Below are positions 1 through 64,000 of a DNA stretch of 64,000 bases, one piece after another. Origin of the DNA: an uncultured cyanobacterium. Lineage in GTDB: Bacteria > Cyanobacteriota > Cyanobacteriia > CAKZMO01. Every line of letters begins with the position of its first letter. The stretch's first letter is position 1. The notes beneath the pieces are model-generated. The model made no database searches, was not told where the DNA came from, and was given only the letters and a program-made list of their open reading frames with translations. The translations under genes and the position numbers were made by a program. Location of the stretch: NCBI GenBank assembly GCA_963719515.1, contig CAVRCJ010000005.1, forward strand, positions 128,001-192,000, in the 5' to 3' direction.

Positions 1-621
1 ACGGGCCACCACCTGCCGCTCCCGGTTCCCCGCAACATCTTCCACAGCTACCTGCGCCGCTGGAACGACCTCTCAGGGCAGCCCCCCGTAGACCAGGGCG
101 AATTCCTAAACTGGCTCGACGACCACCTCGTCATTCAGCGTCACGGGGTGCGATCGCTCAAAGTCGCCGCAGGGAAACGAGGATCCGTCACCGGGTTCAT
201 CGGGGCCATTGAAGTCAGCCTCACCGGACCCTCCTCAACGCGCCCCGAGTTTGTGCAGCTGTTTTGCACCTTGGGTCAGTTCGCTCCCTACTGCGGCACC
301 GGCCACAAAACCCCCTTTGGCCTCGGTCAAACCCACCTCGGCTGGACCTCCCCCGACCGCACCGATGCCGCCGTGGCCGACCCCGCCACCCAAACCCCAC
401 AGCTCTTAGCCCAGCGCATCGACGATCTGACCGCCCGCTTCATGGCCCAGCGCAAGCGACAGGGCGGCGATCGCGCCCGTGTCGCTGCGGAAACTTGGGC
501 CACCTGTCTGGCACGGCGGGAGTTTGGCGAGTCCCTGATGGATATCGCTGAGGATATGGGACTGAAGCACGACACCGTAAAGAGCTACGTGAAGCGGGCG
601 CGGCAATCTTTGAGGGAGTAG
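1..621 (+). CDS. cas6: CRISPR-associated endoribonuclease Cas6, 5'-partial, with C-terminal HTH-like extension
   Basis: Frame 1 is open from base 1 (TGHHLPLPVPRNIFHSYLRRWN...). Has the Cas6 glycine-rich loop YCGTGHKTPFGLG, then ~70 aa ending GESLMDIAEDMGLKHDTVKSYVKRAR (HTH-like). Confidence 0.85.
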   Translation, partial: TGHHLPLPVPRNIFHSYLRRWNDLSGQPPVDQGEFLNWLDDHLVIQRHGVRSLKVAAGKRGSVTGFIGAIEVSLTGPSSTRPEFVQLFCTLGQFAPYCGTGHKTPFGLGQTHLGWTSPDRTDAAVADPATQTPQLLAQRIDDLTARFMAQRKRQGGDRARVAAETWATCLARREFGESLMDIAEDMGLKHDTVKSYVKRARQSLRE

Positions 622-868
622 CGATCGCTGCACGACGACGCTCTCTTCAAGCAGCAAAAGCTGCTGGGGATGATTTGCCAATATGACCCAAAGACTCAAT
701 TTTTGTACAGGTCAGGCAATATGGTGCAGTGAAGTTTGTTGCCGATATCTGCTGTGCCAGCAGTAGTTTTGGCTCATGGATGAGTAGGCCACTCCGGGCT
801 AGTTGAATGCCAAACTGCCAGTTTGAGCTAGGTTGCCAGGGTGAGGTGACCCGTGCCAGATGTTACAC

Positions 869-1317
869 GTGACATACTCCCGACGCTCATCTTTTAGATA
901 GAGCGCGGGCTTCTTGGCTCACGCACCACAATTTAATGGATGCCGCGCAAGAAGGTGTCCTGCTTCATCTGGTCCTGTCTAGTTACGCAGCAAGCCGTGC
1001 AACCCCGATTAGATCCCATCGACAGGCGATTTGTTTAATGTCCAGGCAATGACCAACCCCAGACAGTGACGAGTATTCAATTTCCAGCTACGGTTTCTAC
1101 CGTCTGCACTGTTCACCAGCCAAGGGCTGTACGTTTGTGTCACGATAGCAGGCCGCCGCCATGAAATAGTTTGAGCTTGGTTCAATTGTACCCTTTGCTC
1201 GCCTCGGCGCTGCCCTTAATTGCCGCCTTCGGCATCCAGTCAAGGGCGCACCTCGACTCGCTCGCTTACATCCCGACGCTGATGCTGCGCATACAGCGCG
1301 GGGCTTTCACGAACTAG
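869..1317 (-). mobile_element. Non-autonomous IS200/IS605 mini-element A (449 bp, no transposase or TnpB ORF)
   Basis: Subterminal hairpins CCC(C)GCGCT..AGCGTCGGG at both ends. Minus strand starts after TTAG with CTAG and ends GTCAC, as in the element at 6103-6494. Confidence 0.8.
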
Positions 1318-1494
1318 CTAAAAAACTAGGATAGACCGCAAGGCTTTGTTGGCTTGCCTCAACCACTATAGTAATAGCGCTGTACTCAGTTAACACACCG
1401 CTCTGGAACCGCTGACGATTTAGCACATTTGTGCGTAACGTGCCTGTACGCTGTCCCGTCAGCCCTCTTGCATAACCTATGGAGACGCATCCCA

Positions 1495-2472
1495 ATGCTA
1501 ACGATATCAGCATCGGCTATCTTGGCCAGCGCGGCAGTAATCACGTCCAGCCTGACGGGCATAGAGCTACCGGCTCAACAGCAAAATAGTCCGAATCTAT
1601 CGAGACCAGAAACACCGCTACAACTTGCAGATAGACCACTACAAGTTACCCTGCGGCAACCCGCTCGTTCTGGCTTGTTGACGGCAAAAAATACGGGCAG
1701 CTGGATCAATATCCGAGCCCAGCCTACTGTTCGATCGGAGGTTCGAGGTTATGGCTTTACTGGAGAAGAAGTCAATATCCTACAGGACACGGCTGGTCTA
1801 TATGATAGGTATCGATGGTACCTCGTTCAGTTTCCTGGGGAGCAAATGCAGGGCTGGATCAGGGAAGACTTGATTCACGAGCAAGCGGCATCGCCGCGAG
1901 AGTTACAGGAGCTGCCAATCGCTAGTTCACCTGTAACAGACATACAGGAAATCGCCATGGTTCCGGCACCTCGCGCAGCTTCAGGCTATACCCCCGAAGA
2001 AATTAGCTACTTTACGGAGATTGCTCTGGGCAGTGAATTTGGCGGGGGTAGTCAGCGAATTCGTAAGTGGGGCGAAGACATTAGAATTCGCGTCCACGGC
2101 ACGCCGACAGGTCGCGATCGCACCGAGCTCGCGAGCATCGTAGGTGAACTCGACCAGCTTCTGAGCCATAGCTCAGGGGATGGGATTAATGTTGAAGTGA
2201 TGAGCGATCGCGATACGCGCAGGGCCAACGTTGACATTTACTTTGTACCCCACCGAGAGTTTCGTCGCTATGAGCCCAACTACCAGCCAGGGAATCTAGG
2301 GTTTGCCTATGCCAACTGGAGCCAAGATAAAATCTATCGGGCCCGCATTCTGATTACGACAACAGGGGTATCTCAAGCTGAGCGATCGCACCTGATTCGA
2401 GAAGAACTGACCCAGTCTTTGGGGCTATTGCAAGACTCCTTTCGCCACGAGGACAGTATCTTCTACCCTTAG
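1495..2472 (+). CDS. Secreted SH3-like + DUF2927-type (zincin-like) protein, C-terminally truncated by a MITE
   Basis: Signal-like N-terminus, INIRAQPT...WYLV...GWIRED (SH3b) and HLIREELTQSLGL motif. The stop codon lies in the MITE left end. Confidence 0.7.
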   Translation: MLTISASAILASAAVITSSLTGIELPAQQQNSPNLSRPETPLQLADRPLQVTLRQPARSGLLTAKNTGSWINIRAQPTVRSEVRGYGFTGEEVNILQDTAGLYDRYRWYLVQFPGEQMQGWIREDLIHEQAASPRELQELPIASSPVTDIQEIAMVPAPRAASGYTPEEISYFTEIALGSEFGGGSQRIRKWGEDIRIRVHGTPTGRDRTELASIVGELDQLLSHSSGDGINVEVMSDRDTRRANVDIYFVPHREFRRYEPNYQPGNLGFAYANWSQDKIYRARILITTTGVSQAERSHLIREELTQSLGLLQDSFRHEDSIFYP

Positions 2473-2659
2473 TGGTGCAGAGAACTCCTGAAAGCATTGG
2501 TACTAAAGGATTTCGCCGAAAACGACAATTTCCGCAGTTCAGGGCAAATTGAGGCAATTCCCCACGTATTTGCGTGGTTTGAGAGTACGTATCTGAGCTT
2601 TTCCAGCCTTTCTATGAGAATCAATACTCTCTGGCCGAGATTTTTGCACCACCAAGGGT
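2465..2659. mobile_element. 195-bp MITE with terminal inverted repeats
   Basis: ACCCTTAGTGGTGCAGAGA ... TTTTTGCACCACCAAGGGT; interrupts the upstream ORF. Confidence 0.65.
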
Positions 2660-2845
2660 GATCGTAGAAGGTTTAAATCTGGCCCGGTTTGGGAGTAATC
2701 TGAGTCGCCAAGGTGCGGTTGGCGTTGCTACGGCGGGGCTGGAAGACATGTTCCTGGAGTTACAGAGCGATGTAGCTAGCACAGTATGAGGCTGTGCCAG
2801 TGATGACTCATGAGTCGACTTGCAGAATATCCTCTGTCTGCCCGC

Positions 2846-3442
2846 TCAACTTGATGCGTTGATTTTGACGCCTTCATAGATATCCGCAGCAGCTAATTTT
2901 AAATCACCCGTTTGCAGTTCTATGGTTGCATCTAGACCCTGATAAGTCTGTAAAAACCATTGATCTTGAGCAGTTCGCTGATAACAATCAATCACAGCCT
3001 CAGTTTGACTGACCAGCACATATTTAGAAAAGCTGGGAATCGAGCGATAGTATCGAAACTTATCTCCTCGGTCGTAGGCCTCAGTTGAGGATGATAACAC
3101 CTCGACAATTAGGCAAGGATTAAGGATTTCGTCGCGTCGATCGTCATGCAGTTCAGGTTCGCCTTGAATCACGCTAATGTCTGGATAAACGCCTCGTCGA
3201 TACTGCGGAATCCAAGTCCGCAGATCACTATTGTAGGGTTTGAAGTGAGTTCCTTGAAATGCCAAAGCAAGGCAGAGATAAAGATTACCCGCAATGCAGC
3301 TATGTTCAAGGGTTCCGCCCGTCATAGCAATGATTTTTCCATCATGATACTCATGCCGTTCTGTTGCGGCTTCTTCAAGCAATCTATATTCCGGTAGTGT
3401 AACTTTCGGAGTGAGTAGCTGAGAGCCAAGAGGTGCAGTCAT
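2846..3442 (-). CDS. Uma2 family (PD-(D/E)xK) endonuclease
   Basis: RHEYHDGKIIAMTGG, YPDISV, LIVEVLSSSTEAYDRGDKF motifs. Confidence 0.9.
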   Translation of the reverse strand: MTAPLGSQLLTPKVTLPEYRLLEEAATERHEYHDGKIIAMTGGTLEHSCIAGNLYLCLALAFQGTHFKPYNSDLRTWIPQYRRGVYPDISVIQGEPELHDDRRDEILNPCLIVEVLSSSTEAYDRGDKFRYYRSIPSFSKYVLVSQTEAVIDCYQRTAQDQWFLQTYQGLDATIELQTGDLKLAAADIYEGVKINASS

Positions 3443-3499
3443 GGCACGGTTGGAGGTTGATGAGGTTGTGACTGTAGGATTAGCTTTTATTGTACTCGT

Positions 3500-3623
3500 C
3501 AATAGTCCGGACACTTTTCTGGGCAAGCGCTGAAACTATTGATTTCTCGTTAGCCGAGCTGCTGTAGAAGAGGCCTGAAACCCGCATTCCACTGTTAGCC
3601 ACCGAAAACTGTCCGGAGTGTTG
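3500..3623. mobile_element. 124-bp MITE with TIRs and 4-bp target duplication TCGT
   Basis: TCGT|CAATAGTCCGGACACTTTTC ... GAAAACTGTCCGGAGTGTTG|TCGT. Confidence 0.7.
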
Positions 3624-4387
3624 TCGTGGGAGACACTGTCAATACCCAAAAACTCAGGCGGCCCCGCCATGCGGCCCCGCCAGTTCAGATCGTCATACAT
3701 CTGTGTCGAAACGGCATTCAGCAGATCCAGTATCGTCTTGGGGTTTGTTTCATAGGCTACGGCGATCGTAAAGTCCACTCGCGACCACGACCGCGTCAGG
3801 TTCTTTACCTCAGAGATAGCGCTGTTGGGAATTGTGATCAGCTGCCCTTCGCCGTCACGGAGTTGAGTGATGCGCAGGTTCAAGCTCTCTACAAACCCAC
3901 CCACATCCCCAATACTAATCACATTCCCCTCGGCAAACTGATCCTCTAGGAGAATAAAGCAGCCGTTGATGAAGTCTTTGACTAAGCTTTGGGAGCCAAA
4001 TGAAATCGCGAAGCCAATCACCGCGCTACCTGCCAAAATAGACGCCGTGGAAACGCCCATAAAATTGAGCATCAGAATTATGCCCAAACCCACAAAAAGA
4101 ATGGTGGTCAGATCTTCCAGTACTCCTGAAATTGTCGAGATTCTTAGCGCCCGGCGTTTCGCTTCTCCTAAAGAAATAAAGCTGTAGTCTTCCCAGTTAT
4201 TCGCGGCACTGTTGATTAGTCCGTGGCCAATACGAATCGCCAGGCTCACCCCAAACCCGACGAGTAAAAGCTCAATGGGCAGTCCAAGGAGCCAGTTCCT
4301 GCCAACGCGCCATATGGCAACATTTGAGGTAACCCAGATTGCTCCACCTTGACGTACTCCCCGCCCTGAAGAGCGGGGATTCTGGAA

Positions 4388-5512
4388 TCAAGCAGCGATC
4401 GCAGGCTGAGCCTGTCTGACATCGCCTAGCCCACGGGTTGACGCCCCAACCCGTTGAATGTTTATTGCAGCATTCAAGTCTCGATCGTGATGTTCGTTGC
4501 AAATAGGGCAATCCCACTGCCGTTGTTTTAGATCTAACTCCTTCAGTACGTGCCCACAACAGCTACAAGTTTTAGAGCTGGGATACCACTGGTCGATGAA
4601 TGCTACGGTCTTGCCTTTTTTCTTTGCCACCCACTGAAGGATTTCGAGAAATTCAGCTAGGGCTAGGTCCGATATCTTCCGGCCCCATAGCCGCTGCATC
4701 CCTTTCAGGTTCAGCGTCTCAAAGTAGAGCGCATCGTAGGTATCGGTTAGCCGGTGGGCAAGCTTCCAAAACCAATCTCGTCGCCTATTGGCTATGGCCT
4801 CATGGCAGCGAGCTAGATTTAGTCTTGCCCTGTGCCAGTTTGCCGACTTTTTTCGCTTGCGCGATAGGTTGCGGCTAGCTCGGCAAAGGTCTTTGAGCGA
4901 TGCTTTCAGGAATTCAGGAGACTCGATTTGAGTACCATCTGACAAAGTGAGAAACGTCTTCAGTCCAAAATCAGCACCAGCGGTTTTACCCGTCTCGATG
5001 CCTTGAACTGGTTCAGCTTCCTGGTCCACCACAACGGCTAAAAACAGCTCACCCAAAGGCGATCGCTTCACCGTGACGGTCTTAACCTTGCCCTCTATCT
5101 CCCTTGAATTCCAATACTGGTAGACCCTGCTGCCTATCTTGATACGACCACCATTGAGCAGCTTGTATCCCGCCTGTTTTAGGGTGAACGACTTGTATCG
5201 CCTTACCTTCTGAAAGCTAGGCGGCCTATAGCCTTTGCCGTGATGCTTAAAGAACAGCTGGTATGCCTTTTCAATTCGCTGGCAGATGTCCTGCACAGCC
5301 TGAGACCCCACCAACTGCCAAAACGGATTGCGCCTCCGTAGCTTGGCAATATGAGACTGAAGTTTAGAGCAATTGAGGTGTTTGCCCCACATACGGTAGT
5401 ACCGTTTGTGGAGAGCAATGCAGTGGTTCCAAATCACCCCAGCAGCATTAATAGTGCGCTTTAGGTGCCGGTTCCGCTTGTGCTCGTATATCTTAAACTT
5501 CAATGTTCTCAT
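4388..5512 (-). CDS. tnpB: RNA-guided endonuclease TnpB (intact)
   Basis: RuvC motifs GADFG, FETLN, DRDLNAAINI and zinc ribbon CSCCG...CPIC; start MRTLKFKIY. Confidence 0.93.
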   Translation of the reverse strand: MRTLKFKIYEHKRNRHLKRTINAAGVIWNHCIALHKRYYRMWGKHLNCSKLQSHIAKLRRRNPFWQLVGSQAVQDICQRIEKAYQLFFKHHGKGYRPPSFQKVRRYKSFTLKQAGYKLLNGGRIKIGSRVYQYWNSREIEGKVKTVTVKRSPLGELFLAVVVDQEAEPVQGIETGKTAGADFGLKTFLTLSDGTQIESPEFLKASLKDLCRASRNLSRKRKKSANWHRARLNLARCHEAIANRRRDWFWKLAHRLTDTYDALYFETLNLKGMQRLWGRKISDLALAEFLEILQWVAKKKGKTVAFIDQWYPSSKTCSCCGHVLKELDLKQRQWDCPICNEHHDRDLNAAINIQRVGASTRGLGDVRQAQPAIAA

Positions 5513-5555
5513 ACTGTTTATGTTAGCATAGATGCGTAGGCATTGTGTAGGCAGT

Positions 5556-5696
5556 ATGGCAAAAGGACAGCTTAATTTAAGAGTCTCTATTAAAAGATTG
5601 CAAAAGCTTAGGGCGATTGCAAAAGAGAGGGACAAGACCATGACTCAACTGGTAGAAGATTGGATAGATCGCCTACATTTAGAGAAGCCGTCCTGA
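5556..5696 (+). CDS. 46-aa ribbon-helix-helix (CopG-like) protein divergent from tnpB; not in the ORF track
   Basis: MAKGQLNLRVSIKRLQKLRAIAKERDKTMTQLVEDWIDRLHLEKPS: alternating beta strand plus two helices. Its stop lies in the IS left-end hairpin. Confidence 0.7.
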   Translation: MAKGQLNLRVSIKRLQKLRAIAKERDKTMTQLVEDWIDRLHLEKPS

Positions 5697-6102
5697 AGGA
5701 CGGGGCTTTAGACCCATGATTTTTGGTAAAGAACTATCACCAAGAGCCAGAACACAGACCAGCGTAAAAAGCGATTGATGCCCAGCCGCCGCTTCAAGGA
5801 AAGCTGATGGTCTAACCCGTCGAGGAAGCGCGATCGCAGCTCGACCAAGCGCTCCTGCCAACCCTCTATTTCGTTTTCGCCTGTCCCGTTTTCGTCACCG
5901 TGATCACGTTCGACGACGGGCATCGACGGTGCCTCTTGGGCATCGAGTAGAATAGCAGCCTGCTCGGCCTCACGGCGCTGCAGCACTTTCCGGCGGCGTC
6001 TGAGGAGCCAGTGTAGCCACAGCAATGCAGCGGAAATAGCAGCCATTCCCGCAAAGATTCCGCTGGCTCGCAGTATCTGGGGGGTAATCTGATCTCTGGC
6101 TT

Positions 6103-6494
6103 GTGACATCCTCCCGACGCTGACAGCAAGCTGTACAGCGCGGGCTTCCTCAGTGACTCCCAGCTATTGCCGAGACATATCCTGAGATAGGTTTATACTC
6201 CGCCTGATGCCCCACGGCAGAGTTTTGAATTTTCATCTCCGCGAGGGAGGATACGCACTATGTGTCGCAGATACATTTGCAAACTGAGGAACGGGTGACT
6301 TGCAGCTTTCGCCTACGGGCCCGTCACACTCTTTGCGGGGTGTATCACCTTGCTATCTCTATCATACCAACTGCTAGCCTCAGCGCTGAGCGCACTATCC
6401 GCTGTGCATCATTTTGCGGGCGCACTTCGGCTAGCGCGACTCTCATCCCGACGCTCACCCTGACGGGTAGAGCGCGGGGCTTCCTGTCTAGTAG
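6103..6494 (-). mobile_element. Non-autonomous IS200/IS605 mini-element B (392 bp), inserted 3' of TTAG inside mscS
   Basis: Same end hairpins as element A; precise removal restores the mscS frame. Confidence 0.88.
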
Positions 6495-7481
6495 CTAAAA
6501 CCTCAGCCAGCTGCTCCTCGGTCACCGCTCGCCAGTCCTCCGCAAGCTCATCAACGGACTGGCCATTAAACCGAGCGTCTAACTCGGTAATTGTGAGAAT
6601 ATTGACGGGTCGCGAGAGGTCATCATTGGTGACTTGAAGAATCGTCGCGCCGTTTAAAACAGAAATCGAGACCTCGGCAGAATCACTATCGGCCAGTCGC
6701 TCTACCGCACGTTTCAGATTAGCTTCAATCAGCTCTGCCCGCAGCTCAACTGGATATCGGTTCTCGTCGTACTCACCGTCGCGGGTATATACCGTAGGCG
6801 CTGCGACTTGAAATAAGTCCTGCCGCAGCAGTGGCGATCGCACTGGGGCGGTTTCAATGCTGCCTAGACGCGTGACGGTGCTGGGCACATCGTGGGGCCG
6901 TGCATCAGTAGCTCCTGGAGCGAGTTGGCCATGAGCAGGGTCCATCGCTCCAGACGTTGTCCAAAACATGAAAGCGACGAGCAGCGCGCGAAGTATAAGC
7001 TTCCGTTTAAAGTGGCGGCGAAACATAAAAAATACGGGTGAAAGTCTTTAAATAGGTCGGCACCTAAGTTGCTTCGCCCGTCACAATACCACAGGACTCA
7101 GCCGGTGACACAGTCAGTCCATCAACGCGCGCGTGAGGAAGCTTACGAAGTCGTGGTTTCAACATTGGAACAGCTGCGCCAAAGCACTGATTGCTGGCAT
7201 TACGATAGAGGCAGCTAGGTTGCTCGAAATTTCTGAAGGCGCTTCTGAGGCGATACCGGATTTTCCGGGAATGGAGGTGGACTTTGAAGTCGAATTCTCA
7301 GCCGTGGGCTTTTCAGGGCAATATGGTGATTGCCAATACCCTGCTTCAGAATGATCATCCAAAGTTCAACTTAGTGCAGTCGCTGGCGCAGCAATCCCAC
7401 CTCCGACGCGGCGATCGCCATGCTGCGACACGATGAGGCGATCGCATTTCTGCTGGCGACCTCGGCCATTCAGCCCTAACT

Positions 7482-8399
7482 ATGTCTAATCTTGCCGCCT
7501 CCCGTCGCCCAAAACTAGCGATTCTGCTGATCACCGCCGCTGCCAGCCTTGGCATCGCTGCTCGGCTCTTTCTTTTAGGGGCAGCAGGGCAACTCATTTT
7601 CGTTCTGACGCGGGTCGTCATGCTCGCCCTACCGCTGGCCTGGTTTATCTGGGTTGATAAAGGCAAGCTCAGCCTGTCGTCCCCCTCAAAGCGACAGTGC
7701 CTAGATGGAGTCATCCTGGGGACCATTATGTTTGGGGTTATTCTTGGAGCCTACGGGCTGGTGGGGCAGCGCTGGATTGACCCGGCTGACGTCCGGCTAA
7801 AAGCAGAGCAGATTGGCCTGGCTCAGCCTCTGCTTTACCTAGCAAGCGCCATATACTTCACGCTCATCAATGCCCTAGTCGAAGAATATATCTGGCGCTG
7901 GTTTCTGTGCCGGCAATGCGCGGCGATCTTTAGCGGCGCTATCGCAATATATTTTGCCTCTCTCTGCTTCACGCTCCACCACATTATTGCCCTGGCTGCC
8001 TATACGGGGTGGCTCGTGGTAGGTGTGGGTTCCCTTGGCGTCTTTGCCGCCGGTGCGATTTGGTCGTGGTGCTATTTGACCTACCGCTCGCTGTGGGTCT
8101 GCTACATCAGTCACCTACTGGCAGATTTGGCGATCGCGCTTGTGGGGTGGCACCTTTTATTTGTTGCAGCCCCCGCCCTCTTGATCCACATTCCGCCCTT
8201 TCAATCCCTGGCTGGCGAGCAAAAGGGTCTAGCAGCGATTTTAAGAAAAATCGGGATGGCGGGATTCGAACCCACGGCCCCTTCGTCCCGAACGAAGTGC
8301 GCTACCAAGCTGCGCCACATCCCGAAGCGCTTGTACGCTTTAGCTTATCATAAGCCCATGGGAACCGCCGCTACCCGCATAAACAGACTGCCAAGATAG
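7482..8399 (+). CDS. CPBP (CAAX/Abi) family intramembrane glutamic endopeptidase; true 3' end uncertain
   Basis: EEYIWRW, FTLHH, SHLLAD motifs and multiple TM segments. The ORF tail runs antisense through the tRNA and is probably spurious after ~8200. Confidence 0.8.
   Translation: MSNLAASRRPKLAILLITAAASLGIAARLFLLGAAGQLIFVLTRVVMLALPLAWFIWVDKGKLSLSSPSKRQCLDGVILGTIMFGVILGAYGLVGQRWIDPADVRLKAEQIGLAQPLLYLASAIYFTLINALVEEYIWRWFLCRQCAAIFSGAIAIYFASLCFTLHHIIALAAYTGWLVVGVGSLGVFAAGAIWSWCYLTYRSLWVCYISHLLADLAIALVGWHLLFVAAPALLIHIPPFQSLAGEQKGLAAILRKIGMAGFEPTAPSSRTKCATKLRHIPKRLYALAYHKPMGTAATRINRLPR
8251..8324 (-). tRNA. tRNA-Pro(CGG)
   Basis: CGGGATGTGGCGCAGCTTGGTAGCGCACTTCGTTCGGGACGAAGGGGCCGTGGGTTCGAATCCCGCCATCCCGA: cloverleaf with anticodon CGG; CCA not encoded. 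Confidence 0.96.
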
Positions 8400-8516
8400 C
8401 TACGCCTTCTCATATGGGCTGAGGCGGTGATATCAACGGCTCAACTTGAGGGCGCAGGGAGCGATCGCTGCCAGACCGGCATCCCCATCGCTCCCACAGC
8501 GCTTAAATCCAGCGGC

Positions 8517-9377
8517 CTACTGCAGGTGCTCTTTTAAGAACGCCGTCGTGCGCTCCCAAGCCAGCTCCGCCGCCTCGGCGTTGTAGCGCGTTCCTGAGGG
8601 GTTGGCGAACGCATGGTTAGCGTCGTCGTAGAAGTAGACCTCTACCGGCTTGCCCAGATCCGTCAGCACCGCTTCAAACTCCCGTACCGTCTCAGGCGAG
8701 GGGTTGCTGTCTAGCATCCCGAAGTGGCCCTGAACCGGCAGCTCCAAGGTCTGGAGGCGATCGCGATCGGTGGTAATGCCGCCGCCATAGTAGATCACCG
8801 CCGCGTCGAGAGACTGGGGAAACAGCAGCGCCGTATTGAGGGACCAGGTGCCGCCGAAGCACCAGCCAATGCTGCCGATGCGAGGAGCCTCAAGCCGGCT
8901 GTCGAGGTAGTCGTAAGCCTGAGCTAGGTTTTGCTCTAGGCGAGTGGGGTCTTCCAAGGCTTTTTGCACCAGCACGCTCGCCTCTTCTCGCGTTTCGGCG
9001 ACCTGGTCATCGTACAGGTCTACCGCTAGCGCGGCGTAGCCCTGGTCCGCGAGCTGGCGGGTCATGGCGCGGATATTATCGTTCAGTCCCCACCATTCCT
9101 GAATGACGATCAGGCCGGGGAGGGGTTCGGCTACATCAGCGGGTTGAGCGAGGTAGCCCGTGAGGGAGGTCCCGTCGATGTCACCGTAGGTGACGGCTGC
9201 GCCTTGAGCTTCGGTAGCCAGGGCCACGGCAGGTGAGGGGACTGGTACGTCGTTTTGGTGCAGCTCTGCAATGGCGCGGGCCTGACGCTGTGCGACTGAA
9301 GGCCCATGGCGAACGGCTCCGATGAGCACGACCAATAGACCCGCGAGGGCAAATCCAAGCAGTTTGCGATTGAACAT
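8517..9377 (-). CDS. Dienelactone hydrolase family protein
   Basis: QEWWGLN, GWCFGG nucleophile motif, ANHAFAN. Confidence 0.9.
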   Translation of the reverse strand: MFNRKLLGFALAGLLVVLIGAVRHGPSVAQRQARAIAELHQNDVPVPSPAVALATEAQGAAVTYGDIDGTSLTGYLAQPADVAEPLPGLIVIQEWWGLNDNIRAMTRQLADQGYAALAVDLYDDQVAETREEASVLVQKALEDPTRLEQNLAQAYDYLDSRLEAPRIGSIGWCFGGTWSLNTALLFPQSLDAAVIYYGGGITTDRDRLQTLELPVQGHFGMLDSNPSPETVREFEAVLTDLGKPVEVYFYDDANHAFANPSGTRYNAEAAELAWERTTAFLKEHLQ

Positions 9378-9637
9378 GTTGCTGCGTTAAAAAGTGACAC
9401 CCCAACGATAGCTTACTGCGATCGCCGCTATGCTGCACTGGTTCAGTGGCTTATGACACCAAAATCGGCTGAAAGCCTGACGTTATGTCGACAACTGAAC
9501 GCGCAACTGTCCCAATGCATCAAGGCAGTTGCTATAGCAGCGGGATTGAGACATCGTTCAAACTCACTCGCTTGACAGACGCTCGCGTAAGTCAAACTTC
9601 GGTAACCTTACGCCCGTACCCTACAGTTTGAATCCCT

Positions 9638-9871
9638 ATGTTTCTCAAGCAAAAAGACGAAGACGACCTTATCAAGATTTCCGAGGTCGATGTTCTCTTT
9701 GACCCAACAGAGTCTCATGTAAAGGGTCAGATTCAGGCTGGGCAAAATGAGCAACCGCCGGAGTCCTTTCAAAAAACTGGATTGATTTTCCCCTCGGGTG
9801 AAGCGCTACCTCAGTGCTGGGTCGACGCCAACTACCGGGCGAATATGCCTGCTGAGCCACAGGCTGACTGA
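9638..9871 (+). CDS. Small conserved cyanobacterial hypothetical protein
   Basis: LFDP...GQNEQPPESF...LIFPSGEALPQCWVDANYR resembles a recurrent cyanobacterial family. Confidence 0.7.
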   Translation: MFLKQKDEDDLIKISEVDVLFDPTESHVKGQIQAGQNEQPPESFQKTGLIFPSGEALPQCWVDANYRANMPAEPQAD

Positions 9872-9909
9872 TACCGACTAGCTGACAAAAACGTTCCCTA
9901 GCCTTAGCG

Positions 9910-11112
9910 CTAGTCCGGCAGCTCGTACTGCCCCACGATGCGCTTAGCGTACTCCGGCACATGGGCATCCAGCTTGTCGGGATAGTTGCGCTGGGTGTAG
10001 AGATAGTTGCGGGTGAAGTGAGAATCGATGGAGAAGCGGGCATACTCCAGCCCCTTCGGCCCAATCTTCTCAATCACGACTCCCATCAGCCGCGCCGCCC
10101 ACATCGGCAGCGTCACCCCCTTATCGTAGGCGGGAATGCTCTGCTGCACGGCGGCATGGCGATCGCCCTGGGAGGCAACGGGCTGAGTGTCGAGCTGGTC
10201 TGCCACCAGATCCAGCATTTCCTGGCCGGTGTCGTTGCGGACCACCGTCCACTGCCAGCCAAAAGGCGCTCCCATGTAGCCCACCACTAGGTCTGCGAGG
10301 GAATTGACGTAGTCAAAGCAGCTCATGCAAGAGGGGGCGAATACGTCTTTGAGCTGGTTGGTCTTGAGGCCAAAGAAAGGGACGGTTTCCGTGGAGCCAT
10401 CCTCGTGCTTAAAGTGGACGCGAAAGTCCTGCATAAATTCGTAATGCACAACTGTATCCGGCGAGCGGCTGGTGGTGTCTAAAAACTTTTGCAGCCCTGC
10501 GCGGGTGACGTTATCGACGCAGGGGGTACCCAGCACGTAGAGTTTTTCGAGACCGAGCTTATCTTCCACCTCTCGCAGCGCCTGAATTTGACAGCCTACG
10601 CCAATCACCAGCAGCCGCTTCACTCCCGACTGCTCTATTTGCTCAAGCACCGATAAATTGGGAGATAAAGTAGGTTTGTTCACGCGCGCCGCCAAAACTT
10701 CCTCCGGCGATCGCGCCAGCACGGGCTTTGGCCCAAAGCGATCGTCGTCTTTGTTTTGCACGCACACCACCGCCTCCACGAGCCCCCGGTTTAGCATCTC
10801 AATGGCAATAGTGCTGACGATACCAGTCCACTGAGCCCCTTCAATCGGGGTCTGCTTGCGGGCAGCCATCATCGTTTGGTGTACCCCAAAGTAGCAATCG
10901 TCTGAACTCTCTAAGTCACGCGATCGCCCATGGACTTTGGTCTCAAGTTCCGGGATCTGCTGGTTGAGAAATGCGCAGGCGTCTTTGACGTAGTGGATAT
11001 AGGACGTGTCGCAAAGGCCGCAGTCGCTGCATAGATCCTTCGCAGGTCGAGGCTTCCCCGGAGCAAGCGGCTTGGCTCGGTGATGTGGACGGTTCGGTTG
11101 CGCCAAGGTCAT
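9910..11112 (-). CDS. bciB: Ferredoxin-dependent 8-vinyl (divinyl chlorophyllide) reductase, F420 hydrogenase beta-subunit family
   Basis: CSDCGLC, GAQWTGIVS, GVGCQ, CMSCFDY motifs (Slr1923/CvrA type). Confidence 0.85.
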   Translation of the reverse strand: MTLAQPNRPHHRAKPLAPGKPRPAKDLCSDCGLCDTSYIHYVKDACAFLNQQIPELETKVHGRSRDLESSDDCYFGVHQTMMAARKQTPIEGAQWTGIVSTIAIEMLNRGLVEAVVCVQNKDDDRFGPKPVLARSPEEVLAARVNKPTLSPNLSVLEQIEQSGVKRLLVIGVGCQIQALREVEDKLGLEKLYVLGTPCVDNVTRAGLQKFLDTTSRSPDTVVHYEFMQDFRVHFKHEDGSTETVPFFGLKTNQLKDVFAPSCMSCFDYVNSLADLVVGYMGAPFGWQWTVVRNDTGQEMLDLVADQLDTQPVASQGDRHAAVQQSIPAYDKGVTLPMWAARLMGVVIEKIGPKGLEYARFSIDSHFTRNYLYTQRNYPDKLDAHVPEYAKRIVGQYELPD

Positions 11113-11236
11113 AGCGGTGAATCAGCAACGGTATCGTGATCGGCGTAGGCATTTGCTCTACGCCAATCACGATACCGCACTTGAATTACTGACCTTGTGA
11201 ATTGTAATAAGCCGCAAACCAAAAATTGGGCCCGCC

Positions 11237-11596
11237 CTAAAGCAATCTCAGGATGAACGGATAGCGGAAGGGGTCGCCAGGTTGGGTAAGGGTGTGGAAA
11301 ATAGCCCAGATTGCTAGGCCAAAATACACTAGCAGCAGCAGCGGTCCCAAGATAAAGCCCAACAGCCCTAGAGTGAGAAAGGTCAAAACGCCGACAACCA
11401 GGCTCCAAAACCATACGTTGATGTGAAAGTTGATGGCCTCTTTGGAGTTTTCTTTGACTACGGGATCGTCTGAGACCAGCATGACGGCAATCGGAACGCC
11501 GACAGACAGGACAAGAGCGTTAAAGAAGATAGAGCCGTGGCTCAGCGCAGAGAGAAGTTTCCGCTTATCTGCATCGTAGGGACCGGTCGTTTTCAT
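11237..11596 (-). CDS. DUF4870-type small membrane protein
   Basis: VKENSKEAINF...FRYPFILRL, three TM segments. Confidence 0.75.
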   Translation of the reverse strand: MKTTGPYDADKRKLLSALSHGSIFFNALVLSVGVPIAVMLVSDDPVVKENSKEAINFHINVWFWSLVVGVLTFLTLGLLGFILGPLLLLVYFGLAIWAIFHTLTQPGDPFRYPFILRLL

Positions 11597-11814
11597 GATC
11601 TATTTACTGGGGGGAAATCGCGTACCCTTATGATGTCACACCCCGCTTCACCGAGGGGTTCGGTTTTTTCGATAGTCACAGGTGGGGATGTACCGCTACA
11701 GTCAAAGTAGGTTCAGGCATAAGCTACAGCTGCGATCGCCAACTCAGGTCATCAATGCGGCTGAGGGATTAAGGCAATAGGTACAGATAGGTCAGTAACG
11801 GGTTGAAAACGGCA

Positions 11815-12129
11815 ATGGGATTTTTTGATTCTGAGATTGTCCAGCAAGAAGCGCAAAAACTCTTCGAGGACTACCAGTCGCTTGTACAGCTGGGGGGGGA
11901 GTACGGCAAGTTTGACCGAGAAGGGAAAAAGATTTTCATTGAGCGGATGGAGGCCGTTTTGGAGCGCTATCACATCTTCATGAAGCGCTTCGAACTCTCT
12001 GAAGACTTTACGGCCCAAATGACGGTCGAGCAGTTAAAAACGCAGCTCAACCAGTTTGGCATGACGCCGCAGCAAATGTTTGAGCAGATGCAGCTCACCC
12101 TAGAGCGCATGAAAGGCGACGTCGACTAA
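11815..12129 (+). CDS. DUF1825 family protein
   Basis: MGFFDSEIVQQEAQKLFEDYQ...GKFDREGKK. Confidence 0.8.
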   Translation: MGFFDSEIVQQEAQKLFEDYQSLVQLGGEYGKFDREGKKIFIERMEAVLERYHIFMKRFELSEDFTAQMTVEQLKTQLNQFGMTPQQMFEQMQLTLERMKGDVD

Positions 12130-12160
12130 TTCCGAGTCTGCAAGCCTAACGGGTACGAAC

Positions 12161-12240
12161 TCGGCGCACATTAGTCCGGCGCATATGCATATAGGTTCGG
12201 CGCACATCAGTTCAGCGCGCATTAGTCCCATGCACATTAG
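12161..12240. repeat. Short degenerate tandem repeat (~15-bp unit GGCGCACATTAGTTC-like, 4-5 copies) between convergent genes
   Basis: tcggcgcacattagtcc / ggcgcatatg / tcggcgcacatcagttc / agcgcgcattagtcc / atgcacattag. Confidence 0.55.
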
Positions 12241-12300
12241 AACAGGGCGGACCAGCCTCCACGACCTGCCCGCCCAGCAAACGTATAGTCCGCTTTGCCG

Positions 12301-12969
12301 CTACGCGATGTGTGCATGGGCGTTGACGCCCTGATCCTGAAGCTTCTCAACCTGTGCCATAACCTGTTTGATCTGAGACATCAAATCGTCTAAGTTCTGG
12401 GTCTGCGCGAGTTGCCCTTGCTGAGGCGAAGCGGATAGAGTACTGCCAGCTGCCGGAGCTGGGGCAGAAAATCCGTGGAAGCTTTGAGCGGCTGGCATGG
12501 CTGATGCGGCAGCTCTAGCCATAGGCATCAGCGGGGCACTGCTAGCGGGCAGACTGGTGGGGCGAGGGGAAACTGGCTGTGTGATTTGAGACTTGGCGGG
12601 ATCTATAAACGGGTTGAGACCGGCCTTCTCCAGTTTTTCGTCTGAAAATTGAACCGCGTCTACCCGTAGGGTCTGCTCTTGAAGTTTTTGCTTGAGCTGC
12701 GTGACTTCATCTTGGGTCTCTGACAGCTTTGCGGACGACTGTCTCCATCCTAGGCTGGACAGATGCACCGCCCCAACGCCAAAGCTGATGGCCATTGCGA
12801 GGCCCATGTACGGCACTGCAACGTCTTCAACCTGACCAACAAAGATGGGTTCATCGCCGAACTGAATGGTAACGGCGTCAGACTTTAGCATTGCGAGAGG
12901 AGCCGTTGCTGCGCAAAAGACAGCTCCAGCCAAAATTGAAGAAGACACTAGGGATCGAGAGAAGCTCAT
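12301..12969 (-). CDS. Hypothetical membrane-anchored coiled-coil protein
   Basis: 222-aa ORF with two hydrophobic segments followed by a coiled coil. Confidence 0.65.
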   Translation of the reverse strand: MSFSRSLVSSSILAGAVFCAATAPLAMLKSDAVTIQFGDEPIFVGQVEDVAVPYMGLAMAISFGVGAVHLSSLGWRQSSAKLSETQDEVTQLKQKLQEQTLRVDAVQFSDEKLEKAGLNPFIDPAKSQITQPVSPRPTSLPASSAPLMPMARAAASAMPAAQSFHGFSAPAPAAGSTLSASPQQGQLAQTQNLDDLMSQIKQVMAQVEKLQDQGVNAHAHIA

Positions 12970-13389
12970 AGGTTCAGACTCCGTGAACTGTTGAAGTAAT
13001 TGGCCTACACGGTCTAGGTGGCACTGTTCCCTGACTCAATGCTCGTGCGATCGTTTTGGCAAAGCAAACCCCATGGAGAAACGCCTGCTGTGGCTCCGTG
13101 AAGTATCTGGCAAAAGGAAACTTGTTAGCGGGTAGAATGCTGCTGGGCGCTTATTGTCAGCGGCTTGAGATGCGTAGATGTCAGATGTAGAGCGAGGCTC
13201 CTGCTTTGAGAGCCTACAGCTGTACTTTTGTGTTAACTAGTATCAACGTTAACCTGCTCGAGCTGCAATAACCGTATAAATCGTGTTAAGGCTGGCCGCT
13301 AGATATCTTGTTTGTGTAAATTTAGCTTTCAGCGGGGAATCCCCGCGCTCCACCCGCTAGAGCGAGCGGCGGTATAAGGGTCGCACGTG

Positions 13390-13896
13390 CTATGACTTGG
13401 CGTCTTCGATGTGGTCAATTAACCCGCTCTTATCCAGTTTGCTGCGGCCAGAGATGTCGAGCTCACGGGCCTGCTCATACAGCTCCGCCTTGGTGTTTGA
13501 GGCTAAGTCGTCGCTAGACGACCCTTTTGCCGCGTCGTCATCCGCGTCCTGTAGTGCCTCGATCAGCTCATCTTTGTTCATCTGACTGCGACCAGATATC
13601 TCCTCTGATTTAGCCTGGTCATAGAGCTCCTGCTTAGTCTGCTCTCCCCAGTGGGCGCGATCGCCATCCTGGGTTTGCTCGTTTTGCTCGCCCCACTGCT
13701 CTAGCGATCGCGCCGCATCATCCTTTTCATCTTTTTGATACCCCCCTCCCTCTTGTTCATACCGCTGCACCAGGAGCTGGCTTTTGCGGGCCGACCATTG
13801 CCCAGGCTCTCCCCCCTTGTCAGACTGCATGATCTCTTTCTTCAGCGCTCGGCGCAGGTCAGGGTGGGTATATTTCTCGTCGTAGTTGTCGCTCAT
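13390..13896 (-). CDS. Hypothetical protein with two Rho-N-like repeats
   Basis: GQWSARKSQLL domain, then TKQELYDQAK..ISGRSQMNKDELIEAL repeated twice. Confidence 0.75.
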   Translation of the reverse strand: MSDNYDEKYTHPDLRRALKKEIMQSDKGGEPGQWSARKSQLLVQRYEQEGGGYQKDEKDDAARSLEQWGEQNEQTQDGDRAHWGEQTKQELYDQAKSEEISGRSQMNKDELIEALQDADDDAAKGSSSDDLASNTKAELYEQARELDISGRSKLDKSGLIDHIEDAKS

Positions 13897-14237
13897 GAGA
13901 TGGGGGAAAGAATATTTTTTCTGGAGACTGAACGGATTGAGGAAGCGATCGCAGTGCTGCGCTGCCTACCATGATATTTTCTAATAAAACCACAAGATTT
14001 ATGAAGAGGAAACTCAGCGGTGGAAATGCTCCGCTTGGGGGAGGGAACGGCCTCTGATTTTATTCGCCGGGCCGAAACATAAGCTATACCTCCATCCTGT
14101 GGATGAGATCATCCCCTCATAACCCTTTAAGTTCGTGCCCAAATTCGCCAAAATCTTGTCTGAGAATCTGCAAAAGTCGTTGAGATTTGTTACATTTTAA
14201 TTAGCACTCGTTACACTCCTAATCAATTCCCCTTCTC

Positions 14238-14759
14238 ATGAGTAATTTCTCTAGCGCTCTTTCTCTAGGCCTAACTGCCCTACGATCAAACTTCTCAGCC
14301 AACTATCCGTCCCAAATTGCCTGGACGGCCCTGCGCGTTGTCGCTGGCACCGTCATGATTCACAACGGATTAGACAAGCTGGCGGATATCGAAAGCTTTG
14401 CGACGGCCTACGTTCAGGTTATTGGCTTGCCCTTCCCAATATTCTTTAGCTATGTTGCTGCCCTAACCGAGGTAATCGGTGCGCCACTGCTGCTGTTGGG
14501 CCTGTTCACGCGCCCTGCTGCATTGGGTCTGTTCTCGACCATGCTCGTGGCCATGTACCACCACATCAAGGTTGCCGGATTTAGCATTCCTTACCTGGAG
14601 CTGTCGGCACTGTATTCTGTAGTCTTTTTGTTCTTCGCAGTCAATGGCCCTGGTCTGTTCGCGCTGGATACCTGGCTGGCCTCTTGGCTAGGCGCATCGG
14701 TGGCCCGTCCGGCGATCGCAGAGCTCGAGACTCCTACTCGTGAACTGGTGACCAAATAG
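14238..14759 (+). CDS. DoxX family membrane protein
   Basis: LRVVAG..HNGLDKL, LGLFTRPAA, GPGLFALD. Confidence 0.88.
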   Translation: MSNFSSALSLGLTALRSNFSANYPSQIAWTALRVVAGTVMIHNGLDKLADIESFATAYVQVIGLPFPIFFSYVAALTEVIGAPLLLLGLFTRPAALGLFSTMLVAMYHHIKVAGFSIPYLELSALYSVVFLFFAVNGPGLFALDTWLASWLGASVARPAIAELETPTRELVTK

Positions 14760-14939
14760 TCTACAGCTCGCATTTATAATCTCGCTATTCAATGCGGGTT
14801 GCCAGAATTTCTTTTTTGCCAGCAGGTTTACACAGACTTGACTAGCCCTGAAGATATTTCGGCAGCCCGCTTTTAGCGTTGGGCTTGCACCGTCTTCCCC
14901 AAGCTTGCACTAAGCTGAGAGTAGCAATACGACAGCTCT

Positions 14940-15164
14940 ATGAAACATCTTTTGTTGCTCCTTATCCGCGGCTACCGCCTCATCATCTCGCCGCTGTTTA
15001 CCCCGAGCTGCCGCTTTCAGCCGACTTGCTCTCAGTACGCACTCCAGGCGATAGAGCGATTCGGGGCCCTGAAAGGAAGCGGCTTAGCACTGCGCCGTCT
15101 GCTGCGCTGTCACCCTTTTCATCCCGGGGGGTATGATCCCGTCCCGACCTGCGATCAAGATTGA
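14940..15164 (+). CDS. yidD: Membrane protein insertion efficiency factor
   Basis: [11 protein letters not shown]...[14 protein letters not shown]. Confidence 0.95.
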
Positions 15165-15214
15165 AATGGCTCTTGTGTATTGACTGCGCGCGAGCTAAGC
15201 GAAGAACTTCCTGC

Positions 15215-16492
15215 TCACAGTGGTGCGTCTGGGGCGGCGGCTGACCGGCGCTCGTGGGCAGCGGCACTAAATGCCCGAATGTACTGCTCATGCCCACCAG
15301 GAAACACCACGTTCAGCGTCAGCGGGTCACTCACATCCCGAGGGTCTCCCGGCCCCGCCGTCACCCGCATCTCCCCAGCAACAGTATCTACAGTCAGGGG
15401 ACGCCGCTTCACCTCCCCGCCGCTGCTGTCCACATACACCACCAAATTACCCCTGTTGATCTCGCGGCCCATATCCTGGATAAGCTGCAGGAAATTGCGA
15501 TCGCTTCCCCCACGCCGCACCTGCCCGTCTACCACCTGACTGGTGATCGTGTCCCCAACGCCTACAATGAGCGGCATCTGCGCCGGGTCAAACTTCCGCG
15601 CCAAAGCTAATAGCTCATCGGCATTCTGGGGGGCGCTGCGGGCATTGAAGTCCTCGCCGAGGGGATATGCCCCTGTGCGCTGGCGATAGTAGCGATTGAG
15701 CAACGCCAGCACCCCGGCCTCTTTAATCGCCCCCCGCAGCATAAATTGAAAGTCGGTAGTGCCGAGGCTCCCCCCATCTCTATCGGCGTACCAGACTCGC
15801 TCATTTCCCTGGTCATCTCGCCCTAGATTGGGCGCAAAATGCACGAAAAAAGAGTTTTCCAATCCCTGTCCTGCAGCATCCTCTAAAAGAGTATCCATCA
15901 GCGCCACCATTTCCTGCTGCAGGGTCAGGTAGAGCTGAGGGCGATCGCTTAGAAGGCTCTGAAACGTGTTGAGGTTGGCGGTGGGAGAGGCGACATTGTC
16001 CAAAGCTGAAGCGGCAATACCTTGAGCGATGGTCTCGCCCGAAAGGCCGCTGCTGTGACGCTTAAAAAATGCCTCCAGCCGGGCCTTGATATGCTCTGGA
16101 ACGGCGGTCAAAAAGGCCAGCTCTGCGTCGCTTACCCCCGGGTGGGAAACTTCCCCGGTTCGGGTTTGCCACTGTACCCCACCTGCCGCTAAGCCCGGCA
16201 GGTATCCAGTATTCAGCGGCTTGGCGTCAGCGCGCTCAATGATGCCGTTTACCCCTCGCTGCCCAATGTGCTCGCCATTAGTAAGCACATAGAAATGATT
16301 GTCGAAGGCTTGGGTGGCTCGCACGTAGCTTAGGTCTATGACGCGGGTGAGAGGGTCTTTGACCAGCTCCATACAGACGCCGTCGAGGTCTTGAATAATG
16401 AGCAGATTTTCGGTGGCGGCCAGGCTGTGGGCCAAGGCATTGTGGTCGAGGGAAAGGGTCTGCTGGTGAAGAGGACTAGGGGAGGTGGTCAT
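15215..16492 (-). CDS. stpA: Glucosylglycerol-3-phosphate phosphatase
   Basis: IQDLDGVCMELVKDPLTR, LTNGEH, GTTDFQFMLRGAIKEAG, RGGSDRNFL. Confidence 0.9.
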   Translation of the reverse strand: MTTSPSPLHQQTLSLDHNALAHSLAATENLLIIQDLDGVCMELVKDPLTRVIDLSYVRATQAFDNHFYVLTNGEHIGQRGVNGIIERADAKPLNTGYLPGLAAGGVQWQTRTGEVSHPGVSDAELAFLTAVPEHIKARLEAFFKRHSSGLSGETIAQGIAASALDNVASPTANLNTFQSLLSDRPQLYLTLQQEMVALMDTLLEDAAGQGLENSFFVHFAPNLGRDDQGNERVWYADRDGGSLGTTDFQFMLRGAIKEAGVLALLNRYYRQRTGAYPLGEDFNARSAPQNADELLALARKFDPAQMPLIVGVGDTITSQVVDGQVRRGGSDRNFLQLIQDMGREINRGNLVVYVDSSGGEVKRRPLTVDTVAGEMRVTAGPGDPRDVSDPLTLNVVFPGGHEQYIRAFSAAAHERRSAAAPDAPL

Positions 16493-16739
16493 GGAGTTAC
16501 AGAATAGGTGCAAGTTGCCACTCTCAACCTGCCTGCGGCTGAAGATTCAGCTAGGCTAAGAGAAGTTCCACCAGGACTATAGCAAAGCGGACGGAATGCC
16601 AGGTCATAAACAATTGGGTATCGTTATAGGTATGCGTTACGAATCGTCATACAAGATCGCTGTATTCTCGGTCGCCATGTATTGAAAGGACAAGGCATCA
16701 TGTGTTGTATTGCGATGCCAGTTAATGAGCTAATTTTAG

Positions 16740-19700
16740 ATGCCTTCTAGCGCCGACTACCCTATCCCAATAGGGCTAGAATCATCCCTTATCAGGCGAG
16801 ACCCCATCATTGTCTCATCAGATACGGCGGTGATAGAGGCGATCGCCCAGATGGACAGCGCTCAAATGAACCATAGAGCCAGTCCGTCGCCAGAGACTGG
16901 CAGCGATGCAGCAAGCAATTTGATAGACGACCATCGACACTGCGTCAGCTGCGTGCTTGTGGTCCAGAACGGGCAATACGCCGGCATGCTGAGCGAGCGA
17001 GATGTCATACACCTCGTCGCACAGCGCCGCGCGCTCGATACCCTCTCAATGCAGCAGGTGATGGACCGCTCTGACATCGCGCTGCGCGAGTCGGACTTGG
17101 CGGTGTCCAACCTTGGTGCGGCCTTCAGGCTGGACAAGGGCGATCGCAGCCGATATCCCTATCTCCCCGTCCTCGACGAACAGAATTATCCTATTGGGCT
17201 TGTGAGCTGCGAGGCCCTAGCGCGCCGCTCATTGAGTGCCCCTGAGCAGAAGCAACATCCTTCAGGAGCCCTGCAGCGAACTGAGATGACTCAGAAGCTT
17301 CAAGACGAAGCGTGCAGGCGACAGCAGATTGAGGCGTCTTTAATTGAGAGCGAGCGGACGAATCGCACTCTCATTGACACGATGCCTGATCTGTTGATTC
17401 AGATGGACCGGCAGGGAAACTATAGCCGATTTGCCGGAGGCACTGCCATTCAGGCTAAGCCGCTGCCAGAACCCATTGACGCGCAAAACGTCTATGTCGG
17501 CCTATCGCCTGAGCTCGCACAGCAGCGACTACGCCATGCCAACCAAGCCCTTGATAGCGGCTGCCTGCAGGTGTACGAGCAGAGCTTTGACCGCGATGGC
17601 GACCTGCGCTACGAGGAGGTTCGCATCGCCCCTCTCAATGGGCAAGAGGTGCTCATCATTATTCGAGATATTACCGAGCGAAAACGATCCGAGGCCCAGC
17701 TACAGAGCCTAATTGCCGGTACCGCCGCCACAACCGGACAAGACTTCTTCCCTGCGCTGACACATCATATCTCAGAGACTCTGGAGGTTTCTCATGTTAT
17801 TGTAACCGAGCAAATTGGGCCAAACCTGAACGTACTGGCCTGCTCCATCAACGGAACGCTGCAGCCCGAGTTCTCGTATCAAGCTGCCACTACACCCTGC
17901 GAACAGGTTTTGCGGCATGGCTCCTTTTACTGTAGCAGTCTGCTTCAGCAGGCCTTTCCTGAGGACAACGATTTAGTAGAGATGGGGGTAGAGAGCTACC
18001 TAGGCGTCGCGTTGCGCAACAGCTCCGGTGAGAAAATCGGTACCCTATGTATTCTTGATGAGCGGCTGATTCCAAAACCAGAGTGGGCAGAACAAATTCT
18101 GCGCGTCTTTGCCGCTCGCGCCGCCGCTGAGCTAGAGCGGCAGCGGGCAAAGTCGTCTCTAGAGCAGCTCAACCAGCAGCTAGAAGCCAAAGTAAAAGAG
18201 CGTACCGCTGAGCTGCGGGAGCGCGAGCAGTTTTTACAGACTGTCCTAGATACATTTCCGCTATCCGTATTCTGGAAAGACCGCAACTCAGTTTACTTGG
18301 GCTGCAACCAAAATCTTCTTCGAGATGCCAATCTCAAGTCAGTTTCAGAGCTCATCGGGAAGACAGACTATGACATGCCCTGGTCCGAGACTGAGGCTGA
18401 GAGCTATCGGGCTAACGATCGCCACGTCGTCACTCAGAATGTTGCCAAGCTGGGAAGTATTGAGACTCAAGTCCATGCGGATGGCAGCCAACTTTGGCTA
18501 GAGACCAACAAACTTCCTCTACGCAATCTAGAGGGTGAGGTGATCGGCGTTTTGGGGACCTACCAAGACATCACCGAGCGCAAACGGGCCGAGCAAGCGC
18601 TGCAAGACAGTGAGCAGCGCTTTCGTAGCGCCATTGCCAATGCGCCCTTCCCCATTATGATCCGCGCTGAGGATGACGAGGTGCTGCAAATCAATGCGGT
18701 TTGGACTGAGCTAACCGGCTATACCCATGACGAGATTGCTACGGTCGGAGACTGGGTAAAGCTAGCCTGCGGCGATCGCGCTGCGAGTTGCCTGCAAACC
18801 ATTCACGAAAACTACAGCCTCACGGCTCGGCGGGATGACGGAGAGTTTGCGATTACGACGCGAGACGGGAGCCAGCGGATTTGGCTGATCACCACTACCC
18901 CGTTAGCTCCATTGCCCGACGGTCGCCGCGTCACGATGGCAATGGCTGTGGACATCACAACCCGCCGTCAGGCAGAGCTTGCGCTGCGGGAGAGCGAAGA
19001 GCGCTACCGCACCATTTACAACCAGGCGGCGATGGGCCTTGTGATTGCAACTGCTGACGGTAGACTCATTGACGTCAATCCGCATATTTGCGCGATGCTG
19101 GGCTACTCCCGTGAGGAGATTTTGTCGAAAACAGTCGAAGACATTACCCATCCTGACGATCGCCAGAACATTGTTTTGGCCAGAGATCTCTCTGACGGGG
19201 CAGAGAGAACAGACTTTTCTCAAGAAAAACGCTACATCCGTAAGGACGGCAGCACCTTTTGGGCTGCAACAGGCCTTTCATTTGTACGCGGGGCTGATGA
19301 TGAGTCCATGCACTGCATAGCCGCTATCCGCGACATCAACGATCGCAAGCGGGCCGAAGCTCAAGTCCATGCGCTACTCAACCGGACGCAGTTTCTCAAC
19401 CGCATCAGCTCCGAGATTCGAGATTCTCTCGATCTGGACATTATCTTACACAATTTGGTCAATGGCGTTGTCGCTGAGCTTCCGGTCGAGAGCTGTGTGT
19501 TTGCCTGGTACAGGTTTAGCGACAGCTCAGAGCGAAGCTCACATCTGCTAGAGGCGGTGATGGAGAAAAAAGTCAGTGGGCTGCAAAGCTGCATTGGGAC
19601 TTATACCTATGACGACTGCCCCGACATACTTGAGCACATTCTTGATAATCGGATTTACCGCATTGAGCGGCTAGCTGACGTTGAAGATGGGAAACTGTTG

Positions 19701-20792
19701 GAGCATCTCCAATCTGTCGGTCTTTCTACCTTGCTAGGGTTGCCCATCCATACGGCTGGCGGAGCAATCGGCGCCATTGTCTTAGGCCGAGTCACTGGCA
19801 GTCAGCCCTGGCGAGATGAGGAGATTGCTCTATTTCAAAGCATTGCCAACCAGGTGGCGATCGCCATCTACCAAGCCCAGCTTTACGAAGAATCTCAGGC
19901 CAAAACTCAGCAGCTTGAGCGCTCGTATCAGGAGCTGCAGGACGCTCAAATTCACATGGTGCAGGCTGAGAAAATGTCCAGCCTGGGGCAGCTCGTAGCG
20001 GGCATTGCCCATGAGATCAACAATCCTGTGGGCTTTATTTACGGCAATCTTGCGGCGGCGACAGACTATGTCAACAGCCTAACCACGCTCGTTCAGCACT
20101 ATCAAGATGCCTATCCAGAGCCGCCCCAGGCGATCGCTCAGCTTTCCAGGCAGGCCGACATCGACTACATCCTTGAGGACTTTCCGAAGCTGCTCAGCTC
20201 AATGGAAAATGGCGCAACCCGTATTCAGGCCATTGTTCAGTCGCTGCGCACCTTCTCGCGGCTAGAGCAGGTTGGACAATCGGCAGTCGATATCAACCAG
20301 CGTATCGACAACACGCTGGTGATCTTACAAAATCGCCTCAACGGACGCGCCGGCAAACCAGAAGTTGAGGTGGTTAAGCTGTACGGCGATTTGTCTTTGA
20401 TCGAATGCTATGGCAGCCTGCTTGACCAGGTGTTCATCAACTTGTTGGCAAATGCTGTCGATGCCATCGAAGAGCGACAGGCCAATGCTGAGCTAAATTA
20501 TGCGGGCCGCATCGCAATCACCACAGCGATCGCCTCAGACACTAGCGTTTCGATTTCAATTCAGGACAATGGTATTGGCATGGCGGCTGAGACTCAAGCT
20601 AGCATTTTTGATCCCTTTTTTACGACAAAGCCCATCGGTGTCGGAACGGGAATGGGCCTCTCGATCAGCTATCAAATTGTGGCAGGCAACCATAACGGAA
20701 AGCTTTATTGCCGCTCGGCTCCCGGAGGGGGAACCGAGTTTGTTGTCGAGATACCGAAGCGCTTGAGTGGTTCCATTGGTCCTGTCGCTTAG
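16740..20792 (+). CDS. Multi-sensor histidine kinase (CBS, PAS x4, GAF x2, HisKA, HATPase)
   Basis: Repeated DITERKR linkers, LVAGIAHEINNP H-box, DNGIG / GTGMGL boxes. Confidence 0.92.
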   Translation: MPSSADYPIPIGLESSLIRRDPIIVSSDTAVIEAIAQMDSAQMNHRASPSPETGSDAASNLIDDHRHCVSCVLVVQNGQYAGMLSERDVIHLVAQRRALDTLSMQQVMDRSDIALRESDLAVSNLGAAFRLDKGDRSRYPYLPVLDEQNYPIGLVSCEALARRSLSAPEQKQHPSGALQRTEMTQKLQDEACRRQQIEASLIESERTNRTLIDTMPDLLIQMDRQGNYSRFAGGTAIQAKPLPEPIDAQNVYVGLSPELAQQRLRHANQALDSGCLQVYEQSFDRDGDLRYEEVRIAPLNGQEVLIIIRDITERKRSEAQLQSLIAGTAATTGQDFFPALTHHISETLEVSHVIVTEQIGPNLNVLACSINGTLQPEFSYQAATTPCEQVLRHGSFYCSSLLQQAFPEDNDLVEMGVESYLGVALRNSSGEKIGTLCILDERLIPKPEWAEQILRVFAARAAAELERQRAKSSLEQLNQQLEAKVKERTAELREREQFLQTVLDTFPLSVFWKDRNSVYLGCNQNLLRDANLKSVSELIGKTDYDMPWSETEAESYRANDRHVVTQNVAKLGSIETQVHADGSQLWLETNKLPLRNLEGEVIGVLGTYQDITERKRAEQALQDSEQRFRSAIANAPFPIMIRAEDDEVLQINAVWTELTGYTHDEIATVGDWVKLACGDRAASCLQTIHENYSLTARRDDGEFAITTRDGSQRIWLITTTPLAPLPDGRRVTMAMAVDITTRRQAELALRESEERYRTIYNQAAMGLVIATADGRLIDVNPHICAMLGYSREEILSKTVEDITHPDDRQNIVLARDLSDGAERTDFSQEKRYIRKDGSTFWAATGLSFVRGADDESMHCIAAIRDINDRKRAEAQVHALLNRTQFLNRISSEIRDSLDLDIILHNLVNGVVAELPVESCVFAWYRFSDSSERSSHLLEAVMEKKVSGLQSCIGTYTYDDCPDILEHILDNRIYRIERLADVEDGKLLEHLQSVGLSTLLGLPIHTAGGAIGAIVLGRVTGSQPWRDEEIALFQSIANQVAIAIYQAQLYEESQAKTQQLERSYQELQDAQIHMVQAEKMSSLGQLVAGIAHEINNPVGFIYGNLAAATDYVNSLTTLVQHYQDAYPEPPQAIAQLSRQADIDYILEDFPKLLSSMENGATRIQAIVQSLRTFSRLEQVGQSAVDINQRIDNTLVILQNRLNGRAGKPEVEVVKLYGDLSLIECYGSLLDQVFINLLANAVDAIEERQANAELNYAGRIAITTAIASDTSVSISIQDNGIGMAAETQASIFDPFFTTKPIGVGTGMGLSISYQIVAGNHNGKLYCRSAPGGGTEFVVEIPKRLSGSIGPVA

Positions 20793-21173
20793 CGCGCAGA
20801 ATTACTCAGAAAATATCAATAGATGCTTAATTTACCGCCTAAATTAAAGCGGTCAAAGGCAATCTATCCTACTAGCAAAAGGGACGATGCCCTCAGAAAA
20901 TTCTGATTCTGTCGGCGAATTCTAGAGGTGTCCCGCCAGGCAAATCGCCCTTTGCGCAGCTTCTTTTGGCAGCATCGCCAAAATATTTTTATCCGCCAAT
21001 TTTCATTAAGATTCCCTTGCCCAAACCGAGGCATGAACAGACGGCAGACATCCTAGATGCCCCTCAATCTCAAAAGCTGGCCCGCTGCGATCGCCCACAG
21101 CCCTCATTTGAACCAGTTGGTCGCTCGCCAGCCAGCGGCCTGACAAATCGCGGCCCAAATGTAAAACTTCCCC

Positions 21174-21422
21174 TTGCCCCAACCGCAAAGATGTACTATT
21201 CTCATTTGCTATAGCCGTGGTTCCCATGGTTTAGTCTCCCAAGAATTCGGTCCGGGCGGAGCTGCGTGTTGCTAGTAACAACACGCAGCTCCTAAGCCCC
21301 CACGACAGGTATAGGCTGTCGGGAAGGCCTGAGGTACATTTTACCTGCGCCATCCCGAACGCACGACGTCTGGAGATGGCCGGTTTTTGGGGGACTCCAA
21401 CCCAACACAACTGGAGTCCCTC
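21174..21422 (+). promoter_or_regulatory. Promoter plus conserved structured leader, copy 1
   Basis: TTGCCC-N17-TATTCT followed by five hairpins matching copy 2 at 42586-42830. Confidence 0.65.
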
Positions 21423-21791
21423 ATGTTACCTCTAACTCACCTATCGCCCCTCACCGAGGCGGCGGCACAGTTCGCTGCAGCAGGTGGCCCGCTCGATCCC
21501 CTGCTCATTGAAGGGCCAGCTAACACCCCCATCCCCCCAACCCTAATCGAGCCCGCCCCCGCGCCGGGATGCGTTGGTCCTTCAAGACCAGTCGAAGACT
21601 CACATCTGCGCCACCTGATTATCGGCTCCCCCGATGGAGTACAAGACGCCGTCGCCCGTCTGCACCTGCTGCACTACGTGGAGCGACGCTACTGGACGCC
21701 GCTGATTGCCATCCGCGATCGCGGCATCCACCTCACCCCCACCCATGGCCAAGTGCTCAGCTACCTAGTGCAGCAGCGGCCTATTCGCTAG
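21423..21791 (+). CDS. Small hypothetical protein, paralog of 42831-43307
   Basis: ATG after GGAG; C-terminal domain LRHLIIGSPDGVQDAVARLHLLHYVERRYWTPLIAIR. Confidence 0.75.
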   Translation: MLPLTHLSPLTEAAAQFAAAGGPLDPLLIEGPANTPIPPTLIEPAPAPGCVGPSRPVEDSHLRHLIIGSPDGVQDAVARLHLLHYVERRYWTPLIAIRDRGIHLTPTHGQVLSYLVQQRPIR

Positions 21792-22077
21792 CGCGGCCTG
21801 TCGCATTAGACACCGCTTGTCGCTGCCGCTTCAGCAAGGCTCATCTTGCTTGGGCTACTTGCTGCTTGGGCTGCAGCGGTGCAAACAAATCGAGGCCGCT
21901 CAACCTGTAATATCACCGCACTAGCCAGAGGCTCATTCGCAGCTGAAATCGGAGCCAAAGCGCTGATGGATACTCTCACCCTCTGTGCGCCAGCATCTTG
22001 TAATCGCAGGCGATCGCTCCAGCAAAATCGCAAGAAACCCCTTATCGTAATCAGTACGCACGACACCCGATCGCACC

Positions 22078-23508
22078 ATGACCGACCTGATTTTATTCTG
22101 GCACCGCCGAGACCTGCGCCTCTCGGACAATGTGGGCCTCGCCGCCGCCCGTAGTCAAAGCCCCAAGGTCGCTGGCGTCTTTTGCCTCGACCCCAACCTG
22201 CTAGAGGCAGACGACGTCGCCCCCGCTCGCGTCACATACATGATGGAGAGCTTAGAAGAGCTGCGGGACGGCTACGCTCAGGCGGGAGGCCAGCTGCTGA
22301 TTCTGCAAGACGACCCCACAAAGGCAATTCCCGCCCTGGCCCAGGCCCTGAGCGCTACGGCAGTCTTTTGGAACTGGGACGTCGAGCCCTATGCCCAAGC
22401 ACGCGATCGCCAGGTGCGCGAAGCCCTCAAGGAAATTGGCGTACAGGTCCATACCAGCTGGGATCAGCTGCTGCACGCGCCAGGGGAGGTGCGCACCAAC
22501 GCCGGAGACCCCTATACGGTATACACGCCCTTTTGGAAGAACTGGAGGACTCACCCCAAGGCCGCCCCTGAACCGAAGTTTTCAGAGGCTGAAGGGCTTT
22601 CCTCCAGCGAAAAGCAGGCCGCTGAGGCGGCGGGGGCGATCGCGCTGCCCACCGCCAAAGACCTGGGCTTTGAGTGGGACAATCCGCTGCTGCTGGCCCC
22701 CGGCGAAGCCGCAGCCCTAGAGCGACTAGAAGAGTTTTGCGACGGCGATCGCACCATTGCCGAGTACGACGACCAGCGCAACTTTCCGGCGGTGCCCGGC
22801 ACCTCTCATTTGAGCGCAGCCCTCAAATTTGGCACCCTGGGCATCCGCACCGCCTGGGAGCAGGCCGACGAGGCGCTCAGCCGCTCTCGCAGTGACGACA
22901 CCCAGCGCAACATCGAGACCTGGGAGAAGGAGCTGGCCTGGCGAGAGTTCTATCAGCACGCCATGTACTTCTTCCCGCAGCTGGCGGAGGGGCCTTACCG
23001 AGACCCCTTCAAAGATTTTCCCTGGGAGAACAACGAAGAGCACTTTCAGGCCTGGTGCGAAGGTCGCACCGGCTACCCCATCGTCGATGCCGCCATGCGC
23101 CAGCTCAACGAACTGGGCTGGATGCACAACCGCTGCCGAATGATTGTGGCCAGCTTCTTGACCAAAGACCTGATTATCGACTGGCGCTGGGGAGAGAAAT
23201 ATTTTATGCAGCGGCTCTATGACGGTGACCTGTCGGCCAACAACGGCGGCTGGCAGTGGAGCGCCTCTAGCGGCATGGACCCCAAACCGCTGCGCATCTT
23301 CAACCCCGCCAGCCAAGCCCAAAAATATGACCCAGAAGCGGAGTATATCCGGGAATGGCTCCCGGAGCTGCGCAGTGTGGATACAGGGCCGCTGGTGACG
23401 GGGAATATCCCGGAAGATGAGCGCGATCGCTGCGGGTATGGGCCGCCCATTGTGGACCACAAGCAGCAGCAGCGACACTTTAAGGAGATCTACAAGGCTC
23501 AAAAGTAG
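22078..23508 (+). CDS. phrA: Class I CPD DNA photolyase
   Basis: WHRRDLRLSDN, ELAWREFY, TGYPIVDAAMRQL, GWMHNRCRMIVASFL. Confidence 0.93.
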   Translation: MTDLILFWHRRDLRLSDNVGLAAARSQSPKVAGVFCLDPNLLEADDVAPARVTYMMESLEELRDGYAQAGGQLLILQDDPTKAIPALAQALSATAVFWNWDVEPYAQARDRQVREALKEIGVQVHTSWDQLLHAPGEVRTNAGDPYTVYTPFWKNWRTHPKAAPEPKFSEAEGLSSSEKQAAEAAGAIALPTAKDLGFEWDNPLLLAPGEAAALERLEEFCDGDRTIAEYDDQRNFPAVPGTSHLSAALKFGTLGIRTAWEQADEALSRSRSDDTQRNIETWEKELAWREFYQHAMYFFPQLAEGPYRDPFKDFPWENNEEHFQAWCEGRTGYPIVDAAMRQLNELGWMHNRCRMIVASFLTKDLIIDWRWGEKYFMQRLYDGDLSANNGGWQWSASSGMDPKPLRIFNPASQAQKYDPEAEYIREWLPELRSVDTGPLVTGNIPEDERDRCGYGPPIVDHKQQQRHFKEIYKAQK

Positions 23509-23617
23509 TGCCTTACTGACGCCCGCTATAATCACGCTACTTGCCATCACGCCAGCTGCGTTGGTTCAAGTTCAGCAAAATTTTCACACCATGCCCTATC
23601 GATTGAGGAAAAACGCT

Positions 23618-24031
23618 ATGTCAGATTTAACCGGTGCCTGGCTCGGAACCTATTGGCAAAACGGCCAGCCCACTCGCTTTGAAGTGACCTTTATCCAGGC
23701 CGGCAACACCCTCACAGGCCGCATCTTAGACGACAGTAACCTCGGTGAAGCGCAGCTCAGCGGCGACGTCACGGGTCGCCGCGTTAGCTTCACCAAACGC
23801 TATATCACCACCACGAGCCTCCCCATCGAGTACACGGGCACGGTGGCAGAAGACGAGGGCTTTATGTCTGGCGTATGGCAGATTGGCCCTCGCCAGAAGG
23901 GAAATTGGGAGGCCCACCGCACGGGCGAGAGCTTAGTGGCCGAGCTGAATGAGCAGCTAGAGCGCCAGCCTGCCCTCACCGCCCCTGCCACCCCTGCCGC
24001 TCCCGCCGCCGCACCCACGGCAGGCGGCTAG
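23618..24031 (+). CDS. Conserved hypothetical beta-rich protein
   Basis: MSDLTGAWLGTYWQ...VSFTKRY; GAGG upstream. Confidence 0.7.
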   Translation: MSDLTGAWLGTYWQNGQPTRFEVTFIQAGNTLTGRILDDSNLGEAQLSGDVTGRRVSFTKRYITTTSLPIEYTGTVAEDEGFMSGVWQIGPRQKGNWEAHRTGESLVAELNEQLERQPALTAPATPAAPAAAPTAGG

Positions 24032-26349
24032 ACCTCAATCACCACTCGCAGGTTGCCCCGCTTGCGCACAACGCGGCAGGCGGTAGTTTCATTAGGGCGC
24101 TCAAATTCCAGATCGAGCACCGTTTGGCCCACCTTGAGGTTCTGTAAGGATAGGTAGTGAACCGAGGGGGGCAAGGTGGGATTGACGATCCGCAGACAGT
24201 TATTAGGTGCGTCGGGGATTAGGTTTGCCATAATCTGCAGGATCTGAAAGATGGTTCCCGTCGCCCAGGCTTGCGGAGAGCAGGCCACCGGGTAGCGCAC
24301 CGGGCTGCTCTGGGGCGTCCGGTCAAATCCGCAAAACAGCTCTGGGGGACGTTGGTAAGGCTGTTGAATAGTCATGTCTATCAGCCCCTGGGCCACCTCA
24401 AACGCCTGCTCCGTAAATCCGAGCGATCGCAGACCCACAATAGTCATGCCGTTGTCGTGGGGCCACACGGACCCTACGTGATACCCCATGGGGTTATAGG
24501 CGGGGGAAACGCTGCTGAGGGTGCGAATGCCCCAGCCGCTAAACATATCGGGAGCCCGGAGGCGCTCAGCCACGCTGCGGGCTTTGTCTGGTGACAGGAT
24601 ACCCGAGTCTAGACAGTGGCCTGGATTTGAGGCGATGCTGTCCACCTGATTGCCAGCGCCATCGAGGGCCAGCGCCAAATACCCCTGCTCCGGCATCCAA
24701 AAGTCTTGCTCAAACTGTGCCTTTAGCTCCTCCGCCTGCTGCTGCCAGCGCTGAGCTAGGTCGAGGCGTCCTTTAACGCGGGCCAGCTGACTCAGCCGCA
24801 GTCTAGCGGCGTAGACGTACCCCTGCACCTCCGACAGGGCGATCGCCCCTTGGGCCAGCTCCCCCTTAGCGTTGACGATGCCGTCCTCTGAGTCCTTCCA
24901 GCCCTGGTTACGCAGCCCGCCAGAGGATTCGCGCTCGTAGGTTACGTAGCCCGTTTTGCTAGAGCGCTGATCAACCCAGGCCATGGCGGCTAGGGCAGGC
25001 TCCCACAGCTGGTCCAATAGGCCGCGATTTCCCGTCCAGGCATAGTAGTCGGCGTAGAGAATCAGCCAGAGGGGCGTAGCGTCGATGGTGCCATAGTAGG
25101 GCGTGTGGGGAATCTCATCGTTGCGGGCCATCTCTCCCAACCGCAGCTCGTGCAAAATTTTACCCGGCTCTTCCTCCCGCCAGGTGTTCGTCTCTTTGCC
25201 CTGATACTCCGCCAGCACGGTGAGGGTTTGGCGGGCAATCTCTGGGTTGAGGACCAGGGTTTGCTGCGCCGCAATGATGGAGTCTCGGCCAAACAGCGTA
25301 GAAAACCAGGGAATCCCGGCGGAGAGGATTTTGCCGGTGCCGAAGGTCTGCCCCAGGGCGTAAACGTCCTGCTCGCCCCGCTCAATGGTGGCGTTGAGGG
25401 AGCGATTGTCGGTGCGAATTTGCGTCGTGCGATCGCGCCAGATCTTCTCCTCCATGGTTTCTGCGGCGATGGCTTGCCCCAAGGTAGCGGGGATGCTGAC
25501 GGAAGAGGCGGAGTGACCGTCTAAAAACGGCTGTAAGCGATAGCCCAAAACTTCGGTGGCGTGGGGCTGCAGCGTAATCTGCCAGACGGCGGTATACCCC
25601 TGGGCAAAATCAGGCCGTCGCTTGTAGAACTGAATCTGAGATTCCATCAGCAGCTGGTCGACGCCCTGATAGGCCAGCACCAGCGCTTTCGTTTCTCCCC
25701 CCGCAGAGCCATCGTCGAAGACGAGGTTGTCCGGCGTTCCCTCGTCAGGGCGAATCGGACGCATCAGCGTCCCCGTCTGCGGGCGCACGCGGCCTCGAAT
25801 CTCAAACAGGTCCGCAAAATCGGCGTCTAGACTCAGGCTAATTTCGAATGCTGCAGGCTGGGTGCTGTAGTTGGTAAGGGTGAGCTCCTCAAACAGCCCG
25901 CCCTGCAGCACTAGATCCCGCTGGATACCGATGGTCTCTGAGGGAATATTCTCGGTTTGAGGATTAGCGCACAGCACAGACAGGGTAAAGCCTCGGTGAG
26001 CAGTACTGCTCAATAGAATGGGGGGCTGCTTTTCAAACTGCAGCTCTAAGCGGCTGAGGAAACGAGCGTCTTGGCAAAACAGTCCCAAACTATCATCGAC
26101 CTCGTCGTCCAGACAACCCGAGATATTGCCCAGGGTATCTGTAATCAAAAACAAATCGTTATCTTTTAGGGTTAACGTCGGCTGCTGACGCTTAACCGTC
26201 GTGCAGCCCCAGTCTGGAAGGGGAACCTGCTGCGCTGGGGCAAAGATCCGTCCCTCTGACTTAAGGAAGGAAGACGCTGACCTTCTGTCTGGCTCAGTCT
26301 TGGATGAAGATTCCATTGGCGTATTCGGGGGTGAAGGAGTACTGGTCAT
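24028..26349 (-). CDS. Amylo-alpha-1,6-glucosidase / glycogen debranching family protein
   Basis: AGIPWFSTLFGRD, EEPGKILHELR, NQGWKDS, YHVGSVWPHDN. Confidence 0.92.
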   Translation of the reverse strand: MTSTPSPPNTPMESSSKTEPDRRSASSFLKSEGRIFAPAQQVPLPDWGCTTVKRQQPTLTLKDNDLFLITDTLGNISGCLDDEVDDSLGLFCQDARFLSRLELQFEKQPPILLSSTAHRGFTLSVLCANPQTENIPSETIGIQRDLVLQGGLFEELTLTNYSTQPAAFEISLSLDADFADLFEIRGRVRPQTGTLMRPIRPDEGTPDNLVFDDGSAGGETKALVLAYQGVDQLLMESQIQFYKRRPDFAQGYTAVWQITLQPHATEVLGYRLQPFLDGHSASSVSIPATLGQAIAAETMEEKIWRDRTTQIRTDNRSLNATIERGEQDVYALGQTFGTGKILSAGIPWFSTLFGRDSIIAAQQTLVLNPEIARQTLTVLAEYQGKETNTWREEEPGKILHELRLGEMARNDEIPHTPYYGTIDATPLWLILYADYYAWTGNRGLLDQLWEPALAAMAWVDQRSSKTGYVTYERESSGGLRNQGWKDSEDGIVNAKGELAQGAIALSEVQGYVYAARLRLSQLARVKGRLDLAQRWQQQAEELKAQFEQDFWMPEQGYLALALDGAGNQVDSIASNPGHCLDSGILSPDKARSVAERLRAPDMFSGWGIRTLSSVSPAYNPMGYHVGSVWPHDNGMTIVGLRSLGFTEQAFEVAQGLIDMTIQQPYQRPPELFCGFDRTPQSSPVRYPVACSPQAWATGTIFQILQIMANLIPDAPNNCLRIVNPTLPPSVHYLSLQNLKVGQTVLDLEFERPNETTACRVVRKRGNLRVVIEV

Positions 26350-26462
26350 TGCAACAGCGGCTAGACCTAAACTGCTAGGAGTGGTTGGGAACTAAGATAG
26401 TTAACCGCTTCAGCTGCAGGCTGACTACCTATCTAGGGCTATAGGGCAGAGGGTTTCTTGAA

Positions 26463-26610
26463 GAGGATGTTTGAAAAGTATCGGTTGGAGCGGTGTGCTC
26501 CTGCTTCAACCCCCCTCAATTCCCCCTTAACTTTGGCGTTAGCCTGCCCGCAGGACGTAGGGGAGTTAGAAGGGGTAACGCAGCACTTTTGTGACTTTTC
26601 AAACGCCCTC
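26463..26610. mobile_element. MITE with GAGG..GTTTGAAAAGT TIRs, copy 1
   Basis: GAGGATGTTTGAAAAGT ... ACTTTTCAAACGCCCTC; interior homologous to 43381-43552. Confidence 0.8.
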
Positions 26611-27207
26611 TAAGAAAATCTCTGCTGCTCGCAGCGGCTTATACCTGCTGCTTGAGCATATTTTTTAGCCTACAACAAGCCTATAAGATTTGTTGCTAAT
26701 AGCTGAAAAACTAAAGAGTTGAACAAAAGAGCCTAGCTTATTTACAGAGGTGTTTTAAATCTAAAGGGGTTACATTTTTCTTTGAGGTTTAATTCAGTCT
26801 GCGAGTTCCCTCTTGAGGAAGATTCTAATTTTGGTCAGCCAATATAATCTGACTAAGCTACTCTGCTAGCATTATCCACTTCAGCTAGCTTTTCCAATGG
26901 ATTCGCCTCAATTTGTAGGCCAGCTCGCTAGTAGGTCCGCTCACCAGAAGGAGCTAGGCCGTAGATTCATTCGGTTTGAAAAGCATCATCAGGGACGTCG
27001 AACGGATTGGCTTTGACCTCTCACAAAGTTTGGCTAGAGCAGTCTCACTTTTTTGCACAAGCGATATGCCGAAATCGGCTAAGGAAACGGAGCTTCCCAG
27101 CCTAAGTGAAATTCAGGCCCTCTGAACTTTTATGACAAAGCTCTCGGAAAGTACAGATTTAAAACTTAGCATTTTTTGGTTCTTTAGAGTTTCTAAACGG
27201 AGTTTTT

Positions 27208-28284
27208 ATGCGGATTGCTCAAATTGCTCCTCTATGGGAAAGAGTTCCCCCACCCGCCTACGGTGGGATTGAGTTGATTGTCAGTCTATTGACCGACGAA
27301 TTAGTTGCCCGCGGACATGAGGTCATCCTTTGTGCGTCCGGAGACTCCATTACTGCGGCAGAGCTACACGCCGTCCACCCGACCGCGCTGCGCCTCGATC
27401 CAGACGTCAAAGAGCCGGGCATTTACGAGTCGATGCATCTCAATCGCCTCTACAAAGCCGCCCAAAATTTCGACATCATTCACTCCCACGTGGGCTGCGC
27501 CGCCCTGTCATTTGCCAACCTAGTCCAGACGCCGACGGTCCACACGCTCCACGGCGTTTTCACCCCCGACAACGAGAAGCTGTTTCGCTACGCCAGCGAG
27601 CAGCCCTATGTCAGCATTACGGACGCCCAGCGGCGGCCCAACGGGTTGAATTATAAGGCCACCGTCTACAACGGCATCGACATCAACGCTTTCACCTTTT
27701 ACCCCAAGCCTGCCGAGCCGCCTTATTTGGCGTTTCTGGCGCGGCTTTCCCCTGAAAAGGGTGTTCATCTGGCCATTGAAATTGCCAAGCGATCGGGGCT
27801 GCCCCTCAAAATGGCAGGTAAGGTGGATACGGTCGATCAGCAGTACTTTGAACAGGAAATTAAGCCGCAGATTGACGGGGAGCAAATTCAGTACCTAGGT
27901 GAGGTGAGCCACCGCGAGAAAAACGAGCTGATAGGCAATGCGATCGCCACGCTCTGTCCCATCACCTGGCCCGAGCCGTTTGGCCTAGTGATGACCGAAT
28001 CTATGGCCTCGGGAACGCCGGTAATCGGCATCGGCCTAGGATCTGTGCCGGAAGTCATTGCCCACGGCAAGAGCGGCTTTGTCTGTCAAACCGTTGAGGA
28101 TTGTGTGGCGGCGGTCCCTCGCGTGCCCGAGCTGAGCCGCCTAGCCTGCCGTGACCATGTGGCCACCCGCTTCAGCGTCAAGCAGATGGTAGACGGCTAT
28201 GAAGCGGTCTACCGACAGCTTTTGGCGGACAGGCTGACTGCGGTTAACGGCCATGTACCGCCCGCTCAGGCCTCCCTCGCGTAG
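27208..28284 (+). CDS. Glycosyltransferase family 4
   Basis: MRIAQIAPLWERVPPPAYGGIE, EPFGLVMTESMASGTPV. Confidence 0.93.
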   Translation: MRIAQIAPLWERVPPPAYGGIELIVSLLTDELVARGHEVILCASGDSITAAELHAVHPTALRLDPDVKEPGIYESMHLNRLYKAAQNFDIIHSHVGCAALSFANLVQTPTVHTLHGVFTPDNEKLFRYASEQPYVSITDAQRRPNGLNYKATVYNGIDINAFTFYPKPAEPPYLAFLARLSPEKGVHLAIEIAKRSGLPLKMAGKVDTVDQQYFEQEIKPQIDGEQIQYLGEVSHREKNELIGNAIATLCPITWPEPFGLVMTESMASGTPVIGIGLGSVPEVIAHGKSGFVCQTVEDCVAAVPRVPELSRLACRDHVATRFSVKQMVDGYEAVYRQLLADRLTAVNGHVPPAQASLA

Positions 28285-28296
28285 GGCACCGGCTCC

Positions 28297-30183
28297 TCAG
28301 GCTTGGCCTTTCTGCATTGCCTCCCGCAACGCCGAGGTATCCCAAGCCTGGTCGGCATCCTGAGGCAGGTCGTCACCGTCCGACTGCAGAATCTGCCCCA
28401 GATCCTGAGTCAGCTGCTGCGATCGCGCCACGATGGTCCGTTCATCGCCCTGCATGTAGGCCATCTCCTGCATCGCCTCCTCATCGTGGTGCCTGAAGGT
28501 TTGAGCGGCGCGGTGGGCGCGGTAGGCGCGAAAGCCCAGCAGCTTCAGGGCGTCTGTTCCTAGGTCCAGCGCCGACTCAAAGGTTTCCCGCTCCACCACG
28601 CTCACCCCACGGCGAATCAGAGCGTAGGCGTGGCGGCGATCGGTAGCCCGCGCCAAAATCTTCAGGTGGGGAAAGTGCTTTTGCACCATGTCCACCGTCT
28701 GTAGAATGCGTTCAGGGTCGTCAATGGCCACCACAAACAGCCGGGCATGCTCGGCTCCCGCCGCGTGCAGCAGGTCCAGCCGCGACGAATCGCCGTAGAA
28801 TACCTTGTGGCCAAATTTGCGCAGCATCTCGATGTGGGAGGCGTCGTGGTCAAGCACGGTAGCCTCAAAGCCGTTGGCAATTAGCAGCCGCCCCACAACT
28901 TGGCCAAAGCGCCCGAACCCGGCGATGATCACCGGGGTTTCCCCGTCATCAATGTCGTCGGCCTCTCTGTCTACCCTGGGCGCGGCGAAGCGGGGCTGAA
29001 TCAGGCGATCGTTGGCAATCAGTACTAGGGGCGTCAGGGCCATAGATAGGGCCACCACCACGACCAGGGGACCCGTCACCTCAGTGGGCAGCACCCGGCT
29101 CTGCTCGGCAAAAGAGAACAGCACAAAGCCGAACTCTCCCCCCTGAGCTAGGGCTAGGGCAAACAGCGCATTGGCGCTCGGGGTGAGGCGAAACCCCCGG
29201 CCCAGCCCAAACAAAATCATCCCTTTGACCACCATCAGCCCGATGACTAATCCCAAAATTAGCAGCGGCTGGCGAAATAAGATATTGAAGTTGATGCTCG
29301 CCCCGACGGAGATAAAGAATAGCCCCAGCAGCAGCCCCTTAAAGGGCTCAATGTTGGTCTCTAGCTCGTGGCGATATTCGTTCTCCGCCAGCACCACCCC
29401 CGCCACAAAGGTGCCCAAGGCCGGAGACAGGCCCACCAGCTGCATCAGCAGGGTAATGCCGATCACCAGCAGCAGCGCTGTCGCCGTAAAGATTTCCCGC
29501 AGCCGCGTATCGGCAATGAAGCGAAATACCGGGCGCATCAGGAATCGTCCCGCCACGATGATGCCCACCACCACGCCCATGACCACCAGGGTTTGCTGCC
29601 ACCCCGAGAGGGAGGAGCCCTCCTGGGCCGCCACCAGCACCACTTTGGCCTGCACCTCAGGGCTCTCCAGCAGCGGCAGCAGCGCCAGCATGGGGATGAC
29701 GGCGATGTCCTGAAACAGCAGCACCGAAAAAGCGGACTGTCCCGCCTCGGTTTTCAGCAGCCCTTTTTCCTCTAAGGTTTGCAGCACAATGGCCGTCGAG
29801 GAGAGGGCGAAGATCATCCCTACCGCTAGGGCCATAGGCCAAGGGAGGCCAAACAGCAGACTCGCCCCGGCGATCGCCCCGGTGGTCAGCGCCACCTGCA
29901 GCCCCCCCAAGCCCAAAATCGGCCCCCGCATTCGCCACAGCAGGGAGGGCTGTAGCTCTAGGCCAATGATGAACAGCATCAGCACCACGCCAAACTCGGC
30001 GAAGTGCATCACGTCCTCCTGCTGCCCGCCCCCCACCAAACCCAGCACAAACGGCCCGATAATCACCCCGGCAATCAGGTAGCCCAGCACCGACCCTAGG
30101 CCCAGCCGCTTGGCCACCGGCACCGACAGCACGGCAGCCAGCAAATAGATAAACGCCTGAAAGAAAAAGCTGTCGCTATGCAC
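28297..30183 (-). CDS. kefC: CPA2 family K+/H+ antiporter (KefB/KefC type) with TrkA-N domain
   Basis: LLFQDIAVIP, LAQGGEFGFV, IAGFGRFGQ. Confidence 0.88.
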   Translation of the reverse strand: MHSDSFFFQAFIYLLAAVLSVPVAKRLGLGSVLGYLIAGVIIGPFVLGLVGGGQQEDVMHFAEFGVVLMLFIIGLELQPSLLWRMRGPILGLGGLQVALTTGAIAGASLLFGLPWPMALAVGMIFALSSTAIVLQTLEEKGLLKTEAGQSAFSVLLFQDIAVIPMLALLPLLESPEVQAKVVLVAAQEGSSLSGWQQTLVVMGVVVGIIVAGRFLMRPVFRFIADTRLREIFTATALLLVIGITLLMQLVGLSPALGTFVAGVVLAENEYRHELETNIEPFKGLLLGLFFISVGASINFNILFRQPLLILGLVIGLMVVKGMILFGLGRGFRLTPSANALFALALAQGGEFGFVLFSFAEQSRVLPTEVTGPLVVVVALSMALTPLVLIANDRLIQPRFAAPRVDREADDIDDGETPVIIAGFGRFGQVVGRLLIANGFEATVLDHDASHIEMLRKFGHKVFYGDSSRLDLLHAAGAEHARLFVVAIDDPERILQTVDMVQKHFPHLKILARATDRRHAYALIRRGVSVVERETFESALDLGTDALKLLGFRAYRAHRAAQTFRHHDEEAMQEMAYMQGDERTIVARSQQLTQDLGQILQSDGDDLPQDADQAWDTSALREAMQKGQA

Positions 30184-30820
30184 GGGCCACCTCCGAAGTC
30201 GTCTCGTCTCGCTTGAGGCTGTTTTGGCAGACGTCCTGGTCGATGGCGTAGTTGCTGTTCAGCTCGTCCCAGTCGATGGTGCGATCGCGGATGGCGGTGA
30301 TCAAGCTGCGGTAGCGATCGGCGTGAGGGGCAATTTGGCTCGTCTCCCGCAGCTGGTGGGTGCCGTAGACGACAAACGGCGGCAGGTACTCCATGCCGCA
30401 CAGCCGCGCCGTCTGCTCGAAGGGGGTCAGCAGCTCGCGGATGCTGTAGAAGTTATAGCCCTGACGGCAGTAGGCCGCTTTGGTGCCGCCTGTGGTGATG
30501 GCAGAAAAGCACTTCTTACCCTGCAGCGCGGTGCCCTCTTGGCCAAAGGCAAAGCCGTATTCCAAAACAAGGTCCTGCCACTCTTTGAGGATGGCGGGGC
30601 TGCTGTACCAGTAAAGGGGATGCTGGAACACGATGATATCGTGATTGACCAACAGCTGCTGCTCCCGCGCCACGTCAATATCGAACTGGGGGTAGGCTTC
30701 GTAGAGGTCGTGGATGGTGACGTGATCGAGCCCGTCAACCGCGTCGATGAGCTGACGGTTGACGCGGGATTTTTCTAGAACGGGATGGGCAAACAGAATC
30801 AGAATGCGGAGAGGAGTCAT
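30176..30820 (-). CDS. KefF/KefG-type NAD(P)H oxidoreductase (flavodoxin-2)
   Basis: FAHP, FQHPLYWYSSPAILKEWQD; overlaps the kefC start. Confidence 0.88.
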   Translation of the reverse strand: MTPLRILILFAHPVLEKSRVNRQLIDAVDGLDHVTIHDLYEAYPQFDIDVAREQQLLVNHDIIVFQHPLYWYSSPAILKEWQDLVLEYGFAFGQEGTALQGKKCFSAITTGGTKAAYCRQGYNFYSIRELLTPFEQTARLCGMEYLPPFVVYGTHQLRETSQIAPHADRYRSLITAIRDRTIDWDELNSNYAIDQDVCQNSLKRDETTSEVARA

Positions 30821-31085
30821 GGGAAAGCTGCTTCGCGACTGCCTTGACGATTCGATAGGACCTGAGAATTTACTCAGTCACAGTATTATCCAACAGCCTA
30901 GCGCGCTGTTTGCTGGATGACGTATAGCAAATGTCCTGATGCTTAGGACATTTGCGCGCCGCATTGCCTATGCTATGCACAGGTTTGAGCCCACGACGTG
31001 GTCTAAGCAAGGTGGCCAAAGCTATATTTGCCCCGCCTCTACGAGCGGCATGTCGCCTCAGCCCCTAGGCCCTGCAGACTCCGGG

Positions 31086-31898
31086 TTAAAGCTCCGGCTC
31101 ACCCAGCTCCCGTAAGCGCTGTGCCAACTGCTCTGCCCGCTGCTCGGCGCTCTCCCGAGCGAGACGCTCTTGTTCAGTATCGGTCAGCAGCCAGTCACCC
31201 TCGCCGTCGCACCAGCGCAGCCAGCGTCCAGCCACGCCCTCAAAGTCTCCTTCCCACAAGCCAAGACCAATTCCTAAGTCTTCTAGCCAAATAGTGGACC
31301 GCTCAGCGCTCAAAGACTGCTCCTGGTAACGCCCCGCGATGAGCTGGAAGTATCGGAGGTGCTGCTTCCGTCTGCAGTAGACAAGGTAGTGGGGAATGCG
31401 TAGAAACTGCTCGTAGACCGTCAGTTTATCTGGCGTTGTGTCTGCAGGCTGAGACGGTCTTGCAGGCTCGCCGCTAATTTTATCGGCGCGGGTATAAAAC
31501 CGCCCGAGGTCTGAGGCTTCGGTGCCGGAAGAGAGAAACTCAATCGCGACGGTGGGCGATGTGCCCTCTTGCCAGACCACGTAGCTGCGGCGCAGGTCAT
31601 GCCCGTCGTAAAGTCTAGGAACGCCGACAGCAAGAAACCAATCGGGACGCTTGAACCACAGGGGATGGTGGACGTCGTAGTAGAGGTTCAGGTCTGAACT
31701 GCTGAACCACTGACTGCGGGTGTAGTCGGCTAGGGAAAGGGTGCGGGCGAGCAGCTGCGGCTGTAAACTATGAAACTCATCTGGCAAACCGGGCTCCCCT
31801 GGAAACTCGCTAGGCAAATCATACATGGTGGGCAGGGTCTTTCGAGGCGACAGGGGCGGATCGCCTTGGGGAACGGAATAGCCTGTGGAATATGCCAT
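31086..31898 (-). CDS. Uma2 family endonuclease
   Basis: LPTMYDLPSE, RPDWFLAVGV, VAIEFLS, WLRWCD. Confidence 0.88.
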   Translation of the reverse strand: MAYSTGYSVPQGDPPLSPRKTLPTMYDLPSEFPGEPGLPDEFHSLQPQLLARTLSLADYTRSQWFSSSDLNLYYDVHHPLWFKRPDWFLAVGVPRLYDGHDLRRSYVVWQEGTSPTVAIEFLSSGTEASDLGRFYTRADKISGEPARPSQPADTTPDKLTVYEQFLRIPHYLVYCRRKQHLRYFQLIAGRYQEQSLSAERSTIWLEDLGIGLGLWEGDFEGVAGRWLRWCDGEGDWLLTDTEQERLARESAEQRAEQLAQRLRELGEPEL

Positions 31899-32232
31899 GG
31901 TGAGTGGCCTTGGGTGAGGATGTTTGCAGCGTTGGCTCTATCGCTCAGGGCAAAAATCAGCGGCCCAAAGCAGTGCATCGTCCGGGCAGTATGGCGCACT
32001 CTACTGTGTGGGCACTTGTTCTCTATTTATTATCCATCCTAGCCTGCGGGAGTTGCCTTCTATGTGCAGCGGATAACTTGCTCTATCGACCGGAAGCCTA
32101 GCTAGGCGCTATCCGGAATTGGGGCTCAGGCCATTGATTCTTTAGTGAAGGCACTGCCGTAGAATGGCCACTACAGCGACAGCCTTGTTGTCACCGTTAC
32201 ATTGATTGAGAGCCTGCACCGAGCCCCCCGCG

Positions 32233-34274
32233 ATGAAAACACTGCCGTTTATCATTGAGAAGTTCGTCCTCAGAGACAGGCGATCGCAGACTGGCGAGCA
32301 AGTTGAGCTGGTCGACGACTTTAAGGCGTTTCCCCAGGGCAGCGATACCGCAATTCCGGGCTACTTTATCATGAGCAGCGCAACGCCCAATATAGATGGC
32401 GACCGCGACTCTAGTGACGCGACCACAGATGGGAAAAGCGCCCGAGCTGCCCAGCAGCATAACCTGGAGAATGCGGCCCAGGGCATTAAGGAGATCGCCA
32501 ACTACCTCTACCAGATCTACACCGACACAGAAAAGTCCCCAGAACTCGTGATCGCCGTCCACGGCTACAACACCAGCCGTAGATCGGTAAAGAGCTGGTA
32601 CAAAGACATCTTCTACTACATCAACCGCTACGACGCGGCGATCGCCGACCCCAAAAACCAGGTGTTCATTGGCTATCGCTGGCCGTCTGAGAGCGTCAGG
32701 GTGGGCCGCCTGTTTGAATCTTTAATTGCGCTACCGCCGCTGCCGCGTGACCTGCTGGTCTTCGGAGGCCTAGCAACCCTGGGGCTACTAGTCATTGGGC
32801 TACTAGAATTATTTCTTTGGGAAAAGCTCGTCGCCGCGCTCCTGCTGACTATTCCGCTATTTATGCTGACGATGCTGGGCCTAATGATGGTCACCTTAGT
32901 GATAATGCGGCTGGTGGTCTACTTTCGCGATCGCTACCGGGCCAGCAATTTCGGCGTCTTGGACTTAGTGGAGCTGCTGCGGCAGATTGACTGGGCGCTG
33001 GTGCAGCTGAAGGCCAACGATATTGCGGACGACATTAAAATGCAAAGTCCGAGCTACTCAGAGACTGAGACCAACAGTAGAGGCTTTAGACCAGGCCACC
33101 AAGGAATGGCGACAGGAAGCGCGACGGGTGAAGCTGTCCTTTATTGGTCACAGCATGGGCGGCTTCGTGGTCACCAACGCGGTGCGCATTCTGTCAGATG
33201 TCTTCGACTCTCGCTCCATTGAGCAGCACCCCCCCGCTGACGTCGGATCCGTATTTCGGCTGGAGCGGCTGCTGCTGGCCTCCCCCGACATCCCGATTCT
33301 CGACCCTGATCTCTAGCCGGGCTAACTTCTTGGCCTCCTCCCTGCGCCGCTTTGCCGAATCCTACCTGTTCACTAGCGAGGGAGATATCGCCCTAAGAAT
33401 GGCCTCCACCACCGCCAACTACATTGCCTTTCCCAGCCGTACCCAGCATCAGGGCTACCGCCTGGGCAACGTCGCGCTGCAGGATGGAGACTTCGGCATC
33501 ATTAACCTCGACGCATTGAACAACGATTTCATTGAAGGTAAACCTCTTCAGGAGATTATTACTGGGTCATCTCAGAAAATTTTATCCAATCTGTTTGTGA
33601 CGGCTGAGCGATCTGGGGCCGATCGCTACGTCACTTTAGATAAGCTCTTCCGAAAGCAGCCTGGACAGGAAAACAAACAGATCACCGTAGCCGATTTTTT
33701 TACTTTCTTCGACTGCACAGACTACAAAGACGTTGAGTTCTCTGTGAGGGATCTGCATCGAACGCGAGAGCCTGGGCTAAGCGGCCTGTTTGCCTGGGCT
33801 AGGGAGAAAAAGCCGCTCGGGCCCTTTGACTATTTTTGGCTGACGGTTGACTACGCGACGCGCAGACTAGACGCCCCGAAGGGCATACTCACCAGCGCTC
33901 AGCGCAAGAAGATGCTGCGTCCCTTTGATTACTTTGGATTAGCCGTCGACTACATCACCGGAAGGCGAGACGTACATGGGGGCTACTTTCGAGGTGAGTT
34001 TACCCAGCAGATAATCTACCGCACGGCGTTTCTGGGGTTTACGGGATACTTAAAGACGGTAGATGACGATCCTCGAAACGCTTTTGACCCCAGCGGCGCT
34101 CTGAGTAAGTTTGACGCCGCCTGCCAAGAGAAAGGCATCCAGGGATTTTTGTCACCCATTCGCTACCGCGTTGATATTCAAAAGCACAAGCTCTCTGAGA
34201 CGATTCGGGAGCTGTTAGTGGCGATCGCCCCACCGCTGGAGAAAAAAGTCGAGGAGAAAGTCAAAGAGGAATAG
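32233..34274 (+). CDS. Membrane-associated alpha/beta hydrolase (DUF900-like), with apparent frameshifts near 33075 and 33300
   Basis: IAVHGYN, GYRWPS, FIGHSMG, LASPDIP, DVHGGYF motifs spread over three frames. Confidence 0.7.
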
Positions 34275-35844
34275 GGTCGAGGGTATAGTTGCGCCAATCG
34301 TGCGCCTCCATCTCGATGATGTGGGGCTGCACGGTGAAGCGGGCGGGTGAATCGGCGCTTACCTCAATGCGGGCGAAAGAGTAGGGGCGACGCTTGTCCG
34401 AGCCGTGGCCGTGGCGGCCGATGAACAGGTGCGATCGCGCTACGGGCCACTGCTTGCCGTCTACGTCCTCAAACAAGATGTCTCCCTCGATTCGCTGCCG
34501 CCGCAGGCTGTAGCCGCTGCCGCCGCACACCACCCAGTTGATGTTGGCGTCGCCGTGGCGCATGTCCTCAGTGCGCAGATAGTCAAAGCAGTGGGCGTGA
34601 CCGCAAAGCACCAGGTCGACCACGGGGCGGCCATCCATCTGCGCGCCCGCCGCTTCGAGCACTTGGTCAAACACCTGCCGCAGCCGGGCGCGCACCCCCA
34701 AGGTCTGGCCCTGGTTCCACTTGGTGGCCTCCGTGATGTAGGGGGGGTGGTGGAAAAACACGACCCGTCCCCGAACTTCGCCGCCCGTTCCGTAATTGCG
34801 CCACGAATCGGTCAGCCGCTGCCGCAGCCAGTCGAGCTGCTCAGTATCCACGTCCATCTTGCGTTGGGTTTGGTCAAGCTGTTTCTCGGCGTCGCGGATC
34901 TCTTCTTCAATTTGCTCGTACTTGGCGTGCAGCTCATCGATATCTTCGGCTTGCTCGGGATCGTTCTCATCCAGCGCCGCTGCCTGCTCTAGAATTCTCT
35001 CCTGCTCCTGCCGCCAGCTTTCCTGCTGCTTCCGCAGGCGATCGCGTCTGTCGTCTCCACTTTCGCTGTCGGGCACCACGAATGGGGCGTTGATGGTGTT
35101 GGAGTCGAGGGCGTAAAACTCGATGCCCTGGTGGCGAAACCAGTAGTAGCGGTTGGGCAGTCGCGTGAACTTGCCGGGCTGGTAGCTCAGGCAGCGTCCG
35201 GTGTCGGTTTGGGCGGTGTAGTGCTGATCTAGGTGGCGCTTTAGCTGCTGGGGGTTCAAGCGCTTGAGGTAGTCTAAAAAGGCGCGGCTGTAGGCGTCGC
35301 CGACGTAGGAGCCATGCAGACCAAAGTTCATATCGAGCTGCCGCCGCAGCAGATAGCGCACCGGCAGCATCACCTGCGCCGTGATGCCAAAGGCCAGGGG
35401 CAGATCGTAGTAGTCGTGGTTGCCCAATACCGGGAATACGGGCCGCTTAAAGGTCATGCGGTCGTAGGCGATGTCTTTGGGGCGATCGCCATCCACCAGC
35501 AGCTCGCGGTAGGGCTTGATAAAGTTGTCGGGGTACTGCTCGCTAGACCCCACTAGGTAAACCACGTCGCCGGTGTGCAGGATAAACTCGCAGTCGTGGC
35601 TCTCCTTAATCATCTGCTCCGCCACCCGCCGCTGGGGGTGATCGCCCCGGTGCTTACCTGCTCCGGTGTCGCCAATGACTAAAAACGAAAAAGCTGAGCC
35701 ATTTTGCCCAGGGTCCGCGCCGTTGTCTAACACAAGCCGCGTTTGGTCAATGCCCCGCGCCTTAATTTCGGCGTGCTGCCAGCGGACCCGCTCCCGCATT
35801 AGGGCGATCTTTTTGAGGATGGGCGGGTCTTTGACGAGTTTCAT
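34261..35844 (-). CDS. Metallophosphoesterase
   Basis: GDTG, GDVVY, GNHD, HHPPY, GHAH. Confidence 0.9.
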   Translation of the reverse strand: MKLVKDPPILKKIALMRERVRWQHAEIKARGIDQTRLVLDNGADPGQNGSAFSFLVIGDTGAGKHRGDHPQRRVAEQMIKESHDCEFILHTGDVVYLVGSSEQYPDNFIKPYRELLVDGDRPKDIAYDRMTFKRPVFPVLGNHDYYDLPLAFGITAQVMLPVRYLLRRQLDMNFGLHGSYVGDAYSRAFLDYLKRLNPQQLKRHLDQHYTAQTDTGRCLSYQPGKFTRLPNRYYWFRHQGIEFYALDSNTINAPFVVPDSESGDDRRDRLRKQQESWRQEQERILEQAAALDENDPEQAEDIDELHAKYEQIEEEIRDAEKQLDQTQRKMDVDTEQLDWLRQRLTDSWRNYGTGGEVRGRVVFFHHPPYITEATKWNQGQTLGVRARLRQVFDQVLEAAGAQMDGRPVVDLVLCGHAHCFDYLRTEDMRHGDANINWVVCGGSGYSLRRQRIEGDILFEDVDGKQWPVARSHLFIGRHGHGSDKRRPYSFARIEVSADSPARFTVQPHIIEMEAHDWRNYTLDPIPL

Positions 35845-35906
35845 TGAGGGTGCAGAGAGGTGAAGTGCCTAAGCCAGTTTAAGCCAGTTTTCGAGCTAGC
35901 ACCACA

Positions 35907-36663
35907 CTACACCTCATCCCGGACTTCTGTCGGCTTTGCGGCGGCAAGCACATATTCTGGGTCATCGTCATCGCCACCGAACAGGCCAAACAGCGGCCCG
36001 AGCGCGGCTCCAAACAAAAAGCCGCCCGCGTGCGCCCAGTAGGCCACGCCGCCGCTCTCCATACCGACGTTGGCCGGGAGCCCCCAGGCTGGCAAACCCA
36101 TAGAGCGCCTGCTGCAAAAACCAGATGCCCAAAAACAGCAGCGCCGGGATGCGGGTCGTGAAGAAGAAGAAGCCCAGGGGAATCAAGGTTAAAATCCGCA
36201 CCTTGGGGTAGCGGAAGATGTAGGCCCCCATGACGCCAGCGATCGCCCCACTCGCGCCCAGGGAGGGAATGGCCGACTCTGGGGCAAAAAACCACTGAGC
36301 CAAAGACGCCAGCACGCCGCAGATGAGATAAAACACCAAAAAGCGGACGCGCCCCAGCTGCTCTTCTAGGTTGTTGCCAAAAATCCACAGGTAGAGCATG
36401 TTGCCCGCGACGTGCAAAAAGCCCGCGTGCAAAAATTCAGCCGACACCAGCGTCCCCCACTCCGAGAAGGTGGCTCCGCCAAAGCCGCTGTGAAAGCTGT
36501 CGGTGAGTTGCTTGGGCACCACGGCCCAGTGGTAGAAGAAGTCGGTGAGCTGCTGCGGGGGCAGCGTGGACTCGTAGAAAAAGAGCAGTACGTTGACGGC
36601 AATCAGCCCGTAGGTAACGTAGGGCGTGATTTTGATTGGGTTTTCATCACGAAGAGGAACCAC
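35907..36663 (-). CDS. Rhomboid intramembrane serine protease (apparent frameshift near 36075)
   Basis: FLHAGFLHVAGNML, GASGAIAG; the catalytic AHAGG motif is in the shifted frame. Confidence 0.85.
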
Positions 36664-36688
36664 AGACAGCGTGACCTGTAAAAATAAC

Positions 36689-37675
36689 TCACTTACCGTA
36701 GCGAATTTCGCCGGGGATTTTCCTCTCTCCTGCGCTAGGTTTTGCCCGGCTTGCCCTCACTTCGTAGGCCAGCAAGACCGCCACCGCCACCGCCAGCGGC
36801 AGCAGAAAATAGACAATGCGGTACACCAGCAGGGCCGCCAAGAGCTGGTCTGAAGGCACCGAGGGAGATAGGATCATCAGCATCACCGTTTCAAACACCC
36901 CCAGCCCCCCCGGAACGCTGCTAAACACCCCGGCGAACTGAGCCAGCAAAAAGGCGCTGAGAACGCTGCCGTAGGGCGGCGAACCGGGTAGCAGGACGGT
37001 CAAAATGGCGGCGGCCAAGGCCCAGTCGACGAGCGTCAGAACCAGCTGGGCGATCGCCAGCGGCAGCGGCAGCCGAGGCAGGGTCCACCGCCCCAGGGTT
37101 AGTCCTCGCTGGCTGAGGGCGCTCCAGCCAAAGTAGCCGAGGGTGATGGCCAGGCCCAAAACACCAACCCGCTGGAGCAGGGCCTCAGACAGGGGGAGCC
37201 CTGGGGGAATGTCGGGAGGGTGGAAGGTAAATACGGTGCCCCCCACCGCAAACAGCCCCACCCAAAAGCTGAGGCTGCAAAAGGCAATGATTTGAGCGAT
37301 CGCCAGGTTAGAAACGCCCCAGCGGCGATAGAAGCGATAGCGAATGGCGCTGCCGCTGAGGGCGGAGAACCCGGCGGTGCGGCTGATGGCGTAGGTCAAA
37401 AAAGCGGCTAGGGCCGTACGGCGGTAGGGCAGCGGGCAGCGGGCAAACCGAGCGGCGAGGGCGTCGTAGCCGGTCAGCGTGAGGTAGCTGAGGCCGACTA
37501 AGGCGATCGCGGTGGCTAGGGCGGCTGGGGGGATGGCCCAGATGCCCTGAAGAATATCCTGCAGGCTATAGCGCCCTAGCTCTTGGCGGATGGCCCAGGC
37601 GCACAGCCCAAATATACCCAGGCCAAGGACGGCAGGAATGATACGGGAGAGTCGGCGCAGGGTGATATGGGGCAT
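36689..37675 (-). CDS. Lysylphosphatidylglycerol synthase TM-domain (MprF N-terminal-like) protein
   Basis: TGYDALA, SGSAIRYRFY, VPGGLGVFE, YRIVYFLLP. Confidence 0.85.
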   Translation of the reverse strand: MPHITLRRLSRIIPAVLGLGIFGLCAWAIRQELGRYSLQDILQGIWAIPPAALATAIALVGLSYLTLTGYDALAARFARCPLPYRRTALAAFLTYAISRTAGFSALSGSAIRYRFYRRWGVSNLAIAQIIAFCSLSFWVGLFAVGGTVFTFHPPDIPPGLPLSEALLQRVGVLGLAITLGYFGWSALSQRGLTLGRWTLPRLPLPLAIAQLVLTLVDWALAAAILTVLLPGSPPYGSVLSAFLLAQFAGVFSSVPGGLGVFETVMLMILSPSVPSDQLLAALLVYRIVYFLLPLAVAVAVLLAYEVRASRAKPSAGERKIPGEIRYGK

Positions 37676-37977
37676 AGGAAGATTTTACGGGAGACCCTCA
37701 GCTTATCTAGGCTTCTGGGGGCTTCGCCCGCCTGCGAGGGCGAAGCGATTCTTTGAAGGGGCGATCGCGAAGTGAGCCTGCAGCGCTGATCGCCTAGCCT
37801 TTTACCACCAGGGCAATATGCTCCAAGATCTAATTGTGCCATTCCTGAAAAAATGACTCACCTTCAGCGCGCGTGAGGTGGAGCCGCTGCTCGGCGTCTG
37901 CTAGCGTTGTGATGGCATTCGGAGTCGCAACTGACATCGGTCGTAAATGGGCCAGAACCCTGCTCGACTAGTCTTAT

Positions 37978-38390
37978 AGAAGACGCCTTATATCCCACCG
38001 CTAAAGCGGTGGGATATAAGGCGGTGAGCGCAGCGAACAATCCCGAAACCCTCACCGTTACTGGGATTTGCTATAATAGAGATGGTCAATGACCCACCCG
38101 AGACGCAGACGCAACAGACAGCCTAACGTGACGAAATCGGCAACAAGCTGATGGCGCGGACAGCTCGGTAGACCGGGAAAAGAGGATAGGGCAACGGAGA
38201 CGACCCTAGAATCAACAATCAACATAGAATTCCTTGAATTCAACAAATAAGAACCGCAGGGCTTGCGGGGATAGTCTGTGGAGCGACCGTAAGACCGGAA
38301 AGGCTTAGGCCTCGAAGGCAGGTGCTATGAAGCAGAAAAATCTTGGAGCGATCCAAGAATCCCACGTGCTTTAGCCGTGGGAGAAGTCAA
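37978..38390 (+). mobile_element. Non-autonomous IS200/IS605 mini-element C (413 bp), related to the tnpB element at 60508-61866
   Basis: Left end AGAAGACGCC..CCCACCGCTAAAGCGGTGGGATATAAGGCGGTGAGCG after TTAT. The last ~115 nt closely match the right end of the 60508-61866 element and finish GTCAA. Confidence 0.9.
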
Positions 38391-38410
38391 TGTATGGCGT
38401 TGGTATGGGT
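38253..38410 (+). ncRNA. Predicted TnpB omega-RNA (right-end scaffold plus flank-derived guide)
   Basis: Corresponds to the tnpB 3' end (TAGLAGIVCGATVRP-coding sequence) through the right-end hairpin, which is the known position of TnpB omega-RNAs. Confidence 0.6.
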
Positions 38411-38485
38411 TGAGTTGGCGGCGATCGCAACAGGGAAATCTGCGCGGGGTATGATAGCGCTTTAAGCGACTGTAGGCGTGGGACG

Positions 38486-39780
38486 ATGACTAGCCGCCAA
38501 GAGATGGAAGACCTGCTCGATGAAATGTACAATGCCTTTTCTCCTACGCCGCTACAGCCAGGAGACCCGGCCTATGTAGATTGTCGGGCCGTTCGGGGGG
38601 ATGAGGATGTGCTGGAGGATCTGGGGCGCACGGTAAGGCGATCGCAGATTTTGACCTACCAACTCTATTCCGGCTACCGGGGCTCGGGGAAAACTACAGA
38701 GCTGCTGCGGCTGAAGAAGCACTTAGAAGACAAAGGCCACGTGATGGTCTACTTCGCGGCGGATGAGGAAGACCTCAGCGTCCAGGACGCCCGTACACCG
38801 ATATTTTGCTGGCCTGCACCCGGCACCTGCTGCGCAAACTCGACGAGGCCAACCCAGACCCAATTCTCGACTGGCTGAAAGGGCGGCTCCGCGACCTAAA
38901 GGACGTGATGCTGACTGAGATTAGCGCAGATGACATCACCATAGAGGTGGGGCTGAAGGAGTTCGCTAAGCTGACGACGGCGGTGCGCCGAGAGCCGGGC
39001 CAGCGGCAAAAGATTCGCGATCGCATTGAGCCCCACACCGAGACGCTGATTCAGGCGCTGAATGCGTTTATTGCCGATGGTAAAGGGCAGCTACCAGAAA
39101 AGACAAAGCTGCTGGTGATTGCCGATAACCTGGACCGCATTGTGCCGATCTTTCGCGACAACGGACGCAGCAACCACGAGGAGATCTTTCTCGATCGCCA
39201 CGAGCAGCTAAAGGCGCTGGACTGCCATATTATCTACACGGTGCCGATTTCGATGGTCTATTCTCGCTGGGCCACGGAGCTAAAGGACAACTACGGCATT
39301 CCGCAGGTGCTGCCGTCGATTATGGTGCGGCAGGAGGATGGTGAGCCTTACGCTGCGGGGTTGGAGAAGCTGCAGGAGATCGTTCGGCTGAGAGTACCGG
39401 AGCATTTGCGGGCGTCGCTGGTGCCGGAGGTGTTTGAGTCGGTGGAGGTGCTGCAGGAGCTTTGTTTGATCAGCGGCGGCTATGCGCGGGATTTGGTGCA
39501 GCTGATGCAGGAGGCGATCAATAGGACGGAGACGCTGCCGATTCGGGCGCGGGCGGTGCAGCGGGCGGCGGATTCGCTGCGGGATGTGTATCGGCGAGCA
39601 GTGGAGGAGGACCAGTGGGCAGTGCTGCGGGAGATCCACAGCGATAGAAAGATCGATAATGGAGAGGTAGAGCGGAGCTTGCTGTTCAGCCGCTGCGTGC
39701 TGGAGTATCGCTATTACGATGCGCAGGGCAGTAAGCAAACCTGGTATGACGTTCATCCGGTGTTGTGGAAGGAGCTGTAG
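38486..39780 (+). CDS. P-loop AAA/STAND-like ATPase (one apparent frameshift near 38790)
   Basis: Walker A GYRGSGKTT, Walker B LLVIADNLD, SGGYARD, C-terminal WYDVHP. Confidence 0.85.
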
Positions 39781-39801
39781 TGGCTGAGCAACTGAGGAAA
39801 G

Positions 39802-42542
39802 GTGGCGTTGGGCAACTGGATGCGTCAGGCTTTTGGAGCGCTTGCAGGAAGCAATTATCGCTGGAGCCCTGAGGCAGAGGAGGTGGTGGGTGACCTGCTG
39901 CGGGCGCTGCGGCGTAAGCGCGGGTTTGGCCTATTTTTTGTGCAGTGCAGCCCTGCCCAAGGGCAGCAGGTGATGGCGGCTATTCAGGAGCGACTGCCTC
40001 AGAAGCGGCTGGCGGAGTTTGAGCTAGAGCGCGATAGCAAGACGCTCTATGGTGAGCTGCTGGAGAGCTATCGGGCGGAGCCGTTTGAGGTGGCTTGCGT
40101 GACGGGGGTAGAGCAAGCGCTGTATGACTATGAGGATACGAAGCGCATTGCGGGGTGGAGTTCGGAAGAGATATATAACTATAGCTGGAAGGGGCTGCCG
40201 CCGCTGCTAAGCCACCTTAACCGGCAGCGAGAAGCGTTTGAGGCCAATCTTCCTGTTGCATTACTTTTTTTGGTGCCGGGATTCGTAATTGACTATTTCG
40301 TTCAACGAGCACCAGATTTCTTTGATTGGCGCTCAGGTTTTTTTAGGCTATCTCCTAGAATCGGAAGATGCGGCGAAAAGCTATTTGAGGAGCTAACCAG
40401 TGAAGAATTTGAGGAATATAAAGAACTATCTTCAGAGAAACGTCTTCAAAGAATTCTACAGATCAAAGATTTATTGAAGTCTAGCGATTTAGAAAAAGAG
40501 CAGCAAGCGCAGATGCTGCGAGAGCAAGGACGCTTGTTTAGCAGTGGTGATGATTTCGAACAGTCTTTAGATTGCTACAGTCGCGCAATAAAATTTCAGC
40601 CAGATTGTCATGAAACATTTAGAAGCAAAGGAATTGTACTACGTAATCTAGAACGATACGAGGAGGCGATCGCTGCCTATGACACCGCTCTCAACATCAA
40701 GCCGGACAATCACAAGGTGCTCAACAACAAAGGAATTGCGCTATATCGTCTAGAACGATACGAGGAGGCGATCGCCGCCTATGACGCCGCCCTCATCATC
40801 AAGCCGGACAACCACTATGCTCTCAAAAGCAAAGGATTTGCGCTACGGAATCTAGAACGATACGAGGAGGCGATCGCCGCCTATGACGCCGCACTCATCA
40901 TCAAGCCGGACTTCCACGAGGCGCTCAACATCAAAGGAAATGCGCTACGGAATCTAGAACGATACGAGGAGGCGATCGCCGCCTATGACGCCGCCCTCAA
41001 CATCAAGCCGGACCTACCACGAGGCGCTCAACAACAAAGGATTTGCGCTAGATGATCTAGAACGATACGAGGAGGCGATCGCCGCCTATGACGCCGCCCT
41101 CAACATCAAGCCGGACGACCACAAGGCGCTCAACAACAAAGGAAATGCGCTAGGTAATCTAGAACGATACGAGGAGGCGATCGCCGCCTATGACGCCGCC
41201 CTCAACATCAAGCCGGACAAACACGAGGTGCTCAACAACAAAGGAATTGCGCTATATCGTCTAGAACGATACGAGGCGGCGATCGCCGCCTATGACGCCG
41301 CCCTCACCATCAAGCCGGACAACCACGATGCGCTCAACAACAAAGGAAATGCGCTAGATAATCTAGAACGATACGAGGAGGCGATCGCCGCCTATGACGC
41401 CGCCCTCAACATCAAGCCGGACTACCACGAGGCGCTCAACAACAAAGGAATTGCGCTAGGTAATCTAGAACGATACGAGGAGGCGATCGCCGCCTATGAC
41501 GCCGCCCTCAACATCAAGCCGGACAAACACGAGGTGCTCTACAACAAAGGAAATGCGCTATATCGTCTAGAACGATACGAGGAGGCGATCGCCGCCTATG
41601 ACGCCGCCCTCACCATCAACCCGGACAAACACGATGCGCTCAACAACAAAGGAAATGCGCTAGATGATCTAGAGCGATACGAGGAGGCGATCGCCGCCTA
41701 TGACGCCGCCCTCACCATCAAGCCGGACTACCACGGGGCGCTCAACAACAAAGGATTTGCGCTAGGGAATCTAAAACGATACGAGGAGGCGATCGCCGCC
41801 TATGACGCCGCCCTCAACATCAAGCCGGACTACCACGGGGCGCTCAACAACAAAGGAACTGCGCTAGGGAATCTAAAACGATACGAGGAGGCGATCGCCG
41901 CCTTTGACGCCGCCCTTAACATCAAGCCGGACCTCCACGATGCGCTCAACAACAAAGGACTTGCGCTAGCTGACCTAGAACGATACGAGGAGGCGATCGC
42001 CGCCTATGACGCTGCTCTCAACATCAAGCCGGACAAACACGGGGCGCTTAACAACAAAGGAAATGCGCTAGCTAATCTAGAACAATACGAGGCGGCGATC
42101 GCCTCCTATGACGCTGCTCTCAACATCAAGCCAGACCTCCACAAGGCGCTCAACAACAAAGGAAATGCGCATATGACCTAGAGCGATACGAGGAGGCGAT
42201 CGCCGCCTATGACGCCGCCCTCAACATCAAGCCGGACACGAGGCGCTCAACAACAAAGGAATTGCGCTAGGGAATCTAGAACGATACGAGGAGGCGATCG
42301 CCGCCTATGACGCCGCCCTCATCATCAAGCCGGACAAACACGATGTGCTCTACAACAAAGCCTGCTGCTACGGACTACAGGGTCAAGTAGACTCAGCCCT
42401 CCTCTGGCTAGAAAAAGCGATCGCCCTCGACTCTGAATATCGCACTATGGCTTCAGCTGACAGCGACTTTGACTCTATTCGAGACAACAAGCGCTTTCAG
42501 CAACTGCTCCATGCCACCCAAAGCAACGGGAGCGATCGCTGA
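39802..42542 (+). CDS. TPR-repeat protein with an N-terminal globular domain (possibly an inactive P-loop); frameshifts inside the repeat array
   Basis: LNRQRE...APDFFDWRSG domain, then ~18 TPRs and the terminal YNKACCYGLQG...DSDFDSIR cap. Confidence 0.85.
40600..42360 (+). repeat. Tandem array of ~17 near-identical 102-bp TPR-coding units
   Basis: CTAGAACGATACGAGGAGGCGATCGCCGCCTATGACGCCGCCCTC recurs about every 102 bp from 40648 to 42276. Confidence 0.95.
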
Positions 42543-42585
42543 GCAGCCCCAAAGCGATCGCCTCATAAAATTTTTTGTACTACCC

Positions 42586-42830
42586 TTGCGGCAGCTGACC
42601 CAATGCGATAAAGTCACTTCTTGAGAGCTGCATCCCGCAGCTTGGCTCCCAAGACTTTGGTCAGCGGAGACGACCGTCAGTAGCAATGGCGATCGCCTCC
42701 TAACCCCCTCGACAGACAATCCCTGTCTCGGCGGCTACGGGCATTATCCCGTGCCATCCCGAAACACGTCACGTCTAGGGATGGCCAAACCTTGGGTTTT
42801 CTGCCCAATTCACAACAGAGAACCCCAAAA
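42586..42830 (+). promoter_or_regulatory. Promoter plus conserved structured leader, copy 2
   Basis: TTGCGG-N17-TAAAGT; same order of motifs and hairpins as copy 1, with compensatory changes. Confidence 0.65.
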
Positions 42831-43307
42831 ATGACAATTCAATATCGCCCGTCGTCCCTTCCCCAAGAAGAGGCGGCACAGAGCCCAATGCCTTGCGAGC
42901 AGGAAAGCATCCCCAAAAGCCCACCCTCGTACGGGCAGGTTTTGCCGACAAGTTTTAACGGTGACCGTACCCATTTACGCCAAACCGGCCCCGATACCTT
43001 ATCGGCAGCCTCCGGCAGCGACCACAGCCGCCCCCGCGAAACCAACCCAGACATTGAGCCAAACACCGAAAGCATTCTAAACCTCAGCGCCCCCCACCCC
43101 AGCTCAGGCGACGACTACCTGCACCACATCCTCATCGGCTCCCCCAAAGCCGTCCAAGACACCATCAAGCTGCTGCACGTCTTGCGCTACGTCGAAGGGC
43201 GACTCTGGACGCCGCTGATTGCCATCCGCGAACAGGGTCTCCGCATCACCCCCAACGAGGGCGAGGTGTTGAGCTACCTGGTGCGACAGCATCTGAAGCG
43301 GCAATAG
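42831..43307 (+). CDS. Small hypothetical protein, paralog of 21423-21791
   Basis: LHHILIGSPKAVQDTIKLLHVLRYVEGRLWTPLIAIREQGLRITPNEGEVLSYLV. Confidence 0.75.
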   Translation: MTIQYRPSSLPQEEAAQSPMPCEQESIPKSPPSYGQVLPTSFNGDRTHLRQTGPDTLSAASGSDHSRPRETNPDIEPNTESILNLSAPHPSSGDDYLHHILIGSPKAVQDTIKLLHVLRYVEGRLWTPLIAIREQGLRITPNEGEVLSYLVRQHLKRQ

Positions 43308-43380
43308 CCACGGCAAAGGTCACCTCTAAAACCGCGTAGAGCGCGCAAAAAATTCCCCTCCAGCGCGGGCGATCGCCTTG

Positions 43381-43552
43381 GAGGGCGTTTGAAAAGTAAG
43401 GCCTTACGCTCTGGCTTCACCCCCCTTAGTCCCCCCTTGGCAAGGGGGGAAACCGCAGTTCTCCCCCTTGAGCTTTGGCGTTAGCCTGCCCGCAGGGCGT
43501 AGGGGAGTTAGAGGGGGTAATGCAGAACTTCTGCTACTTTTCAAACAGCCTC
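43381..43552. mobile_element. MITE with GAGG..GTTTGAAAAGT TIRs, copy 2
   Basis: GAGGGCGTTTGAAAAGT ... ACTTTTCAAACAGCCTC. Confidence 0.8.
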
Positions 43553-43619
43553 TTACGAGTGCTGTCGCGCTGAAGGGGGAAAAAGGGAGCCGAAAAGTCA
43601 AGCTTTGTATGTGTTTGGC

Positions 43620-44015
43620 GCAATCCTGGCCCTCTCCCCCGGCCTCTCTCCCAAACTTGATACCACTGGCGAAATATTTCGTAATCGAGCTGCACGCTTC
43701 GAGGCCCCCTAACCCCCAATTCTGGGGGAACCGGAGCAGTGGCCGTACTATTCGCGGCTATTGACTTTAAGGAGTTCTAACCTCTCTGAAGTCCCCCAGA
43801 ATTGGGGGATTGAGGGGGCCTTCTCCGGGGCAGGAAATAGCCGAGATGTAACAAGATATAAAATTCGCCAGCGGTATCAGAATTGGGGGAAGGGCTAGGG
43901 ATGGGGGCTTCCCAGGACGCTAAACACGTACCCCAAACTTGGGAGAGGGGAGTCTGGTTCCCTTCGCTCAGCATTGGGGGAAGGGCAGGGATGGGGCCTC
44001 CAGGACGCTAAACTC
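43620..44015. repeat. Cluster of G/C-run palindromic (REP-like) repeats
   Basis: CCCCCAATTCTGGGGGA / TCCCCCAGAATTGGGGG inverted pair, CTCTCCCAAA / TTGGGAGAGG, and a direct repeat GGGGAAGGGC(T)AGGGATGGGG..CCAGGACGCTAAAC. Confidence 0.65.
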
Positions 44016-44041
44016 ATACCAAGCTTTGCGGCGATGCGGTT

Positions 44042-46216
44042 CTACTTAATAAACAGCATCTCCTGATAGGTCGGCAGCGGCCAGAAGCTATCGGCCATCA
44101 CCCCCTCCAGCGCGTCCACATAGCCCCGCAGCTCATCCATCAGCCCCCGCAGGGTCTTGGCGCAGTACTGCATGTGCTCCTCAGTAGAGGCAAAGTCGTG
44201 CTTCTCCAGCGCCGCTTCTAAGTTGTCCGCCGCCTTCACCATGCCGTTGGTCAGCTCGGCCACCTTCTTGGCGCTCTCCGCCTCCAGGTCAATGCCCAGC
44301 CCAGTGAGGCTAGCAATGGTGGAAGACAGCTTAGAGAGATACTCAACAGCCGCCGGATATACCGTGGTCTTAGCCAGGCTCACCGCCAGCTTCGACTCTA
44401 CCTCAATGGACAGGATGTACTGCTCGGCGTACACCTCAAACCGGCTTTCCAGCTCAACCGGCGTCAGCACCCCGGTTTTCTCAAACAGGTCTTGGACCGA
44501 CTCTGACTTGAGTGACGGCAGTGCATCTGCGGTGGTGGGCAGGTTCGCTAGGCCGCGCTCCTCCACCGCCATCTTGTGCCACTCTTCCGAGTAGCCGTTG
44601 CCGCCAAACACCACGACGCCGTGCTCGTCCATCACCTCTTTGAGCACGGTAGAAATCGCCGCGTTCAGATCCGCGCCGCCCGATAGCTCGTTCTCTAACC
44701 GGTTGCCGACCCAGTCCAGGGAGTCAGCCAGCATCGTGTTGAGCACGATTAGGGGACCGGAGACCGACTGGCTGGAGCCGACGGCCCGGAACTCAAAGCG
44801 GTTGCCCGTGAAGGCAAACGGCGAGGTGCGGTTGCGATCGCCCGCGTCTTTGCTGAGGGGCGGCAGCACGTCCACGCCCAGATCCATAACGCCCTTCTGC
44901 TTGGAGCCGCTGAGGTTGCCTGCCTTAATCTGGTCAAACACCTCTTCGAGCTGGGTGCCCAGGTAGACCGACATAATGGCGGGTGGGGCCTCGTTCGCGC
45001 CCAGCCGGTGGTCATTGCTCGCGGTGGCGATCGCCGCCCGCATCAGGGGTCCATACTTGTGGACGCCGCGAATTACCGCGCCGCAGAACACTAAGAACTG
45101 AGCGTTTTCGTGGGGAGAATCGCCGGGGTCTAGCAGGTTGCCCTGGGTGGCGTTGCCCACCGACCAGTTGACGTGCTTACCGGAGCCATTGATGCCCGCA
45201 AACGGCTTCTCGTGCAGCAGACACATGAAGCCGTGCTTTTTGGCCGTCTGGCGCAGCACCGTCATCATCATCTGCTGGTGGTCGCTGGCGACGTTGGCCG
45301 CTTCGAAGTAAGGCGCGATTTCAAACTGACCAGGGGCCACCTCGTTGTGCCGAGTCTTGGCGGGGATGCCCAGCTTGTAGAGGGTCTCCTCCACGTCCTG
45401 CATAAACACCTGAACCCGCTCAGGAATGGCCCCAAAATAGTGGTCGTCGAACTCCTGTCCTTTAGCGGGAGGCTTACCGAATAGAGTACGACCGGCCAGC
45501 AGCAGGTCGGGGCGCTGGGTCGCAAAGTTGGCGTCTACCAAGAAATATTCTTGCTCAGCGCCGCAGCTGGAATTCACGTGGGCGACATTGGTGTGGCCCA
45601 ACAGCTTCAGTACCTTATTGGCGGCTTTGTCCATCGCCGCAATGGAGCGCAGCAGCGGCACCTTTTTGTCTAGCGCTTCACCTGTCCAAGAGATAAACAC
45701 CGTGGGGATGCAGAGCGTTGCCCCGTTGGAGGTCTCCATGATGTATGCCGGACTGGTGACGTCCCAACCTGTGTAGCCCCTAGCCTCATAGGTGTCGCGG
45801 ATGCCGCCGTTGGGGAATGAAGAGCCGTCGGGCTCGCCCTGTACCAGCAACTTGCCCGCAAACTCAGAGATCGCGCTGCCATCGCTTTGCACCGAGATGA
45901 AGCCGTCGTGCTTCTCGGCGGTTTGGTTGGTCATTGGGTAGAAAACGTGGGCATAGTAGAGAGCGCCCTTCGACATTGCCCAGTCGCGCATCGCGTGGGC
46001 AACGGTATCCGCAATCGAGGGGTCGAGGCTCTCGCCGGACGTGATCGTCTTCTTGATTGATTTGAAAACCGCCTTGGGAAGTGTCTCCTGCATCGTCGTC
46101 AGGTTAAACACGTTCTCTGCCCAGATGTCAGCCAAGCTCGACGGCGCTTTTGCAGGCAGCGGTGGCCGGTTAACTACGTTTTGAACAGCCTGAACGCGAG
46201 CATCATATCCACTCAT
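44042..46216 (-). CDS. glnN: Glutamine synthetase type III
   Basis: 724 aa; [60 protein letters not shown]. Confidence 0.96.
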
Positions 46217-46246
46217 ACTTTTTCCCCTATAGTTCAGAGTGGCTTG

Positions 46247-46288
46247 ATGTTACTCAAAACAGGGCATCGAAATAGATAGCAGATATAC
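46247..46288 (-). promoter_or_regulatory. Putative NtcA-activated promoter of glnN
   Basis: Minus strand GTA-N8-ATC-N22-TAACAT versus consensus GTA-N8-TAC-N22-TAN3T. Confidence 0.55.
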
Positions 46289-46630
46289 CAAAGCTCAAAA
46301 ATTATCGCAAACTTCATGCGACAGCTCGCTGAAAAATGGCCCGTCCGAGCGCGACAGGTACAGCAGTGTGCTGAAGAGGGCAGGAGTTGAGGGAAGCGGC
46401 GCTACTAAAATTAAGAGGCCTAGCTATCCGCAACAAATATCCGAATTTCTCGTGTATTCAACCTTCCAGCTTGGTTCCATAAGCCTACAGATCAGAAACG
46501 CCCGCATTCAAAGCAGTTGAGGGACTAACCTCGACTTAGTGATTAATCTCACGGATTGCCGGGTTTCTACTGTGTGGAGGGCTACAAAATCCTGCAACAG
46601 CGCCGTTTTCCGCCCAGCGATCGCCCCTAG

Positions 46631-47284
46631 CTACGGCTGCCCCAACCGCCCGGTCGCGTAGCGGTAGTAGTGCCACATCAAATGCGCCACCACGCCCCGG
46701 TAGGGCTGCAGCGGTTCACAGCGCTGACGCAGCGCTTTTGCCGAGGGGCGATCGCTTAAGCCTTTGAGCTGTTGATACGCCACTTGGATTGCCAGATCTG
46801 AGGCGGGAAAGCTGTCTAAACGCTCCAGACAAAAGAGCATAAAGATTTCGGCGGTCCAAGGGCCAATACCCTTGACCTGGGTGAGCTTGTCGATGATGGC
46901 GCTGTCATCCCACTCAGATAAATTATCTAGAGGCAGGTCGCCCGAGGCGATAAGCTCACCCAAGGCGCGGCAGGTGGCTACCTTGGTGCGGCTCAGCCCC
47001 GCCTGCCTGAGAGCCTCTTCAGGGCAAGCCAGCAGGCGCTCCGGCGTCACTGGGTCTAGCCGCGTTTCTAGCCGCGCGAAAATAGCGCGGGCGGCGTGGG
47101 CCGAGAGCTGCTGACCGGCGATAGTGCGTACTAGCGCGCTGTAGGTGACCGCCCACCGGCGCACCTGCAGCGGACCCACCTGGGCCTCCACGCGGCCAAA
47201 GTCGGGATCGAGGGCGCAGACTTTCTCAATAGCCGCCCTTAAGCGAGGGCTGGGCGGAACGAGCTCGGGCGAGGCGTCTACCAT
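46631..47284 (-). CDS. DNA-3-methyladenine glycosylase II (AlkA/HhH-GPD family)
   Basis: IAGQQLS, VKGIGPWTAE HhH motif, FPASDL. Confidence 0.88.
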   Translation of the reverse strand: MVDASPELVPPSPRLRAAIEKVCALDPDFGRVEAQVGPLQVRRWAVTYSALVRTIAGQQLSAHAARAIFARLETRLDPVTPERLLACPEEALRQAGLSRTKVATCRALGELIASGDLPLDNLSEWDDSAIIDKLTQVKGIGPWTAEIFMLFCLERLDSFPASDLAIQVAYQQLKGLSDRPSAKALRQRCEPLQPYRGVVAHLMWHYYRYATGRLGQP

Positions 47285-47304
47285 AGGATACTTTGCCCTC
47301 AAGC

Positions 47305-48108
47305 CTATTCGGAGATTGCCGCCTTGAGGCTGCGGCAAAAGGCCTCAATCTCTTTGAGCCCCTGCTGGGGTGAGCCTTCCGCCAGCCGCTTTACAAAGGC
47401 GCTGCCCACCACCACCGCATTGGCTCCCCATTCCATAATCTGGCGGGCCTGGTCGGGCTGCGAGATGCCAAACCCCACCGCGATGGGCTTGTCGGAGACG
47501 CTTTGCAGATCCATGAGCAAATCCTGAACCCGTGACTCTACGCGGGTGCGGACCCCCGTCACGCCGGTGACGCTCACCAAATAAATGAAGCCCTGAGACT
47601 TAGCGGCGATCGCCTCAATGCGTTCCTTGGAGCTGGTGGGGGCCACCAGCAGCGTCAGCTCTATCCCATACTGCAGTCCCGTCTGCAGCAGCGTCTCCGC
47701 CTCTTCCAGCGGTAAATCTGGCACCACCAGTCCCTTCACCCCCGCCTCTGAAATGGTCTTCAAAAAGGCGTCAACGCCCTGATTGAGGATGGGGTTGTAG
47801 TAGGTAAACAGAATAATGGGGCTCTGCATTTCGGGGCTCACCTGTCGCACCACATCGAGAACGCTACTGAGCTGGGTGCCGCGCTTAAGGGCGCGAGACG
47901 CCGCCGCCTGAATCGTGGGGCCGTCTGCCAGCGGGTCGGAGTAGGGAACCCCTAGCTCAATCACGTCCGCGCCGCTGCGATCGAGCAGCCGCAGCGCCTG
48001 GGCGGTGGTGTCAAGGTCGGGGTCCCCCGCCGTGATGTAGGGAACCAAGGCGCACTGGCCGCGATCGCGGAGGGCGTTCATGCGCTCTGAGACGGAAGGT
48101 GAAGGCAT
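47305..48108 (-). CDS. trpA: Tryptophan synthase alpha chain
   Basis: [30 protein letters not shown]. Confidence 0.96.
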
Positions 48109-48224
48109 AGGGGCTAGAGGGTGCTGAGACAGATCCAAGCTTACCGGATGGAGGTCTAATTTCTATTATCTGCTGATGGGCATCAGCCTGAAATAAGCGA
48201 TGTATATCTCTGCCTAAGTCTCTG

Positions 48225-49013
48225 CTACTTAGACGGCTGCAGCACCCACTGCAATACCCCCGGCAGCAGCCGGTACGCCTCCGTGGCGATCGCCGCCGGC
48301 CCCACTACGGTCTCCGTCTGCCCCTTACTCACCGCCTGCCAAATCGCCTTAGCGACGTCCTCTGGCTCACTGGCCACGGCGCTGCTCAGAGTCTCCTGCA
48401 TTTGCGATCGCTTTGCCTCCGCATCATCCCCACGAAACATGGCCCGCTCCATAAAGCTGCTGTTGATGATGCCGGGGTGGACAATGGCCACTTGAATACC
48501 TTTGGGGCGCAGCTCCAGCCGCAGGGTGTCGGTGAGGCCGGTGATAGCGTATTTGCTGGTGCAGTAGGCAGTCATGTAGGGGAGGGGCATTTTGCCGCCG
48601 AAAGAGCCGACGTTGACAATAGAGCCGCTGCCGCGGGCTAGGAACTGGGGCAGCAGCGCCTGGATCGTATGGACGTAGCCCCAGAGGTTGGTGTTGAGGA
48701 TCTCGGTCCAGTCGTCGAGGGTGGTTTTCTCTGCAGGGCCGGTGAGACAGATGCCGGCGTTGTTCACTAAAACATCAATAGAGCCAAAGGCGATCGCCTT
48801 TTCAGCGAGGTCGTTCACCTGCTGGGCATCTCCCACATCAGCAGGAACCGCTAAGGCCCTTTGCCCCATGGCTCTTACCTCCTGCGCCACTGCCTCTAGC
48901 CGGTCGGAACTGCGGGCGGTGAGTACAGTATCGTAGCCCTGCTTGGCAAACAGCAGTGCGGTCGCCCGCCCGGTCCCCTGAGATGCGCCAGTAATTAAGA
49001 CTGTTGGTGCCAT
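48225..49013 (-). CDS. Short-chain dehydrogenase/reductase
   Basis: TGASQGTG, NNAG, YCTSK. Confidence 0.92.
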   Translation of the reverse strand: MAPTVLITGASQGTGRATALLFAKQGYDTVLTARSSDRLEAVAQEVRAMGQRALAVPADVGDAQQVNDLAEKAIAFGSIDVLVNNAGICLTGPAEKTTLDDWTEILNTNLWGYVHTIQALLPQFLARGSGSIVNVGSFGGKMPLPYMTAYCTSKYAITGLTDTLRLELRPKGIQVAIVHPGIINSSFMERAMFRGDDAEAKRSQMQETLSSAVASEPEDVAKAIWQAVSKGQTETVVGPAAIATEAYRLLPGVLQWVLQPSK

Positions 49014-49044
49014 AACGCTATTTGATGTACGACTAGACCTATCA

Positions 49045-50424
49045 GAATCTTTTGCAGTACTCCGACCATAGCTGAAAGCTTGGTTGGTGGTGTAGCGAAA
49101 CGCGAGCAAAGCGAGCAATCTACAATAGATTATAGTATATTGTAGACATACTAAACATGACGTGGGAATTTAAGCTAAAGCCGAGCGCCGAGCAGGTTGC
49201 GGAGATTGAGCATACATTGTCTGTGTGCCGCAGTGTCTGGAACTTTGCGCTACGTGAGCGCAAAGACTGGTTGGATTCCCGCAACTCACCCATCAACGCC
49301 TGCTCACTGCGAGGAGAGTACATTCTCTCAGCAGACGAACCGTTCCCTGGCTACCACGTTCAGGCAAAGCGACTTACCGCTGCCAAAAAAGAGTTTCCAC
49401 TCTTTTTGGCAGTTAACGCTCAAATGCTGCAGCAGGTGCTGAGGAAGCTGGACATTGCCTGGGAGGCGTGGCGGCTGAAGCGAGCCGGGTTGCCCCGGTT
49501 CAAGAAGTCTAGCCGGATGCGGAGTTTTGTTTTCCCGCAGATGCTCAAGAACTGCATCAGCGCTGATGGAATCAAACTGCCACAGCTGGGCTGGGTTGGA
49601 GTTCGTTGGTCTCGTCAGATACCGTAGCCTGTTCGCCGTCAAGCAAGCCCGAATTGTCCGCAAAGCGTCGGGCTACTTTGTCATGCTGTCGCTAGAGGCT
49701 GATGTAGACATCCCTGATGTTCCCTTTCACGGCCACCCGGTCGGAATCGATGTGGGCCTTGAATACTTCCTCTCGACTTCTGATGGCGAGCAGGTCAAGC
49801 GACCCCGCTTTTTCGACGAGCTGCACCGCAAGCTGAAATCGCTGCAGCGTAGACTCAAGACTAAGCGCAAGGGGAGCAACAACTGGCTGAAGCTGCAAAA
49901 GAAGATATCGAGAGTGCATCAGCGCATCGCCGACACCCGCAAGGACTGGCACTACAAGCTAGCTCATCATCTGTGTGATGGCGCAGGCGCTGTGTTTGTC
50001 GAAGACCTCGACTTCCGCATCATGGCGAAAGGGATGCTGGGCAAACACATCCTTGACGCTGGCCTGGGGCAGTTCACCAATCAGGTGTTGCCCTGGGTGT
50101 GCTGGAAGCGTGATGTCTACTACGGCAAGGTGGACCCAAAGGGCACCTCTCAGGAGTGCCCAGACTGCGGCGCTGAGGTCCGCAAAGGTCTGAGCACCCG
50201 AATATCGCACTGCCGCTCTTGCGGTTCACTCAAGCCGCGAGATGTGGCAGCGGCACAAGTGATTAGTACCCGTGGGCAACGGGGAATAGAAAATGCCTGT
50301 GGAGTCGAGGCGGCGGGGGCTGGGGTAACTCAGTCTAGCTGGCTGGCAGCGAAGCAGGAACTCTTTGGGGTAACCCAGGGAATCTCCCTGCATACCCGAT
50401 AGGGTTGCTGGGAGAGGATGTCAA
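49045..50424 (+). mobile_element. IS200/IS605 (tnpB-only) element; left boundary approximate
   Basis: Hairpin CCGACCATAGCTGAAAGCTTGGTTGG upstream of tnpB; right end ...GGGAGAGGATGTCAA. Confidence 0.75.
49157..50402 (+). CDS. tnpB: TnpB with an apparent frameshift near 49620
   Basis: WEFKLKP N-terminus; GIDVG, FVEDL, CPDC/CRSC, PRDVAAA. Confidence 0.85.
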
Positions 50425-50592
50425 TCCAACAGTGTGAATAATGCTGATGAGTTCCGCATCTGCCTGGACGCAGACCTGCCTTGGTCTACATCTGCGGAAT
50501 GGGCTCCATGGTCTGATAGACTTGGCGATGGAGTGGGGTTTATTAAATCTTGCTTAAAAAGCCGTATCAATGAGTTTGGGAGGGCAGAACCC

Positions 50593-51639
50593 GTGGAGAG
50601 TACGCTTGGGTTAGAGATTATTGAGGTCGTCGAGCAAGCCGCGATCGCCTCTGCGCGTTGGATGGGTAAAGGCGAAAAGGACACCGCAGATGAAGTAGCG
50701 GTGGAAGCGATGCGCGAGCGCATGAACAAGATCTACATGCGGGGCCGCATTGTGATCGGAGAGGGCGAGCGCGACGATGCTCCCATGCTCTACATCGGTG
50801 AAGAAGTGGGCATTTGCACCCGCGAAGACGCCGCTGAGTACTGCAACCCCGATGAGCTAATTGAAATTGACATCGCGGTAGATCCCTGCGAAGGCACCAA
50901 CCTGGTGGCTTACGGTCAAGAGGGCTCCATGGCGGTGCTGGCCATCTCTGAAAAGGGCGGCCTGTTTGCAGCTCCCGACTTCTACATGAAGAAGCTCGCG
51001 GCTCCTCCGGCAGCTCGCGGCAAAGTAGACATCAATAAGTCGGCCACCGAGAACCTAAAGATCATCGCTGAGTGCCTCGAGCGCCCCGTTGAAGAGCTAG
51101 TGGTCGTAGTGATGAAGCGCGAGCGCCACAACGACTTAATCAAAGAGATCCGTGATGCGGGTGCGCGGGTGCGCCTGATCTCTGATGGTGACGTCTCTGC
51201 AGGGCTGTGCTGCGCTTTTGAAGGGAGCAACATCCATGCGCTGATGGGTATTGGCGCTGCCCCTGAGGGTGTGATCACGGCGGCGGCAATGGAATGCCTA
51301 GGCGGTCACTTCCAGGGACAGCTGATCTATGATCCGGCGGTTGTGAAGACGGGCTTGATTGGCGAGAGCAAAGAGAGCAACCTAGAGCGCCTGCGGAGCA
51401 TGGGAATCACCGACCCGGATCGGACCTACAACGCTAACGAGCTCGCTTCGGGCGAGAACCTGCTGTTTGCGGCCTGCGGCATCACCCCCGGCACGCTGAT
51501 GGAGGGCGTTCGCTTCTTCAACGGCGGCGCGCGTACCCAGAGCCTGGTGATCTCTAACCAGTCCAAGACGGCTCGCTTCGTCGACACCATTCACAACATG
51601 AAGGGCGGCGACAACAAGCGGGCGCTACAGCTGCGGTAG
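50593..51639 (+). CDS. glpX: Fructose-1,6-/sedoheptulose-1,7-bisphosphatase (class II)
   Basis: [39 protein letters not shown] start. Confidence 0.96.
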
Positions 51640-51682
51640 GCGATCGCCGCGACGGTCTCAAAACCGATAGCAAAGTTAATTC

Positions 51683-51721
51683 AATGCTTTAGCGAGAGCG
51701 ATCTTGCTGAAGCATTTTTTT
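51683..51721 (+). terminator. Intrinsic terminator after glpX
   Basis: AATGCTTTAGCGAGA-GCGA-TCTTGCTGAAGCATT followed by a T run. Confidence 0.7.
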
Positions 51722-52007
51722 GTCAGATTGCTTGCCGTGGCGGGCGGCACAGAGAACAGTTTTGTCTGCGCTACGCCACCGCGATACGAAAATTCATGTC
51801 ATTTCCCGCTGAAGATTCCGGCAAGTTGATACACTTTTGTCTGACCTGAAGCCGATTTAATACGCTGCATATCGCAAATGGCCTAGCTCGCTGGGACATT
51901 CTCACCCCTCGTCGCCGACAAGACTCAAGGCTTTACGTCAAGAGGGTTATCTTGAAAGACCGGGGCAAAGAAACAAATTTTGGTGCGTTAAAAAACTGGA
52001 AGGAAGT

Positions 52008-53294
52008 ATGAATATCATCGTCGTGGGTCTGAGCCACAAAACAGCACCGGTAGATGTAAGGGAGAAGCTGAGCATCCCCGCTGAGCAGCTTGAAGCCGCG
52101 ATCGCTCAGCTGACAAGCTACCCTCATATCGACGAGATTGCGGTGCTGAGCACCTGCAACCGCCTAGAGCTTTACGCCGTGATTCAAGACACAGAGTACG
52201 GCATTCAGGAGATCATCCAGTTTTTGTCTGAGCACAGCACTCTACCGGCGTCACGGCTGCGGCCCTACTTGTTCACCCTGCTGCATCACGACGCCGTCAT
52301 GCACCTGATGCGGGTGGCGGCAGGGCTCGACAGCCTGGTGCTGGGCGAAGGCCAAATTCTCTCCCAGGTTAAGCAAACCCACAAGCTCGGACAGCAGTAC
52401 AGCGGCATTGGCCGGACGCTAAATAAGCTATTCAAGCAGGCCATCACGGCTGGAAAGCGGGTGCGGACCGAGACCAACATCGGCACGGGGGCAGTGTCTA
52501 TCAGCTCAGCAGCGGTTGAGCTGGCCTTGGTCCACACCCAAGGGTTGTCGCGGCAGCGCATTGGCATTATCGGCGCGGGTAAAATGGCTCGCCTGCTGGT
52601 GCAGCATCTGCTCTCAAAAGGGGCCAGCGATATCACGATCATCAACCGCTCGATGCGGGGCGCTGAGTCTTTGGCAAAGCAGTTTGACGCTAGCCTCTCG
52701 CTTTGCACCCTAGCTGACATGGACCAAAGGCTGCCCCAGTGCGAGCTGATTTTCACCAGTACAGCGGCCACCCAACCTCTGCTGAACCGCGCTAAGCTGG
52801 AAGCTCTGCTGGCTCCTGAGCAGCCGCTAATGCTGGTAGATATCTCTGTGCCCCGCAACGTCGATGGTGATGTGGTGGGCATGCATCACGTGCGGTCTTT
52901 CAACGTCGACGATCTCAAAGCCGTGGTGGCCCAAAACCAGGAAAGCCGCCGCCTGATCGCGATGGAAGCTGAGCAGCTTTTGGAAGAAGAAGTCGATGCT
53001 TTTGAGGCCTGGTGGCGATCGCTGGAGACGGTGCCCACCATCAGCAGCTTGCGTAACAAAGTCGAAACTATTCGCGAACAGGAATTAGAAAAGGCGCTCT
53101 CCCGGTTGGGAAGTGAGTTTGCTGAAAAGCATCAGGAGATTATCGAAGCGCTGACCCGGGGGATCGTCAATAAGATTTTGCACGACCCCATGGTGCAGCT
53201 GCGTGCCCAGCAGGATATCGAAGCCCGTCGCCACGCCATGCAAACCCTAGAAACCTTGTTCAATCTAGAGACCCCCGGCGAGCGCTACATCTAA
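52008..53294 (+). CDS. hemA: Glutamyl-tRNA reductase
   Basis: [39 protein letters not shown]. Confidence 0.97.
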
Positions 53295-53335
53295 ATCCCA
53301 ATACCCAAGCCGCCTCGCTTTAAGGAATCGGCCCC

Positions 53336-56300
53336 GTGAGTTTAGCCCCGCCCCGCCCTGCCCCCCGCATCCGGAAGCGCAACGCCGCTTCACTTTGGCA
53401 AAGAACCTGGCCCATGGCGGCAATAGTTCTTATTGGGCTAGGGCTTGTCCTCTTCAACGCCCTTCTGGCCGAGAGCTTCTGGTTTGCAGAAGTAGGATAT
53501 TTCTCGGTGTTGGGGGTCCGGGTGCTGGCTCAAGGTCTGTTGGGTCTAGTTCCTTTTTTGCTCAGCATTGGGTTTGTCCAGTTTAATCTCGCACGCGCGG
53601 CGGCTCAACGATGGCCTGTGGTCGCCCCGTCGCCGGCACTTTCACTACCCTCACAGCTCGTTCCGCCGCTGAAGTCGGCCAGCAGCGAGATGGTATGTGA
53701 AATCAAATATCCGGGGCGGCTGCGGCTGGGATGGCTGCTGCTAGTCGCCATCGGGCTGGCAACCCTAGTGGCGGCGCTGCTGATTTACCATGGCCAAGTC
53801 GCCATTGGCCAGTGGCAGTCTGCCCTCAGCCTAGAGAGCACGCTCACGCCAGTTCCCGTTAAGTTTCGCTTTCGGGCGCTGTGGCGGGTGGTTCAGCTGC
53901 TGCAGGCGTCGCCCTGGCAGCTAGGGGCGCTGCCCCCGCTCGTTATTGCCATTTTGATCTACCCGCTCACCCTGCTGCGGGGCGTCGCGGCAGCCATGAG
54001 CCTGGTGTTCGGCGTCGTGATGGTAGAGCATTGGACCGAGGTAATGCTGGCGTTCAGCTCGACGGATTTTGGGCAAGTCGACCCTATCTTCGGAAGAGAC
54101 ATTGGCTTTTACGTCATGCTGCTGCCGGTGGGGGAGCTGCTCACGTTTTGGCTGGTGGGCTTGTTTTTACTGGTGTGGGTTTCGGTAGCGCTGGTATATT
54201 TGCTGTCGGGCAATAGCATCAGCCAGGGGCAGTTTCCTGGGTTTGCCAGCCCGCAGATTCGCCACCTCTATCGCCTGGGCAGTGCCACTATGGGGGCGAT
54301 CGCCCTCAGCTACTGGGTAGATCGCTACGAGCTGCTGTACTCCGCCACGGGCGTAATCTATGGCGCGAGCTACACCAACGTCACGGTGGAGCTACCGCTA
54401 TACACTGGGCTCAGCATAGGAGCGTTGGCGATCGCCGTCCTGCTGCTGCTGCGATCGTCGTCGCTGCCTCAGCTACCGCTGCGCAAACCGCTGGTCGATC
54501 GGGGAACCGCCCTTACTCGCGAACGACGTCTGTCTTGGCCCTTGGTAACAGCGGTAGTTGTCTACTTTGGGGTGGTGACGGTGGGCGGGGTAGTGCTGCC
54601 TGCGGTAGTGCAGCGGCTGGTGGTGCAGCCCAACGAATTAGACCGCGAAGGTCCGTTCATTGAGTACACTATTGCCTCAACCCGCCGCGCCTTCGCCTTG
54701 GACGACATCGACGTGGAGGTGTTCAACCCCCAAAGCACCCTCACCTACCAGGAACTGCTCAACAACAGCCTCACGGTAAATAATATTCGCCTGTGGGATA
54801 CCCGACCGCTGCTCGAAACTAACCGGCAGCTGCAGCGCATCCGGCTTTATTACGAGTTTGCCGATGCCGACATCGATCGCTACACGCTGACAGGCGAGAA
54901 CGGCAGCGAACGGCGGCAGGTTTTGATTGCCGCCCGAGAGCTGGACTACAACTCGGTGCCAGACGAGGCCAAAACCTGGGTCAACCAGCATCTCATCTAC
55001 ACCCACGGCTACGGCTTCACCATGAGCCCGGTGAACACCGCCGGGGAGAGCGGCCTCCCGCAGTATTTCATTCGCGGCATTGAACATATCCCCAGCAGCG
55101 AAACCATCCGCCAGAGCATTCCCGTCGCCGACCCGCGCATTTACTACGGGGAGCTGACGAATACCTATGTGCTCACCCAAACCAATCTGGAAGAGCTAGA
55201 CTACCCCAGCGGCAGCGAAAACGTCTACAACACCTACGATGGCGACGGCGGCATCTCCATCGGCAACTACTGGCAGCGGCTGGTGTACGCGGTGTACCTG
55301 CGGGACTGGCGGCTGCTGTTCACGGAGAACGTCACCCCAAAGACCAATCTGCTGTTTCGCCGCAACATCCGCGATCGCGTCCAGACCATTGCCCCCTTCC
55401 TGCGCTACGACAGCGATCCGTATTTGGTGGTGGCCGATCCCGATACCCCGCTTAGACCCGAACTAGAGCATCGCGGCACCAGTGACCCGAGCTACCTCTA
55501 TTGGGTGATCGACGCCTACACCGTCAGCAATCACTTCCCCTACGCGGCCCCCCTGAACAACGACTTTAACTACATTCGTAATTCAGTAAAAGTGGTGGTC
55601 GATGCCTATCACGGCACCGTCGCCTTCTACATCGCGGATCCCACAGACCCCATTATCCAGACTTGGAGCCGCGTCTTTCCAGGCATGTTCCATGCCCTAG
55701 AGGAGATGCCCGAAGCGCTGTTCCGCCACATTCGCTACCCGGAAGACTACTACCGGGTGCAGGCTCAGCAGCTGATGACTTACCACATGACCGACCCCCG
55801 CGTGTTCTACAACCGGGAGGACGAGTGGCGGGCCCCGACAGAAATCTACGCCAACGAACAGCAGCGAGTAGAGCCCTACTACCTGCTGATGGAGCTACCC
55901 GGCGACAACCAGGGGGAGTTTCTCCTCTTTCGCCCCTACACCCCTAGCCAACGGCGCAACCTGATTGCCTGGCTCGCAGCCCTCTCTGACGGCGATCGCT
56001 ACGGGCGGCAGGTGCTCTATACCTTCCCCAAGCAGGAGCTGGTGTTTGGCCCTGAGCAAATTGAGGCCCGCATTAACCAAGACCCGGTGATCTCCCAGCA
56101 GATTTCCCTATGGGACCGCCAGGGATCGCGGGCCATCCAGGGTAACCTGCTGGTAATTCCCATCGAGCAGTCGCTGCTGTATGTGGAGCCTCTCTATCTA
56201 GAAGCGGAGCAAAATCAGCTGCCCACGCTGGTCAGGGTGATTGCGGCGTACCAAAACCGCATCGCCATGGCCCCCACCCTGGACGCAGCCCTCAGAGCAG

Positions 56301-56455
56301 TGTTTGATGCGCCAGAGCCCTCCGAGGAAGAGACAATCGTGCGCTCGGTGAACGATGCTCCCCCAGATGCAGACAGTCCCCCGGCTACCCCAAACGATCT
56401 CACGGAGGAGACGGGAAGTGACGCGATCGCCGCGCCGGAAGCGGCGTCACCGTAG
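53336..56455 (+). CDS. UPF0182 family membrane protein
   Basis: NIRLWD, HLIYTHGYG, PRIYYGE, NYIRNSVK, LLYVEPLY. Confidence 0.93.
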   Translation: MSLAPPRPAPRIRKRNAASLWQRTWPMAAIVLIGLGLVLFNALLAESFWFAEVGYFSVLGVRVLAQGLLGLVPFLLSIGFVQFNLARAAAQRWPVVAPSPALSLPSQLVPPLKSASSEMVCEIKYPGRLRLGWLLLVAIGLATLVAALLIYHGQVAIGQWQSALSLESTLTPVPVKFRFRALWRVVQLLQASPWQLGALPPLVIAILIYPLTLLRGVAAAMSLVFGVVMVEHWTEVMLAFSSTDFGQVDPIFGRDIGFYVMLLPVGELLTFWLVGLFLLVWVSVALVYLLSGNSISQGQFPGFASPQIRHLYRLGSATMGAIALSYWVDRYELLYSATGVIYGASYTNVTVELPLYTGLSIGALAIAVLLLLRSSSLPQLPLRKPLVDRGTALTRERRLSWPLVTAVVVYFGVVTVGGVVLPAVVQRLVVQPNELDREGPFIEYTIASTRRAFALDDIDVEVFNPQSTLTYQELLNNSLTVNNIRLWDTRPLLETNRQLQRIRLYYEFADADIDRYTLTGENGSERRQVLIAARELDYNSVPDEAKTWVNQHLIYTHGYGFTMSPVNTAGESGLPQYFIRGIEHIPSSETIRQSIPVADPRIYYGELTNTYVLTQTNLEELDYPSGSENVYNTYDGDGGISIGNYWQRLVYAVYLRDWRLLFTENVTPKTNLLFRRNIRDRVQTIAPFLRYDSDPYLVVADPDTPLRPELEHRGTSDPSYLYWVIDAYTVSNHFPYAAPLNNDFNYIRNSVKVVVDAYHGTVAFYIADPTDPIIQTWSRVFPGMFHALEEMPEALFRHIRYPEDYYRVQAQQLMTYHMTDPRVFYNREDEWRAPTEIYANEQQRVEPYYLLMELPGDNQGEFLLFRPYTPSQRRNLIAWLAALSDGDRYGRQVLYTFPKQELVFGPEQIEARINQDPVISQQISLWDRQGSRAIQGNLLVIPIEQSLLYVEPLYLEAEQNQLPTLVRVIAAYQNRIAMAPTLDAALRAVFDAPEPSEEETIVRSVNDAPPDADSPPATPNDLTEETGSDAIAAPEAASP

Positions 56456-56487
56456 CGGCTGGCATTTGGCTTCAGCGGCCTCTCCTT

Positions 56488-57408
56488 CTACAGCCGATGG
56501 TGGCGGAACACCTCGCTTGCCGCCCGATGCAGCAGCGAATGCCGGTACGCCAGCGCCTCAAAATCCTTTGAATAGCCGCCGCCAATGACGCAGGCCACGG
56601 GACGTCCCGCCGCCGCGCAGGTGCCGAGAACCTGCATATCCCGCCTGAAGAGACCCGCATCCGTCAGCGCCAGCTTACCTAGGCGATCGCCAATGTGAAC
56701 ATCTACCCCCGCGTCGTAGATCACCAGATCAGGCTGCACCTGGGCCAGCAAATCGGGCAGGTGTGCCGCCAGACTCTGCAGATAGGCGTCATCTTCTAGC
56801 CCCTCGGGCAGAGGCACATCACAGTCGCTGCGCTGCTTGCGGCTAGGAAAATTCACCTCGCAGTGCATCGAAAAGGTAAACACGCTGGCGTCGTCTTTGA
56901 AAATGTGGGCAGTGCCGTCCCCCTGATGCACATCCAAATCGACAATCAAGATCCGCTGGGCTAGGCCTAAGTGCTGCATAACCCGGGCGGCGATCGCCAG
57001 GTCGTTGAAGATGCAAAATCCAGAGCCATAGTCGGCGTAGGCGTGGTGGGTGCCCCCCACCGTGTTGCAGGCTAGTCCGTGCTCCAGCGCTAGCTTCGCT
57101 GTCAAAATGGTGCCCCCCACGGCCAATTTTGTTCGGGTCACCAGCTCGGGTGACCAGGGGAGGCCGATGCGCCGCTGCGCTTTGGGCGGCAGCGTCCCCT
57201 GGCAATAGTCGTGAATATAGCTCGCCCTATGCACCAGCTGTAGCCAATCTGTGGAAGGCTCGTCAGGGCTATACACCTGGTGAGAGTCTGCTACCCCTTG
57301 CTTCAGCAGCAGGCGATAGAGCAGCCCGAACTTAGGCATTGGAAAGCGGTGGCCTAGGGGCAGAGGAGCTACGTAATGAGGATGATGAACGATAGGAAGA
57401 TTCAGCAT
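56488..57408 (-). CDS. Histone deacetylase family protein
   Basis: GGTHHA, GFCIFND, DLDVHQGDGT, GGGY. Confidence 0.92.
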   Translation of the reverse strand: MLNLPIVHHPHYVAPLPLGHRFPMPKFGLLYRLLLKQGVADSHQVYSPDEPSTDWLQLVHRASYIHDYCQGTLPPKAQRRIGLPWSPELVTRTKLAVGGTILTAKLALEHGLACNTVGGTHHAYADYGSGFCIFNDLAIAARVMQHLGLAQRILIVDLDVHQGDGTAHIFKDDASVFTFSMHCEVNFPSRKQRSDCDVPLPEGLEDDAYLQSLAAHLPDLLAQVQPDLVIYDAGVDVHIGDRLGKLALTDAGLFRRDMQVLGTCAAAGRPVACVIGGGYSKDFEALAYRHSLLHRAASEVFRHHRL

Positions 57409-57696
57409 TGGGGCATTGGCTGTAGGGTGGGAGCCAAGTCGCCCCTCTAGATCATTGTATAAACTTTTATAAAATCGCCGTTTTGTGTTCGCCACTGCAG
57501 AAATTTTCAATATTATTTGAGCAGGAAGTAAGGACTTCCTCGGCACAGGCTTCAAGCAGCAGGAGCGCGGCGCTATAGCGGCCCAGGTTCAGCTCGCGCG
57601 CTGAGGCACGATCATCGCGTCACTTTTGAGAGTGCGCGCTTTACTTTTGGAGAAGCTCCTATAGAATTCGATCAGTCAGTTTTAAGGTGAGACGCG

Positions 57697-58935
57697 ATGG
57701 CAACTTGGCAGGTAGTATCGGGCGACATTACGGCACCCAAGGGATTTCGAGCAGCAGGAATCGCAGCAGGGCTCAAGCCCTCTGGAGCCAAAGACCTAGC
57801 GCTGATTGTCTCAGATGTGGACGCGATCGCCGCTGGGGTGTTTACCACCAATCAGGTGAGCGCCGCCTGTGTGGACTACTGCCGCCGACGGCTGGCCGCC
57901 AAGCCCAGCGCCCGCGCCATCCTCTGCAACGCGGGGCAGGCCAATGCGGCAACGGGGGAGGGGGGATGGCAGGACGCGAAAGAGAGCGCCCAGGTCGTGG
58001 GTGAGGCCTTGGGCATTTCTCCCGAGGCGGTGCTGCTGGCCTCTACGGGGGTCATCGGTCAGCGCATCCGCATGGCCCCCCTCAAGGCAGGCGTTCCCAC
58101 CGTTGTCGCGCAGCTTTCTGCCGGAGAAAACGAGGCCGCTCGCGCCATTATGACTACCGACCTATTGCCCAAAGTCATTGCCCTAGAGACCCTGATCGAC
58201 GGCCGGCCGGTGCGCATCGGTGGCATCTCCAAAGGCTCAGGCATGATTCACCCCAATATGGCCACCATGCTGGCCTTCGTCACCTGCGATGCGGCAGTTT
58301 CCCCGCCCCTGTGGCAGGAGATGCTGACCCGGGCCGCCAACCGAAGCTTTAACCAGGTCACCGTAGACGGTGACACCAGCACCAACGACAGCCTGATTGC
58401 CCTCGCCAACGGGGAATCTCGCACCCCCGCCATCACCGCTCCCGGTGCGGCAGCGGACCAGCTAGAGGCCATGCTCACTGAGGTATGCACCCACCTCGCC
58501 AAGGCGATCGCCCGCGATGGCGAAGGGGCCACCTGCTTGATTGAGGTGACGGCAACAGGGGCAGCCGACGACAAGCAGGCCCGCCAAATCGCCCGGACTG
58601 TAGCCGGGTCATCCCTGGTGAAGTCGGCTGTGTTTGGCCGCGACCCTAACTGGGGGCGAATTGCCGGAGCAGCAGGCCGAGCCGGGGTGCCGTTTGACCA
58701 AACTGATTTAGATATTTACCTGGGCGAGACGCAGCTGCTGCGAGAGGGACAGCCCCTATCTTTTGACCGGGCTGCGGCGTCGGCCTACCTGAAGCAGGCC
58801 GCAGAGGGGGCTTACCTTAAAGAGGATACGGTGGCGATCGCTTTGAAAGTCGGACATGGACAGGGTTCGGGGGTGGCCTGGGGCTGCGACCTTAGCTACG
58901 ACTATGTCAAGATCAATGCAGACTACACCACGTAG
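57697..58935 (+). CDS. argJ: Ornithine acetyltransferase / N-acetylglutamate synthase
   Basis: STGVIG, KGSGMIHPNMATML, DGDTSTND, INADYTT. Confidence 0.97.
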   Translation: MATWQVVSGDITAPKGFRAAGIAAGLKPSGAKDLALIVSDVDAIAAGVFTTNQVSAACVDYCRRRLAAKPSARAILCNAGQANAATGEGGWQDAKESAQVVGEALGISPEAVLLASTGVIGQRIRMAPLKAGVPTVVAQLSAGENEAARAIMTTDLLPKVIALETLIDGRPVRIGGISKGSGMIHPNMATMLAFVTCDAAVSPPLWQEMLTRAANRSFNQVTVDGDTSTNDSLIALANGESRTPAITAPGAAADQLEAMLTEVCTHLAKAIARDGEGATCLIEVTATGAADDKQARQIARTVAGSSLVKSAVFGRDPNWGRIAGAAGRAGVPFDQTDLDIYLGETQLLREGQPLSFDRAAASAYLKQAAEGAYLKEDTVAIALKVGHGQGSGVAWGCDLSYDYVKINADYTT

Positions 58936-59041
58936 CGGAGCGTTCCATAGCCGTCAGTACTCCGAATTGCGCTCCGATGCCAGGTGCCGTCAGGACAGCG
59001 GGTACTGCTGCAGGACGTGACTCGCGTTTAATGGAGGCAAT

Positions 59042-60511
59042 ATGAGCGACCTTGTGTTGATGTCAGCGCATCAGCTGGCAGCTCTGATCCGCGATCGCCA
59101 AGCGTCAGCGGTGGAAGTTCTTGAGGCTTACCTCGTTCAAATCGCCGAGCGCAACCCCGCCCTCAACGCCATCTGCACCCTGGATGAAGCCGGAGCGCGG
59201 CAGCGAGCTGAGCAGGCGGACGAGGCCACCGCTCGGGGCGAAGTTTGGGGACCGCTGCACGGCGTCCCCATCACTATCAAAGATATTTTTGAAACCGCTG
59301 GTCTACGGACGACAGCGGGCTACATCCCCCTCAAAGACCATGTACCGTCTGAGGATGCCACTGCAGTAGCCCGGCTCCGGGCTGCAGGAGCTATCATCCT
59401 CGGTAAAACCAATATGGCGGAGCTGGCGGGAGACTACCAAAGCACCAACTCTCTGTTCCCTAGGGTCAACAACCCCTGGAACCTGGACTACACGGCGGGG
59501 GGAAGTTCTGGGGGCAGCGCCGCCGCCGTCGCTGCTGGCCTCTCGCCCTTAGACCTGGGCAACGACATCGCCGGTTCGGTTCGCCAACCGGCTCATTTTT
59601 GCGGCGTCTATGGCCTCAAGCCTACCGACCGCCGCGTGTCCACCGCCGGACAAATTCCAGAGGTGCCGGGAATGCCGACCTGTATCCGTCACCTCATTAC
59701 GGTCGGCTGCTTTGCGCGATCGCTCGAAGATATCCAGCTCTGCTTCTCCCTGATTGCGGGGGCAGACCGGCGTCGCGCCGATGTCCCCCCGGTGCCGCTA
59801 GACATCCCCTCTAACAGGTCGCTTCAGGAGATCAAAATCGCCTGGAGCAGCGAATGGCCTGAGGTGCCCGTCGCCCGCGACATCCTTAACGCTATGACCA
59901 CAGCGGCGGCGGCTTTAAGTGACGCTGGCGCTCAGCTTGAGGACTGGCGTCCCCAAAATTTCGACCTCTCGGCAACGCTAAACCTTTATACCAGGCTCGT
60001 GGCCTACCTGATGGTCTACGCCCAGCCGGTAAACCGCCACACCCTGCGGCGATCGCTCACTCAAATTTTTCGTACTGCAACCCAGGGAGACCGAGAGCTG
60101 CGGCAGCTGGGCAACTTTGCCGCAGTCCTGCCCGAGCTGCTGAATCCAGGACTGAAGGGATACTTTGAGGCGCTTACCGAGCGCGATCGCTTCATTACCG
60201 CAATGGAAGAGGCTCTAGACCCCTGGGACGTTTGGATTACGCCGGTTGCCGCTACGCCCGCCTTTACCCACCGCCCCGCCTGGAGCGCCATTGAAATTGA
60301 GGGACGACTATACCCGCATGTAGTTGCCAACGGTGCCTACGCGATGCCGTTTAACCTGAGCGGTCACCCGGCGGTGACGGTACCGATTGGACAGACTCCA
60401 GAGGGGTTACCCTTAGGCCTGCAGATCGTGGGCAAGCGCTGGCGAGAGCTGGAGCTGTTGGCGATCGCGAAGCATGTGCAGCGCGCCTGCCGCAAAACGC
60501 CATACACTTGA
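59042..60511 (+). CDS. Amidase signature family protein; stop codon lies in the adjacent IS end
   Basis: GPLHGVPITIKD, GGSSGGSAAA, GNDIAGSVRQPA. Confidence 0.92.
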   Translation: MSDLVLMSAHQLAALIRDRQASAVEVLEAYLVQIAERNPALNAICTLDEAGARQRAEQADEATARGEVWGPLHGVPITIKDIFETAGLRTTAGYIPLKDHVPSEDATAVARLRAAGAIILGKTNMAELAGDYQSTNSLFPRVNNPWNLDYTAGGSSGGSAAAVAAGLSPLDLGNDIAGSVRQPAHFCGVYGLKPTDRRVSTAGQIPEVPGMPTCIRHLITVGCFARSLEDIQLCFSLIAGADRRRADVPPVPLDIPSNRSLQEIKIAWSSEWPEVPVARDILNAMTTAAAALSDAGAQLEDWRPQNFDLSATLNLYTRLVAYLMVYAQPVNRHTLRRSLTQIFRTATQGDRELRQLGNFAAVLPELLNPGLKGYFEALTERDRFITAMEEALDPWDVWITPVAATPAFTHRPAWSAIEIEGRLYPHVVANGAYAMPFNLSGHPAVTVPIGQTPEGLPLGLQIVGKRWRELELLAIAKHVQRACRKTPYT

Positions 60512-61866
60512 CCACTCCCACGGCTAAAGCGCGTGGGATTCTTGGATTGCTCCAAGACTTTTCTGCTTCGTAGCACCTGCCTTCCGAGATTTGCTCTCTA
60601 TGCGCGAAGCGCAGGCTTGCCAACGGGTCTTACAGTCGCTCCACAGACTGACACCGCTAGACCAGCGGCCAATACGTTTACAGCGGCGTTTACGTCTCTA
60701 TCGTGCTTAACGTCGCACTCAGGGCACTGCCACTGTCGAATGTTCGACGGCAGCTTATCTACGACGTGGCCGCAGCTGCCACAGCGCTTAGAGCTAGGGA
60801 ACCAGCGGTCTATCTTGACGAGCTCTCGCCCGTACCATTCGCACTTGTAGGTAAGCTGCCTCACCAGTTCTCCCCAGCTCGCATCACTGATGGCCGCGCC
60901 AAAGCGTGATTATGGACCATGTTCACCGCTGCTAAGTCCTCAACGGCGATCGCTTGGTTTTCGCGCACCAGCCGGGTTGTCAGCTTGTGTTCGCGAAGCG
61001 TCCCGAAGGGAAGCAGGTCTTTGCGGGCATTGGCTATCTCGGCGTGGACCCTGGCCACCCTGAGCCGCGCTTTGTATCGGTTGTTCGAGCCCTTTTGCTT
61101 GCGGCTGAGCGCCTTTTGAGCTTTTCGTAGCTTGCGGTACTTAGCCCTGAAGCCCTTGGGGTTGGCAATCTTCTCGCCCGTGCTCAGCGTGACCAGACTG
61201 GTGATGCCCAAGTCCAGGCCAACTTTGTTAGGAGATACCGGCAGTGGCTCAATGTCCACCTCCACCAACAGCGACACAAACCACCGACCTGCAGGCGTCA
61301 GCTTGACCGTGATAGTCGATGGTGCGGCAGCTTTCGGAAGCGCCCTAGACCATCGAATGGGCAGCGCCTCAGAGCACTTAGCCAAGTAGACTTGCCCCTC
61401 TCTAAACTTGAACGCCGCCTTGGTAAACTCCGCGCTACCGCCGTTGCGCTTCTTCTTGAAGTTGGGATACTCAGCCCGACCCGCAAAGAAGTTAGTGAAG
61501 GCGGTTTGCAGATGCCTCAGCCCTTGCTGAAGGGGAACCGAGCTAACCTCAGTAAGAAATTCAAGGCCCTCCTCTTTTTTCCACTGGGTCAGCATCGACG
61601 AGGTTTGAGCGTAGCCGACGCGCTCTTGCTTCTGGTACCAGGCCTCAGTCCTTGCCGCCAAAGCGCGGTTGTAGACCAGGCGAGTACACCCCATTGTCCG
61701 GCGCAAGAGGTTGTTCTTGCCCCACAGTAGGATAGAAGCGATAGCGGTAAGCCCTTTGAACCATGCTTACAGCTTAGCGCTCGCTGTGTAAGATGTGGAT
61801 GTGTTCGCTAACGCTCACCGTCTTAATATCCCACCCCTAAAGCGGATGGGTTTTACGGCGACTTCT
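60508..61866 (-). mobile_element. IS200/IS605 (tnpB-only) element
   Basis: Left end AGAAGTCGCCGTAAAACCCATCCGCTTTAGGGGTGGG; right end CCCACGCGCTTTAGCCGTGGGAGTGGTCAA. Confidence 0.9.
60598..61764 (-). pseudogene. tnpB: TnpB with apparent frameshifts near 61720 and 60895 and an in-frame 21-nt insertion
   Basis: MVQRAYRYRFYPT start; GLDLG, AVEDL, CGSCG/CPEC, HDRDVNAA across three ORF pieces. Confidence 0.85.
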
Positions 61867-61975
61867 AAAAGTTTTGAGACTACACTCTCTGTATCTGCGC
61901 CCCCCAGAGCCCCTCAGAGCCTCTCAGCAGCGAGGAGAATGATACGATAGGGCTTCACTGCGTTTCAGGTCTTTT

Positions 61976-62890
61976 GTGGCCCCGTCCCCCTCCCCCACCA
62001 CGCCGCCTAACAGAGCTCTAAGCGCAGGCACGCTTTACGCTTTACTGGCCTACGGCTCCTGGGGGCTTCTCCCCATCTACTGGAAATTCTTTGGACAGAG
62101 TTCGCCCTTAGAAGTCCTCTGCCACCGCATCATCTGGTCTCTGGTATTTTTAAGCGGCATTCTGCTGCTCCAGCGGCGGCAAGCCGAAATTCGCGCCCTG
62201 TTTCAATCCCGTCAGCGCCTGGCGCTGCTCCTCCTATCAGCTGTCCTGCTCACCTGCAACTGGGGCCTCTACATCTACGGGGTGAACACCGACCGGGTGA
62301 TAGAAACTAGCCTGGGCTACTACATCAACCCCTTGGTGACCGTGCTGCTAGGCTTTGTTGTGCTTAAAGAGCGCCTACGGCCGGGACAGCAGGCTGCCGT
62401 AGGGTTGGCGGCGATCGCAGTGGGCTACTTTGTATGGCAGTTTGGTGCGGTTCCCTGGATTGCTCTGGGGCTGGCGTTTACCTTTGCGTTCTACGGCCTA
62501 GTACGAAAAATAGTGGTGGTCGCGCCGATGGTAGGGCTAGCGGTGGAGACGCTGCTGATCGCCCCCGCTGCGCTGATTTTTGTGGCCTATTGGGGGACGA
62601 CTGGGTCCAGCGGTTTTGGCCAGTCCCTACCCTTGACGCTGCTGTTTGTGGGGGCGGGCGTCATCACATCGATGCCGCTGCTGTGGTTCAACAACGCGGC
62701 CAAGCGGCTGCGGCTTTCAACGCTAGGATTTTTTCAATACTTGGCCCCGTCTTTACAACTGCTGCTGGGGGTGTTTTTGTACGGAGAGCCGTTTACCCTC
62801 ACCCATGCGGTTACCTTTGGCCTGATTTGGGCCGCGCTGCTGCTCTACTCCACGACGTCGCTGCTAGAGCGCAGGTCAACTCCACAATAA
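61976..62890 (+). CDS. rarD: EamA family transporter RarD
   Basis: WGLLPIYWK, SLGYYINPL, LGFFQYLAPSLQ. Confidence 0.92.
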   Translation: MAPSPSPTTPPNRALSAGTLYALLAYGSWGLLPIYWKFFGQSSPLEVLCHRIIWSLVFLSGILLLQRRQAEIRALFQSRQRLALLLLSAVLLTCNWGLYIYGVNTDRVIETSLGYYINPLVTVLLGFVVLKERLRPGQQAAVGLAAIAVGYFVWQFGAVPWIALGLAFTFAFYGLVRKIVVVAPMVGLAVETLLIAPAALIFVAYWGTTGSSGFGQSLPLTLLFVGAGVITSMPLLWFNNAAKRLRLSTLGFFQYLAPSLQLLLGVFLYGEPFTLTHAVTFGLIWAALLLYSTTSLLERRSTPQ

Positions 62891-62899
62891 AGAATAATC

Positions 62900-64000
62900 C
62901 TATAGATTGTGCTGCTGACGCTGCTGCGGAACCACGATTTGTATCCACCCCCCGCCACCCTGGGGGTAGTTTTGGGCAACCACGGTGCCCTGATGCGCAT
63001 TGACAATTTGCTTGACAATCGCCAGTCCCAGGCCGCTGCCCCCCACAGAGTAAGCTGCTGTCGAGGCCCCAGAAACCACCGGCTGACGAGAGCGAGAGGC
63101 ATCTGCGCGGTAGAATCGCTCGAAGATATGAGGGAGGTCTTCCTCTTTGAACCCAGGGCCAGTGTCGACGATGTCGATTCTCACTTGGGGAATGGTGCTA
63201 TCTCTATCTTCAGTACTCGCCTCACCGCTCGCCCCCTCACCGCCAGTCGCCCCATCGCCAGCGGGACAATCATGGGCCTGGGAAGAATAGCCCTCAGCAT
63301 TGAGGCGGACCTGGACCGCTTCCCAAGGGGGGCTGTACTTAATAGCGTTGTCCAGTAGGTTCACTAAGACGCGGTAGAAGCGGGACTCATCTAGGGTTAC
63401 TGGCAATCGTTCTGGCCCAACATAGTCCAGCTCGACGTTCTTCTTGTTGGCAATCGGGTCCAAGTTAAGCCAAGCGGCCTGAATCAGTTCGGGAAGGTCA
63501 ACCGAGGCGGGGTTGAGGCATTGCTCAGATTCTTCCTCAAGCCGGCTGAGTTCTAGGAGATCTTGGACGATTTGGCTCAGGCGATTGGTTTGACTGATTA
63601 ATCGGTCTGCCCACCCCTGCAGCGAGGGATCGAGCCGCATCTGCAGCGTTTCGGCCACCAGTCGAATCGAAGTTAGGGGCGTTTTTAGCTCGTGGGCCAC
63701 GTCCGACACCCAGCGATCGCACTGCTGCTGCAGGGTAACCATGGCTTGCCGGCTTTCAATGAACATGCCCACATGGCCGTTGGGTAGCGGAATGCCAAAG
63801 CCCTCTAGAGCATAGAACTTCTGCTGCTTGACCCTTGAGGGGTCTGCGTTCACGGGGTAGAAGGTCCAGCAGCTTTGGCAAGGCTGCTGCTGCTGCCGCG
63901 TCACGTCGATGAGGCTGTCTAGCTCGTAAGAGCGCACAAGCTCTAAAAGCAGACGGGGTTCTGGCGTGTTGTCTTGGGTGATGGTGAGCAGCTGTCTGGC
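62900..64000 (-). CDS. Two-component sensor histidine kinase, PhoR/SphS-like (5'-partial)
   Basis: VSDVAHELKTPLTSI, NLLDNAIKY, FERFYRAD, GSGLGL. Confidence 0.85.
   Translation of the reverse strand, partial: ARQLLTITQDNTPEPRLLLELVRSYELDSLIDVTRQQQQPCQSCWTFYPVNADPSRVKQQKFYALEGFGIPLPNGHVGMFIESRQAMVTLQQQCDRWVSDVAHELKTPLTSIRLVAETLQMRLDPSLQGWADRLISQTNRLSQIVQDLLELSRLEEESEQCLNPASVDLPELIQAAWLNLDPIANKKNVELDYVGPERLPVTLDESRFYRVLVNLLDNAIKYSPPWEAVQVRLNAEGYSSQAHDCPAGDGATGGEGASGEASTEDRDSTIPQVRIDIVDTGPGFKEEDLPHIFERFYRADASRSRQPVVSGASTAAYSVGGSGLGLAIVKQIVNAHQGTVVAQNYPQGGGGWIQIVVPQQRQQHNL

Follow-up and report, generated by a model that had tools for sequence, protein, structure and literature searches.

The element A locus

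The window, i.e. the whole stretch of 64,000 nucleotides analysed here, comprises a gene-less mini-transposon of the IS605 family with a length of 449 bp, referred to as element A (869-1317, minus strand; Table 1). A preliminary description had recognized a 449-bp element with both end hairpins, a TTAG motif and no transposase ORF, which was confirmed. BLAST searches of the element's own genome (G000; 5.28 Mb, 21 contigs) revealed 18 full-length copies with 98.4-100% identity to the copy of the window. The copies are located at unrelated sites with unrelated flanks and without target duplication; TTAG precedes 17 of the 18 copies and TCAC likewise terminates 17. No transposase or TnpB coding was found in element A by six-frame translation, the ORF list and tnpB-5' profiles, and the longest start-initiated frame amounts to at most 58 codons (six-frame translation, ORF list).

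The start of the left end (CTAGTTCGTGAAAGC, hairpin arms) is common to element A and resident tnpB-bearing elements, e.g. at C10:892.6k. According to the guide rule of IS608, AAGC fits TTAG and GAAG fits TCAC. A covariation of guide and target is visible when AAGC/TTAG of element A is compared to AAGT/TTAA of sister families, which comprise GAAT/TCAA as right-end pair. The guide of a TnpB RNA comes from the flanking DNA (Karvelis 2021, PMC8612924), in this case from the would-be guide given in Table 1.

No empty site of element A was found among four congeners. A long frame is clearly split by the element in at most one of the 18 copies (87+141 codons). In three of the 18 copies, a long frame (179-467 codons) ends with TAG immediately before the element, which can be explained by the stop codon contained in TTAG. 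At a distance of 248 nt from the window copy, a Cas6 gene with a C-terminal helix-turn-helix is located (1-621, plus strand; PF10040, weak PF08281). Since element A is mobile with 18 sites, this adjacency is incidental. Tandem coding repeats of 102 nt were observed at 40507-42360 of the window.

Candidate partners are encoded in the same genome. For TnpA (PF01797), 14 matches were obtained in G000, of which 10 were strong, and the genome includes a tnpA-tnpB element with TTAG in front of its left end. Six of the seven tnpB frames examined in the closest clade of G000 were free of stops and comprised all three RuvC motifs (Pfam OrfB_IS605); one examined tnpB element has the left-end start of element A together with TTAG. 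Element A is likely mobilized by TnpA encoded at other loci of G000, and its putative RNA is likely served in trans by TnpB of sister elements.

Table 1. Features of element A and related elements. Positions refer to the window unless a contig is given.
Feature	Position	Strand	Remarks
TTAG target motif (TAM)	1318..1321	-	outside element A; 17/18 copies
IS605 left end of element A	1272..1317	-	start as in tnpB-bearing elements of G000
Left-end DNA guide AAGC	1306-1303	-	part of left end
Left-end subterminal hairpin	1302-1272	-	part of left end
Palindromic block upstream of promoter, GTGCGCCC...GGGCAGCGC	about 1207..1251	-
-10 box TACAAT	1185..1190	-	at position of leaderless tnpB promoter; clade comparison
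Whole 5' segment (about 115-120 nt)	1065..1184	-	from -10 box to omega scaffold; contains module
Conserved 5' RNA module	1097..1148	-	three helices, predicted fold
Module outer helix	1148-1143 with 1102-1097	-
Module inner helix with bulged A	1142-1137 with 1109-1105	-
Module internal loop AAACGUA/GUGAACA (7x7)	1136-1130/1116-1110	-	near-invariant
Module capping hairpin	1129-1117	-
TnpB omega-RNA scaffold, including right end	869..1064	-	covariance model and HMM from tnpB-linked ends
IS605 right end of element A	869..913	-	resembles ends of resident tnpB-bearing elements
Right-end DNA guide GAAG	913-910	-	part of right end
Right-end hairpin	909-879	-	part of right end
Cleavage motif TCAC	872-869	-	terminal bases of element A
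Flanking DNA, would-be guide of ~16 nt	853..868	-	differs at each of the 18 copies
Element A copies behind TAG stop	G000:C11:89689, C3:80849, C3:735154
tnpB with small overlapping divergent ORF	4388-5696		ORF without Pfam match
Element B, gene-less IS605 mini	6103-6518	-	53 copies in G000; L129 in G002
Mini-element C	38243-38390
tnpB element	49148-50424
Further tnpB copy	60508-61764

Promoter region and transcription

The tnpB genes of the clade (loci L071-L128) look leaderless, the -10 box and the start codon being 6 nt apart. A TAnnnT box at this distance was counted by eye in 35 of 40 tnpB genes of the clade, including one gene with a start shifted by a codon. The TACAAT of element A, reported before and indeed present at 1190-1185, occupies the same place after the left end as the tnpB box, and accordingly a start site at ~1178 is proposed. 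A consensus promoter scan did not list this site, which can be explained by the absence of a -35 box. Element A has no -35 box and is devoid of the TG extension of its relatives.

The palindromic block upstream of the promoter, which had been described as shared with element B, was recovered there and also in other gene-less minis, so that it is common to A, B, D, V1, V3 and V4. Among 401 genomes, the pattern of the block yielded 25 matches in G000 and one in G002, whereby it catches only some of the element B copies. In an Arc preprint (10.64898/2026.09.24.754181), comparable stretches between genes are shown to act as genuine promoters of other IS605 elements.

Seven metatranscriptomes contain small shares of element A words. 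Contigs of relatives with 88-95% likeness cover the element including the promoter in runs X1-X4 and X6, and such contigs cannot give strand, start or level. Since they also span the promoter, DNA or read-through is indistinguishable from a transcript. The locus was not covered in runs X8-X10. The RNA of element A is a presumed transcript.

A TnpB omega-RNA scaffold in the 3' part

The ~310 nt downstream of the promoter had been regarded as unlike tnpB. This does not hold for the 3' part of ~190 nt, which, judged from profile comparisons of its sequence, is a TnpB omega-RNA scaffold homologous to the 3' end of tnpB. The tnpB 3' ends for the models were collected from G000 and other cyanobacteria. 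A covariance model trained on 29 tnpB-linked ends, six of them from G000, covers 869-1057 with 75.2 bits (E=5.9e-18). With the right-end hairpin trimmed, an omega HMM trained on 34 tnpB ends, all from other genomes, matched element A at 1037-958 (E=4e-6 within the window), and genome-wide it matched all 18 copies at E<0.01. Two tnpB elements of other genomes, L102 and L105, share the element A-specific letters GCCTGT.GATGGGATCT...CTAGACAAGACC...GAAGCAG. Since the pairwise alignment of the scaffold with single resident tnpB ends was uninformative (z<=1.6 for 23 representatives), profiles were needed to detect the homology.

In an alignment of 12 gene-less elements, which was fitted to the tnpB-trained model, 93.8% of the cells were paired and 28 of 37 pairs were changed on both sides. 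This degree of pairing was reached by none of 500 shuffles, and slid controls showed 35-52%. The omega fold thus appears to be kept without coding constraint, the scaffold helices being under apparent purifying selection. The last stem of the scaffold is lengthened in element A, with 36 nt compared to 12 nt in the model.

In omega-RNAs, an internal loop forms a pseudoknot with the terminal bases, as in the structures of ISDra2. For element A only 3 bp (UGA/UCA) are possible, and the respective strand is variable in minis as well as in tnpB-linked ends. The canonical GUGA strand was missing in all 10 complete module-bearing elements (10/10, by eye).

A conserved RNA module in the 5' segment

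The 5' segment contains a module with the core G[A]CAC-AAACGUA-hairpin-GUGAACA-GUGC, in which the hairpin comprises 10-24 nt. Based on this variation in the length of the capping hairpin, the spacing of the module is not codon-like. A comparison of element A with its relative in G225 showed 34 of 36 identical positions in the core, compared to 14 of 32 in the linker after it.

The structure of 14 pairs was evaluated with 9 aligned sequences, which represent about 6 lineages and from which the structure itself was derived. It showed 90.3% pairing with 9 pairs changed on both sides, while 0 of 500 shuffles reached this value and slid controls yielded 20-46%. With its own partner, the outer stem surpassed every other permutation by length (1 of 720) and the majority by energy (12 of 720). 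In two held-out sequences, G103 and a third copy of G629, the three helices are all preserved with different letters. The helices tolerate G-U type pairs. The letters of the loop differ in V1, V3, G103 and one metatranscriptome relative.

In the predicted ensemble of 1178-853, the capping hairpin has a probability of about 0.8 and the outer helix of about 0.6. Neither the 5' segment alone (z=-0.5) nor the whole predicted transcript (z=-1.8) was unusually stable. A conserved pairing between module and scaffold was not found, 103 of 120 permutations being as good. The 5' arm of the module can pair with the first hairpin of the scaffold in the A/V1/V3/G225 lineage (-14 to -17.5 kcal/mol); confined to this one lineage, it was rejected as a general feature. 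For a possible pairing of the loop GUGA with the terminal UCAC, the sole variant available was G103, a single copy with an uncertain end. A helix between CTTGGCT (1118-1124) and AGCCAAG (913-919), proposed earlier to close a domain of ~200 nt, was retained as a complementarity but not as a helix: the predicted pair probability was 0.000 at 7 of 7 positions in the ensemble of 1178-853, and in 9 out of 9 other elements no more than 3-5 Watson-Crick pairs are possible between the equivalent segments.

Several origins and classes were considered for the 5' segment and for the element. A decayed second copy of the omega-RNA was dismissed, as neither the omega HMM nor the covariance model gave a second match in the segment. 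Codons resembling those of tnpB had suggested an origin from this gene; nhmmer with three training sets gave no significant support, and an anchored/local profile found only a match of 17 nt at the start. Comparison of element A with Rfam, already envisaged in the preliminary description, gave nothing at gathering level and nothing noteworthy at E<=10, which is consistent with an uncatalogued module. For 18 module loci, only weak RAGATH-18 scores on the scaffold part were obtained (E about 0.5), and the G103 element had no match. An IStron was rejected, with no group I match in Rfam and with element A ending in C, not G. The same applies to a catalogued self-cleaving ribozyme (no Rfam model match on element A or the module loci), to a resemblance to the hatchet ribozyme (no matches at E<=10 in the genome) or to domain I of group II introns (no model support), and to a HEARO/IscB omega-RNA (no Rfam match, no ORF). 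Altogether, the module is, as far as can be read from the alignments and models, a conserved RNA that is predicted to fold and not a detectable relic of tnpB.

Distribution of the module

A first module model (R2), seeded from the G000 relatives V1, V3 and the truncated V4, matched 2 of 100 other genomes (G221 and G065). An exact pattern of the module had matches in 3 of 401 genomes, with G629 and G524 as new ones, and none in the control. A further model (R3) matched 6 of 150 genomes and added G225, G103, the third G629 copy and a weak match in G102 (L194; E=0.004, no scaffold), which was left out of the counts. The module is therewith present in 12 gene-less elements from 7 genomes and 6 cyanobacterial families, V4 being truncated and the G221 copies lying at contig ends, and 11 of the 12 elements comprise the omega scaffold. 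In all cases it is located just downstream of the -10 box. The module is restricted to gene-less elements: a relaxed motif gave 20 matches in G000, all of them in minis and none in tnpB loci, and a TnpB match by tblastn was absent at all module loci of the other genomes. Outside IS605 minis it was not found in the genomes searched.

The metagenome and genome collections were scanned with a motif preceding the best one, so that the range of the module is under-sampled; the metagenomes yielded one match and the genomes 12 short, non-cyanobacterial ones, all attributable to chance. Scans of viral collections gave 0, 1 and 7 matches, which were due to chance only; one of the viral matches, L179, reached 20 bits but was pattern-selected and has no scaffold. 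Plasmid scans revealed one end match of 32 nt and no module.

Some of the individual loci showed further peculiarities. L143 (G221) and L191 (G225) are almost the same element in two genera, suggesting a recent horizontal transfer or to the binning of repeats in fragmented genomes. In the single copy of G103 (L193:1350-1940, minus strand), ~290 extra nt, apparently structured and without Rfam match, lie between promoter and module. A short divergent ORF adjoins the left end in L198 (about 1264-1800, G629) and L194 (G102) and by eye looks like an Arc/ribbon-helix-helix gene. L198 also stacks a second module before the scaffold.

Other gene-less elements with different 5' segments

Gene-less families with the same layout and other 5' segments occur in G000 with 53 (B), 6 (V2/V5), 5 (C) and 2 (D) copies. 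Element B comprises the promoter block of element A, but another scaffold subtype and another 5' segment. A stretch of 30 nt at the start of this segment recurs in the V2/V5 segments with 80% (small set, E=0.005). The V2/V5 minis L047 and L048 (G000) as well as L163 and L164 (G166) combine the scaffold of element A with a different 5' domain. This domain is conserved in another family, and AAACGUA is found there in a loop closed by UCACC/GGUGA. Since model R2 matched none of the C, B, D and V2 segments, the module of element A is considered separate.

Of 20 scaffold matches retrieved from five complete genomes, 13 lacked a tnpB within the extracted stretch. These include V2-, C- and D-like segments, one tnpB relic (L169) and two short minis without any 5' segment (L162 and L178 of G019). 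As such short minis exist, elements do not need a module to spread. One and the same module occurs in combination with varying left ends and scaffold subtypes, and the varied 5' segments at the same place indicate a slot that is filled by several exchangeable RNAs. Another recurring 5' module, UAUGGGG(U)U...GUAAAA, was observed in L054, L055, L171, L173, L176 and L198. L173, L176 and L198 contain a CYUUGAMAACU stretch, which may resemble the boxA of cyanobacterial rrn operons.

Relation to known systems

Element A resembles the PATEs (Dyall-Smith 2011, PMC3119063) in its subterminal palindromes, the missing terminal inverted repeats and target duplication, a length too short for a transposase, the homogeneous expansion to multiple copies and a predicted omega-RNA without tnpB. 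According to Meers 2023 (10.1101/2023.03.14.532601), PATEs "often encode omega-RNAs", which are served in trans, and a review (PMC13565253) does not mention them in its accessible text. In contrast to the descriptions available in Dyall-Smith 2011 and Meers 2023, which include no such part, element A adds a structured 5' module. The omega-RNA or reRNA of ISDra2 and AmaTnpB likewise comprises a scaffold from the tnpB 3' end plus the right end, with a guide from flanking DNA and a TAM equal to the TnpA target, as far as these systems are covered by the texts consulted; compared to them, element A has no tnpB in cis, and its predicted precursor of ~310 nt is non-coding. For AmaTnpB, Nety 2023 (PMC10278001) reports that 5' mRNA sequence can inhibit cleavage in cis, and also that purified TnpB trims a separately added RNA at its 5' end.

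Accordingly, what is new here is the 5' segment of ~115 nt with its three-helix module, while the omega scaffold is already known. The open literature searched, without supplements, yielded no description of gene-less IS605 elements with an additional 5' domain; the supplements of Meers 2023 (PATE sequences) and the TnpB surveys of Altae-Tran may already hold such elements.

Interpretation of element A

The preliminary description had interpreted the locus as a mobile RNA-expression cassette with either an enlarged omega-RNA or an unrelated non-coding cargo of ~310 nt. The position of the promoter, the covarying scaffold and the 5' module are consistent with a putative expression cassette for an enlarged omega-RNA. 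The unrelated cargo was abandoned, as no more than ~115 nt lack an explanation and the remainder can be aligned with the 3' end of tnpB, an outcome that the preliminary description itself had named as refuting. We favour the reading of element A as a PATE-type element that is moved by TnpA and served in trans by TnpB, and assign it a probability of about 0.55. TnpA from elsewhere would peel the element out and paste it at TTAG, and the old tnpB promoter would make module, scaffold and flanking guide as one RNA of ~310 nt plus guide. TnpB of a sister element would trim and load this RNA and cut the emptied site, the repair of which would restore element A, in line with the peel-paste and cut-and-restore model (Karvelis 2021, PMC8612924; Meers 2023, 10.1101/2023.03.14.532601). 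Since the module occurs only where tnpB is missing, we interpret it as acting in cis in place of the ORF. By binding a protein or protecting the RNA, it would replace the effect of tnpB translation on stability, on the hand-over to TnpB or on the setting of the 5' processing site; a role in the survival or loading of the RNA is likely. Points against the favoured reading are the missing -35 box and TG extension, the ordinary stability of segment and transcript, the absent GUGA strand, the short minis that spread with no 5' segment, the lack of a conserved module-scaffold pairing and the empty site not found among the four congeners.

The module could instead belong to an undescribed class of small catalytic or self-processing RNAs and free the 5' end of the omega-RNA without the RNase step of TnpB. 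Its bulge and symmetric internal loop hold ~20 near-invariant nucleotides between helices that covary freely, which corresponds to a pattern seen in small ribozymes, and the module sits between start site and scaffold only where tnpB is absent in cis. However, no Rfam ribozyme model matched (hatchet with 0 at E<=10), the loop letters vary in the four relatives named above and TnpB itself can trim supplied RNA (Nety 2023, PMC10278001), and we consider a catalytic module rather unlikely. Regulation is a near rival to the stand-in function, since both the trimming of the 5' end and an inhibition by 5' sequence are reported by Nety 2023. The RNA of element A would then bind but damp TnpB as a regulator or decoy, either by a module that blocks cutting or by titration through the 18 copies. 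The inhibition of AmaTnpB in cis, the pairing of the 5' arm with the first scaffold hairpin in A/V1/V3/G225 (-14 to -17.5 kcal/mol) and the loss of the GUGA strand argue for such damping, whereas the pairing is not kept across families and the apparent purifying selection on the scaffold helices is directly explained by a guide role, which makes damping unlikely. An independent cargo riding the tnpB promoter, e.g. a ligand aptamer, an antitoxin-like or a host-useful RNA, would agree with the joining of one module to different left ends and scaffold subtypes, with the unrelated segments of B, C, D and V2 in the same slot and with the two modules stacked in L198. It is nevertheless quite improbable, as the module was never met outside IS605 minis in the genomes searched and neither an ORF nor a conserved neighbour belongs to it.

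IS605 elements move as single-stranded circles of the same strand as that of element A (Meers 2023, 10.1101/2023.03.14.532601), and the conserved fold could therefore act on the excised single-stranded DNA, as an aid for TnpA or a priming signal for the second strand. The acceptance of G-U type pairs, the constant position just downstream of the -10 box and the movement of full elements without a module argue against this, so that a role in DNA is very unlikely. That element A is a plain decayed deletion derivative with a functionless relic of tnpB as 5' segment has hardly any probability left. A weak match to tnpB starts covers the 17 nt that follow the -10 box (5.8 bits, 0 of 40 shuffles), and a mini of the true relic type exists elsewhere (L169), but HMM and profile found no further tnpB-5' homology, and covariation together with frame-breaking hairpin lengths extends across 6 families. 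The relic reading is already largely refuted by the covariation of the module and by the held-out homologs. More far-reaching than the stand-in for tnpB would be an exchange of tnpB for exchangeable and stackable modules in gene-less IS605 elements. The module of element A would then belong to a new functional RNA class that captures the nuclease of other transposons, as a self-processing ribozyme or an aptamer recruiting or regulating TnpB. We regard this as possible, though doubtful.

PATEs with omega-RNAs have been asserted in print and hardly dissected. Element A offers a clean test case with 18 recent copies, candidate partners for TnpA and TnpB in the same genome and a module of ~50 nt whose fold is defined and whose invariant bases are known. 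Should the module prove catalytic, it would represent a new class of small ribozymes. Element A makes it testable how an untranslated omega-RNA is made, protected and loaded with TnpB in trans, and the answer bears on the expression of TnpB guides for editing.

Follow-up and report, generated by a model that had tools for sequence, protein, structure and literature searches.

A 392-bp repeat of a cyanobacterial genome as a putative omega-RNA-bearing, non-autonomous IS200/IS605 element

Introduction

What kind of element is a 392-bp sequence that lies inside a gene for an MscS-like channel, and what would an RNA made from it do? The question is raised by a stretch of 64,000 nucleotides from an uncultured cyanobacterium (GCA_963719515.1 CAVRCJ010000005.1:128001-192000), which is called the window throughout and whose first letter is position 1. 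An initial annotation of this sequence had described the segment, here element B, as a mini-element with the ends of a second one, element A, and with a different structured cargo; it had proposed selection on RNA structure and had thought an IStron-like splicing function conceivable. Judged from its sequence, B is a non-autonomous, protein-less IS200/IS605 element (PATE), and it is probably a self-promoted omega-RNA cassette that is moved by TnpA and served in trans by TnpB.

Results

Element B interrupts an MscS-like gene

For element B, 'sense' refers to the minus strand of the window throughout. The features that define the insertion are the following.

6103..6494, minus strand: whole mini-element B, 392 bp, defined by 53 full-length genome copies and by excision restoring the host frame
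6495..6499, minus strand: target (or transposon-adjacent) motif, TTTAG, abutting the left end of B on its 5' side
6495..7026, minus strand: N-terminal fragment of the interrupted MscS-like channel gene, from tblastn with the intact homologues L093 and L096 and from the ORF list

The host gene goes on at 5708-6102 and then at 3536-4345. No Pfam match was found in the two host-gene fragments beside B, and the MscS-like identity is readable only from the third fragment (3536-4345) and the homologues. One of these, L093, is an intact MscS-like protein of 685 aa from a genome of the same family, and it reads ...EGVLEAR over the insertion site. Hence, the boundary proposed in the initial annotation, according to which removal of B restores V-L-E-A-R, is correct. 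An empty site at the DNA level was not obtained in four congeners, where the host gene is too diverged, and the comparison was made at the protein level instead. The copy of B runs in the sense of the interrupted gene, as had also been claimed.

The same gene is broken by a second, unrelated TnpB-only IS at ~4346-5692, the host frame resuming at 4345. This IS has a tnpB ORF at 4388-5641 on the minus strand (417 aa, OrfB_IS605 and Cas12f1-like_TNB domains). Its 3' end gives a weak match to Rfam HgcC (4336-4423, 22 bits, E 0.046, below the gathering score), and a 54-aa ORF on the plus strand (5532-5696), just beyond the upstream end of the tnpB ORF, has a sub-threshold DUF6364 match (18 bits against a cut-off of 27.3). 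The MscS-like gene is a double-hit pseudogene, which B simply inactivates by its insertion here. Elsewhere in the window there are a tRNA gene at 8251-8324 on the minus strand (Rfam RF00005, 63.8 bits) and, at 40507-42360, 15-17 tandemly repeated units of 102-bp period, 61-98% identical to a reference unit.

A blastn search with 6103-6494 against its own genome (5.28 Mb, 21 contigs) returned 97 alignments. Of these, 53 are full-length copies (31 spanning positions 1-392 and 22 spanning 1-390), and the other 44 cover the two ends only. The full-length copies have a mean pairwise identity of 99.0% (minimum 95.7%), and both their left and right flanks differ in every case, with no common target seen in them, which bears out the earlier description of B as a 392-bp unit with fixed ends. 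Every copy begins with C(T/G)ACTAGAC and finishes with GGATGTCAC (n=53). All 53 are preceded by TTAG, namely 47 by TTTAG, three by GTTAG and three by CTTAG, a tetranucleotide found at 0.23% of genome positions per strand. None of the 53 shows a target duplication, and the right flanks do not repeat the motif. On the minus strand the junction reads GTTTTAG/CTACTAG...GGATGTCAC/AAGCCAGA, the slashes marking the ends of B. Terminal inverted repeats are absent, the ends being CTACTAGAC... and ...GGATGTCAC. There is no protein gene within B; the sole listed ORF that lies almost wholly inside it is 78 aa long and on the antisense strand. When B was compared by blastx with the genome ORFs of at least 100 aa, only a degenerate trace of a TnpB C terminus appeared, and it coincides with two RNA hairpins, Ha and Hb, that are described below.

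The ends of B are those of a resident tnpB element

6435..6494, minus strand: left end, 60 nt, with a subterminal hairpin at 6447-6478; 98-100% identical to the left end of a 1483-bp tnpB IS

The 44 partial alignments pair up, mostly 1483 bp apart and in a few cases ~1.6-1.8 kb apart, the first 85 plus-strand bases of B being 86-90% identical and the last 60 being 88-100% identical. They outline a cognate IS with B-like ends in ~21 copies in the same genome. The 1483-bp unit codes on its sense strand for a 398-aa protein with the Pfam domains OrfB_IS605, Cas12f1-like_TNB and HTH_OrfB_IS605, by which it is identified as TnpB; the RuvC motifs D, E, D are visible by direct reading of its sequence. 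Most parent copies retain an open 398-aa tnpB with these motifs. Intactness was judged from open-frame lengths, an exact N-terminal string (5 of 19) being too strict. The stop of the ORF lies 46 nt short of the end that matches window position 6103. Three IS copies of ~1.78-1.80 kb carry in addition a Y1 (HUH) tnpA, divergent from tnpB, free of stops and matching PF01797 over its full length with E about 1e-40 (C10:313500-313862, C1:305130-305492 and C5:98556-98918). The genome as a whole (G000, 5.28 Mb) bears a very heavy IS200/IS605 load of several length classes, with 14 PF01797 (Y1 TnpA) matches and 81 PF07282 (TnpB TNB-domain) matches, 13 of the latter in 478-aa open frames of parent type.

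Both ends of B carry an imperfect hairpin, CCC(C)GCGCT(G/C)..loop..(C/G)AGCGTCGGG, in the same orientation, the right-end one lying at 6113-6144. The arms covary between the left and the right end (GCTC..GAGC against GCTG..CAGC) and also among relatives. The one-sided target motif without duplication, the hairpin ends, the Y1 TnpA and the TnpB combined place B in IS200/IS605. The initial annotation recognised neither this family nor the TTTAG target, the Y1 TnpA and the TnpB parent.

A census of right ends of this type gave 53 B, 21 parent IS, 18 A, six copies of an A-like element of ~410 bp, two copies of another tnpA/tnpB IS, one singleton and two chance matches. The 85 nt at the right end of B are only 86-90% identical to the resident parent, and the right-end hairpin loop of B is that of relatives in other genomes (L066, L070, L079), so the cognate TnpB may not be the resident one.

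Element A (window 869-1317) is a 449-bp PATE of a different lineage, which also follows TTTAG and is present in 18 copies by the right-end census. It is 69% identical to B over 127 nt (E 1e-12). The reported sharing of ends and promoter block was reproduced: the end hairpins and a block of ~75 nt that ends in a -10-like hexamer are common to both. No tnpB-linked counterpart of the A interior was found in this genome; a candidate parent of A at C10:892551-894500 was rejected, as it shares only the left end. The interior of A also holds a CTAGACAGGA stretch that resembles a left-end start. The notion of a family with exchangeable cargo can be kept for the common ends and promoter block and the differing interiors. 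It does not extend to the last ~130 nt of B, which are a conserved TnpB 3'-end/right-end module and not freely exchangeable.

The right part of B matches the 3'-end module of a tnpB clade

B is made up of the left end (60 nt), a stretch of ~205 nt that has no counterpart in the parent, and ~125-130 nt that match the tnpB 3' end and the right end. The last part contains the following features.

6103..6239, minus strand: omega-RNA-like module, full-length match to model R1
6197-6223, minus strand: hairpin Ha
6182-6187 with 6148-6153, minus strand: local closing stem, which encloses hairpin Hb
6158-6175, minus strand: hairpin Hb, inside the local closing stem
6113-6144, minus strand: right-end hairpin
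6103-6112, minus strand: tail AGGATGTCAC, end of the module
6083..6102, minus strand: predicted guide in the flank beyond the right end, with a length taken by analogy with known TnpB systems

For comparison, 25 loci encoding TnpB relatives were fetched from cyanobacterial MAGs and isolates, labelled mostly Phormidesmis-like; L061 is not independent, since it encodes an identical TnpB. Of 22 loci compared at their 3' ends, 21 have a right end that finishes with (G/T)ATGTCAC or, in one case, with TTGTCAC. Among eight close relatives, conservation is at its peak between about -120 and -1, where the 15-nt bins reach 0.88-0.97 except for the hairpin-loop bin at 0.75; it ranges from 0.57 to 0.93 in the bins upstream of -120. 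Four helices make up the fold of the conserved stretch: Ha, whose loop GUGGGNNNUCA is 11 nt long, the closing stem UCUCAG/CUGAGG around Hb, Hb itself and the right-end hairpin. In the eight tnpB-linked relatives 95.8% of 240 cells are paired and 8 of 30 pairs are changed on both sides; none of 500 shuffles reached either the paired fraction or the count of two-sided changes, and with the 3' partners slid along as a control, pairing falls to 33-54%. The closing stem never varies, and covariation neither backs nor contradicts it.

A covariance model, R1, was built from the eight tnpB-linked 3' ends only, with B left out. It aligns with B over positions 1-130 of 130 with 111.1 bits, E 2.7e-28 and no non-standard pair. 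In the genome it scores the 21 parent ends at 142-152 bits and the 53 B copies, at full length, at 104-113 bits, against 25-43 bits for A-type elements, mostly through the hairpin. Its matches outside this genome include the B homologue of a congener, with 102 bits, and, with 61 bits, a mini-element from another genus. The latter, L060:190-623 in G008, is ~430 bp long and protein-less and has the same right-end RNA module and an unrelated 5' half; its left flank is TTTTGAG rather than TTTAG, and its exact start is uncertain. According to the model, B keeps every helix of the conserved 3'-end module of the tnpB clade.

On direct reading, the tail GAUGUC that precedes the flank is a possible pairing partner of the Ha loop. 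Three forms of the loop, related by Watson-Crick/wobble switches, can all pair in this way: B has GGCAUC, six relatives have GAUGUC, and L061, L067 and the metagenomic B variants have GACAUC. Such a pairing would be a pseudoknot adjoining the guide; a loop-tail pseudoknot is seen in ISDra2 omega-RNA structures. RNAalifold, applied to the last 260 nt of the parents, paired the tail with a coding GATGTC, and this pairing is broken in two of the eight sequences. The Ha-loop-to-tail pairing is therefore judged more consistent than the coding-GATGTC-to-tail pairing, neither being proven.

A shared block with a predicted promoter precedes a leader without parental homologue

6361..6434, minus strand: block that recurs in element A and at one relic locus, with the extended -10 TGGTATGAT (6369-6361) at its end
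6240..6354, minus strand: leader without parental homologue; 15 of 15 pairs kept in three species, nothing similar elsewhere in the genome
6341-6346 with 6270-6275, minus strand: leader stem P1, GAUACA/UGUAUC
6332-6336 with 6279-6283, minus strand: leader stem P2, GCAAA/UUUGC
6304-6313, minus strand: GAAA-loop hairpin of the leader

The extended -10 reported at 6361-6369 is present there on the minus strand as TGGTATGAT; a simple promoter scan missed it because there is no -35. It reads TGCTATACT in G002 and TGGTATAAT in G004, whose elements are 93% and about 86% identical to B overall, and the hexamer keeps TAnnnT in the three species (TATGAT, TATACT, TATAAT). Counterparts are GGGTACAAT at the aligned place in element A and TGGTACAAT at the relic locus, and other mini-elements have, in the same orientation, TGCTAGAAT (the A-like element) and TGATATAAT (the L060 element of another genus). 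The promoter of B is thus a predicted one, by consensus match only.

A motif search of the genome with the block gave 72 matches, namely 53 in B, 18 in A and one at C7; no promoter block was found upstream of any tnpB in this genome. The C7 locus (G000:C7:179600-180100, outside the window) is a single-copy relic in which the block stands behind a hairpin of a different left-end type, and this relic and A are the only places beside B with the block in the genome.

As regards the origin of the ~205-nt non-parental part, a sensitive blastn search of the genome returned only a 76-nt match of 71% at the C7 relic and one chance match. A match to the B cargo exists in 3 of 17 genomes of the family (G000, G002 and G004), all of one genus, and the order comprises the same 17. 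A set of 35 metagenome loci retrieved by a 17-nt conserved leader motif was discarded as chance matches, none being B-like and two sharing a 30-nt stretch only. Several DNA sequencing runs contain 33-81% of the words of B. Between the three species the leader shows one double substitution from A-U to G-C, which recurs in a metagenomic contig, one paired insertion of G with C and four Watson-Crick/wobble switches. The signal is consistent, though three species make a thin basis for covariation.

Structural changes, strand and the case for an inert relic

The stem of Ha is CUCUGCC/GGCGGAG in B and GGGCU/AGCCC in the parent, with the same loop. In Hb a U.G pair has become C-G in 9 of the 53 copies and in the G002 copy. 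Further variants come from three RNA-library runs of two studies, with low-depth contigs from ~90% relatives that carry no information on strand or ends and in which DNA carry-over is possible. One contig of such a relative has 6203C>T together with 6217G>A, a compensatory change in Ha, and also 6202G>A, a change to G.U when read on the sense strand. In contigs from two further runs, of another study, 6217G>A stands alone; here too the sense strand has G.U, and the opposite strand has C.A. One contig extends 25 nt beyond the right end into its own flank; the contigs of the two studies stop at different places, and their ends and uncovered parts are not informative on transcript ends. Taken as a whole, the changes in Ha, Hb, P1 and P2 favour an RNA, or a single strand, of tnpB-sense polarity. 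Thermodynamics favours the opposite strand: z is -3.65 for the folding stability of the plus strand, which none of 200 shuffles reached, and -2.08 for that of the sense strand, which was reached by 8 of 200.

The claim of the initial annotation that RNA structure is under selection, on the strand it had chosen, can be upheld from these compensatory and wobble changes rather than from the stem that it had put forward. The alignment of all genome copies, which had been suggested as a check, yielded the Hb change; otherwise, at 99% identity, variation within the genome says little.

The same data bear on a simpler account, in which B is a passive relic: a derivative arisen by deletion or recombination and moved by TnpA, its RNA module dead, its structure inherited from a recent ancestor and its copy number the product of a transposition burst only. 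That purifying selection is unreadable within the genome, at 99% mean identity, would fit such a relic, as would the strandless RNA-library contigs of ~90% relatives and the differences from the resident parent in Ha and the hairpin loop; TnpA, moreover, needs the right-end hairpin anyway. However, the parental homology reaches ~120-130 nt, which exceeds what an IS608-type transposase needs; Ha, Hb, P1 and P2 are kept between species and metagenomic variants by compensatory or wobble changes that fit the sense strand alone; and three species retain the -10. On balance we regard a passive relic as unlikely, while still giving it some weight.

The long-range 9-bp stem

6283..6291, minus strand: 5' arm of the proposed stem, sense UUCCUCAGU, with its partner at 6146-6154; an unpaired stretch of the leader

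The initial annotation had rested the case for selection on a long-range 9-bp stem. Its arms, TTCCTCAGT (6146-6154) and ACTGAGGAA (6283-6291) in plus-strand letters, are indeed perfectly complementary, the two sequences having been swapped in that description. As evidence of selection the stem fails, as perfect inverted repeats of at least 9 bp also turn up when the element is shuffled with its dinucleotides preserved, in 41 of 200 cases. In the sense RNA its ensemble probability is 0.03-0.06 (at most 0.064), against 0.54-0.94 for the local stem (6182-6187 with 6148-6153), and in all eight tnpB-linked relatives CUGAGG has no partner conserved in position other than the local UCUCAG. It had also been noted that the stem sits where A has its closing stem, with another sequence. 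By direct reading A does have CUUCUUG/CAAGAAG at this place; A's stem is, however, a local and not a long-range one. With a local partner conserved in relatives and an equivalent local stem in A, the conserved architecture is the local stem.

The UUCCUCAGU arm is left unpaired by P1, P2 and the short inner stem, is unchanged in G002 and G004, and has no change listed in the metagenomic contigs. One could imagine that the leader and promoter cassette make B a 'guide-only' TnpB parasite, in which a pseudoknot of UUCCUCAGU with the 3' arm of the omega-RNA closing stem could gate folding, processing or TnpB loading, the promoter cassette being exchanged between PATE lineages (B, A and the relic locus). 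If this pairing forms, the stem of the initial annotation would be real but regulatory; we offer the idea as a speculation of low probability.

Insertion sites and other roles for the RNA

Across the restored insertion sites, 43 of the 53 copies lie outside any frame of at least 150 aa, mostly between genes or near gene ends; the other 10 lie inside such frames, seven in sense and three in antisense orientation.

Placement of this kind is compatible with some other task, in which leader and scaffold would form a decoy or regulatory RNA, titrating TnpB or directing it to the flank as a repressor, or in which an outward promoter would mainly alter the expression of neighbouring genes. The ~130-nt leader without parental counterpart, whose stems covary, also speaks for this, and nuclease-dead TnpB relatives that act as RNA-guided repressors have been reported (10.1101/2023.11.30.569447). 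Against it, the resident TnpB retains RuvC D, E, D, the 53 copies have flanks that differ in every case and offer no common target, and B has no link to a particular gene class. We therefore attach only a slight probability to such a role.

An IStron-like behaviour, with the RNA excising itself from host transcripts so that sense insertions are tolerated, can be dismissed as scarcely credible, although this copy lies in the sense orientation of its gene and IStrons with IS605-type ends and PATEs with IStron ends are on record (10.1101/2023.11.20.567912): the host gene is also broken by the second IS, only 10 of the copies lie in long frames with seven sense to three antisense, and, in agreement with the earlier remark that a group I core is missing, Rfam 15 gave no family at E up to 10 over 6053-6544 on either strand save a 16-bit snoRNA match with E=10, and no group I or group II intron or ribozyme over 4000-8500 at E up to 1.

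Discussion

Reading B as a self-promoted omega-RNA cassette implies a cycle of three steps. First, TnpA from the three autonomous copies would excise B and insert it as single-stranded DNA ('peel and paste'). Second, the extended -10 would drive transcription of an RNA of ~250 nt, comprising a structured leader of ~130 nt and an omega-RNA scaffold of ~120 nt, and transcription would leave through the right end, the flank becoming the guide. Third, TnpB made elsewhere, from the ~21 parent copies, would bind this RNA and cut the vacated site, TTTAG plus flank, whereupon recombinational repair would restore the copy. That a guide-only element is more numerous than its nuclease-bearing parent (53 against 21) would follow from this homing mechanism. 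The homing model is that of Meers et al. 2023 (PMC10055086), where PATEs are said to 'often encode omega-RNAs' and to need TnpB in trans.

The omega-RNA PATEs of Geobacillus stearothermophilus, as described in that article, are the closest likeness. They have no protein gene, share hairpin ends with a resident tnpB/tnpA IS, use a fixed short motif without duplication, keep the right-end guide-RNA scaffold and depend on TnpA and TnpB in trans. Compared with that description, B differs in its cyanobacterial host and in its 53 copies against 21 of the parent, and it may further differ in the ~205 nt of non-parental sequence that precede its scaffold, with the extended -10 and the covarying leader. 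B shows all the sequence-testable features of an omega-RNA PATE, while its expression and its use by TnpB are predictions. Particular to B are the 53-to-21 excess, the promoter block common to PATE lineages and the covarying non-parental leader.

The tnpB-only elements of IS200/IS605 are of the IS1341 type; an example of the omega-RNA or reRNA compared here is that of ISDra2. As in B, the scaffold of ~120 nt overlaps the tnpB 3' end as well as the right end, with the guide in the flank. Unlike them, B is without tnpB, and any transcription of its scaffold would start at a promoter of its own rather than being part of a tnpB transcript. Cyanobacterial MITEs, of which the Nezha family is an example, resemble B in being short, high-copy, non-coding and mobile. 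Unlike classical MITEs, with their terminal inverted repeats and target-site duplications, B lacks both and has hairpin ends in direct orientation and a one-sided motif. IStrons combine a group I intron with an IS605-type element and, as described (10.1101/2023.11.20.567912), resemble B in IS200/IS605-type ends, sites in the sense of genes and structured RNA; unlike IStrons so described, B is without a detectable intron core and without a marked sense bias in genes.

For annotation, the ~390-bp gene-breaking repeats of this genome are to be read as IS200/IS605 mini-elements and not as a new RNA element or intron, and only the leader without a parental counterpart goes beyond what is known. With the ~120-nt scaffold and the motif TTTAG, the 398-aa TnpB makes a compact nuclease and guide set that can be tested. 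For the biology of TnpB, guide-RNA-only elements, each seemingly with a promoter of its own, here outnumber their nuclease-bearing parents (53 against 21), and this excess, together with the own promoter, fits the published idea of TnpA, TnpB and omega-RNA as separable modules.

Follow-up and report, generated by a model that had tools for sequence, protein, structure and literature searches.

The window, that is, the whole 64-kb stretch of DNA analyzed here, contains two copies of one cassette, each composed of a promoter, a folded leader of ~210 bases and a gene for a small protein (Table 1). In the leader, a first hairpin (P0) is followed by a long-range closing helix (Pc) that encloses hairpins P1 to P4, and then by a last hairpin (P5) at the Shine-Dalgarno (SD) sequence. 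Every element listed for copies 1 and 2 in the initial annotation was found in its place. That annotation had counted five hairpins, all of which are present; the sixth, P0, at the predicted 5' end, had been overlooked. Folded as single sequences, the leaders give z values of -6.70 (copy 1) and -5.32 (copy 2), and copy 2 (locus L020) is a full-length match to the leader model R1, at 81.6 bits.

Table 1. Positions of the cassette features within the window.
Feature	Position	Strand	Detail or basis
Copy 1 sense promoter	21174..21202	+	-35 TTGCCC 21174-21179, N17, -10 TATTCT 21197-21202
Copy 1 predicted sense transcription start (TSS)	near 21209	+	from promoter position
Copy 1 P0, 5'-terminal hairpin	21209..21234	+	in MFE fold; covarying helix
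Copy 1 Pc 5' strand GTCTCCCAAGAATTCGGTC	21234..21252	+	RNAalifold pairing with 3' strand on MAFFT-only alignment
Copy 1 conserved segment CTCCCAAGAATTCGGTC	21236-21252	+	sequence
Copy 1 P1 (hairpin 1), 14 perfect bp	21258..21292	+	stem covaries strongly, loop hypervariable
Copy 1 J1/2, single-stranded C-rich junction TAAGCCCCCAC	21293..21303	+	consensus CTnAnCC of 76 leaders
Copy 1 P2 hairpin GACAG/CTGTC	21304..21320	+	covariation
Copy 1 P3 hairpin AGGTA/TACCT	21332..21346	+	covariation; per-sequence folds
Copy 1 candidate antisense -10 box TAAAAT	21338..21343	-	conserved hexamer; predicted antisense TSS near 21330
Copy 1 P4 hairpin GCCATCCC/GGAGATGGC	21349..21380	+	conserved loop (..ACGTC); CM alignments
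Copy 1 Pc 3' strand GGCCGGTTTTTGGGGGAC	21378..21395	+	G-run common to Pc and P5
Copy 1 P5 hairpin GGGACTCC/GGAGTCCC	21391..21420	+	pairs SD GGAG 21413-21416; in MFE fold
Copy 1 ORF P0001, 122 aa	21423..21791	+	ATG at 21423; disordered N-terminus, conserved C-terminal domain of ~65 aa
Copy 2 promoter and leader	42586..42830	+	TTGCGG-N17-TAAAGT; element order as in copy 1
Copy 2 P0	42625-42643	+	sequence/fold
Copy 2 Pc 5' strand	42646-42662	+	sequence/fold
Copy 2 P1	42666-42700	+	sequence/fold
Copy 2 P2	42711-42727	+	sequence/fold
Copy 2 P3	42737-42752	+	sequence/fold
Copy 2 candidate antisense -10 box GATAAT	42743..42748	-	consensus scan GTGACG-18-GATAAT, 9/12 matches
Copy 2 P4	42753-42785	+	sequence/fold
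Copy 2 Pc 3' strand	42783-42796	+	sequence/fold
Copy 2 P5	42794-42826	+	sequence/fold
Copy 2 ORF P0002, 158 aa	42831..43307	+	open reading frame

The cassette is present in ~57 or more copies per genome. About 75 family loci, including both window loci, occur in the 5.28-Mb genome; the leader is full length in 44-45 of them and diverged in the others. The first description, of a two-copy cassette, was correct as to multiplicity and too low in number, as there are dozens of copies. All 44 full-length leaders matched by nhmmer precede one protein family only, and a sense promoter of the form TTGnnn-N16-19-TAnnnT stands ahead of all 44. In most of these copies the conserved unit extends from the promoter through the stop codon. 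Similarity between copies begins ~10-20 nt upstream of the -35 element, and a further 55-640 nt upstream are common to a few recent duplicates.

The structure and its covariation were recovered in three separate alignments, one of which (MAFFT only) was not fitted to the structure. On this alignment of 44 leaders, RNAalifold found Pc, P1, P2 and part of P3, with compensatory change in 19 of 28 pairs. Across the 45 leaders aligned with the CM, 90.8% of the cells are paired, whereas shuffles give 76.5% and none of 500 attains the observed value; pairing is 37-45% once the partners are slid, and both sides change in 43 of 59 pairs; these values are to be read with the bias of CM alignments toward the modeled structure and with the kinship of the paralogs, which inflates the shuffle controls. 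Covariation extends to all leader helices, in this genome as well as in other cyanobacterial families. In the two CM alignments, P0 is 94.3% and 87.8% paired with both-sided change in 5/8 and 7/8 pairs, the corresponding changes in P1 affect 12/14 and 10/14 pairs, and those in P2 affect 5/6 pairs in each; both-sided change is also seen in 5/5 pairs of P3. The length of P3 varies across the family, the stems predicted in per-sequence folds ranging from ~4 to 13 bp. Pc also comprises an inner segment (TTCGGTC with GGCCGG) and covaries as TTCGG:CCGG versus TTTGG:CCAAA, and locus L089 has CAGAACTC:GAGTTCTG in place of the entire helix. Its middle is mismatched, with AAA opposite CGG, in a subgroup of seven copies from the same genome.

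Conservation is distributed unevenly along the leader. In leader pairs that are 80-97% identical overall, junctions and stems retain 0.89-0.98 identity versus a dS of at least 0.155, and the ~210-nt leader as a whole is conserved well above the synonymous-site level. The least conserved parts are the loops of P0, P1 and P2 (identity 0.40-0.54, with P1 at 0.40), all of which lie under the antisense RNA proposed below. The P4 loop stands at 0.83, and P4 loop and junctions together span 0.83-0.95. Features resembling those of aptamers are present: the helices covary, bases in the junctions are conserved (CTnAnCC, GG..), and the apical loops vary. A multi-helix junction with conserved bases is more elaborate than antisense control would require, and RNAs that bind ligands or proteins typically have one, which counts against an antisense reading.

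P5 pairs the GGAG or GAGAA that adjoins the ATG. It occurs in three covarying types, ends 2-5 nt ahead of the start codon, and its helices are 97% paired in the CM alignments, with both-sided change in 8/8 pairs. The proposal that the SD is buried in hairpin 5 is borne out, and through this pairing the leader structure is predicted to block translation of its own mRNA. The alternative pairing GTCTCCCAAGA:TTTTGGGGGAC, which had been taken for an anti-sequestration switch, does have a CCCAA partner that abuts and overlaps the left arm of P5; it is really the conserved closing helix of the multi-helix junction. The overlap of 5-6 nt between Pc and P5 holds only for the subtype described in the initial annotation. 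Across the family, all but two of the 76 leaders have Pc and P5 contiguous with 1 nt or more in common; the overlap measures 1-2 nt in 36 leaders, 3-5 nt in another 10 and 6 nt in the remaining 28. The short overlap of 1-2 nt, like the mismatched Pc middle of the seven-copy subgroup, counts against the antisense reading. The common stretch is still present in L089 and L091, where all sequences differ. In the MFE fold of copy 1, Pc and P5 can form together.

The other strand of P3 carries a further conserved element. As initially reported for hairpin 3, a -10-like hexamer lies on its minus strand: a TAnAAT-type sequence is found there in 57/57 distinct versions (counts T41 A57 n A42 A56 T57), with A2 and T6 invariant and A5 in 56. 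Matches to TATAAT at five or more of the six positions occur on the minus strand in 61 of 76 leaders, versus 2/393 control windows on the minus strand and 6/393 on the plus strand. A YAG with its A at +7/+8 from the hexamer accompanies 44 of the 57 distinct versions. Relative to the predicted P3, the hexamer may sit as far as 5 nt within the 5' arm, as far as 4 nt within the 3' arm, or anywhere between. Because it shifts relative to the stem but keeps the +7/+8 YAG, it behaves like a DNA promoter element and not like a docking loop. The pattern fits a DNA-level antisense -10 box; alternatively, the hexamer may represent an apical motif of the RNA itself, AUUnUA. A generic promoter scan scores an antisense promoter in copy 2 only. 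No antisense -35 element or extended -10 is conserved in the leader alignment, and the alignments contain no conserved minus-strand intrinsic terminator for an antisense RNA; both results count against the antisense reading, and the second leaves unsupported the earlier suggestion that such an RNA ends at hairpin 1. The sequencing runs listed are four, all of DNA from sediment metagenomes of one study.

The 40 intact ORFs encode soluble proteins of 91-158 aa. Their highest Kyte-Doolittle 19-residue window is 1.16, below ~1.6, and they thus have no hydrophobic segment. An acidic, disordered N-terminus precedes a basic C-terminal stretch of ~65 aa (median pI 9.6). Purifying selection acts on the ORFs, with dN/dS of 0.11-0.25 in close paralog pairs; the minimum dS, 0.155, is that of the closest pair. 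AlphaFold models have a pLDDT of 63.9 overall and 83-94 for residues 61-110 (model 1) and of 70.1 (model 2). With these models, Foldseek returned no match in the PDB at E <=0.001, and the highest Z in VIA-align wide was 4.0; no fold was assigned. Pfam, NCBIfam, PADLOC and PHROGs placed the window proteins and two paralogs in no family, Pfam did the same for 42 distant representatives, and a sequence profile search of the PDB yielded one chance row, at E 0.96. Matches in the ESM Atlas are unnamed cyanobacterial clusters only.

The protein family occurs in 51 of 401 sampled cyanobacterial genomes. In other genomes the leader is again located directly upstream of homologous ORFs, in at least five cyanobacterial families. 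Among the homologs, those of genus g54 and of single-copy genomes lack this leader. The search of 42 loci used default filters, and with model R1 built from 19 type-A leaders only, distant leaders are probably under-detected. At the gathering score, Rfam 15 matched only a tRNA in the whole window, and over 21100-21500 at E up to 10 it gave two matches at chance level (15.7 and 11.8 bits versus gathering scores of 100 and 50). A full-text literature search found no description of the leader RNA or of the protein family. The leader/ORF module is listed in none of the RNA, protein and defense libraries searched. A catalogue of conserved RNA structures (CRS) beside cyanobacterial genes in 202 genomes has been presented by Geissler et al. 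2026 (PMC12873609). It is described as a screen of 931 orthologous groups defined by KEGG orthology terms, and with such anchors an unannotated family like the present one would have no anchor there. Taken together, the leader RNA and the protein look like an undescribed cyanobacterial gene-control module. The view of the initial annotation that this is an uncharacterized multi-copy RNA-regulated gene family agrees with the leaders kept by homologous ORFs in other genera and families, with the covarying stems and with the lack of an Rfam match.

The best explanation, held at a probability of roughly 40%, is that the leader silences translation and is itself controlled by a cis-antisense RNA, in an architecture like that of hok/sok or symE/symR. 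Each cassette would be an independent gene with a conserved sigma-70-type promoter, a ~210-nt leader and a small protein gene. As P5 pairs the SD ahead of the start codon, the full-length mRNA would be translationally silent by default. From the -10 box inside the P3 DNA, a cis-antisense RNA would be transcribed, beginning at the 5' base of P3 and running back over P2, the C-rich junction, P1, the Pc 5' strand and P0. Its pairing with the leader would probably be nucleated at the fast-evolving P1 and P2 loops, making the pair of each paralog private. Pairing would remove the Pc 5' strand, and either the G-run would become locked into P5 or the duplex would be targeted for cleavage. In this way, antisense pairing would set whether the ORF is translated.

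Type I toxins are usually small hydrophobic membrane peptides, SymE and RalR being soluble exceptions. The resemblance to type I toxin-antitoxin loci drawn in the initial annotation does not extend to membership in the class, which proteins of this length and solubility, lacking a hydrophobic segment, do not support. In hok/sok, a long inert mRNA leader with long-range pairing and a sequestered ribosome-binding site (RBS) contains an antisense promoter that points to the mRNA 5' end. The present family resembles it in its covarying, putatively inert leader, long-range pairing, sequestered RBS, candidate antisense promoter directed toward the 5' end and several chromosomal copies. However, the product here is a soluble basic-domain protein and not a hydrophobic peptide of ~50 aa, copies number in the tens, the antisense RNA is predicted from sequence, toxicity is only putative, and the host phylum is Cyanobacteriota. 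In the symE/symR locus, a cis-antisense RNA overlaps the 5' region of the gene for SymE, a soluble protein of ~110 aa that is under SOS regulation and present in single copy. The likeness lies in a small soluble protein with its 5' region under a cis-antisense RNA, here a candidate one, whereas an elaborate multi-helix junction ahead of the ORF sets the present family apart. Neither Pfam nor the structure searches linked these proteins to SymE or AbrB by sequence or fold. According to one report (PMC12390103), Proteobacteria, Firmicutes and Tenericutes were the only hosts in which type I systems had been found until its own Microcystis candidate.

Other readings of the same data deserve consideration, and two of them, an autoregulatory leader and a riboswitch, are serious competitors. 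The leader may be autoregulatory, with the basic C-terminal domain of its own protein or of pooled paralogs binding the junction RNA, stabilizing Pc/P5 and repressing its own translation, as in ribosomal-protein and other protein-binding leaders, with which it has SD occlusion and linkage to a single protein family in common. This linkage across at least five cyanobacterial families, the charge difference between the two ends of the protein, the conserved junction nucleotides and the retention of promoter, leader and ORF as one unit all agree with such control. It is nevertheless an unlikely reading: no RNA-binding fold or family was recognized (best structural Z 4.0; Foldseek, Pfam, NCBIfam and PDB blank), the leader is missing ahead of homologs from genus g54 and from single-copy genomes, and the strand-specific hexamer with its +7/+8 YAG is left unexplained. 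The massive paralogy also separates the family from known leaders of this type, and binding of the protein to the leader is here only putative. The hexamer is equally unexplained if the Pc-P1-P2-P3-P4 junction is an orphan riboswitch aptamer for a small molecule or ion, in which the ligand stabilizes Pc, Pc competes with P5 for the G-run, and the RBS opens or closes. The architecture resembles that of a translational riboswitch, with a covarying multi-stem junction, conserved junction bases, variable apical loops, stable single-sequence folds (z -6.7, -5.3) and a candidate expression platform that adjoins the closing helix, whose 3' strand, with the common G-run, may compete with the SD hairpin. 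However, every full-length copy precedes one gene family, while riboswitch classes usually serve several ligand-linked families; the length of P3 varies, one subgroup has Pc disrupted at its center, Rfam 15 has no match, and more than 45 copies per genome would be unusually many for a riboswitch. This possibility is accordingly regarded as quite unlikely.

A constitutive structural leader would operate without any switch, the 5' hairpin and compact fold only stabilizing the mRNA and damping translation of a highly expanded family. The location of P0 at the predicted 5' end, the coexistence of Pc and P5 in the copy 1 MFE fold and the overlap of just 1-2 nt in 36/76 leaders are in line with it. 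It is improbable, since ~210 nt conserved well above the synonymous-site level and six helices covarying across several cyanobacterial families exceed the needs of stability. Promoter, leader and ORF could in principle have been spread together by a mobile or selfish element, for instance a transposon end, a retroelement RNA or a cassette with a ribozyme; the ~75 loci are dispersed, with some in clusters, and of the 44 ORFs linked to a leader 4 are broken. However, no flanking repeats were seen in the comparison of the 44 copies, the protein library searches gave no transposase, reverse transcriptase (RT) or mobility domain, and the Rfam search gave no known ribozyme. This reading, highly improbable, was rejected on the copy boundaries, which lie at promoter and stop codon in most of the 44, on the dS of at least 0.155 even for the closest pair, and on the dN/dS of 0.11-0.25.

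A broader proposal is doubtful at present. The family may be a hitherto unrecognized, phylum-specific regulatory RNA-protein superfamily in which dozens of private sense-leader/antisense pairs per genome, insulated by their P1/P2 loops, gate soluble basic-domain effectors; or it may be a new class of orphan riboswitch with an unusually high copy number. If the superfamily reading is true, cyanobacteria would have their first large type I-like antisense-gated family, built on a new RNA fold with a hairpin-embedded promoter.

The leader would be a first regulatory handle on a protein family of no known function, and its ~76 distinct variants form a natural set for studying the orthogonality of paralogous RNA regulators. 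If the preferred reading of an antisense-governed silencing leader is true, filamentous cyanobacteria would possess, in tens of copies, a post-transcriptional switch that is compact and self-contained. Type I-like modules under antisense gating, or control of the riboswitch kind, would then extend into a phylum where they are barely documented.

Structure, covariation and linkage together establish, at a probability of about 0.85, a cis-regulatory leader that sequesters the Shine-Dalgarno (SD) sequence and is bound to one protein family. Each cassette consists of a promoter, a folded leader of about 210 nt and a small ORF. All the elements that the initial annotation listed at the two window loci are present in the sequence. 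An element overlooked there is the 5' hairpin P0, and the pairing described as an alternative exists, but as the closing helix (Pc) of a multi-helix junction around P1-P4. The copies have 77% column identity over the 300-nt stretches compared, and their single-sequence folds have z values of -6.70 (copy 1) and -5.32 (copy 2). P0, Pc, P1 and P5 are all present in the MFE fold of copy 1; that of copy 2 has P0-P5 and lacks Pc.

Elements of the two cassettes, with positions in the window
Feature	Position	Sequence or remark
Promoter, copy 1	within 21174-21791	TTGCCC-N17-TATTCT, from sequence
P0 hairpin, copy 1	21209-21234	at predicted 5' end
GTCTCCCAAGAATTCGGTC, copy 1		between P0 and P1
P1, copy 1	21258-21292	perfect 14-bp hairpin
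TAAGCCCCCAC, copy 1		between P1 and P2
P2, copy 1		GACAG/CTGTC
P3, copy 1		AGGTA/TACCT
P4, copy 1		GCCATCCC/GGAGATGGC
GGCCGGTTTTTGGGGGAC, copy 1		between P4 and P5
P5, copy 1		GGGACTCC/GGAGTCCC, contains GGAG
ORF, copy 1	ATG at 21423	122 aa
Copy 2	42586-43307	158-aa ORF; element order as in copy 1

The spacer of the sense promoter carries a conserved CAAATG/CCAATG some 3 nt before the -10 element (window 21180-21196 and all 44 promoters), a hint that one sigma factor or regulator may serve all members of the family. Copy 1 is flanked by two ORFs: that at 16740-20792 (+), of 1350 aa, looks by eye like a multi-domain sensor histidine kinase, and that at 22078-23508 (+), of 476 aa, like a DNA photolyase or cryptochrome. 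No functional link between them and the cassette was seen in this reading by eye. A tRNA gene at 8251-8324 (-) is all that Rfam matches across the window at gathering score.

In the 5.28-Mb cyanobacterial genome that holds the window, a six-frame search with the copy 1 protein gave 53 matches, and an iterated profile search gave 82 ORF pieces, read as about 75 loci. Iterated nhmmer with promoter plus leader returned 60 hits, 44 of them full length, and partial leader matches accounted for 13 further rows. A family ORF lies directly downstream of every full-length leader, intact in 40 cases (91-158 aa) and broken in four. An unfiltered covariance-model search of 20 loci at which nhmmer had found no leader gave weak matches (E <=0.002) at five, of which two were inspected, both upstream of the ORF; other loci among the 20 gave matches weaker still (E above 0.002).

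Similarity between copies extends, in most of the 44, from 10-20 nt before the -35 element to the stop codon, and a few recent duplicates have an extra 55-640 nt upstream in common. The lowest dS, that of the closest pair, is 0.155, and dN/dS lies at 0.11-0.25 in close pairs. Of 767 pairs in all, 766 have dN/dS below 1; the median, 0.43, is made unreliable by saturated pairs among them. Consequently, the family is old and selected and its behaviour is unlike that of an active mobile element, an explanation that such bounds, and a dS of at least 0.155, render very improbable.

A repeat of about 400 bp at about 6103-6513 of the window (G000:C5:134103-134513) recurs at many places in the genome with 98-99% identity (98 blastn rows), and one copy interrupts a family leader on contig C1 (G000:C1:181238-181992). 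The 771-bp C1 insert around it has an HNH-like stretch in one of its reading frames, so a truncated group II intron or a MITE-like remnant is a possible identity for the repeat.

RNAalifold, applied to the 44 leaders aligned by MAFFT only, recovers Pc, P1, P2 and a portion of P3, with compensatory change at 19 of 28 pairs. The covariance model R1 (59 pairs, 236 positions) was built on a hand-drawn structure from 19 leaders of one subtype, type A, toward which it is skewed. It recovers 45 full-length leaders from 46 loci of the same genome, and 25 matches, 23 of them distinct, at loci of other genomes. In the resulting alignments, which are biased toward the modelled structure, paired cells make up 90.8% in the own genome (76.5% in shuffles, with none of 500 reaching the observed value, and 37-45% with partners slid) and 89.7% in the others (71.5% in shuffles), the shuffle control being flattered by kinship of the sequences. 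Both sides of a pair have changed at 43 of 59 and 52 of 59 pairs, respectively, and the other-genome alignment supports every helix. The most telling individual cases are loci L089 and L091, whose closing helices, CAGAACTC:GAGTTCTG and GCGCTCAAAC:GTTTGGGCGC, are quite different in sequence and keep both the pairing and the overlap with the left arm of P5.

The SD-pairing hairpin P5 occurs in three versions that covary: GGGACTCC:GGAGTCCC (19 leaders), GGGTTTCC:GGAACCC (10) and GGGTTTTCT:AGAAAACCC (15). Pc and P5 are contiguous, and in 74 of 76 leaders the 5' strand of Pc can pair at least 1 nt further into the P5 arm than modelled (by 1-2 nt in 36 leaders, by 3-5 nt in 10 and by 6 nt in 28). 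The strand-exchange switch proposed earlier fits this overlap, although overlaps of 1-2 nt are weak evidence for it; in those leaders, coaxial stacking of coexisting Pc and P5 is equally possible. Such coexistence would suit a constitutive leader, which is considered improbable. A CCCA(A) motif in the P5 loop (window 21400-21405 and most copies) resembles the 5' strand of Pc, making it a possible third partner of the UUGGG strand.

The encoded protein matched no family in Pfam, NCBIfam, PADLOC or PHROG, a PDB sequence search gave no relative, and in structural searches Z did not exceed 4.0 and no hit had E <=0.001. In AlphaFold models the N-terminus is disordered, and additional strands accompany a confidently predicted strand-helix core. 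Relatives with a source name are 'hypothetical protein' in Elainellaceae, Phormidesmis and Leptolyngbya records, the close ones originating from Elainellaceae MAGs. With a median pI of 9.6, the final 65 residues are basic; none of the windows reaches the hydrophobicity of a membrane helix. Membership among type I toxin-antitoxin systems, to which the initial annotation likened the loci, fails on the type of toxin; the likeness is one of architecture only. The first type I candidate among cyanobacteria is reported from Microcystis (PMC12390103).

The trigger of the switch might be a cis-antisense RNA started from a -10 box in P3, the highest-ranked reading, though tentative and at somewhat less than even odds. 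The best minus-strand match to TATAAT in the P3 region reaches at least 5/6 in 61 of 76 leaders and 4/6 in the remaining 15, compared with at least 5/6 in 2 of 393 minus-strand and 6 of 393 plus-strand controls, which were windows of the same length taken from other parts of these leaders. Base counts for the hexamer over 57 distinct P3 regions are T41 A57 n A42 A56 T57, and the A of a following YAG falls at +7 in 26, +8 in 18 and +9 in one, with no YAG in 12. The position of the hexamer in the predicted P3, whose stems span about 4 to 13 bp, floats between five bases into the 5' arm and four into the 3' arm. Steady spacing to a YR start combined with a floating position in the fold is as expected of a DNA -10 box and difficult to square with a docking loop. 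Counting against such a box, no antisense -35 or extended -10 is conserved among the leaders, no conserved antisense terminator was seen, and a generic promoter scan calls the P3 site in copy 2 only, not in copy 1.

The loops of P0, P1 and P2, which would lie under the antisense RNA, are the least conserved leader parts (identity 0.40-0.54; 0.83-0.95 for the P4 loop and junctions). This would fit recognition loops diverging between paralogs, and the same low conservation is expected of free aptamer loops in a small-molecule riboswitch. The riboswitch is an unlikely trigger, slightly more so than autoregulation by the encoded basic protein, itself doubtful. These two and the antisense RNA can hold together.

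Matches to the protein profile occur in 30 of 61 related genomes, with a maximum of 53 in a single genome. Among the 30 are all four other members of the genus and 12 of the 16 others in the family; in an even phylum sample, scored for no more than 12 candidates per genome, 51 of 401 genomes have a match. Among the matches listed from 1.84 billion representatives, 278 clusters have E <=0.001, and the best 150 of them are all 36-185 aa long. R1, with 35 candidates scored per genome, matches 14 of the 61, three other cyanobacterial families included; in the pairs compared (contigs G056:C20, G032:C54 and G050:C62), its match lies directly upstream of the protein match. Therefore, in lineages visible to R1, homologous ORFs do not lack the leader, an absence that the initial annotation would have taken as refutation. 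Of 20 loci from seven more distant genomes, one has it (L152, 34.6 bits).

Homologs in the AT-rich genus g54 (loci L154-L164, genomes G412 and G126) are preceded by a different conserved leader, which is shorter. Their upstream region contains TTGCAT-N17-TATAnT, a single 11-bp stem GTAAGGTGATC/GATCACCTTAC with variable interior, and ACACCCC followed by GAGG-ATG; another conserved block with TTGACA lies further upstream. In two genomes of another family, with one reported family match each, the homolog lies directly downstream of a DUF7662 + HTH_3 (XRE) gene (L061 1492-2373 (-), L060 1504-2462 (-)), and R1 found no leader at either locus.

Full-text literature searches found no description of the leader RNA or the protein family. 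The 931 groups of a cyanobacterial RNA-structure screen (PMC12873609) are defined by KEGG orthology terms, so this protein family would not have served as an anchor there. The finding of a new structured leader family is strongly supported, and the wider family has at least two forms of leader, the large junction type being one.

Follow-up and report, generated by a model that had tools for sequence, protein, structure and literature searches.

Between ends of the IS200/IS605 type, a short element in the 64,000-nt stretch of cyanobacterial DNA that we analysed (the window) carries an interior that has no counterpart in the related tnpB element, which raises the question of what this element, mini-C, has as its cargo. 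Read directly from the sequence, positions 37978-38390 (413 nt) form a complete IS200/IS605 element without an ORF, and the coordinates and anatomy proposed for it in the earlier note hold to the base. MAFFT alignment with the reverse complement of 60480-61900 showed homology up to about 38060 and again from about 38253 to 38390, confirming that both ends are homologous to the tnpB element at 60508-61866 and that 38084-38252 has no counterpart in that element. The features of both elements are collected in Table 1.

No protein gene was found within mini-C, where overlapping ORFs reach at most 63 aa, a length due to chance only, and the search for a conserved ORF in the element and in the family alignment found none. 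A coding reading of the middle segment is contradicted by indels that are not multiples of three and by base-pair covariation in the family alignment. With five copies in the genome, loci throughout a family and covarying pairs, the segment is neither unique to this locus nor part of a coding gene, two of the outcomes that the earlier note had named as refuting its own reading.

Table 1. Features of mini-C and of the related tnpB element, in window positions
Feature	Position	Strand	Basis or remark
TTAT target / transposon-adjacent motif	37974..37977	+	directly 5' of left end
Left end with subterminal hairpin	37978..38060	+	MAFFT alignment to tnpB element 60508-61866
Extended -10 promoter element TGCTATAAT	38069..38077	+	read directly
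Core of 5' RNA domain	38083..38214	+	model R1, 111.5 bits, E 1e-28
5' hairpin	start of 5' domain	+	R1 fold
Closing helix P1	38097-38104 with 38171-38177	+	R1 fold
Arm	38121-38123/38153-38155 and 38137-38141/38147-38151	+	R1 fold
Hairpin H3	38187-38191/38204-38208	+	R1 fold
A/C-rich linker and variable hairpin H4 (GAATTC palindrome, 38227-38241)	38215..38252	+	alignment A3
Hairpin H5 (CCGC...GCGG)	38254..38268	+	first part common to tnpB 3' coding end
Putative omega-RNA scaffold core, RAGATH-18-like	38270..38338	+	model R2, 77.2 bits
Stem-loop	38341-38358	+	read directly; compensatory changes
Right-end hairpin	38361-38381	+	compensatory changes between copies
TCAA cleavage end	38387-38390	+	read directly
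Putative guide segment (16-nt length assumed)	38391..38406	+	flank just beyond right end
Related full-length tnpB element, pseudogene	60508..61866	-	frame broken in at least 2 places

The hairpin of the left end (37984-38023) comprises 18 pairs, and this end also matches the left ends of full-length elements in the search of the own genome. At the position of H4, every family member has a hairpin whose sequence differs (alignment A3). Compensatory changes occur in H5 (A3 columns 227-231/238-242), the counterpart of which falls within the TnpB reading frame in a tnpB element of a distant genome (L185). The guide segment was placed by the position rule for TnpB guide RNAs, as worded in the pertinent passages of PMC10691335.

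Searching the own genome with mini-C returned 41 matches, five of which cover the middle segment with 88-100% identity: mini-C itself, three other full copies (C15, C14 and C3) and a copy that lacks its 3' end (C20). TTAT precedes all five, and the four full copies end in GTCAA; beyond this the flanks are unrelated on both sides, with no target duplication. In this genome, 14 right ends of the mini-C type end in TCAA, followed by unrelated flanks, and TTAT stands before seven of the eight left ends of the same type, the exception (TTTT) being the broken tnpB element of the window. We read these sites by the cleavage-site rules of IS608. The four copies other than mini-C show 94-98.5% mutual identity. 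Compared with them, mini-C is 77-80% identical in the left-end spacer and 95% identical in the 5' RNA segment, and its scaffold is 94-97% identical to those of the three full copies. Mobility is also apparent in another genome, where two copies that are 100% identical occupy different sites. Four genomes of the same genus differ from the window across a larger stretch (37690-38753), so no clean empty site is available there.

Both hairpins of mini-C are common to about nine full-length tnpB elements of this genome with ends of the same type, four of which are intact and encode 413 aa (C3, C6, C13 and C15). The C3 protein contains the Pfam domains HTH_OrfB_IS605, OrfB_IS605 and TNB zinc-ribbon; the D/E/D motifs are present in the translation of the intact TnpB, with GLDMG, VEDL and HDRD seen in the C3 copy. 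In the broken element of the window the longest ATG-initiated ORF has 277 aa. For the transposase, Y1_Tnp (PF01797) gave 14 matches in the genome, nine of them full-length and without stops.

The segment 38078-38256 was found in three of 61 related genomes (own genome included), and one of these, the distant G040, likewise has the omega-like 3' part after it. A 19-base word from the middle segment occurred at 120 loci or more in contigs with one genome per species, with about nine chance matches estimated for a word of this size; among the 80 titles listed, six were non-cyanobacterial, all without the accompanying motifs. At least 72 of the matches passed the full motif check, corresponding to 70 distinct sequences, and the RNA unit occurs in more than 100 cyanobacterial genome loci, with carriers in Microcoleus, Tychonema, Moorena, Calothrix, Tolypothrix, Nostoc, Leptolyngbya, Nodosilinea, Roseofilum, Snowella, Chroococcopsis and others. 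A second word, taken from the first bases of the RNA, identified 114 metagenome loci. The full architecture, written as a regular expression, was matched by 36 of 63 metagenome loci, a pattern too strict for counting intact elements. Distant cyanobacteria share the RNA unit with 75-86% identity. Most relatives have a left-end hairpin of the CCGTCC...GGACGG type and a right end CACCG...CGGTG AGGATGTCAA, so that the ends enclosing the RNA unit in this genome are those of the local tnpB subfamily. The earlier description of mini-C as an element with its tnpB replaced, which suggests a local event, should be corrected: module and scaffold form one old unit found in many cyanobacterial orders.

Genes for TnpB and the Y1 transposase were looked for around these loci by tblastn, using the intact TnpB and the Y1 transposase of this genome as queries and flanks of up to 1.5 kb (genomes) or 2.5 kb (metagenomes). 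Neither gene adjoins the RNA unit in sense orientation at any of 114 genome loci among the matches listed, nor at any of the 114 metagenome loci. Among the same 114 genome loci, no Y1 gene was found nearby and two had a TnpB-like ORF, one on the opposite strand at about 1 kb (L078) and one at a locus without any of the three check motifs (L060). Three metagenome loci had such an ORF, in all cases more than 1 kb away and never downstream of the RNA start in sense orientation. Because neither gene adjoins, no progenitor was found with the 5' segment as leader of tnpB or tnpA, and we rule out that the 5' domain is the 5' UTR of one of them, no such gene lying downstream in either set. Likewise, none of the 228 loci (genome matches listed plus metagenome) contains a progenitor with an ORF between the parts of the unit.

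The RNA unit is preceded by a promoter box. The extended -10 element proposed earlier is read directly from the sequence, and the 12-mer around it, TATAATAGAGAT (38072-38083), has a single further match in the window, which differs by one change (TATGATAGAGAT, 6355-6366, minus strand). Two matches compare with a mean of 0.13 in shuffles, which bears out the suggestion that this promoter context is shared with another element of the window, element B. TGCTATAAT is kept in four of the five mini-element copies, C15 having TATAGT. Among the matches listed, TATAAT is matched at five or six of its six positions within 25 nt upstream of the RNA start in 58 of 70 distinct elements, and in 38 of the 70 the -10 box lies exactly 5 nt before TGGTCA, as it does in mini-C. 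From this context we infer a transcription start at about 38083-38086. A strict sigma-70 scan of the locus returned no sites because there is no good -35.

Homology identifies the 3' third of the RNA as a predicted TnpB guide (omega) RNA scaffold, homologous to those of elements with an intact TnpB. R2, a covariance model of the scaffold core built from 41 representatives, recognized not only mini-C but also L011, an element of the own genome with an intact 413-aa tnpB (52.7 bits, E 1e-11), and L185, an element of G040 with a 390-aa tnpB (60.6 bits). The tnpB of L011 is the C3 copy, at L011:320-1561. Scaffold homology extends to the TCAA ending at 38390, past which the flanks vary between copies. 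Compensatory changes were observed in the scaffold helices (A3 columns 249-331, 336-356 and 371-421), the last two blocks being those of the stem-loop and right-end hairpin within 38341-38390. Of the 50 pairs that RNAalifold predicted for the full RNA, 17 show compensatory changes, among them pairs of the scaffold helices and of the right-end hairpin; the program also proposed a long-range GAC/GUC pairing between the 5' domain and the last bases of the element, which never varies and is therefore uninformative. The Rfam family RAGATH-18 (RF03064) matched 38275-38338 below threshold (22.7 bits against a cut-off of 44.9, E 0.09), with its outer stem and consensus bases present.

Scaffold identity between mini-C and the full-length elements is only 76-83%, and most of the latter have a longer variable stem, so that recognition of the mini-C scaffold by the local TnpB is an assumption. 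R2 was found in 34 of 151 genomes sampled evenly from the class. Where complete elements occur, the genome also has scaffolds that lack the 5' domain: numbers of scaffolds and 5' domains were 14 vs 5 in G000, 5 vs 2 in G040, 6 vs 1 in G068, 6 vs 2 in G136 and 7 vs 2 in G151. In G000, G040 and G061 we checked domain-free copies and found them linked to tnpB.

For the 5' part, we built a model (R1) of the first 132 nt of the RNA and aligned 39 matches to it, divergent ones included (alignment A5). Apart from its match in mini-C, R1 scored nothing above 9 bits in the window, so the module is absent from element B. Paired cells in A5 amount to 96.8%, as compared with 86.3% in shuffles and 22-47% when partners were slid; A5 was fitted to the model and so favours structure, but the margin is wide, and the slid controls argue that this bias is not the whole effect. 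Both sides of the pair changed in 20 of the 28 modelled pairs of the first 132 nt, and none of 500 shuffles reached any of the observed covariation measures. The TAGGG/CCCTA stem noticed earlier is real, corresponding to H3, and covaries (helix 7). Conversely, the GCTG...CAGC stem falls outside the supported fold, where its bases pair instead in the two helices of the arm (Table 1). The predicted fold is a multi-helix junction, with invariant unpaired stretches between its helices.

These changes are difficult to reconcile with mini-C being a decaying deletion derivative without present function. Such a remnant could be suspected because the full-length tnpB copy of the window is a pseudogene, one of the five mini copies lacks its 3' end and truncated remnants exist in G051. 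However, besides the compensatory changes in 20 of 28 pairs, the RNA parts (94-97% for the three full copies) are better conserved than the spacer (77-80%), the unit persists at 75-86% identity across distant cyanobacteria and no ORF-bearing progenitor was found in the 228 loci, genome matches listed and metagenome together. This reading is disfavoured, and we give it almost no credence.

The fold could alternatively act in the single-stranded DNA of the transposon, for example in excision or integration by TnpA, and not in RNA. IS200/IS605 elements move as single-stranded top-strand DNA, as stated where 10.1101/2023.03.14.532601 deals with their transposition, and the transposing top strand is the RNA-sense strand, so that strand-specific pairs such as G-T cannot separate a DNA fold from an RNA fold. 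Nevertheless, the -10 box keeps a fixed distance from the first conserved base throughout the family, conservation begins exactly at the putative transcript start and not at the left-end hairpin, and full-length elements bounded by such ends transpose although they lack the 5' domain, making an action at the DNA level very improbable.

Class-wide, R1 was found in 12 of the 151 sampled genomes, representing 10 of 80 genera, at 1-5 copies per genome, and the weak matches are genuine variants. The extra 5' RNA module postulated in the earlier note is, given this recurrence and the covariation, real and structured. It is also found in other company. In G023, a related 5' domain behind a left end of the same type is followed by a different 3' part, which without the domain follows TnpB genes about 30% identical to the local TnpB (two of four loci tested). 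In G065, a related domain stands before a third kind of right end, resembling that of element B. The 5' domain is thus joined to at least three different scaffold types, and our models describe it as a single independent and portable RNA fold, supported by covariation. In G051, left end, promoter and domain persist in three copies that have lost the scaffold, for which that genome has a single weak R2 match; bases that are otherwise invariant are changed in these copies.

This portability is also what would be seen if the 5' domain were an RNA with a function of its own, for instance in regulation or in binding a host protein, carried between IS200/IS605 ends, the omega part only retaining the element or ending the transcript. 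The occurrence of the domain with at least three unrelated scaffold types, its invariant single-stranded motifs, a constraint stronger than that on the left-end spacer and the scaffold-less copies of G051 are all in keeping with such a cargo, and the lack of the domain on TnpB-linked guides means that guiding TnpB may not be the function of the RNA, or not its only one. Yet, with the exception of the mutated G051 remnants, the domain was never found apart from IS ends and an omega-type 3' part, it has no match to an Rfam family, and its presence in 12 of 151 genomes, in 1-5 copies at changing sites, is more in line with a selfish element than with a host function. We therefore consider an independent cargo RNA unlikely.

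Searches for known RNA families did not assign the 5' domain to any family of Rfam 15. At gathering cut-offs the whole window yielded only a tRNA; at the locus, with E values up to 10, there was only the sub-threshold RAGATH-18 match and noise, and four to five related loci gave nothing relevant at E up to 1. Two further candidates were rejected. The domain is not a duplicate of the scaffold core, since R2 matched none of the 5' domains. Nor is it a Cas12k tracrRNA: the best R1 match in 20 cas12k loci reached 10.6 bits (E 0.48). Cas12k was not found in this genome, and it occurs in three of the 12 genomes holding the 5' domain. The type V-K tracrRNA is comparable in being a long, structured RNA that partners a TnpB-derived protein in the same phylum, and differs in its lack of R1 similarity and its sparse co-occurrence with the domain.

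A multi-helix junction with invariant unpaired bases might also be expected of a ribozyme, either self-cleaving or IStron-like, that trims or splices the transcript. IStrons, which combine a group I intron with a TnpB omega-RNA, provide a precedent in that a large structured RNA is fused 5' of the omega-RNA within IS ends and ORF-less PATE versions exist, according to the portions of 10.1101/2023.11.20.567912 that describe them. Mini-C differs from IStrons as portrayed there in having a much smaller domain, an internal promoter and no intron signature: no match to group I or II introns, hammerhead, twister, HDV-like or other ribozymes was obtained at the locus (E up to 10) or in four to five relatives (E up to 1). 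The promoter directly precedes the domain, leaving no upstream exon to splice. In addition, a group I intron would usually be longer than about 190 nt. A self-processing or intron-like domain is accordingly a very remote prospect.

The reading that we prefer, and hold to be probably correct, is that mini-C is a non-autonomous, protein-less PATE and that all it carries is a gene with its own promoter, encoding a long TnpB guide RNA that is loaded in trans, serves homing and bears an accessory 5' domain. Y1 transposases (TnpA) encoded elsewhere in the genome would move the element. Transcription would begin about 6 nt past the TGCTATAAT box and produce an RNA made up of the 5' accessory domain (about 170-190 nt) and the omega-RNA scaffold (about 135 nt), running on across the right end, so that its last 16 nt or so would be copied from the flanking DNA and act as guide. 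This RNA would be loaded in trans onto TnpB from the intact full-length elements. After excision of mini-C, the complex of TnpB and RNA could cut the restored TTAT-plus-guide site, and repair from the sister chromosome would copy the element back, as in the homing model of Meers et al. Most likely, the accessory domain would meet a need that a stand-alone guide has and a guide embedded in an mRNA does not, either by protecting the primary transcript and helping it to fold, or by offering it for 5' processing or loading onto TnpB. We know of no role for such a domain in any TnpB system. TnpB reportedly trims its own mRNA into a guide. The 5' domain is present only on guides without an upstream mRNA, which points to an accessory role for a free-standing guide; its presence on unrelated scaffolds suggests a partner or property that is independent of the particular TnpB.

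PATEs of IS200/IS605 are reportedly the subject of a paper on Haloquadratum. Protein-less elements encoding omega-RNAs that are used in trans are already in print, and RNA-only IS605 elements cannot be termed little described, as had been done. In its account of PATEs, the study of Meers et al. (10.1101/2023.03.14.532601) states that they often encode omega-RNAs that must be used in trans, and that PATE-like elements of Geobacillus stearothermophilus encode omega-RNAs. Like PATEs as characterized in that account, mini-C has no protein gene, has ends that resemble the ends of full-length elements in its genome, is multi-copy, would depend on TnpA and TnpB from elsewhere and has an omega-RNA scaffold at its right end. 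Unlike them, to the extent of the same account, it has its own -10 box followed by an additional 5' RNA domain of about 170-190 nt that shows covariation, this domain spans many cyanobacterial orders and several scaffold types, and no full-length progenitor with the inner sequence of mini-C was found in genome matches listed and metagenome loci.

Stand-alone omega-RNAs of the OMEGA systems (Altae-Tran et al. 2021, as related in PMC10691335) are similarly mobilised guide genes without effector or transposase, occur in genomes with effector-bearing loci and work in trans, as reported in the passages of PMC10691335 that treat them. Those passages mention no accessory domain, which mini-C has. The guide RNA (reRNA) of IS607 TnpB, of which RAGATH-18 is the core according to the relevant part of PMC11061315, shares with mini-C that core (38275-38338), the outer stem and the consensus bases, and there too conserved 5' and 3' flanking motifs surround the core. 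Mini-C departs from it in a score of 22.7 bits against the 44.9-bit cut-off and in its IS200/IS605-type hairpin ends and, relative to what that part of PMC11061315 presents, in a 5' flank of about 190 nt, as opposed to about 50 nt, and in having no adjacent tnpB. What appears to be new is the 5' domain itself, a covarying fold some 190 nt long to which no Rfam family corresponds, together with its occurrence at hundreds of loci in cyanobacteria and its combination with three or more types of scaffold. In the literature searched, we found no description of this domain or of the cyanobacterial element family.

The observation that the domain appears only on guides cut loose from the nuclease gene bears on what lets a guide work in that state. 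If it stabilises, folds or loads the guide, this would account for the ability of RNA-only parasites to compete for TnpB, point to modules that could be added to the guides used in TnpB genome editing and illustrate a step towards separately encoded guide RNAs. A bolder proposal, which we put forward only tentatively and think somewhat doubtful, is that the domain constitutes a portable guide-gene module, composed of a promoter and a folded RNA leader, capable of making any TnpB right end a free-standing, trans-acting guide gene through a shared partner, be it a conserved TnpB surface or a host factor that binds or processes RNA, and passed between at least three TnpB lineages that are about 30% identical. 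If so, it would represent a natural step from transposon-embedded guides to separately encoded guides of the tracrRNA/CRISPR kind, and a new class of structured RNA specific to cyanobacteria.

The 19-base word had no matches in viral contigs. Five plasmid records matched, in the 3' scaffold only and with at most 38% coverage.

The full-length tnpB element of the window, which resembles the ORF-less IS200/IS605 element mini-C at both ends, is a pseudogene, its frame being broken at least twice. It is preceded by TTTT, and the other seven left ends of the same type in its own genome are preceded by TTAT. Intact TnpB frames of 413 aa are found in the same genome in copies C3 (locus L011), C6, C13 and C15, where they extend through the guide-RNA scaffold and nearly reach the right-end hairpin; relative to the protein of genome G040, these copies carry a 9-residue insertion ahead of the conserved HKLTT motif.

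The 11-mer directly outside the right end of mini-C recurs immediately beyond that of the tnpB pseudogene, which lies at a distance of 22 kb, with a one-base offset between the two, and the left flanks of both have TAGTCT in common. Only five occurrences of the right-flank 11-mer were found across the whole of the genome; coincidence seems an unlikely source of its sharing by the two elements. Downstream of mini-C, two ORFs look like parts of a single gene for a P-loop NTPase that a frameshift has interrupted, and the alignment of the same-genus genome G003 to the window begins only at about 38754 and runs onward from there.

Coordinates of the features described (window positions unless a locus is named)
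Feature	Position	Strand	Remark
Element B	about 6100-6370	minus	ORF-less RNA element
11-mer at right end of mini-C	38391-38401		
First downstream ORF	38486-38878		overlaps the second ORF, different frame
Second downstream ORF	38806-39780		overlaps the first ORF, different frame
11-mer at right end of tnpB element	60497-60507	minus	
tnpB element	60508-61866	minus	pseudogene
Intact TnpB frame, C3 copy	L011:320-1561		
Hairpin-rich repeat, G040	L033, about 1770-1860		
Hairpin-rich repeat, G040	L035, about 1330-1410		

Three remnants in genome G051 (L166, L175 and L179) still have a left end and a promoter, along with the 5′ domain (the covarying fold at the front of the mini-C RNA), the omega-RNA scaffold and right end being gone. 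In genome G040 there is another repeat rich in hairpins, roughly 90 bases long, which breaks into the scaffold of one long-RNA copy and, in reversed orientation, stands in place of the promoter region of the other. The scaffold-core model matched 22 places in genome G057 and 16 in G118, neither of which yielded a 5′ domain; these matches look like large expansions of the related tnpB family.

Element B has a −10 context similar to that of mini-C, but differs from it in its RNA, to which the 5′-domain model gave no match, and in its right end (...GGGAGGATGTCAC). In genome G065, a 5′-domain-like module is followed by a right end of the element B kind (L176 and L180).

Follow-up and report, generated by a model that had tools for sequence, protein, structure and literature searches.

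A conserved cyanobacterial gene pair of an Orc- and STAND-like AAA+ ATPase and a predicted dead AAA+ partner with a hypervariable TPR array

INTRODUCTION

What is the role of a cyanobacterial gene pair in which a P-loop ATPase is encoded together with a TPR protein whose repeats are almost identical in their DNA but differ at a few codons? Such a pair lies at positions 38,486 to 42,542 of a 64,000-nucleotide stretch from an uncultured cyanobacterium (GCA_963719515.1, CAVRCJ010000005.1:128001-192000). This whole stretch is hereafter called the window, and all positions are counted from its first letter. A preliminary description of the locus had read the pair as a split NLR-like, recombination-diversified recognition or conflict system. 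Here, we ask whether the pair is a conserved unit, where its repeats vary, how its two products may act together, and how far the proposed role can be upheld.

RESULTS

The locus holds a widespread two-gene cassette

Comparison of genomes identifies the locus as one copy of a widespread, conserved and operon-like cyanobacterial two-gene cassette. A relative of the ATPase is encoded in 481 stretches of species-representative genomes, and the family is found mostly in filamentous taxa. In 69 of the 79 related loci that we kept, the partner domain is encoded directly downstream of the ATPase, which bears out the operon proposed in the preliminary description; at least five of the ten loci without a downstream partner are contig ends. 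Only the ATPase and the partner form widely shared gene clusters, which occur in 79 and 70 loci; the cluster ranked next occurs in 20. Most loci also contain an array of period 102, which starts about 750-1100 bp past the ATPase and has between 2 and 38.6 copies, with the maximum in the complete genome of Trichodesmium erythraeum IMS101. Among the four other genomes of the genus, three (80%, 93% and 93% complete) have no match and the fourth holds only a 272-bp relic.

At the protein level, the 3' part of the ATPase is 90% identical, over 100% of the length, to a 441-aa homologue (P0001) and has 1221 protein matches at E ≤ 1e-5, while ATPase identity across genera is 70-90%. A profile of the partner N-terminal domain matches 2476 cluster representatives at E ≤ 0.001, and in the best 150 of these the domain sits at the N-terminus or close to it.

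The features of the locus are listed in Table 1. Its products are an ATPase of ~431 aa and a partner of ~900 aa, the latter an open-ended TPR solenoid behind a predicted dead AAA+ domain. The partner ORF starts with GTG at 39802 and has an in-frame ATG at 39820. The ORF at 42345-42542 matches TPR families only, and no effector domain is found C-terminal of the array; the ORFs of 19 among 28 related loci end in the same way, 39-230 residues past the array. A MITE-like element is located directly upstream of the ATPase start.

Table 1. Features of the ATPase and partner genes (positions in the window)
Feature	Position	Strand	Remarks
ATPase gene, 5' part	38486..38791	+	frame 2; N-terminal helices and Walker A GYRGSGKTTEL
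ATPase gene break	38792..38793	+	1 base short; GCx-CAG-TAC of homologues is GCC-C-G-TAC here
ATPase gene, 3' part	38794..39780	+	frame 1; helical insert, Walker B region VIADNLDRI, lid, C-terminal winged helix
Partner gene, predicted N-terminal dead AAA+-like docking domain (docking modelled) and helical linker	39820..40506	+	
Stretch probably out of frame in the assembly	40355..40373	+	between compensating extra bases, +1 and +2
Degenerate N-terminal capping TPR	40507..40608	+	in register, 102 bp ahead of unit 1; G8 and P32 kept
TPR array, 17 tandem units of 102 bp	40609..42338	+	variable codons 2, 9, 12, 13, 29, 34
Extra base, border of units 4 and 5	41017..41017	+	reads GAC-CTA-C-CAC; frame 1 to 2; anchor spacing 103
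Missing base, unit 16, codons 11-12	42170..42172	+	anchor spacing 101; best gap placement after unit base 31
Four missing bases, border of units 16 and 17	42235..42238	+	codon 34 of unit 16 and first base of unit 17; reads CCGGAC-ACGAGG; anchor spacing 98
Degenerate C-terminal capping TPR and short tail to stop codon	42339..42542	+	no domain beyond

The array varies at the likely binding face of its TPRs

The preliminary description had reported about 17 near-identical units, a HIP1 site in each, variation concentrated at the binding-groove positions 34, 2, 9, 12 and 13, and variants that recur in new combinations. Our analysis agrees with each of these observations. Tandem Repeats Finder detects the array at 40626-42360 (period 102, 17.0 copies, 89% matches), where unit number and order, like the three indels within the array, are taken from one assembly with local errors. 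An anchor motif occurs 17 times, spaced by 102 bp except once at each of the three indels. Cut in frame, the units form 17 TPRs of 34 residues that retain G8, A20, A27 and P32, and Pfam TPR_1 matches the three ORF pieces with 113.4, 293.3 and 26.9 bits (cut-off 27.8), which assigns the protein to the TPR families. The unit core (codons 14-28) is almost invariant and contains the HIP1 site (GCGATCGC), which is present in 17 of 17 units. Other arrays have the site in 0 to 9 units; one per unit is particular to this genome. The unit DNA has no match elsewhere in the genome, which holds no second array with this unit.

Fifteen TPR positions show no amino-acid change across the units. By contrast with this invariance, per-position entropy reaches 2.38 bits at position 34, 2.26 at position 12, 2.09 at position 2 and 1.97 at position 9, followed by positions 13 (1.38) and 29 (1.29), and codons 2, 9, 12, 13 and 34 account for 71% of the non-synonymous pairwise differences among units. 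We compared units 2-17 by Nei-Gojobori counts, which do not model recombination and which gene conversion distorts when the units belong to the same array. At these five codons, dN is 0.76 and dS is 0.34, the latter resulting in part from multi-step codon paths, as compared with a dN of 0.029 and a dS of 0.068 (pN 0.028, pS 0.065) at the 28 codons outside 2, 9, 12, 13, 29 and 34. The dN of the variable codons is thus ~11 times the dS of the remaining unit.

To relate this variation to the TPR fold, we used the binding-groove positions 2, 5, 9, 12, 13, 33 and 34 named by Magliery and Regan. This set, chosen beforehand, accounts for 61-65% of the amino-acid pairwise differences as against 20.6% expected, a share reached by 6-7 of 200,000 random seven-position sets. 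The variable codons are concave-face TPR positions, likely the binding face. The combination of variable residues is different in each of the 17 units, and the four-gamete test fails for 18 of 36 position pairs, which indicates that variants recur in new combinations.

Relatives show the same pattern. When the five most variable positions are taken in each of 14 orthologous arrays free of stops, positions 12 and 9 are each included in 12 arrays, position 34 in 10 and position 2 in 7. We also compared 77 pairs of Nostoc-type proteins of equal length: in 75 pairs, the two arrays resemble each other less than the two N-terminal domains do (median identity 0.66 versus 0.88), and differences are greatest at positions 12, 2, 34, 17, 9, 13 and 5. 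The lengths of these proteins are also informative: of 120 Nostoc-type proteins, 34 share one length class modulo 34 (32 of them 316 to 588 aa long and two longer, at 792 and 826 aa) and ten share a second class, where ~3.5 per class are expected. Judging from these lengths, repeat number varies by whole units among close relatives of the Nostoc type. Altogether, the Nei-Gojobori counts, the position test and the 14 other arrays favor positive diversifying selection at the variable positions.

The ATPase is predicted to dock with a dead AAA+-like partner domain

Structure modeling points to gene 1 being an Orc/Cdc6- and STAND-like AAA+ ATPase. The model of the homologue P0001 (pLDDT 87.7) contains a nucleotide-binding domain, a helical lid and a winged helix in one module, which is the STAND/NLR layout. 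In VIA comparisons, it matches TnsC (Z 15.6), Cdc6/Orc1 (15.0) and, over residues 26-441, the archaeal SSO1545 and PABY2304 (14.5). NLR and STAND proteins follow, with ZAR1 at Z 12.3 (280 residues), MalT at 11.5, NRC2 at 11.1 and CED-4 at 9.5; the fold therefore aligns less well with plant NLRs (Z 11-12) than with the AAA+ proteins named before (Z 14.5-15.6). The model also matches the mitochondrial small-subunit ribosome chains 6gaz_Ag, 9g5b_X and 8d8l_W, which we take to be S29. Pfam gives weak matches for the 5' part (AAA_30, AAA_16, nSTAND_NTPase5, ATPase_2) and, across the ATPase pieces and an intact paralogue, matches to AAA_16, ATPase_2, AAA_22, KAP_NTPase, nSTAND_NTPase5 and NPHP3_N, all of them below cut-off. 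NACHT and NB-ARC are matched neither by the two ATPase pieces at E ≤ 5 nor by the intact paralogue at E ≤ 0.1, and no match to a model under the name nSTAND2 was obtained.

The partner N-terminal domain, whose nature had not been noted in the preliminary description, is a dead AAA+-like module according to its model (pLDDT 84.2), as all of the top 50 VIA matches are AAA+ ATPases (Z 9.1-11.4). At the P-loop position it reads VQCSPAQGQQ, without GK[ST], and it lacks the lysine of Walker A as well as the acidic pair of Walker B. Among its arginines, R137 is invariant and R163 and R171 are nearly so; they are possible candidates for an arginine finger such as that of the nSTAND2 operon.

A complex model of the ATPase with this domain scores 0.68, as opposed to 0.00 for the best of three controls. 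Among solved complexes, 116 of 157 attain this mark; among mismatched pairs, 2 of 215 do. These counts are only rough, since our own alignments were used. Model runs have at least 76% of contacts in common, with a partner pLDDT of at least 73. On the partner side, the modelled interface comprises the most conserved motif, RAPDFFDWRS, and residues 161-163 and 168-174, which adjoin the ATPase P-loop; on the ATPase side, it comprises the P-loop, the residues just past Walker B and the lid. The model supports docking of the two proteins, with the reservation that its pass may reflect likeness rather than binding of this pair, because solved structures include many AAA+ hetero-oligomers.

The frameshifts in this copy are most likely assembly errors

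As assembled, both genes are frameshifted, the ATPase gene once and the TPR gene three times, which the preliminary description had overlooked along with the restriction of the one-per-unit HIP1 pattern to this genome. The 5' part of the ATPase aligns with full-length 431-aa homologues as far as SVQDA, and the gap at 38792 is seen both in this protein alignment and in a DNA alignment with a same-genus genome and Nodosilinea PCC 7104. Such breaks raise the possibility that the cassette here is a decaying pseudogene pair, in which all four frameshifts are real and neither protein is made. Real decay in the lineage is conceivable, given that the genus relatives lack the cassette apart from the single relic; the MITE-like element upstream of the ATPase and the fact that, in 5 of 28 other assemblies, the ORF terminates within the array point the same way.

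Near-identical metagenome contigs, however, lack the frameshift at both of the two testable sites, 38792 and 36079, which makes the breaks probable assembly errors. At the first site, a 500-base contig with three substitutions has an A inserted behind 38792. The contigs that restore the frame at the two sites, ~99% identical and from four runs of one study, show further single-base indels at 36686, 39818/39821, 40355 and 40372. One metagenome contig lacks one base at 40355 and two at 40372, and after this frame correction the intervening stretch fits the family consensus FFK.xES.ED better, as judged by eye. Frameshift-like ORF overlaps cluster locally, the 10-kb bin of the locus being one of 8 of 538 bins with at least three. 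The neighboring, unrelated genes are frameshifted too: a rhomboid protease is cut ahead of its C-terminal end and an alpha/beta-hydrolase-like gene is in three pieces, which speaks for local sequence quality rather than loss of the cassette. Finally, both genes are near the family consensus apart from the breaks, as the identity of the ATPase to P0001 illustrates, and the array core still shows low divergence, at synonymous and at non-synonymous sites alike. We thus regard the four frameshifts as most likely assembly errors on the basis of these sequence comparisons, and a pseudogene pair as improbable.

DISCUSSION

A proposed switch-and-sensor cassette and its alternatives

What could such a pair do? 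We consider it somewhat probable that the cassette acts as a switch and sensor, in which a docked dead AAA+ partner would link ATP-driven assembly to a TPR arm that is re-tuned by unit shuffling. The dead domain would dock on the ATPase beside the nucleotide site, much as an inactive subunit does in hetero-oligomers of the Orc or clamp-loader type, and this docking would couple the state of the TPR arm to assembly, with the arm presumably sensing a ligand. The array would change as whole units are gained, lost and shuffled. The core of each unit (about 60 bp) would be kept alike, probably by inter-unit recombination, while the concave-face codons 2, 5, 9, 12, 13 and 34 would be kept diverse. 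A homogenized core, diverse concave-face codons and unit shuffling would together allow the binding surface to be re-tuned quickly, as in fungal NLR repeats.

The reading as a split NLR-like recognition or conflict system stands in part. NLR-like is a fair analogy in view of the ATPase layout and the Z scores of 11-12, whereas the conflict role finds neither an effector, nor a PADLOC match, nor a consistent defense neighborhood. In PADLOC-DB 2.0, only PDC-S20 (E 2e-4, 33 P-loop residues) and PrrC (E 0.01) match, both on the ATPase 5' piece, outside which PADLOC is silent; neither PADLOC nor NCBIfam gives a family beyond chance for either protein. Defense context in the flanks of 17 related loci is inconsistent, with Shango near two, a TIR protein near one and other hits to candidate families or partial domains, and the conservation of the ATPase across genera is unusually high for a conflict gene. 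A more specific version, in which the pair is a split, effectorless Orc/STAND-type AAA+ receptor for innate-immunity-like or kin/non-self recognition, has as its variable part a TPR solenoid under concerted evolution and unit shuffling, and signals by ligand-triggered, ATP-dependent polymerization of the TPR protein, seems to us unlikely. If the pair were such a recognition receptor of filamentous cyanobacteria, the family would be tied to the filament-forming, All4982-binding All4981 of Anabaena.

All4981 of Anabaena PCC 7120 (Springstein et al. 2020, PMC7002697) is also an argument for a structural or scaffolding system, in which the TPR protein polymerizes or bridges cell structures, the ATPase is an assembly factor, and the concave positions drift freely while recombination homogenizes the rest. 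The four-base overlap of the Nostoc pair L077, which is the same as in the Anabaena genes, the mostly filamentous distribution of the family, the absence of an effector and the high conservation of the ATPase are all in line with it. Yet drift alone fits poorly with a variable-codon dN so far above the dS of the remaining unit and with the finding that the same positions differ between close strains. As to orthology with All4981 and All4982, the top 120 hits of each Nostoc-type search, extending down to 66% and 75% identity, and the 10 clusters examined contain no PCC 7120 protein. Relatives also bear the signaling or protease modules CHAT, HTH and nSTAND1-WD40. We therefore view a scaffold as doubtful. 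That the array, its length or its variant pattern is an assembly artefact (expansion or read chimera) is very improbable, since, despite several indel differences from near-identical contigs and the local cluster of ORF overlaps, arrays of the same period stand in the same place in most of 79 independent loci, including the 38.6 copies in a complete genome, variation falls on the same positions in 14 such arrays, errors would not hit the same codons with recurring residues, and the genome offers no second array for mixing.

Comparison with known systems

The switch-and-sensor cassette that we propose has parts in common with several described systems. The all4982/All4981 genes share a four-base ATGA overlap, as does the Nostoc locus L077; All4981 is a ~650-aa TPR protein of filamentous cyanobacteria (subsections III-V), is co-transcribed with the upstream all4982, binds All4982, forms filaments, is probably essential and is treated as a cytoskeletal protein (PMC7002697). 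In the excerpted text of that paper, the protein type of All4982 is not stated and the only ATPase named is the pilus protein PilB (PMC7002697).

The best fold matches of the ATPase are Orc1/Cdc6, ORC, TnsC and archaeal ATPase_2-type proteins (PDB 2qby, 7jgr, 7mbw, 2fna, 2qen). There is no sign of a replication or transposition role here, and the partner bears a TPR array; the sequence matches to the Pfam families ATPase_2 and AAA_16 are below the curated cut-offs.

Fungal NLRs have highly internally conserved WD40, ANK and TPR repeats (Paoletti 2007 and Chevanne 2010, as cited by Dyrka et al. 2014, PMC4986451). As described there, they resemble our array in their near-identical units, repeat-number polymorphism, concerted evolution and variable concave-face TPR residues, which in the fungal case are positively selected, and the window array has the high within-protein repeat identity of such NLR repeats. 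In fungal NLRs, a single polypeptide comprises an N-terminal effector, the NOD ATPase and the repeats (PMC4986451). In the window, by contrast, the ATPase has a gene of its own, a predicted dead AAA+ module stands in between, and neither of the two products was found to carry an effector.

By gene layout and fold, the closest described system would be the nSTAND2 two-gene counter-invader operon (Kaur, Iyer, Burroughs and Aravind 2021, eLife, PMC8195603). The published table of that paper lists Proteobacteria and one Calditrichaeota, with no cyanobacterium. There, the second protein ends in HEPN or GT4, whereas nothing follows the TPRs here; TPRs stand alone in the window and in most relatives, neither HEPN nor GT4 turned up in the few proteins that we scanned, and the C-terminal modules of relatives are CHAT (P0164), HEAT (P0136) and, in others, HetZ-related or HTH, while a paralogue in this genome has nSTAND1 with 13 WD40 repeats. 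No winged helix is evident past the dead domain here, and the TPRs form a DNA-level tandem array with hypervariable codons, a trait absent from the excerpted description. The likeness lies in the core arrangement: two adjacent, co-directional genes, the first for a STAND/Orc-type NTPase that is active and bears a winged helix, and the second for an NTPase module with eroded motifs, TPRs and variable C-terminal modules (PMC8195603). Adjacent genes for NTPase folds, one of them eroded, are likewise found in the window, where both products are predicted to have the AAA+ fold. The authors name mitochondrial S29/Dap3 as a relative of nSTAND2, point to ORC as a mixture of active and inactive AAA+ subunits, and predict a hetero-multimer for the nSTAND2 operon (PMC8195603), which agrees with the docking model proposed here.

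Variation in the TPR array is concentrated at a few repeat positions

Tandem Repeats Finder reports a period of 102 with 17.0 copies and 89% matches over 40626-42360, and an anchor motif recurs 17 times, with a spacing of 102 except for 103, 101, and 98 once each. Together with the in-frame units, this shows that the coordinates and repeat count in the preliminary description are correct. The array stands at the end of the partner gene, downstream of an ATPase gene whose Walker A motif is GYRGSGKTTEL, and no second occurrence of the unit DNA was found elsewhere in the source genome.

Features of the cassette and of frameshifted genes near it (window coordinates)
Feature	Position	Strand	Remarks
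Gene pair (ATPase gene and partner gene)	38486-42542	+	co-directional, gap of 21-39 bp
Degenerate capping TPR, 5' side of array	40507-40608	+	
TPR array, 17 units	40609-42338	+	cut in frame; 34-residue TPRs with G8, A20, A27, P32
Degenerate capping TPR, 3' side of array	42339-42440	+	
TPR gene frameshift 1	~41017	+	one extra base
TPR gene frameshift 2	~42171, unit 16	+	one base missing
TPR gene frameshift 3	unit 16/17 border (~42236)	+	four bases missing
Rhomboid protease gene, frameshifted	35971-36756; frameshifted region 35907-36756	-	Pfam match only to positions 3-117 of 143-position model
Alpha/beta-hydrolase-like gene	32206-34271	+	three overlapping ORFs in different frames; looks like one gene split twice

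Within the unit, per-position entropy is 2.38 bits at position 34, 2.26 at position 12, 2.09 at position 2, 1.97 at position 9, 1.38 at position 13, and 1.29 at position 29. For codons 2, 9, 12, 13, and 34 of units 2-17, dN is 0.76 and dS is 0.34, and these codons hold 71% of the non-synonymous pairwise differences; for the 28 codons outside 2, 9, 12, 13, 29, and 34 in the same units, dN is 0.029 and dS is 0.068. To avoid an after-the-fact choice of positions, we also used the seven positions (2, 5, 9, 12, 13, 33, and 34) that, according to Magliery and Regan (2005, PMC1261162), vary most in TPRs and belong to the concave face. These positions hold 61-65% of the amino-acid pairwise differences, compared with 20.6% expected, and only 6-7 of 200,000 random seven-position sets match that share. 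This test supersedes a crude multinomial test on distinct-residue counts (P = 0.0015). In the assembled sequence, entropy, dN/dS, and the a priori test all show strongly non-uniform variation along the unit, which bears out the proposed concentration at named TPR positions.

The combination of variable residues differs in all 17 units, and 18 of 36 position pairs fail the four-gamete test, in agreement with the earlier claim that variants recur in new combinations. Judging from the sequence, either the units recombine or the same changes recur. A HIP1 site is indeed present in each unit (17/17), where it coincides with the E-A-I-A codons. A functional role of HIP1 in the unit was considered and rejected, since 14 other arrays carry it in only 0-9 units; it is a by-product of those codons in the source genome. 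Altogether, the observation in the window is confirmed.

Directly upstream of the ATPase start lies a MITE-like repeated element of ~420 bp (37973-38391), of which four near-full copies (88-91% identical) occur elsewhere in the genome; at several other places its two ends stand 1.2-1.4 kb apart, as if flanking a longer parent element. Metagenome contigs pile up on the element to a depth of up to 117, with loose ends at 38338-38390. An Rfam search over 37700-38600, which spans the element, gave no match at E ≤ 0.01.

Breaks in the reading frames probably belong to the assembly

In the assembly, the ATPase gene is split into two ORFs (38486-38878 and 38806-39780). Alignment with homologues places the break at ~38792, where one base of a CAG codon is absent; 14 homologues continue through the junction with 'SVQD[AV]QYTDILL' or nearly that sequence, and the base is present in a same-genus genome and in Nodosilinea PCC 7104. 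The TPR gene carries three frame changes. In the rhomboid gene, the C-terminal 'GGVAYWAHAGG' segment lies in another frame, and the middle piece of the alpha/beta-hydrolase-like gene matches the families DUF676 and DUF900.

We compared 35900-40620, a stretch that ends before the tandem array, with contigs from four public runs of one study. Only these four runs had matching DNA, their word shares were small (0.07-0.22), and we draw no inference about habitat from them; a search of public sequencing runs listed no RNA runs containing the locus. A 500-base contig with three substitutions has an A inserted behind 38792, and a contig over 35900-36133 with two substitutions has one base fewer at 36079, inside the rhomboid break. 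Because the contigs differ from the assembly at 38792 and 36079, both frameshifts testable within the compared stretch (2/2) are absent from near-identical DNA. The contigs also show single-base differences at 36686 and 39818/39821 and a mutually compensating pair of differences at 40355 (one base) and 40372 (two bases); by eye, the frame implied by this pair fits the family consensus better. Genome-wide, there are 160 pairs of frameshift-like ORF overlaps in 5.28 Mb, a rough proxy that includes false positives, and 8 of 538 10-kb bins hold at least three, the cassette's bin among them. We read the breaks as a likely local patch of poor consensus, rather than as a generally bad assembly or cassette-specific decay, and the cassette copy is probably intact in the organism and broken in the assembly.

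Real decay of the cassette in the source genome is, in our view, unlikely; it keeps an appreciable share of the probability because the cassette is absent from four same-genus genomes, one of which retains only a 272-bp relic, and because the partner ORF halts within the array in 5 of 28 other assemblies. The relic (positions 1501-1773 of L086, a locus of the same-genus genome G004) is a fragment of the ATPase gene, 89% identical, with unrelated flanks; the remaining three same-genus genomes have no match to the cassette. The partner ORFs that end inside the array are those of the related loci L034, L037, L050, L051, and L059, and such stops point either to frequent frameshifts in these arrays or to frequent misassembly. 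The window offers a clean 17-unit example, together with a caution that assembly errors tend to gather in and around arrays of this kind.

The gene pair is conserved and its array varies among relatives

The 3' piece of the ATPase matches 1221 proteins at E ≤ 1e-5, for which the source database gives only the names 'AAA family ATPase' or 'P-loop NTPase fold protein'. Full-length relatives have ~431 aa; those from Symploca, Roseofilum, Baaleninema, Phormidesmis, and Spirulina are 70-90% identical, and those from Microcoleus ~58%. Using a profile built from full-length ATPase rows, we found at least 481 stretches with ATPase relatives in species-representative genomes, mostly of filamentous cyanobacteria, and kept 79 loci. 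The partner's N-terminal domain lies directly downstream of the ATPase in 69 of the 79, at least five of the misses being contig ends. When the flanking ORFs are clustered, only these two genes are widely shared (79 and 70 loci), the next cluster covering 20. A cassette copy in Nostoc punctiforme makes the family testable there.

Most loci have a period-102 array at a constant distance from the ATPase. Copy numbers range from 2 to 38.6, the maximum (95% matches) coming from the complete genome of Trichodesmium erythraeum IMS101, and several contigs terminate inside the array. A single ORF spans domain and array in 19 of 28 loci and ends 39-230 residues beyond it, without a further domain. In 14 stop-free orthologous arrays (L034, L051, and L037 were left out because of stops in the best frame), the five most variable positions include 12 and 9 in 12 arrays each, 34 in 10 arrays, 2 in 7 arrays, and 5 and 13 in 5 arrays each.

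Protein lengths point to changes by whole units. Among the best 120 Nostoc-type relatives, 34 partner proteins share one length class modulo 34, and a second class holds 10, where ~3.5 per class are expected by chance; in the first class, 32 proteins span 316-588 aa at intervals of 34 residues, and the other two reach 792 and 826 aa. In 75 of 77 same-length Nostoc-type pairs, similarity is lower in the array than in the N-terminal domain (median identity 0.66 and 0.88), in ungapped comparisons, so that shuffled units also lower the array identity. The differences between these pairs fall on positions 12, 2, 34, 17, 9, 13, and 5.

The source genome also carries a second, intact cassette on contig C1 (L005, positions 5887-11930). 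Its ATPase has 440 aa and is 35% identical; in its 1580-aa partner, the N-terminal domain is again the same one (BLASTP E 2e-4) and is joined by TPR-like helices, nSTAND1, and 13 WD40 repeats.

Structure models predict an active and a dead AAA+ module that dock

Neither the ATPase nor the partner's N-terminal domain scores above the cut-off of any Pfam, NCBIfam, or PADLOC model, leaving the ATPase family without a model in these collections. The ATPase was modelled on P0001, a 441-aa homologue 90% identical to the window's 3' piece (pLDDT 87.7). VIA matches this model to TnsC (Z 15.6), Cdc6/Orc1 (15.0), archaeal SSO1545 and PABY2304 (14.5, over the whole length), the plant NLR ZAR1 (12.3), MalT (11.5), and CED-4 (9.5). 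On the strength of these matches, the ATPase is predicted to be an Orc/Cdc6-STAND-type AAA+ protein with lid and winged helix.

The partner's N-terminal domain (pLDDT 84.2) has fold matches to AAA+ ATPases only (Hda, ORC4, RFC, TnsC, Pex6, and NSF-D2; Z 9.1-11.4), and it reads 'VQCSPAQGQQ' at the P-loop site and 'TGVE' at the Walker B site. Its model is that of a dead AAA+-like module. With a profile of the domain, 2476 cluster representatives match at E ≤ 0.001; the best 150 of these 2476 have the domain at or near the N-terminus.

The complex model of ATPase and partner scores 0.68, compared with 0.00 for the best of three controls. Solved complexes reached the score mark in 116 of 157 cases and mismatched pairs in 2 of 215, counts that hold only roughly because our own alignments were supplied to the complex modelling. 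Runs have at least 76% of contacts in common, with a partner pLDDT of at least 73, and the modelled interface sets the partner's most conserved motif, RAPDFFDWRS, against the P-loop, the post-Walker B residues, and the lid of the ATPase. The model supports binding of the ATPase to the partner's N-terminal domain. Since solved structures include well-known AAA+ hetero-oligomers, likeness to them may account for part of this score.

The proposed recognition role is partly supported

The preliminary description had proposed a split NLR-like, recombination-diversified recognition or conflict system, and this interpretation is partly supported: the diversifying TPR face and the architecture of the pair speak for it, whereas no effector was found in the cassette, the PADLOC check of the cassette gave no match, and no consistent defence context appears across the flanks of 17 related loci (140 ORFs). 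A sensor switch or conflict role is favoured by that face, by the pairing of an active NTPase with a dead NTPase fused to repeats, and by relatives with additional modules. Specifically, the same N-terminal domain and TPRs are followed by a CHAT protease (P0164), by HEAT repeats (P0136), or by a HetZ-related or HTH module in cyanobacterial proteins (P0497, P0508, P0513, P0466, and P0523), and by nSTAND1 and the 13 WD40 repeats in the paralogue of the source genome. Two further points weigh against a conflict role, or at least do not speak for it: the conservation of the ATPase is far above that usual for conflict genes, and the genes around the cassette are unremarkable, with a metallophosphoesterase, a rhomboid protease, an LPG-synthase-like membrane protein, and a type III glutamine synthetase in the window. 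Clear defence genes lie near 3 of the 17 loci (Shango twice, a TIR protein once), and since these raw counts have no baseline, the defence-island context is evidence neither way. In the two related loci with Shango (L048, 2085-6031; L060, 1593-6717), SngB and SngC are full-length and stand 2-6 kb upstream of the cassette.

The pair might instead be a scaffold or filament system of the All4981/All4982 type. Springstein et al. (2020, PMC7002697) describe All4981 of Anabaena PCC 7120 as a filament-forming and apparently essential TPR protein of filamentous cyanobacteria; its gene is co-transcribed with the upstream gene all4982, which it overlaps by ATGA, and All4981 binds the all4982 product. 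A 4-base overlap like that of all4982/all4981 is also present in the Nostoc locus L077; however, no PCC 7120 entry is found among the best 120 matches of the Nostoc-type protein searches or in the clusters examined. We treat this link as a lead.

Comparison with known systems

The nSTAND2 two-gene operon described by Kaur et al. (2021, PMC8195603) has an active STAND and winged-helix gene first and, as its second gene, an eroded NTPase module fused to TPRs and HEPN or GT4; its authors predict a hetero-multimer, and the entries in their source table come from Proteobacteria and one Calditrichaeota, with no cyanobacterium among them. The cassette follows the same logic, an active NTPase gene and an eroded NTPase-TPR gene, a likeness of described architecture. 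Unlike that operon as described, the cassette lacks an effector and encodes its TPRs in a DNA-level array that is hypervariable.

For fungal NLRs, Dyrka et al. (2014, PMC4986451) describe repeats that are highly conserved within a protein, polymorphic in number, and under selection at sites of the concave TPR face, and the cassette's array and its relatives show the same pattern. The TPR arm bears this signature of fungal non-self receptors: repeats that are alike, a diversified binding face, and polymorphism in unit number. Should the pair prove to be a receptor switch, recognition of this repeat-shuffled kind would reach a bacterial system, a split AAA+ pair that has no effector fused to it; should it be a filament system of the All4981/All4982 type, evolution in the manner of an immune receptor would be found in a cytoskeletal protein, which would be equally unexpected.
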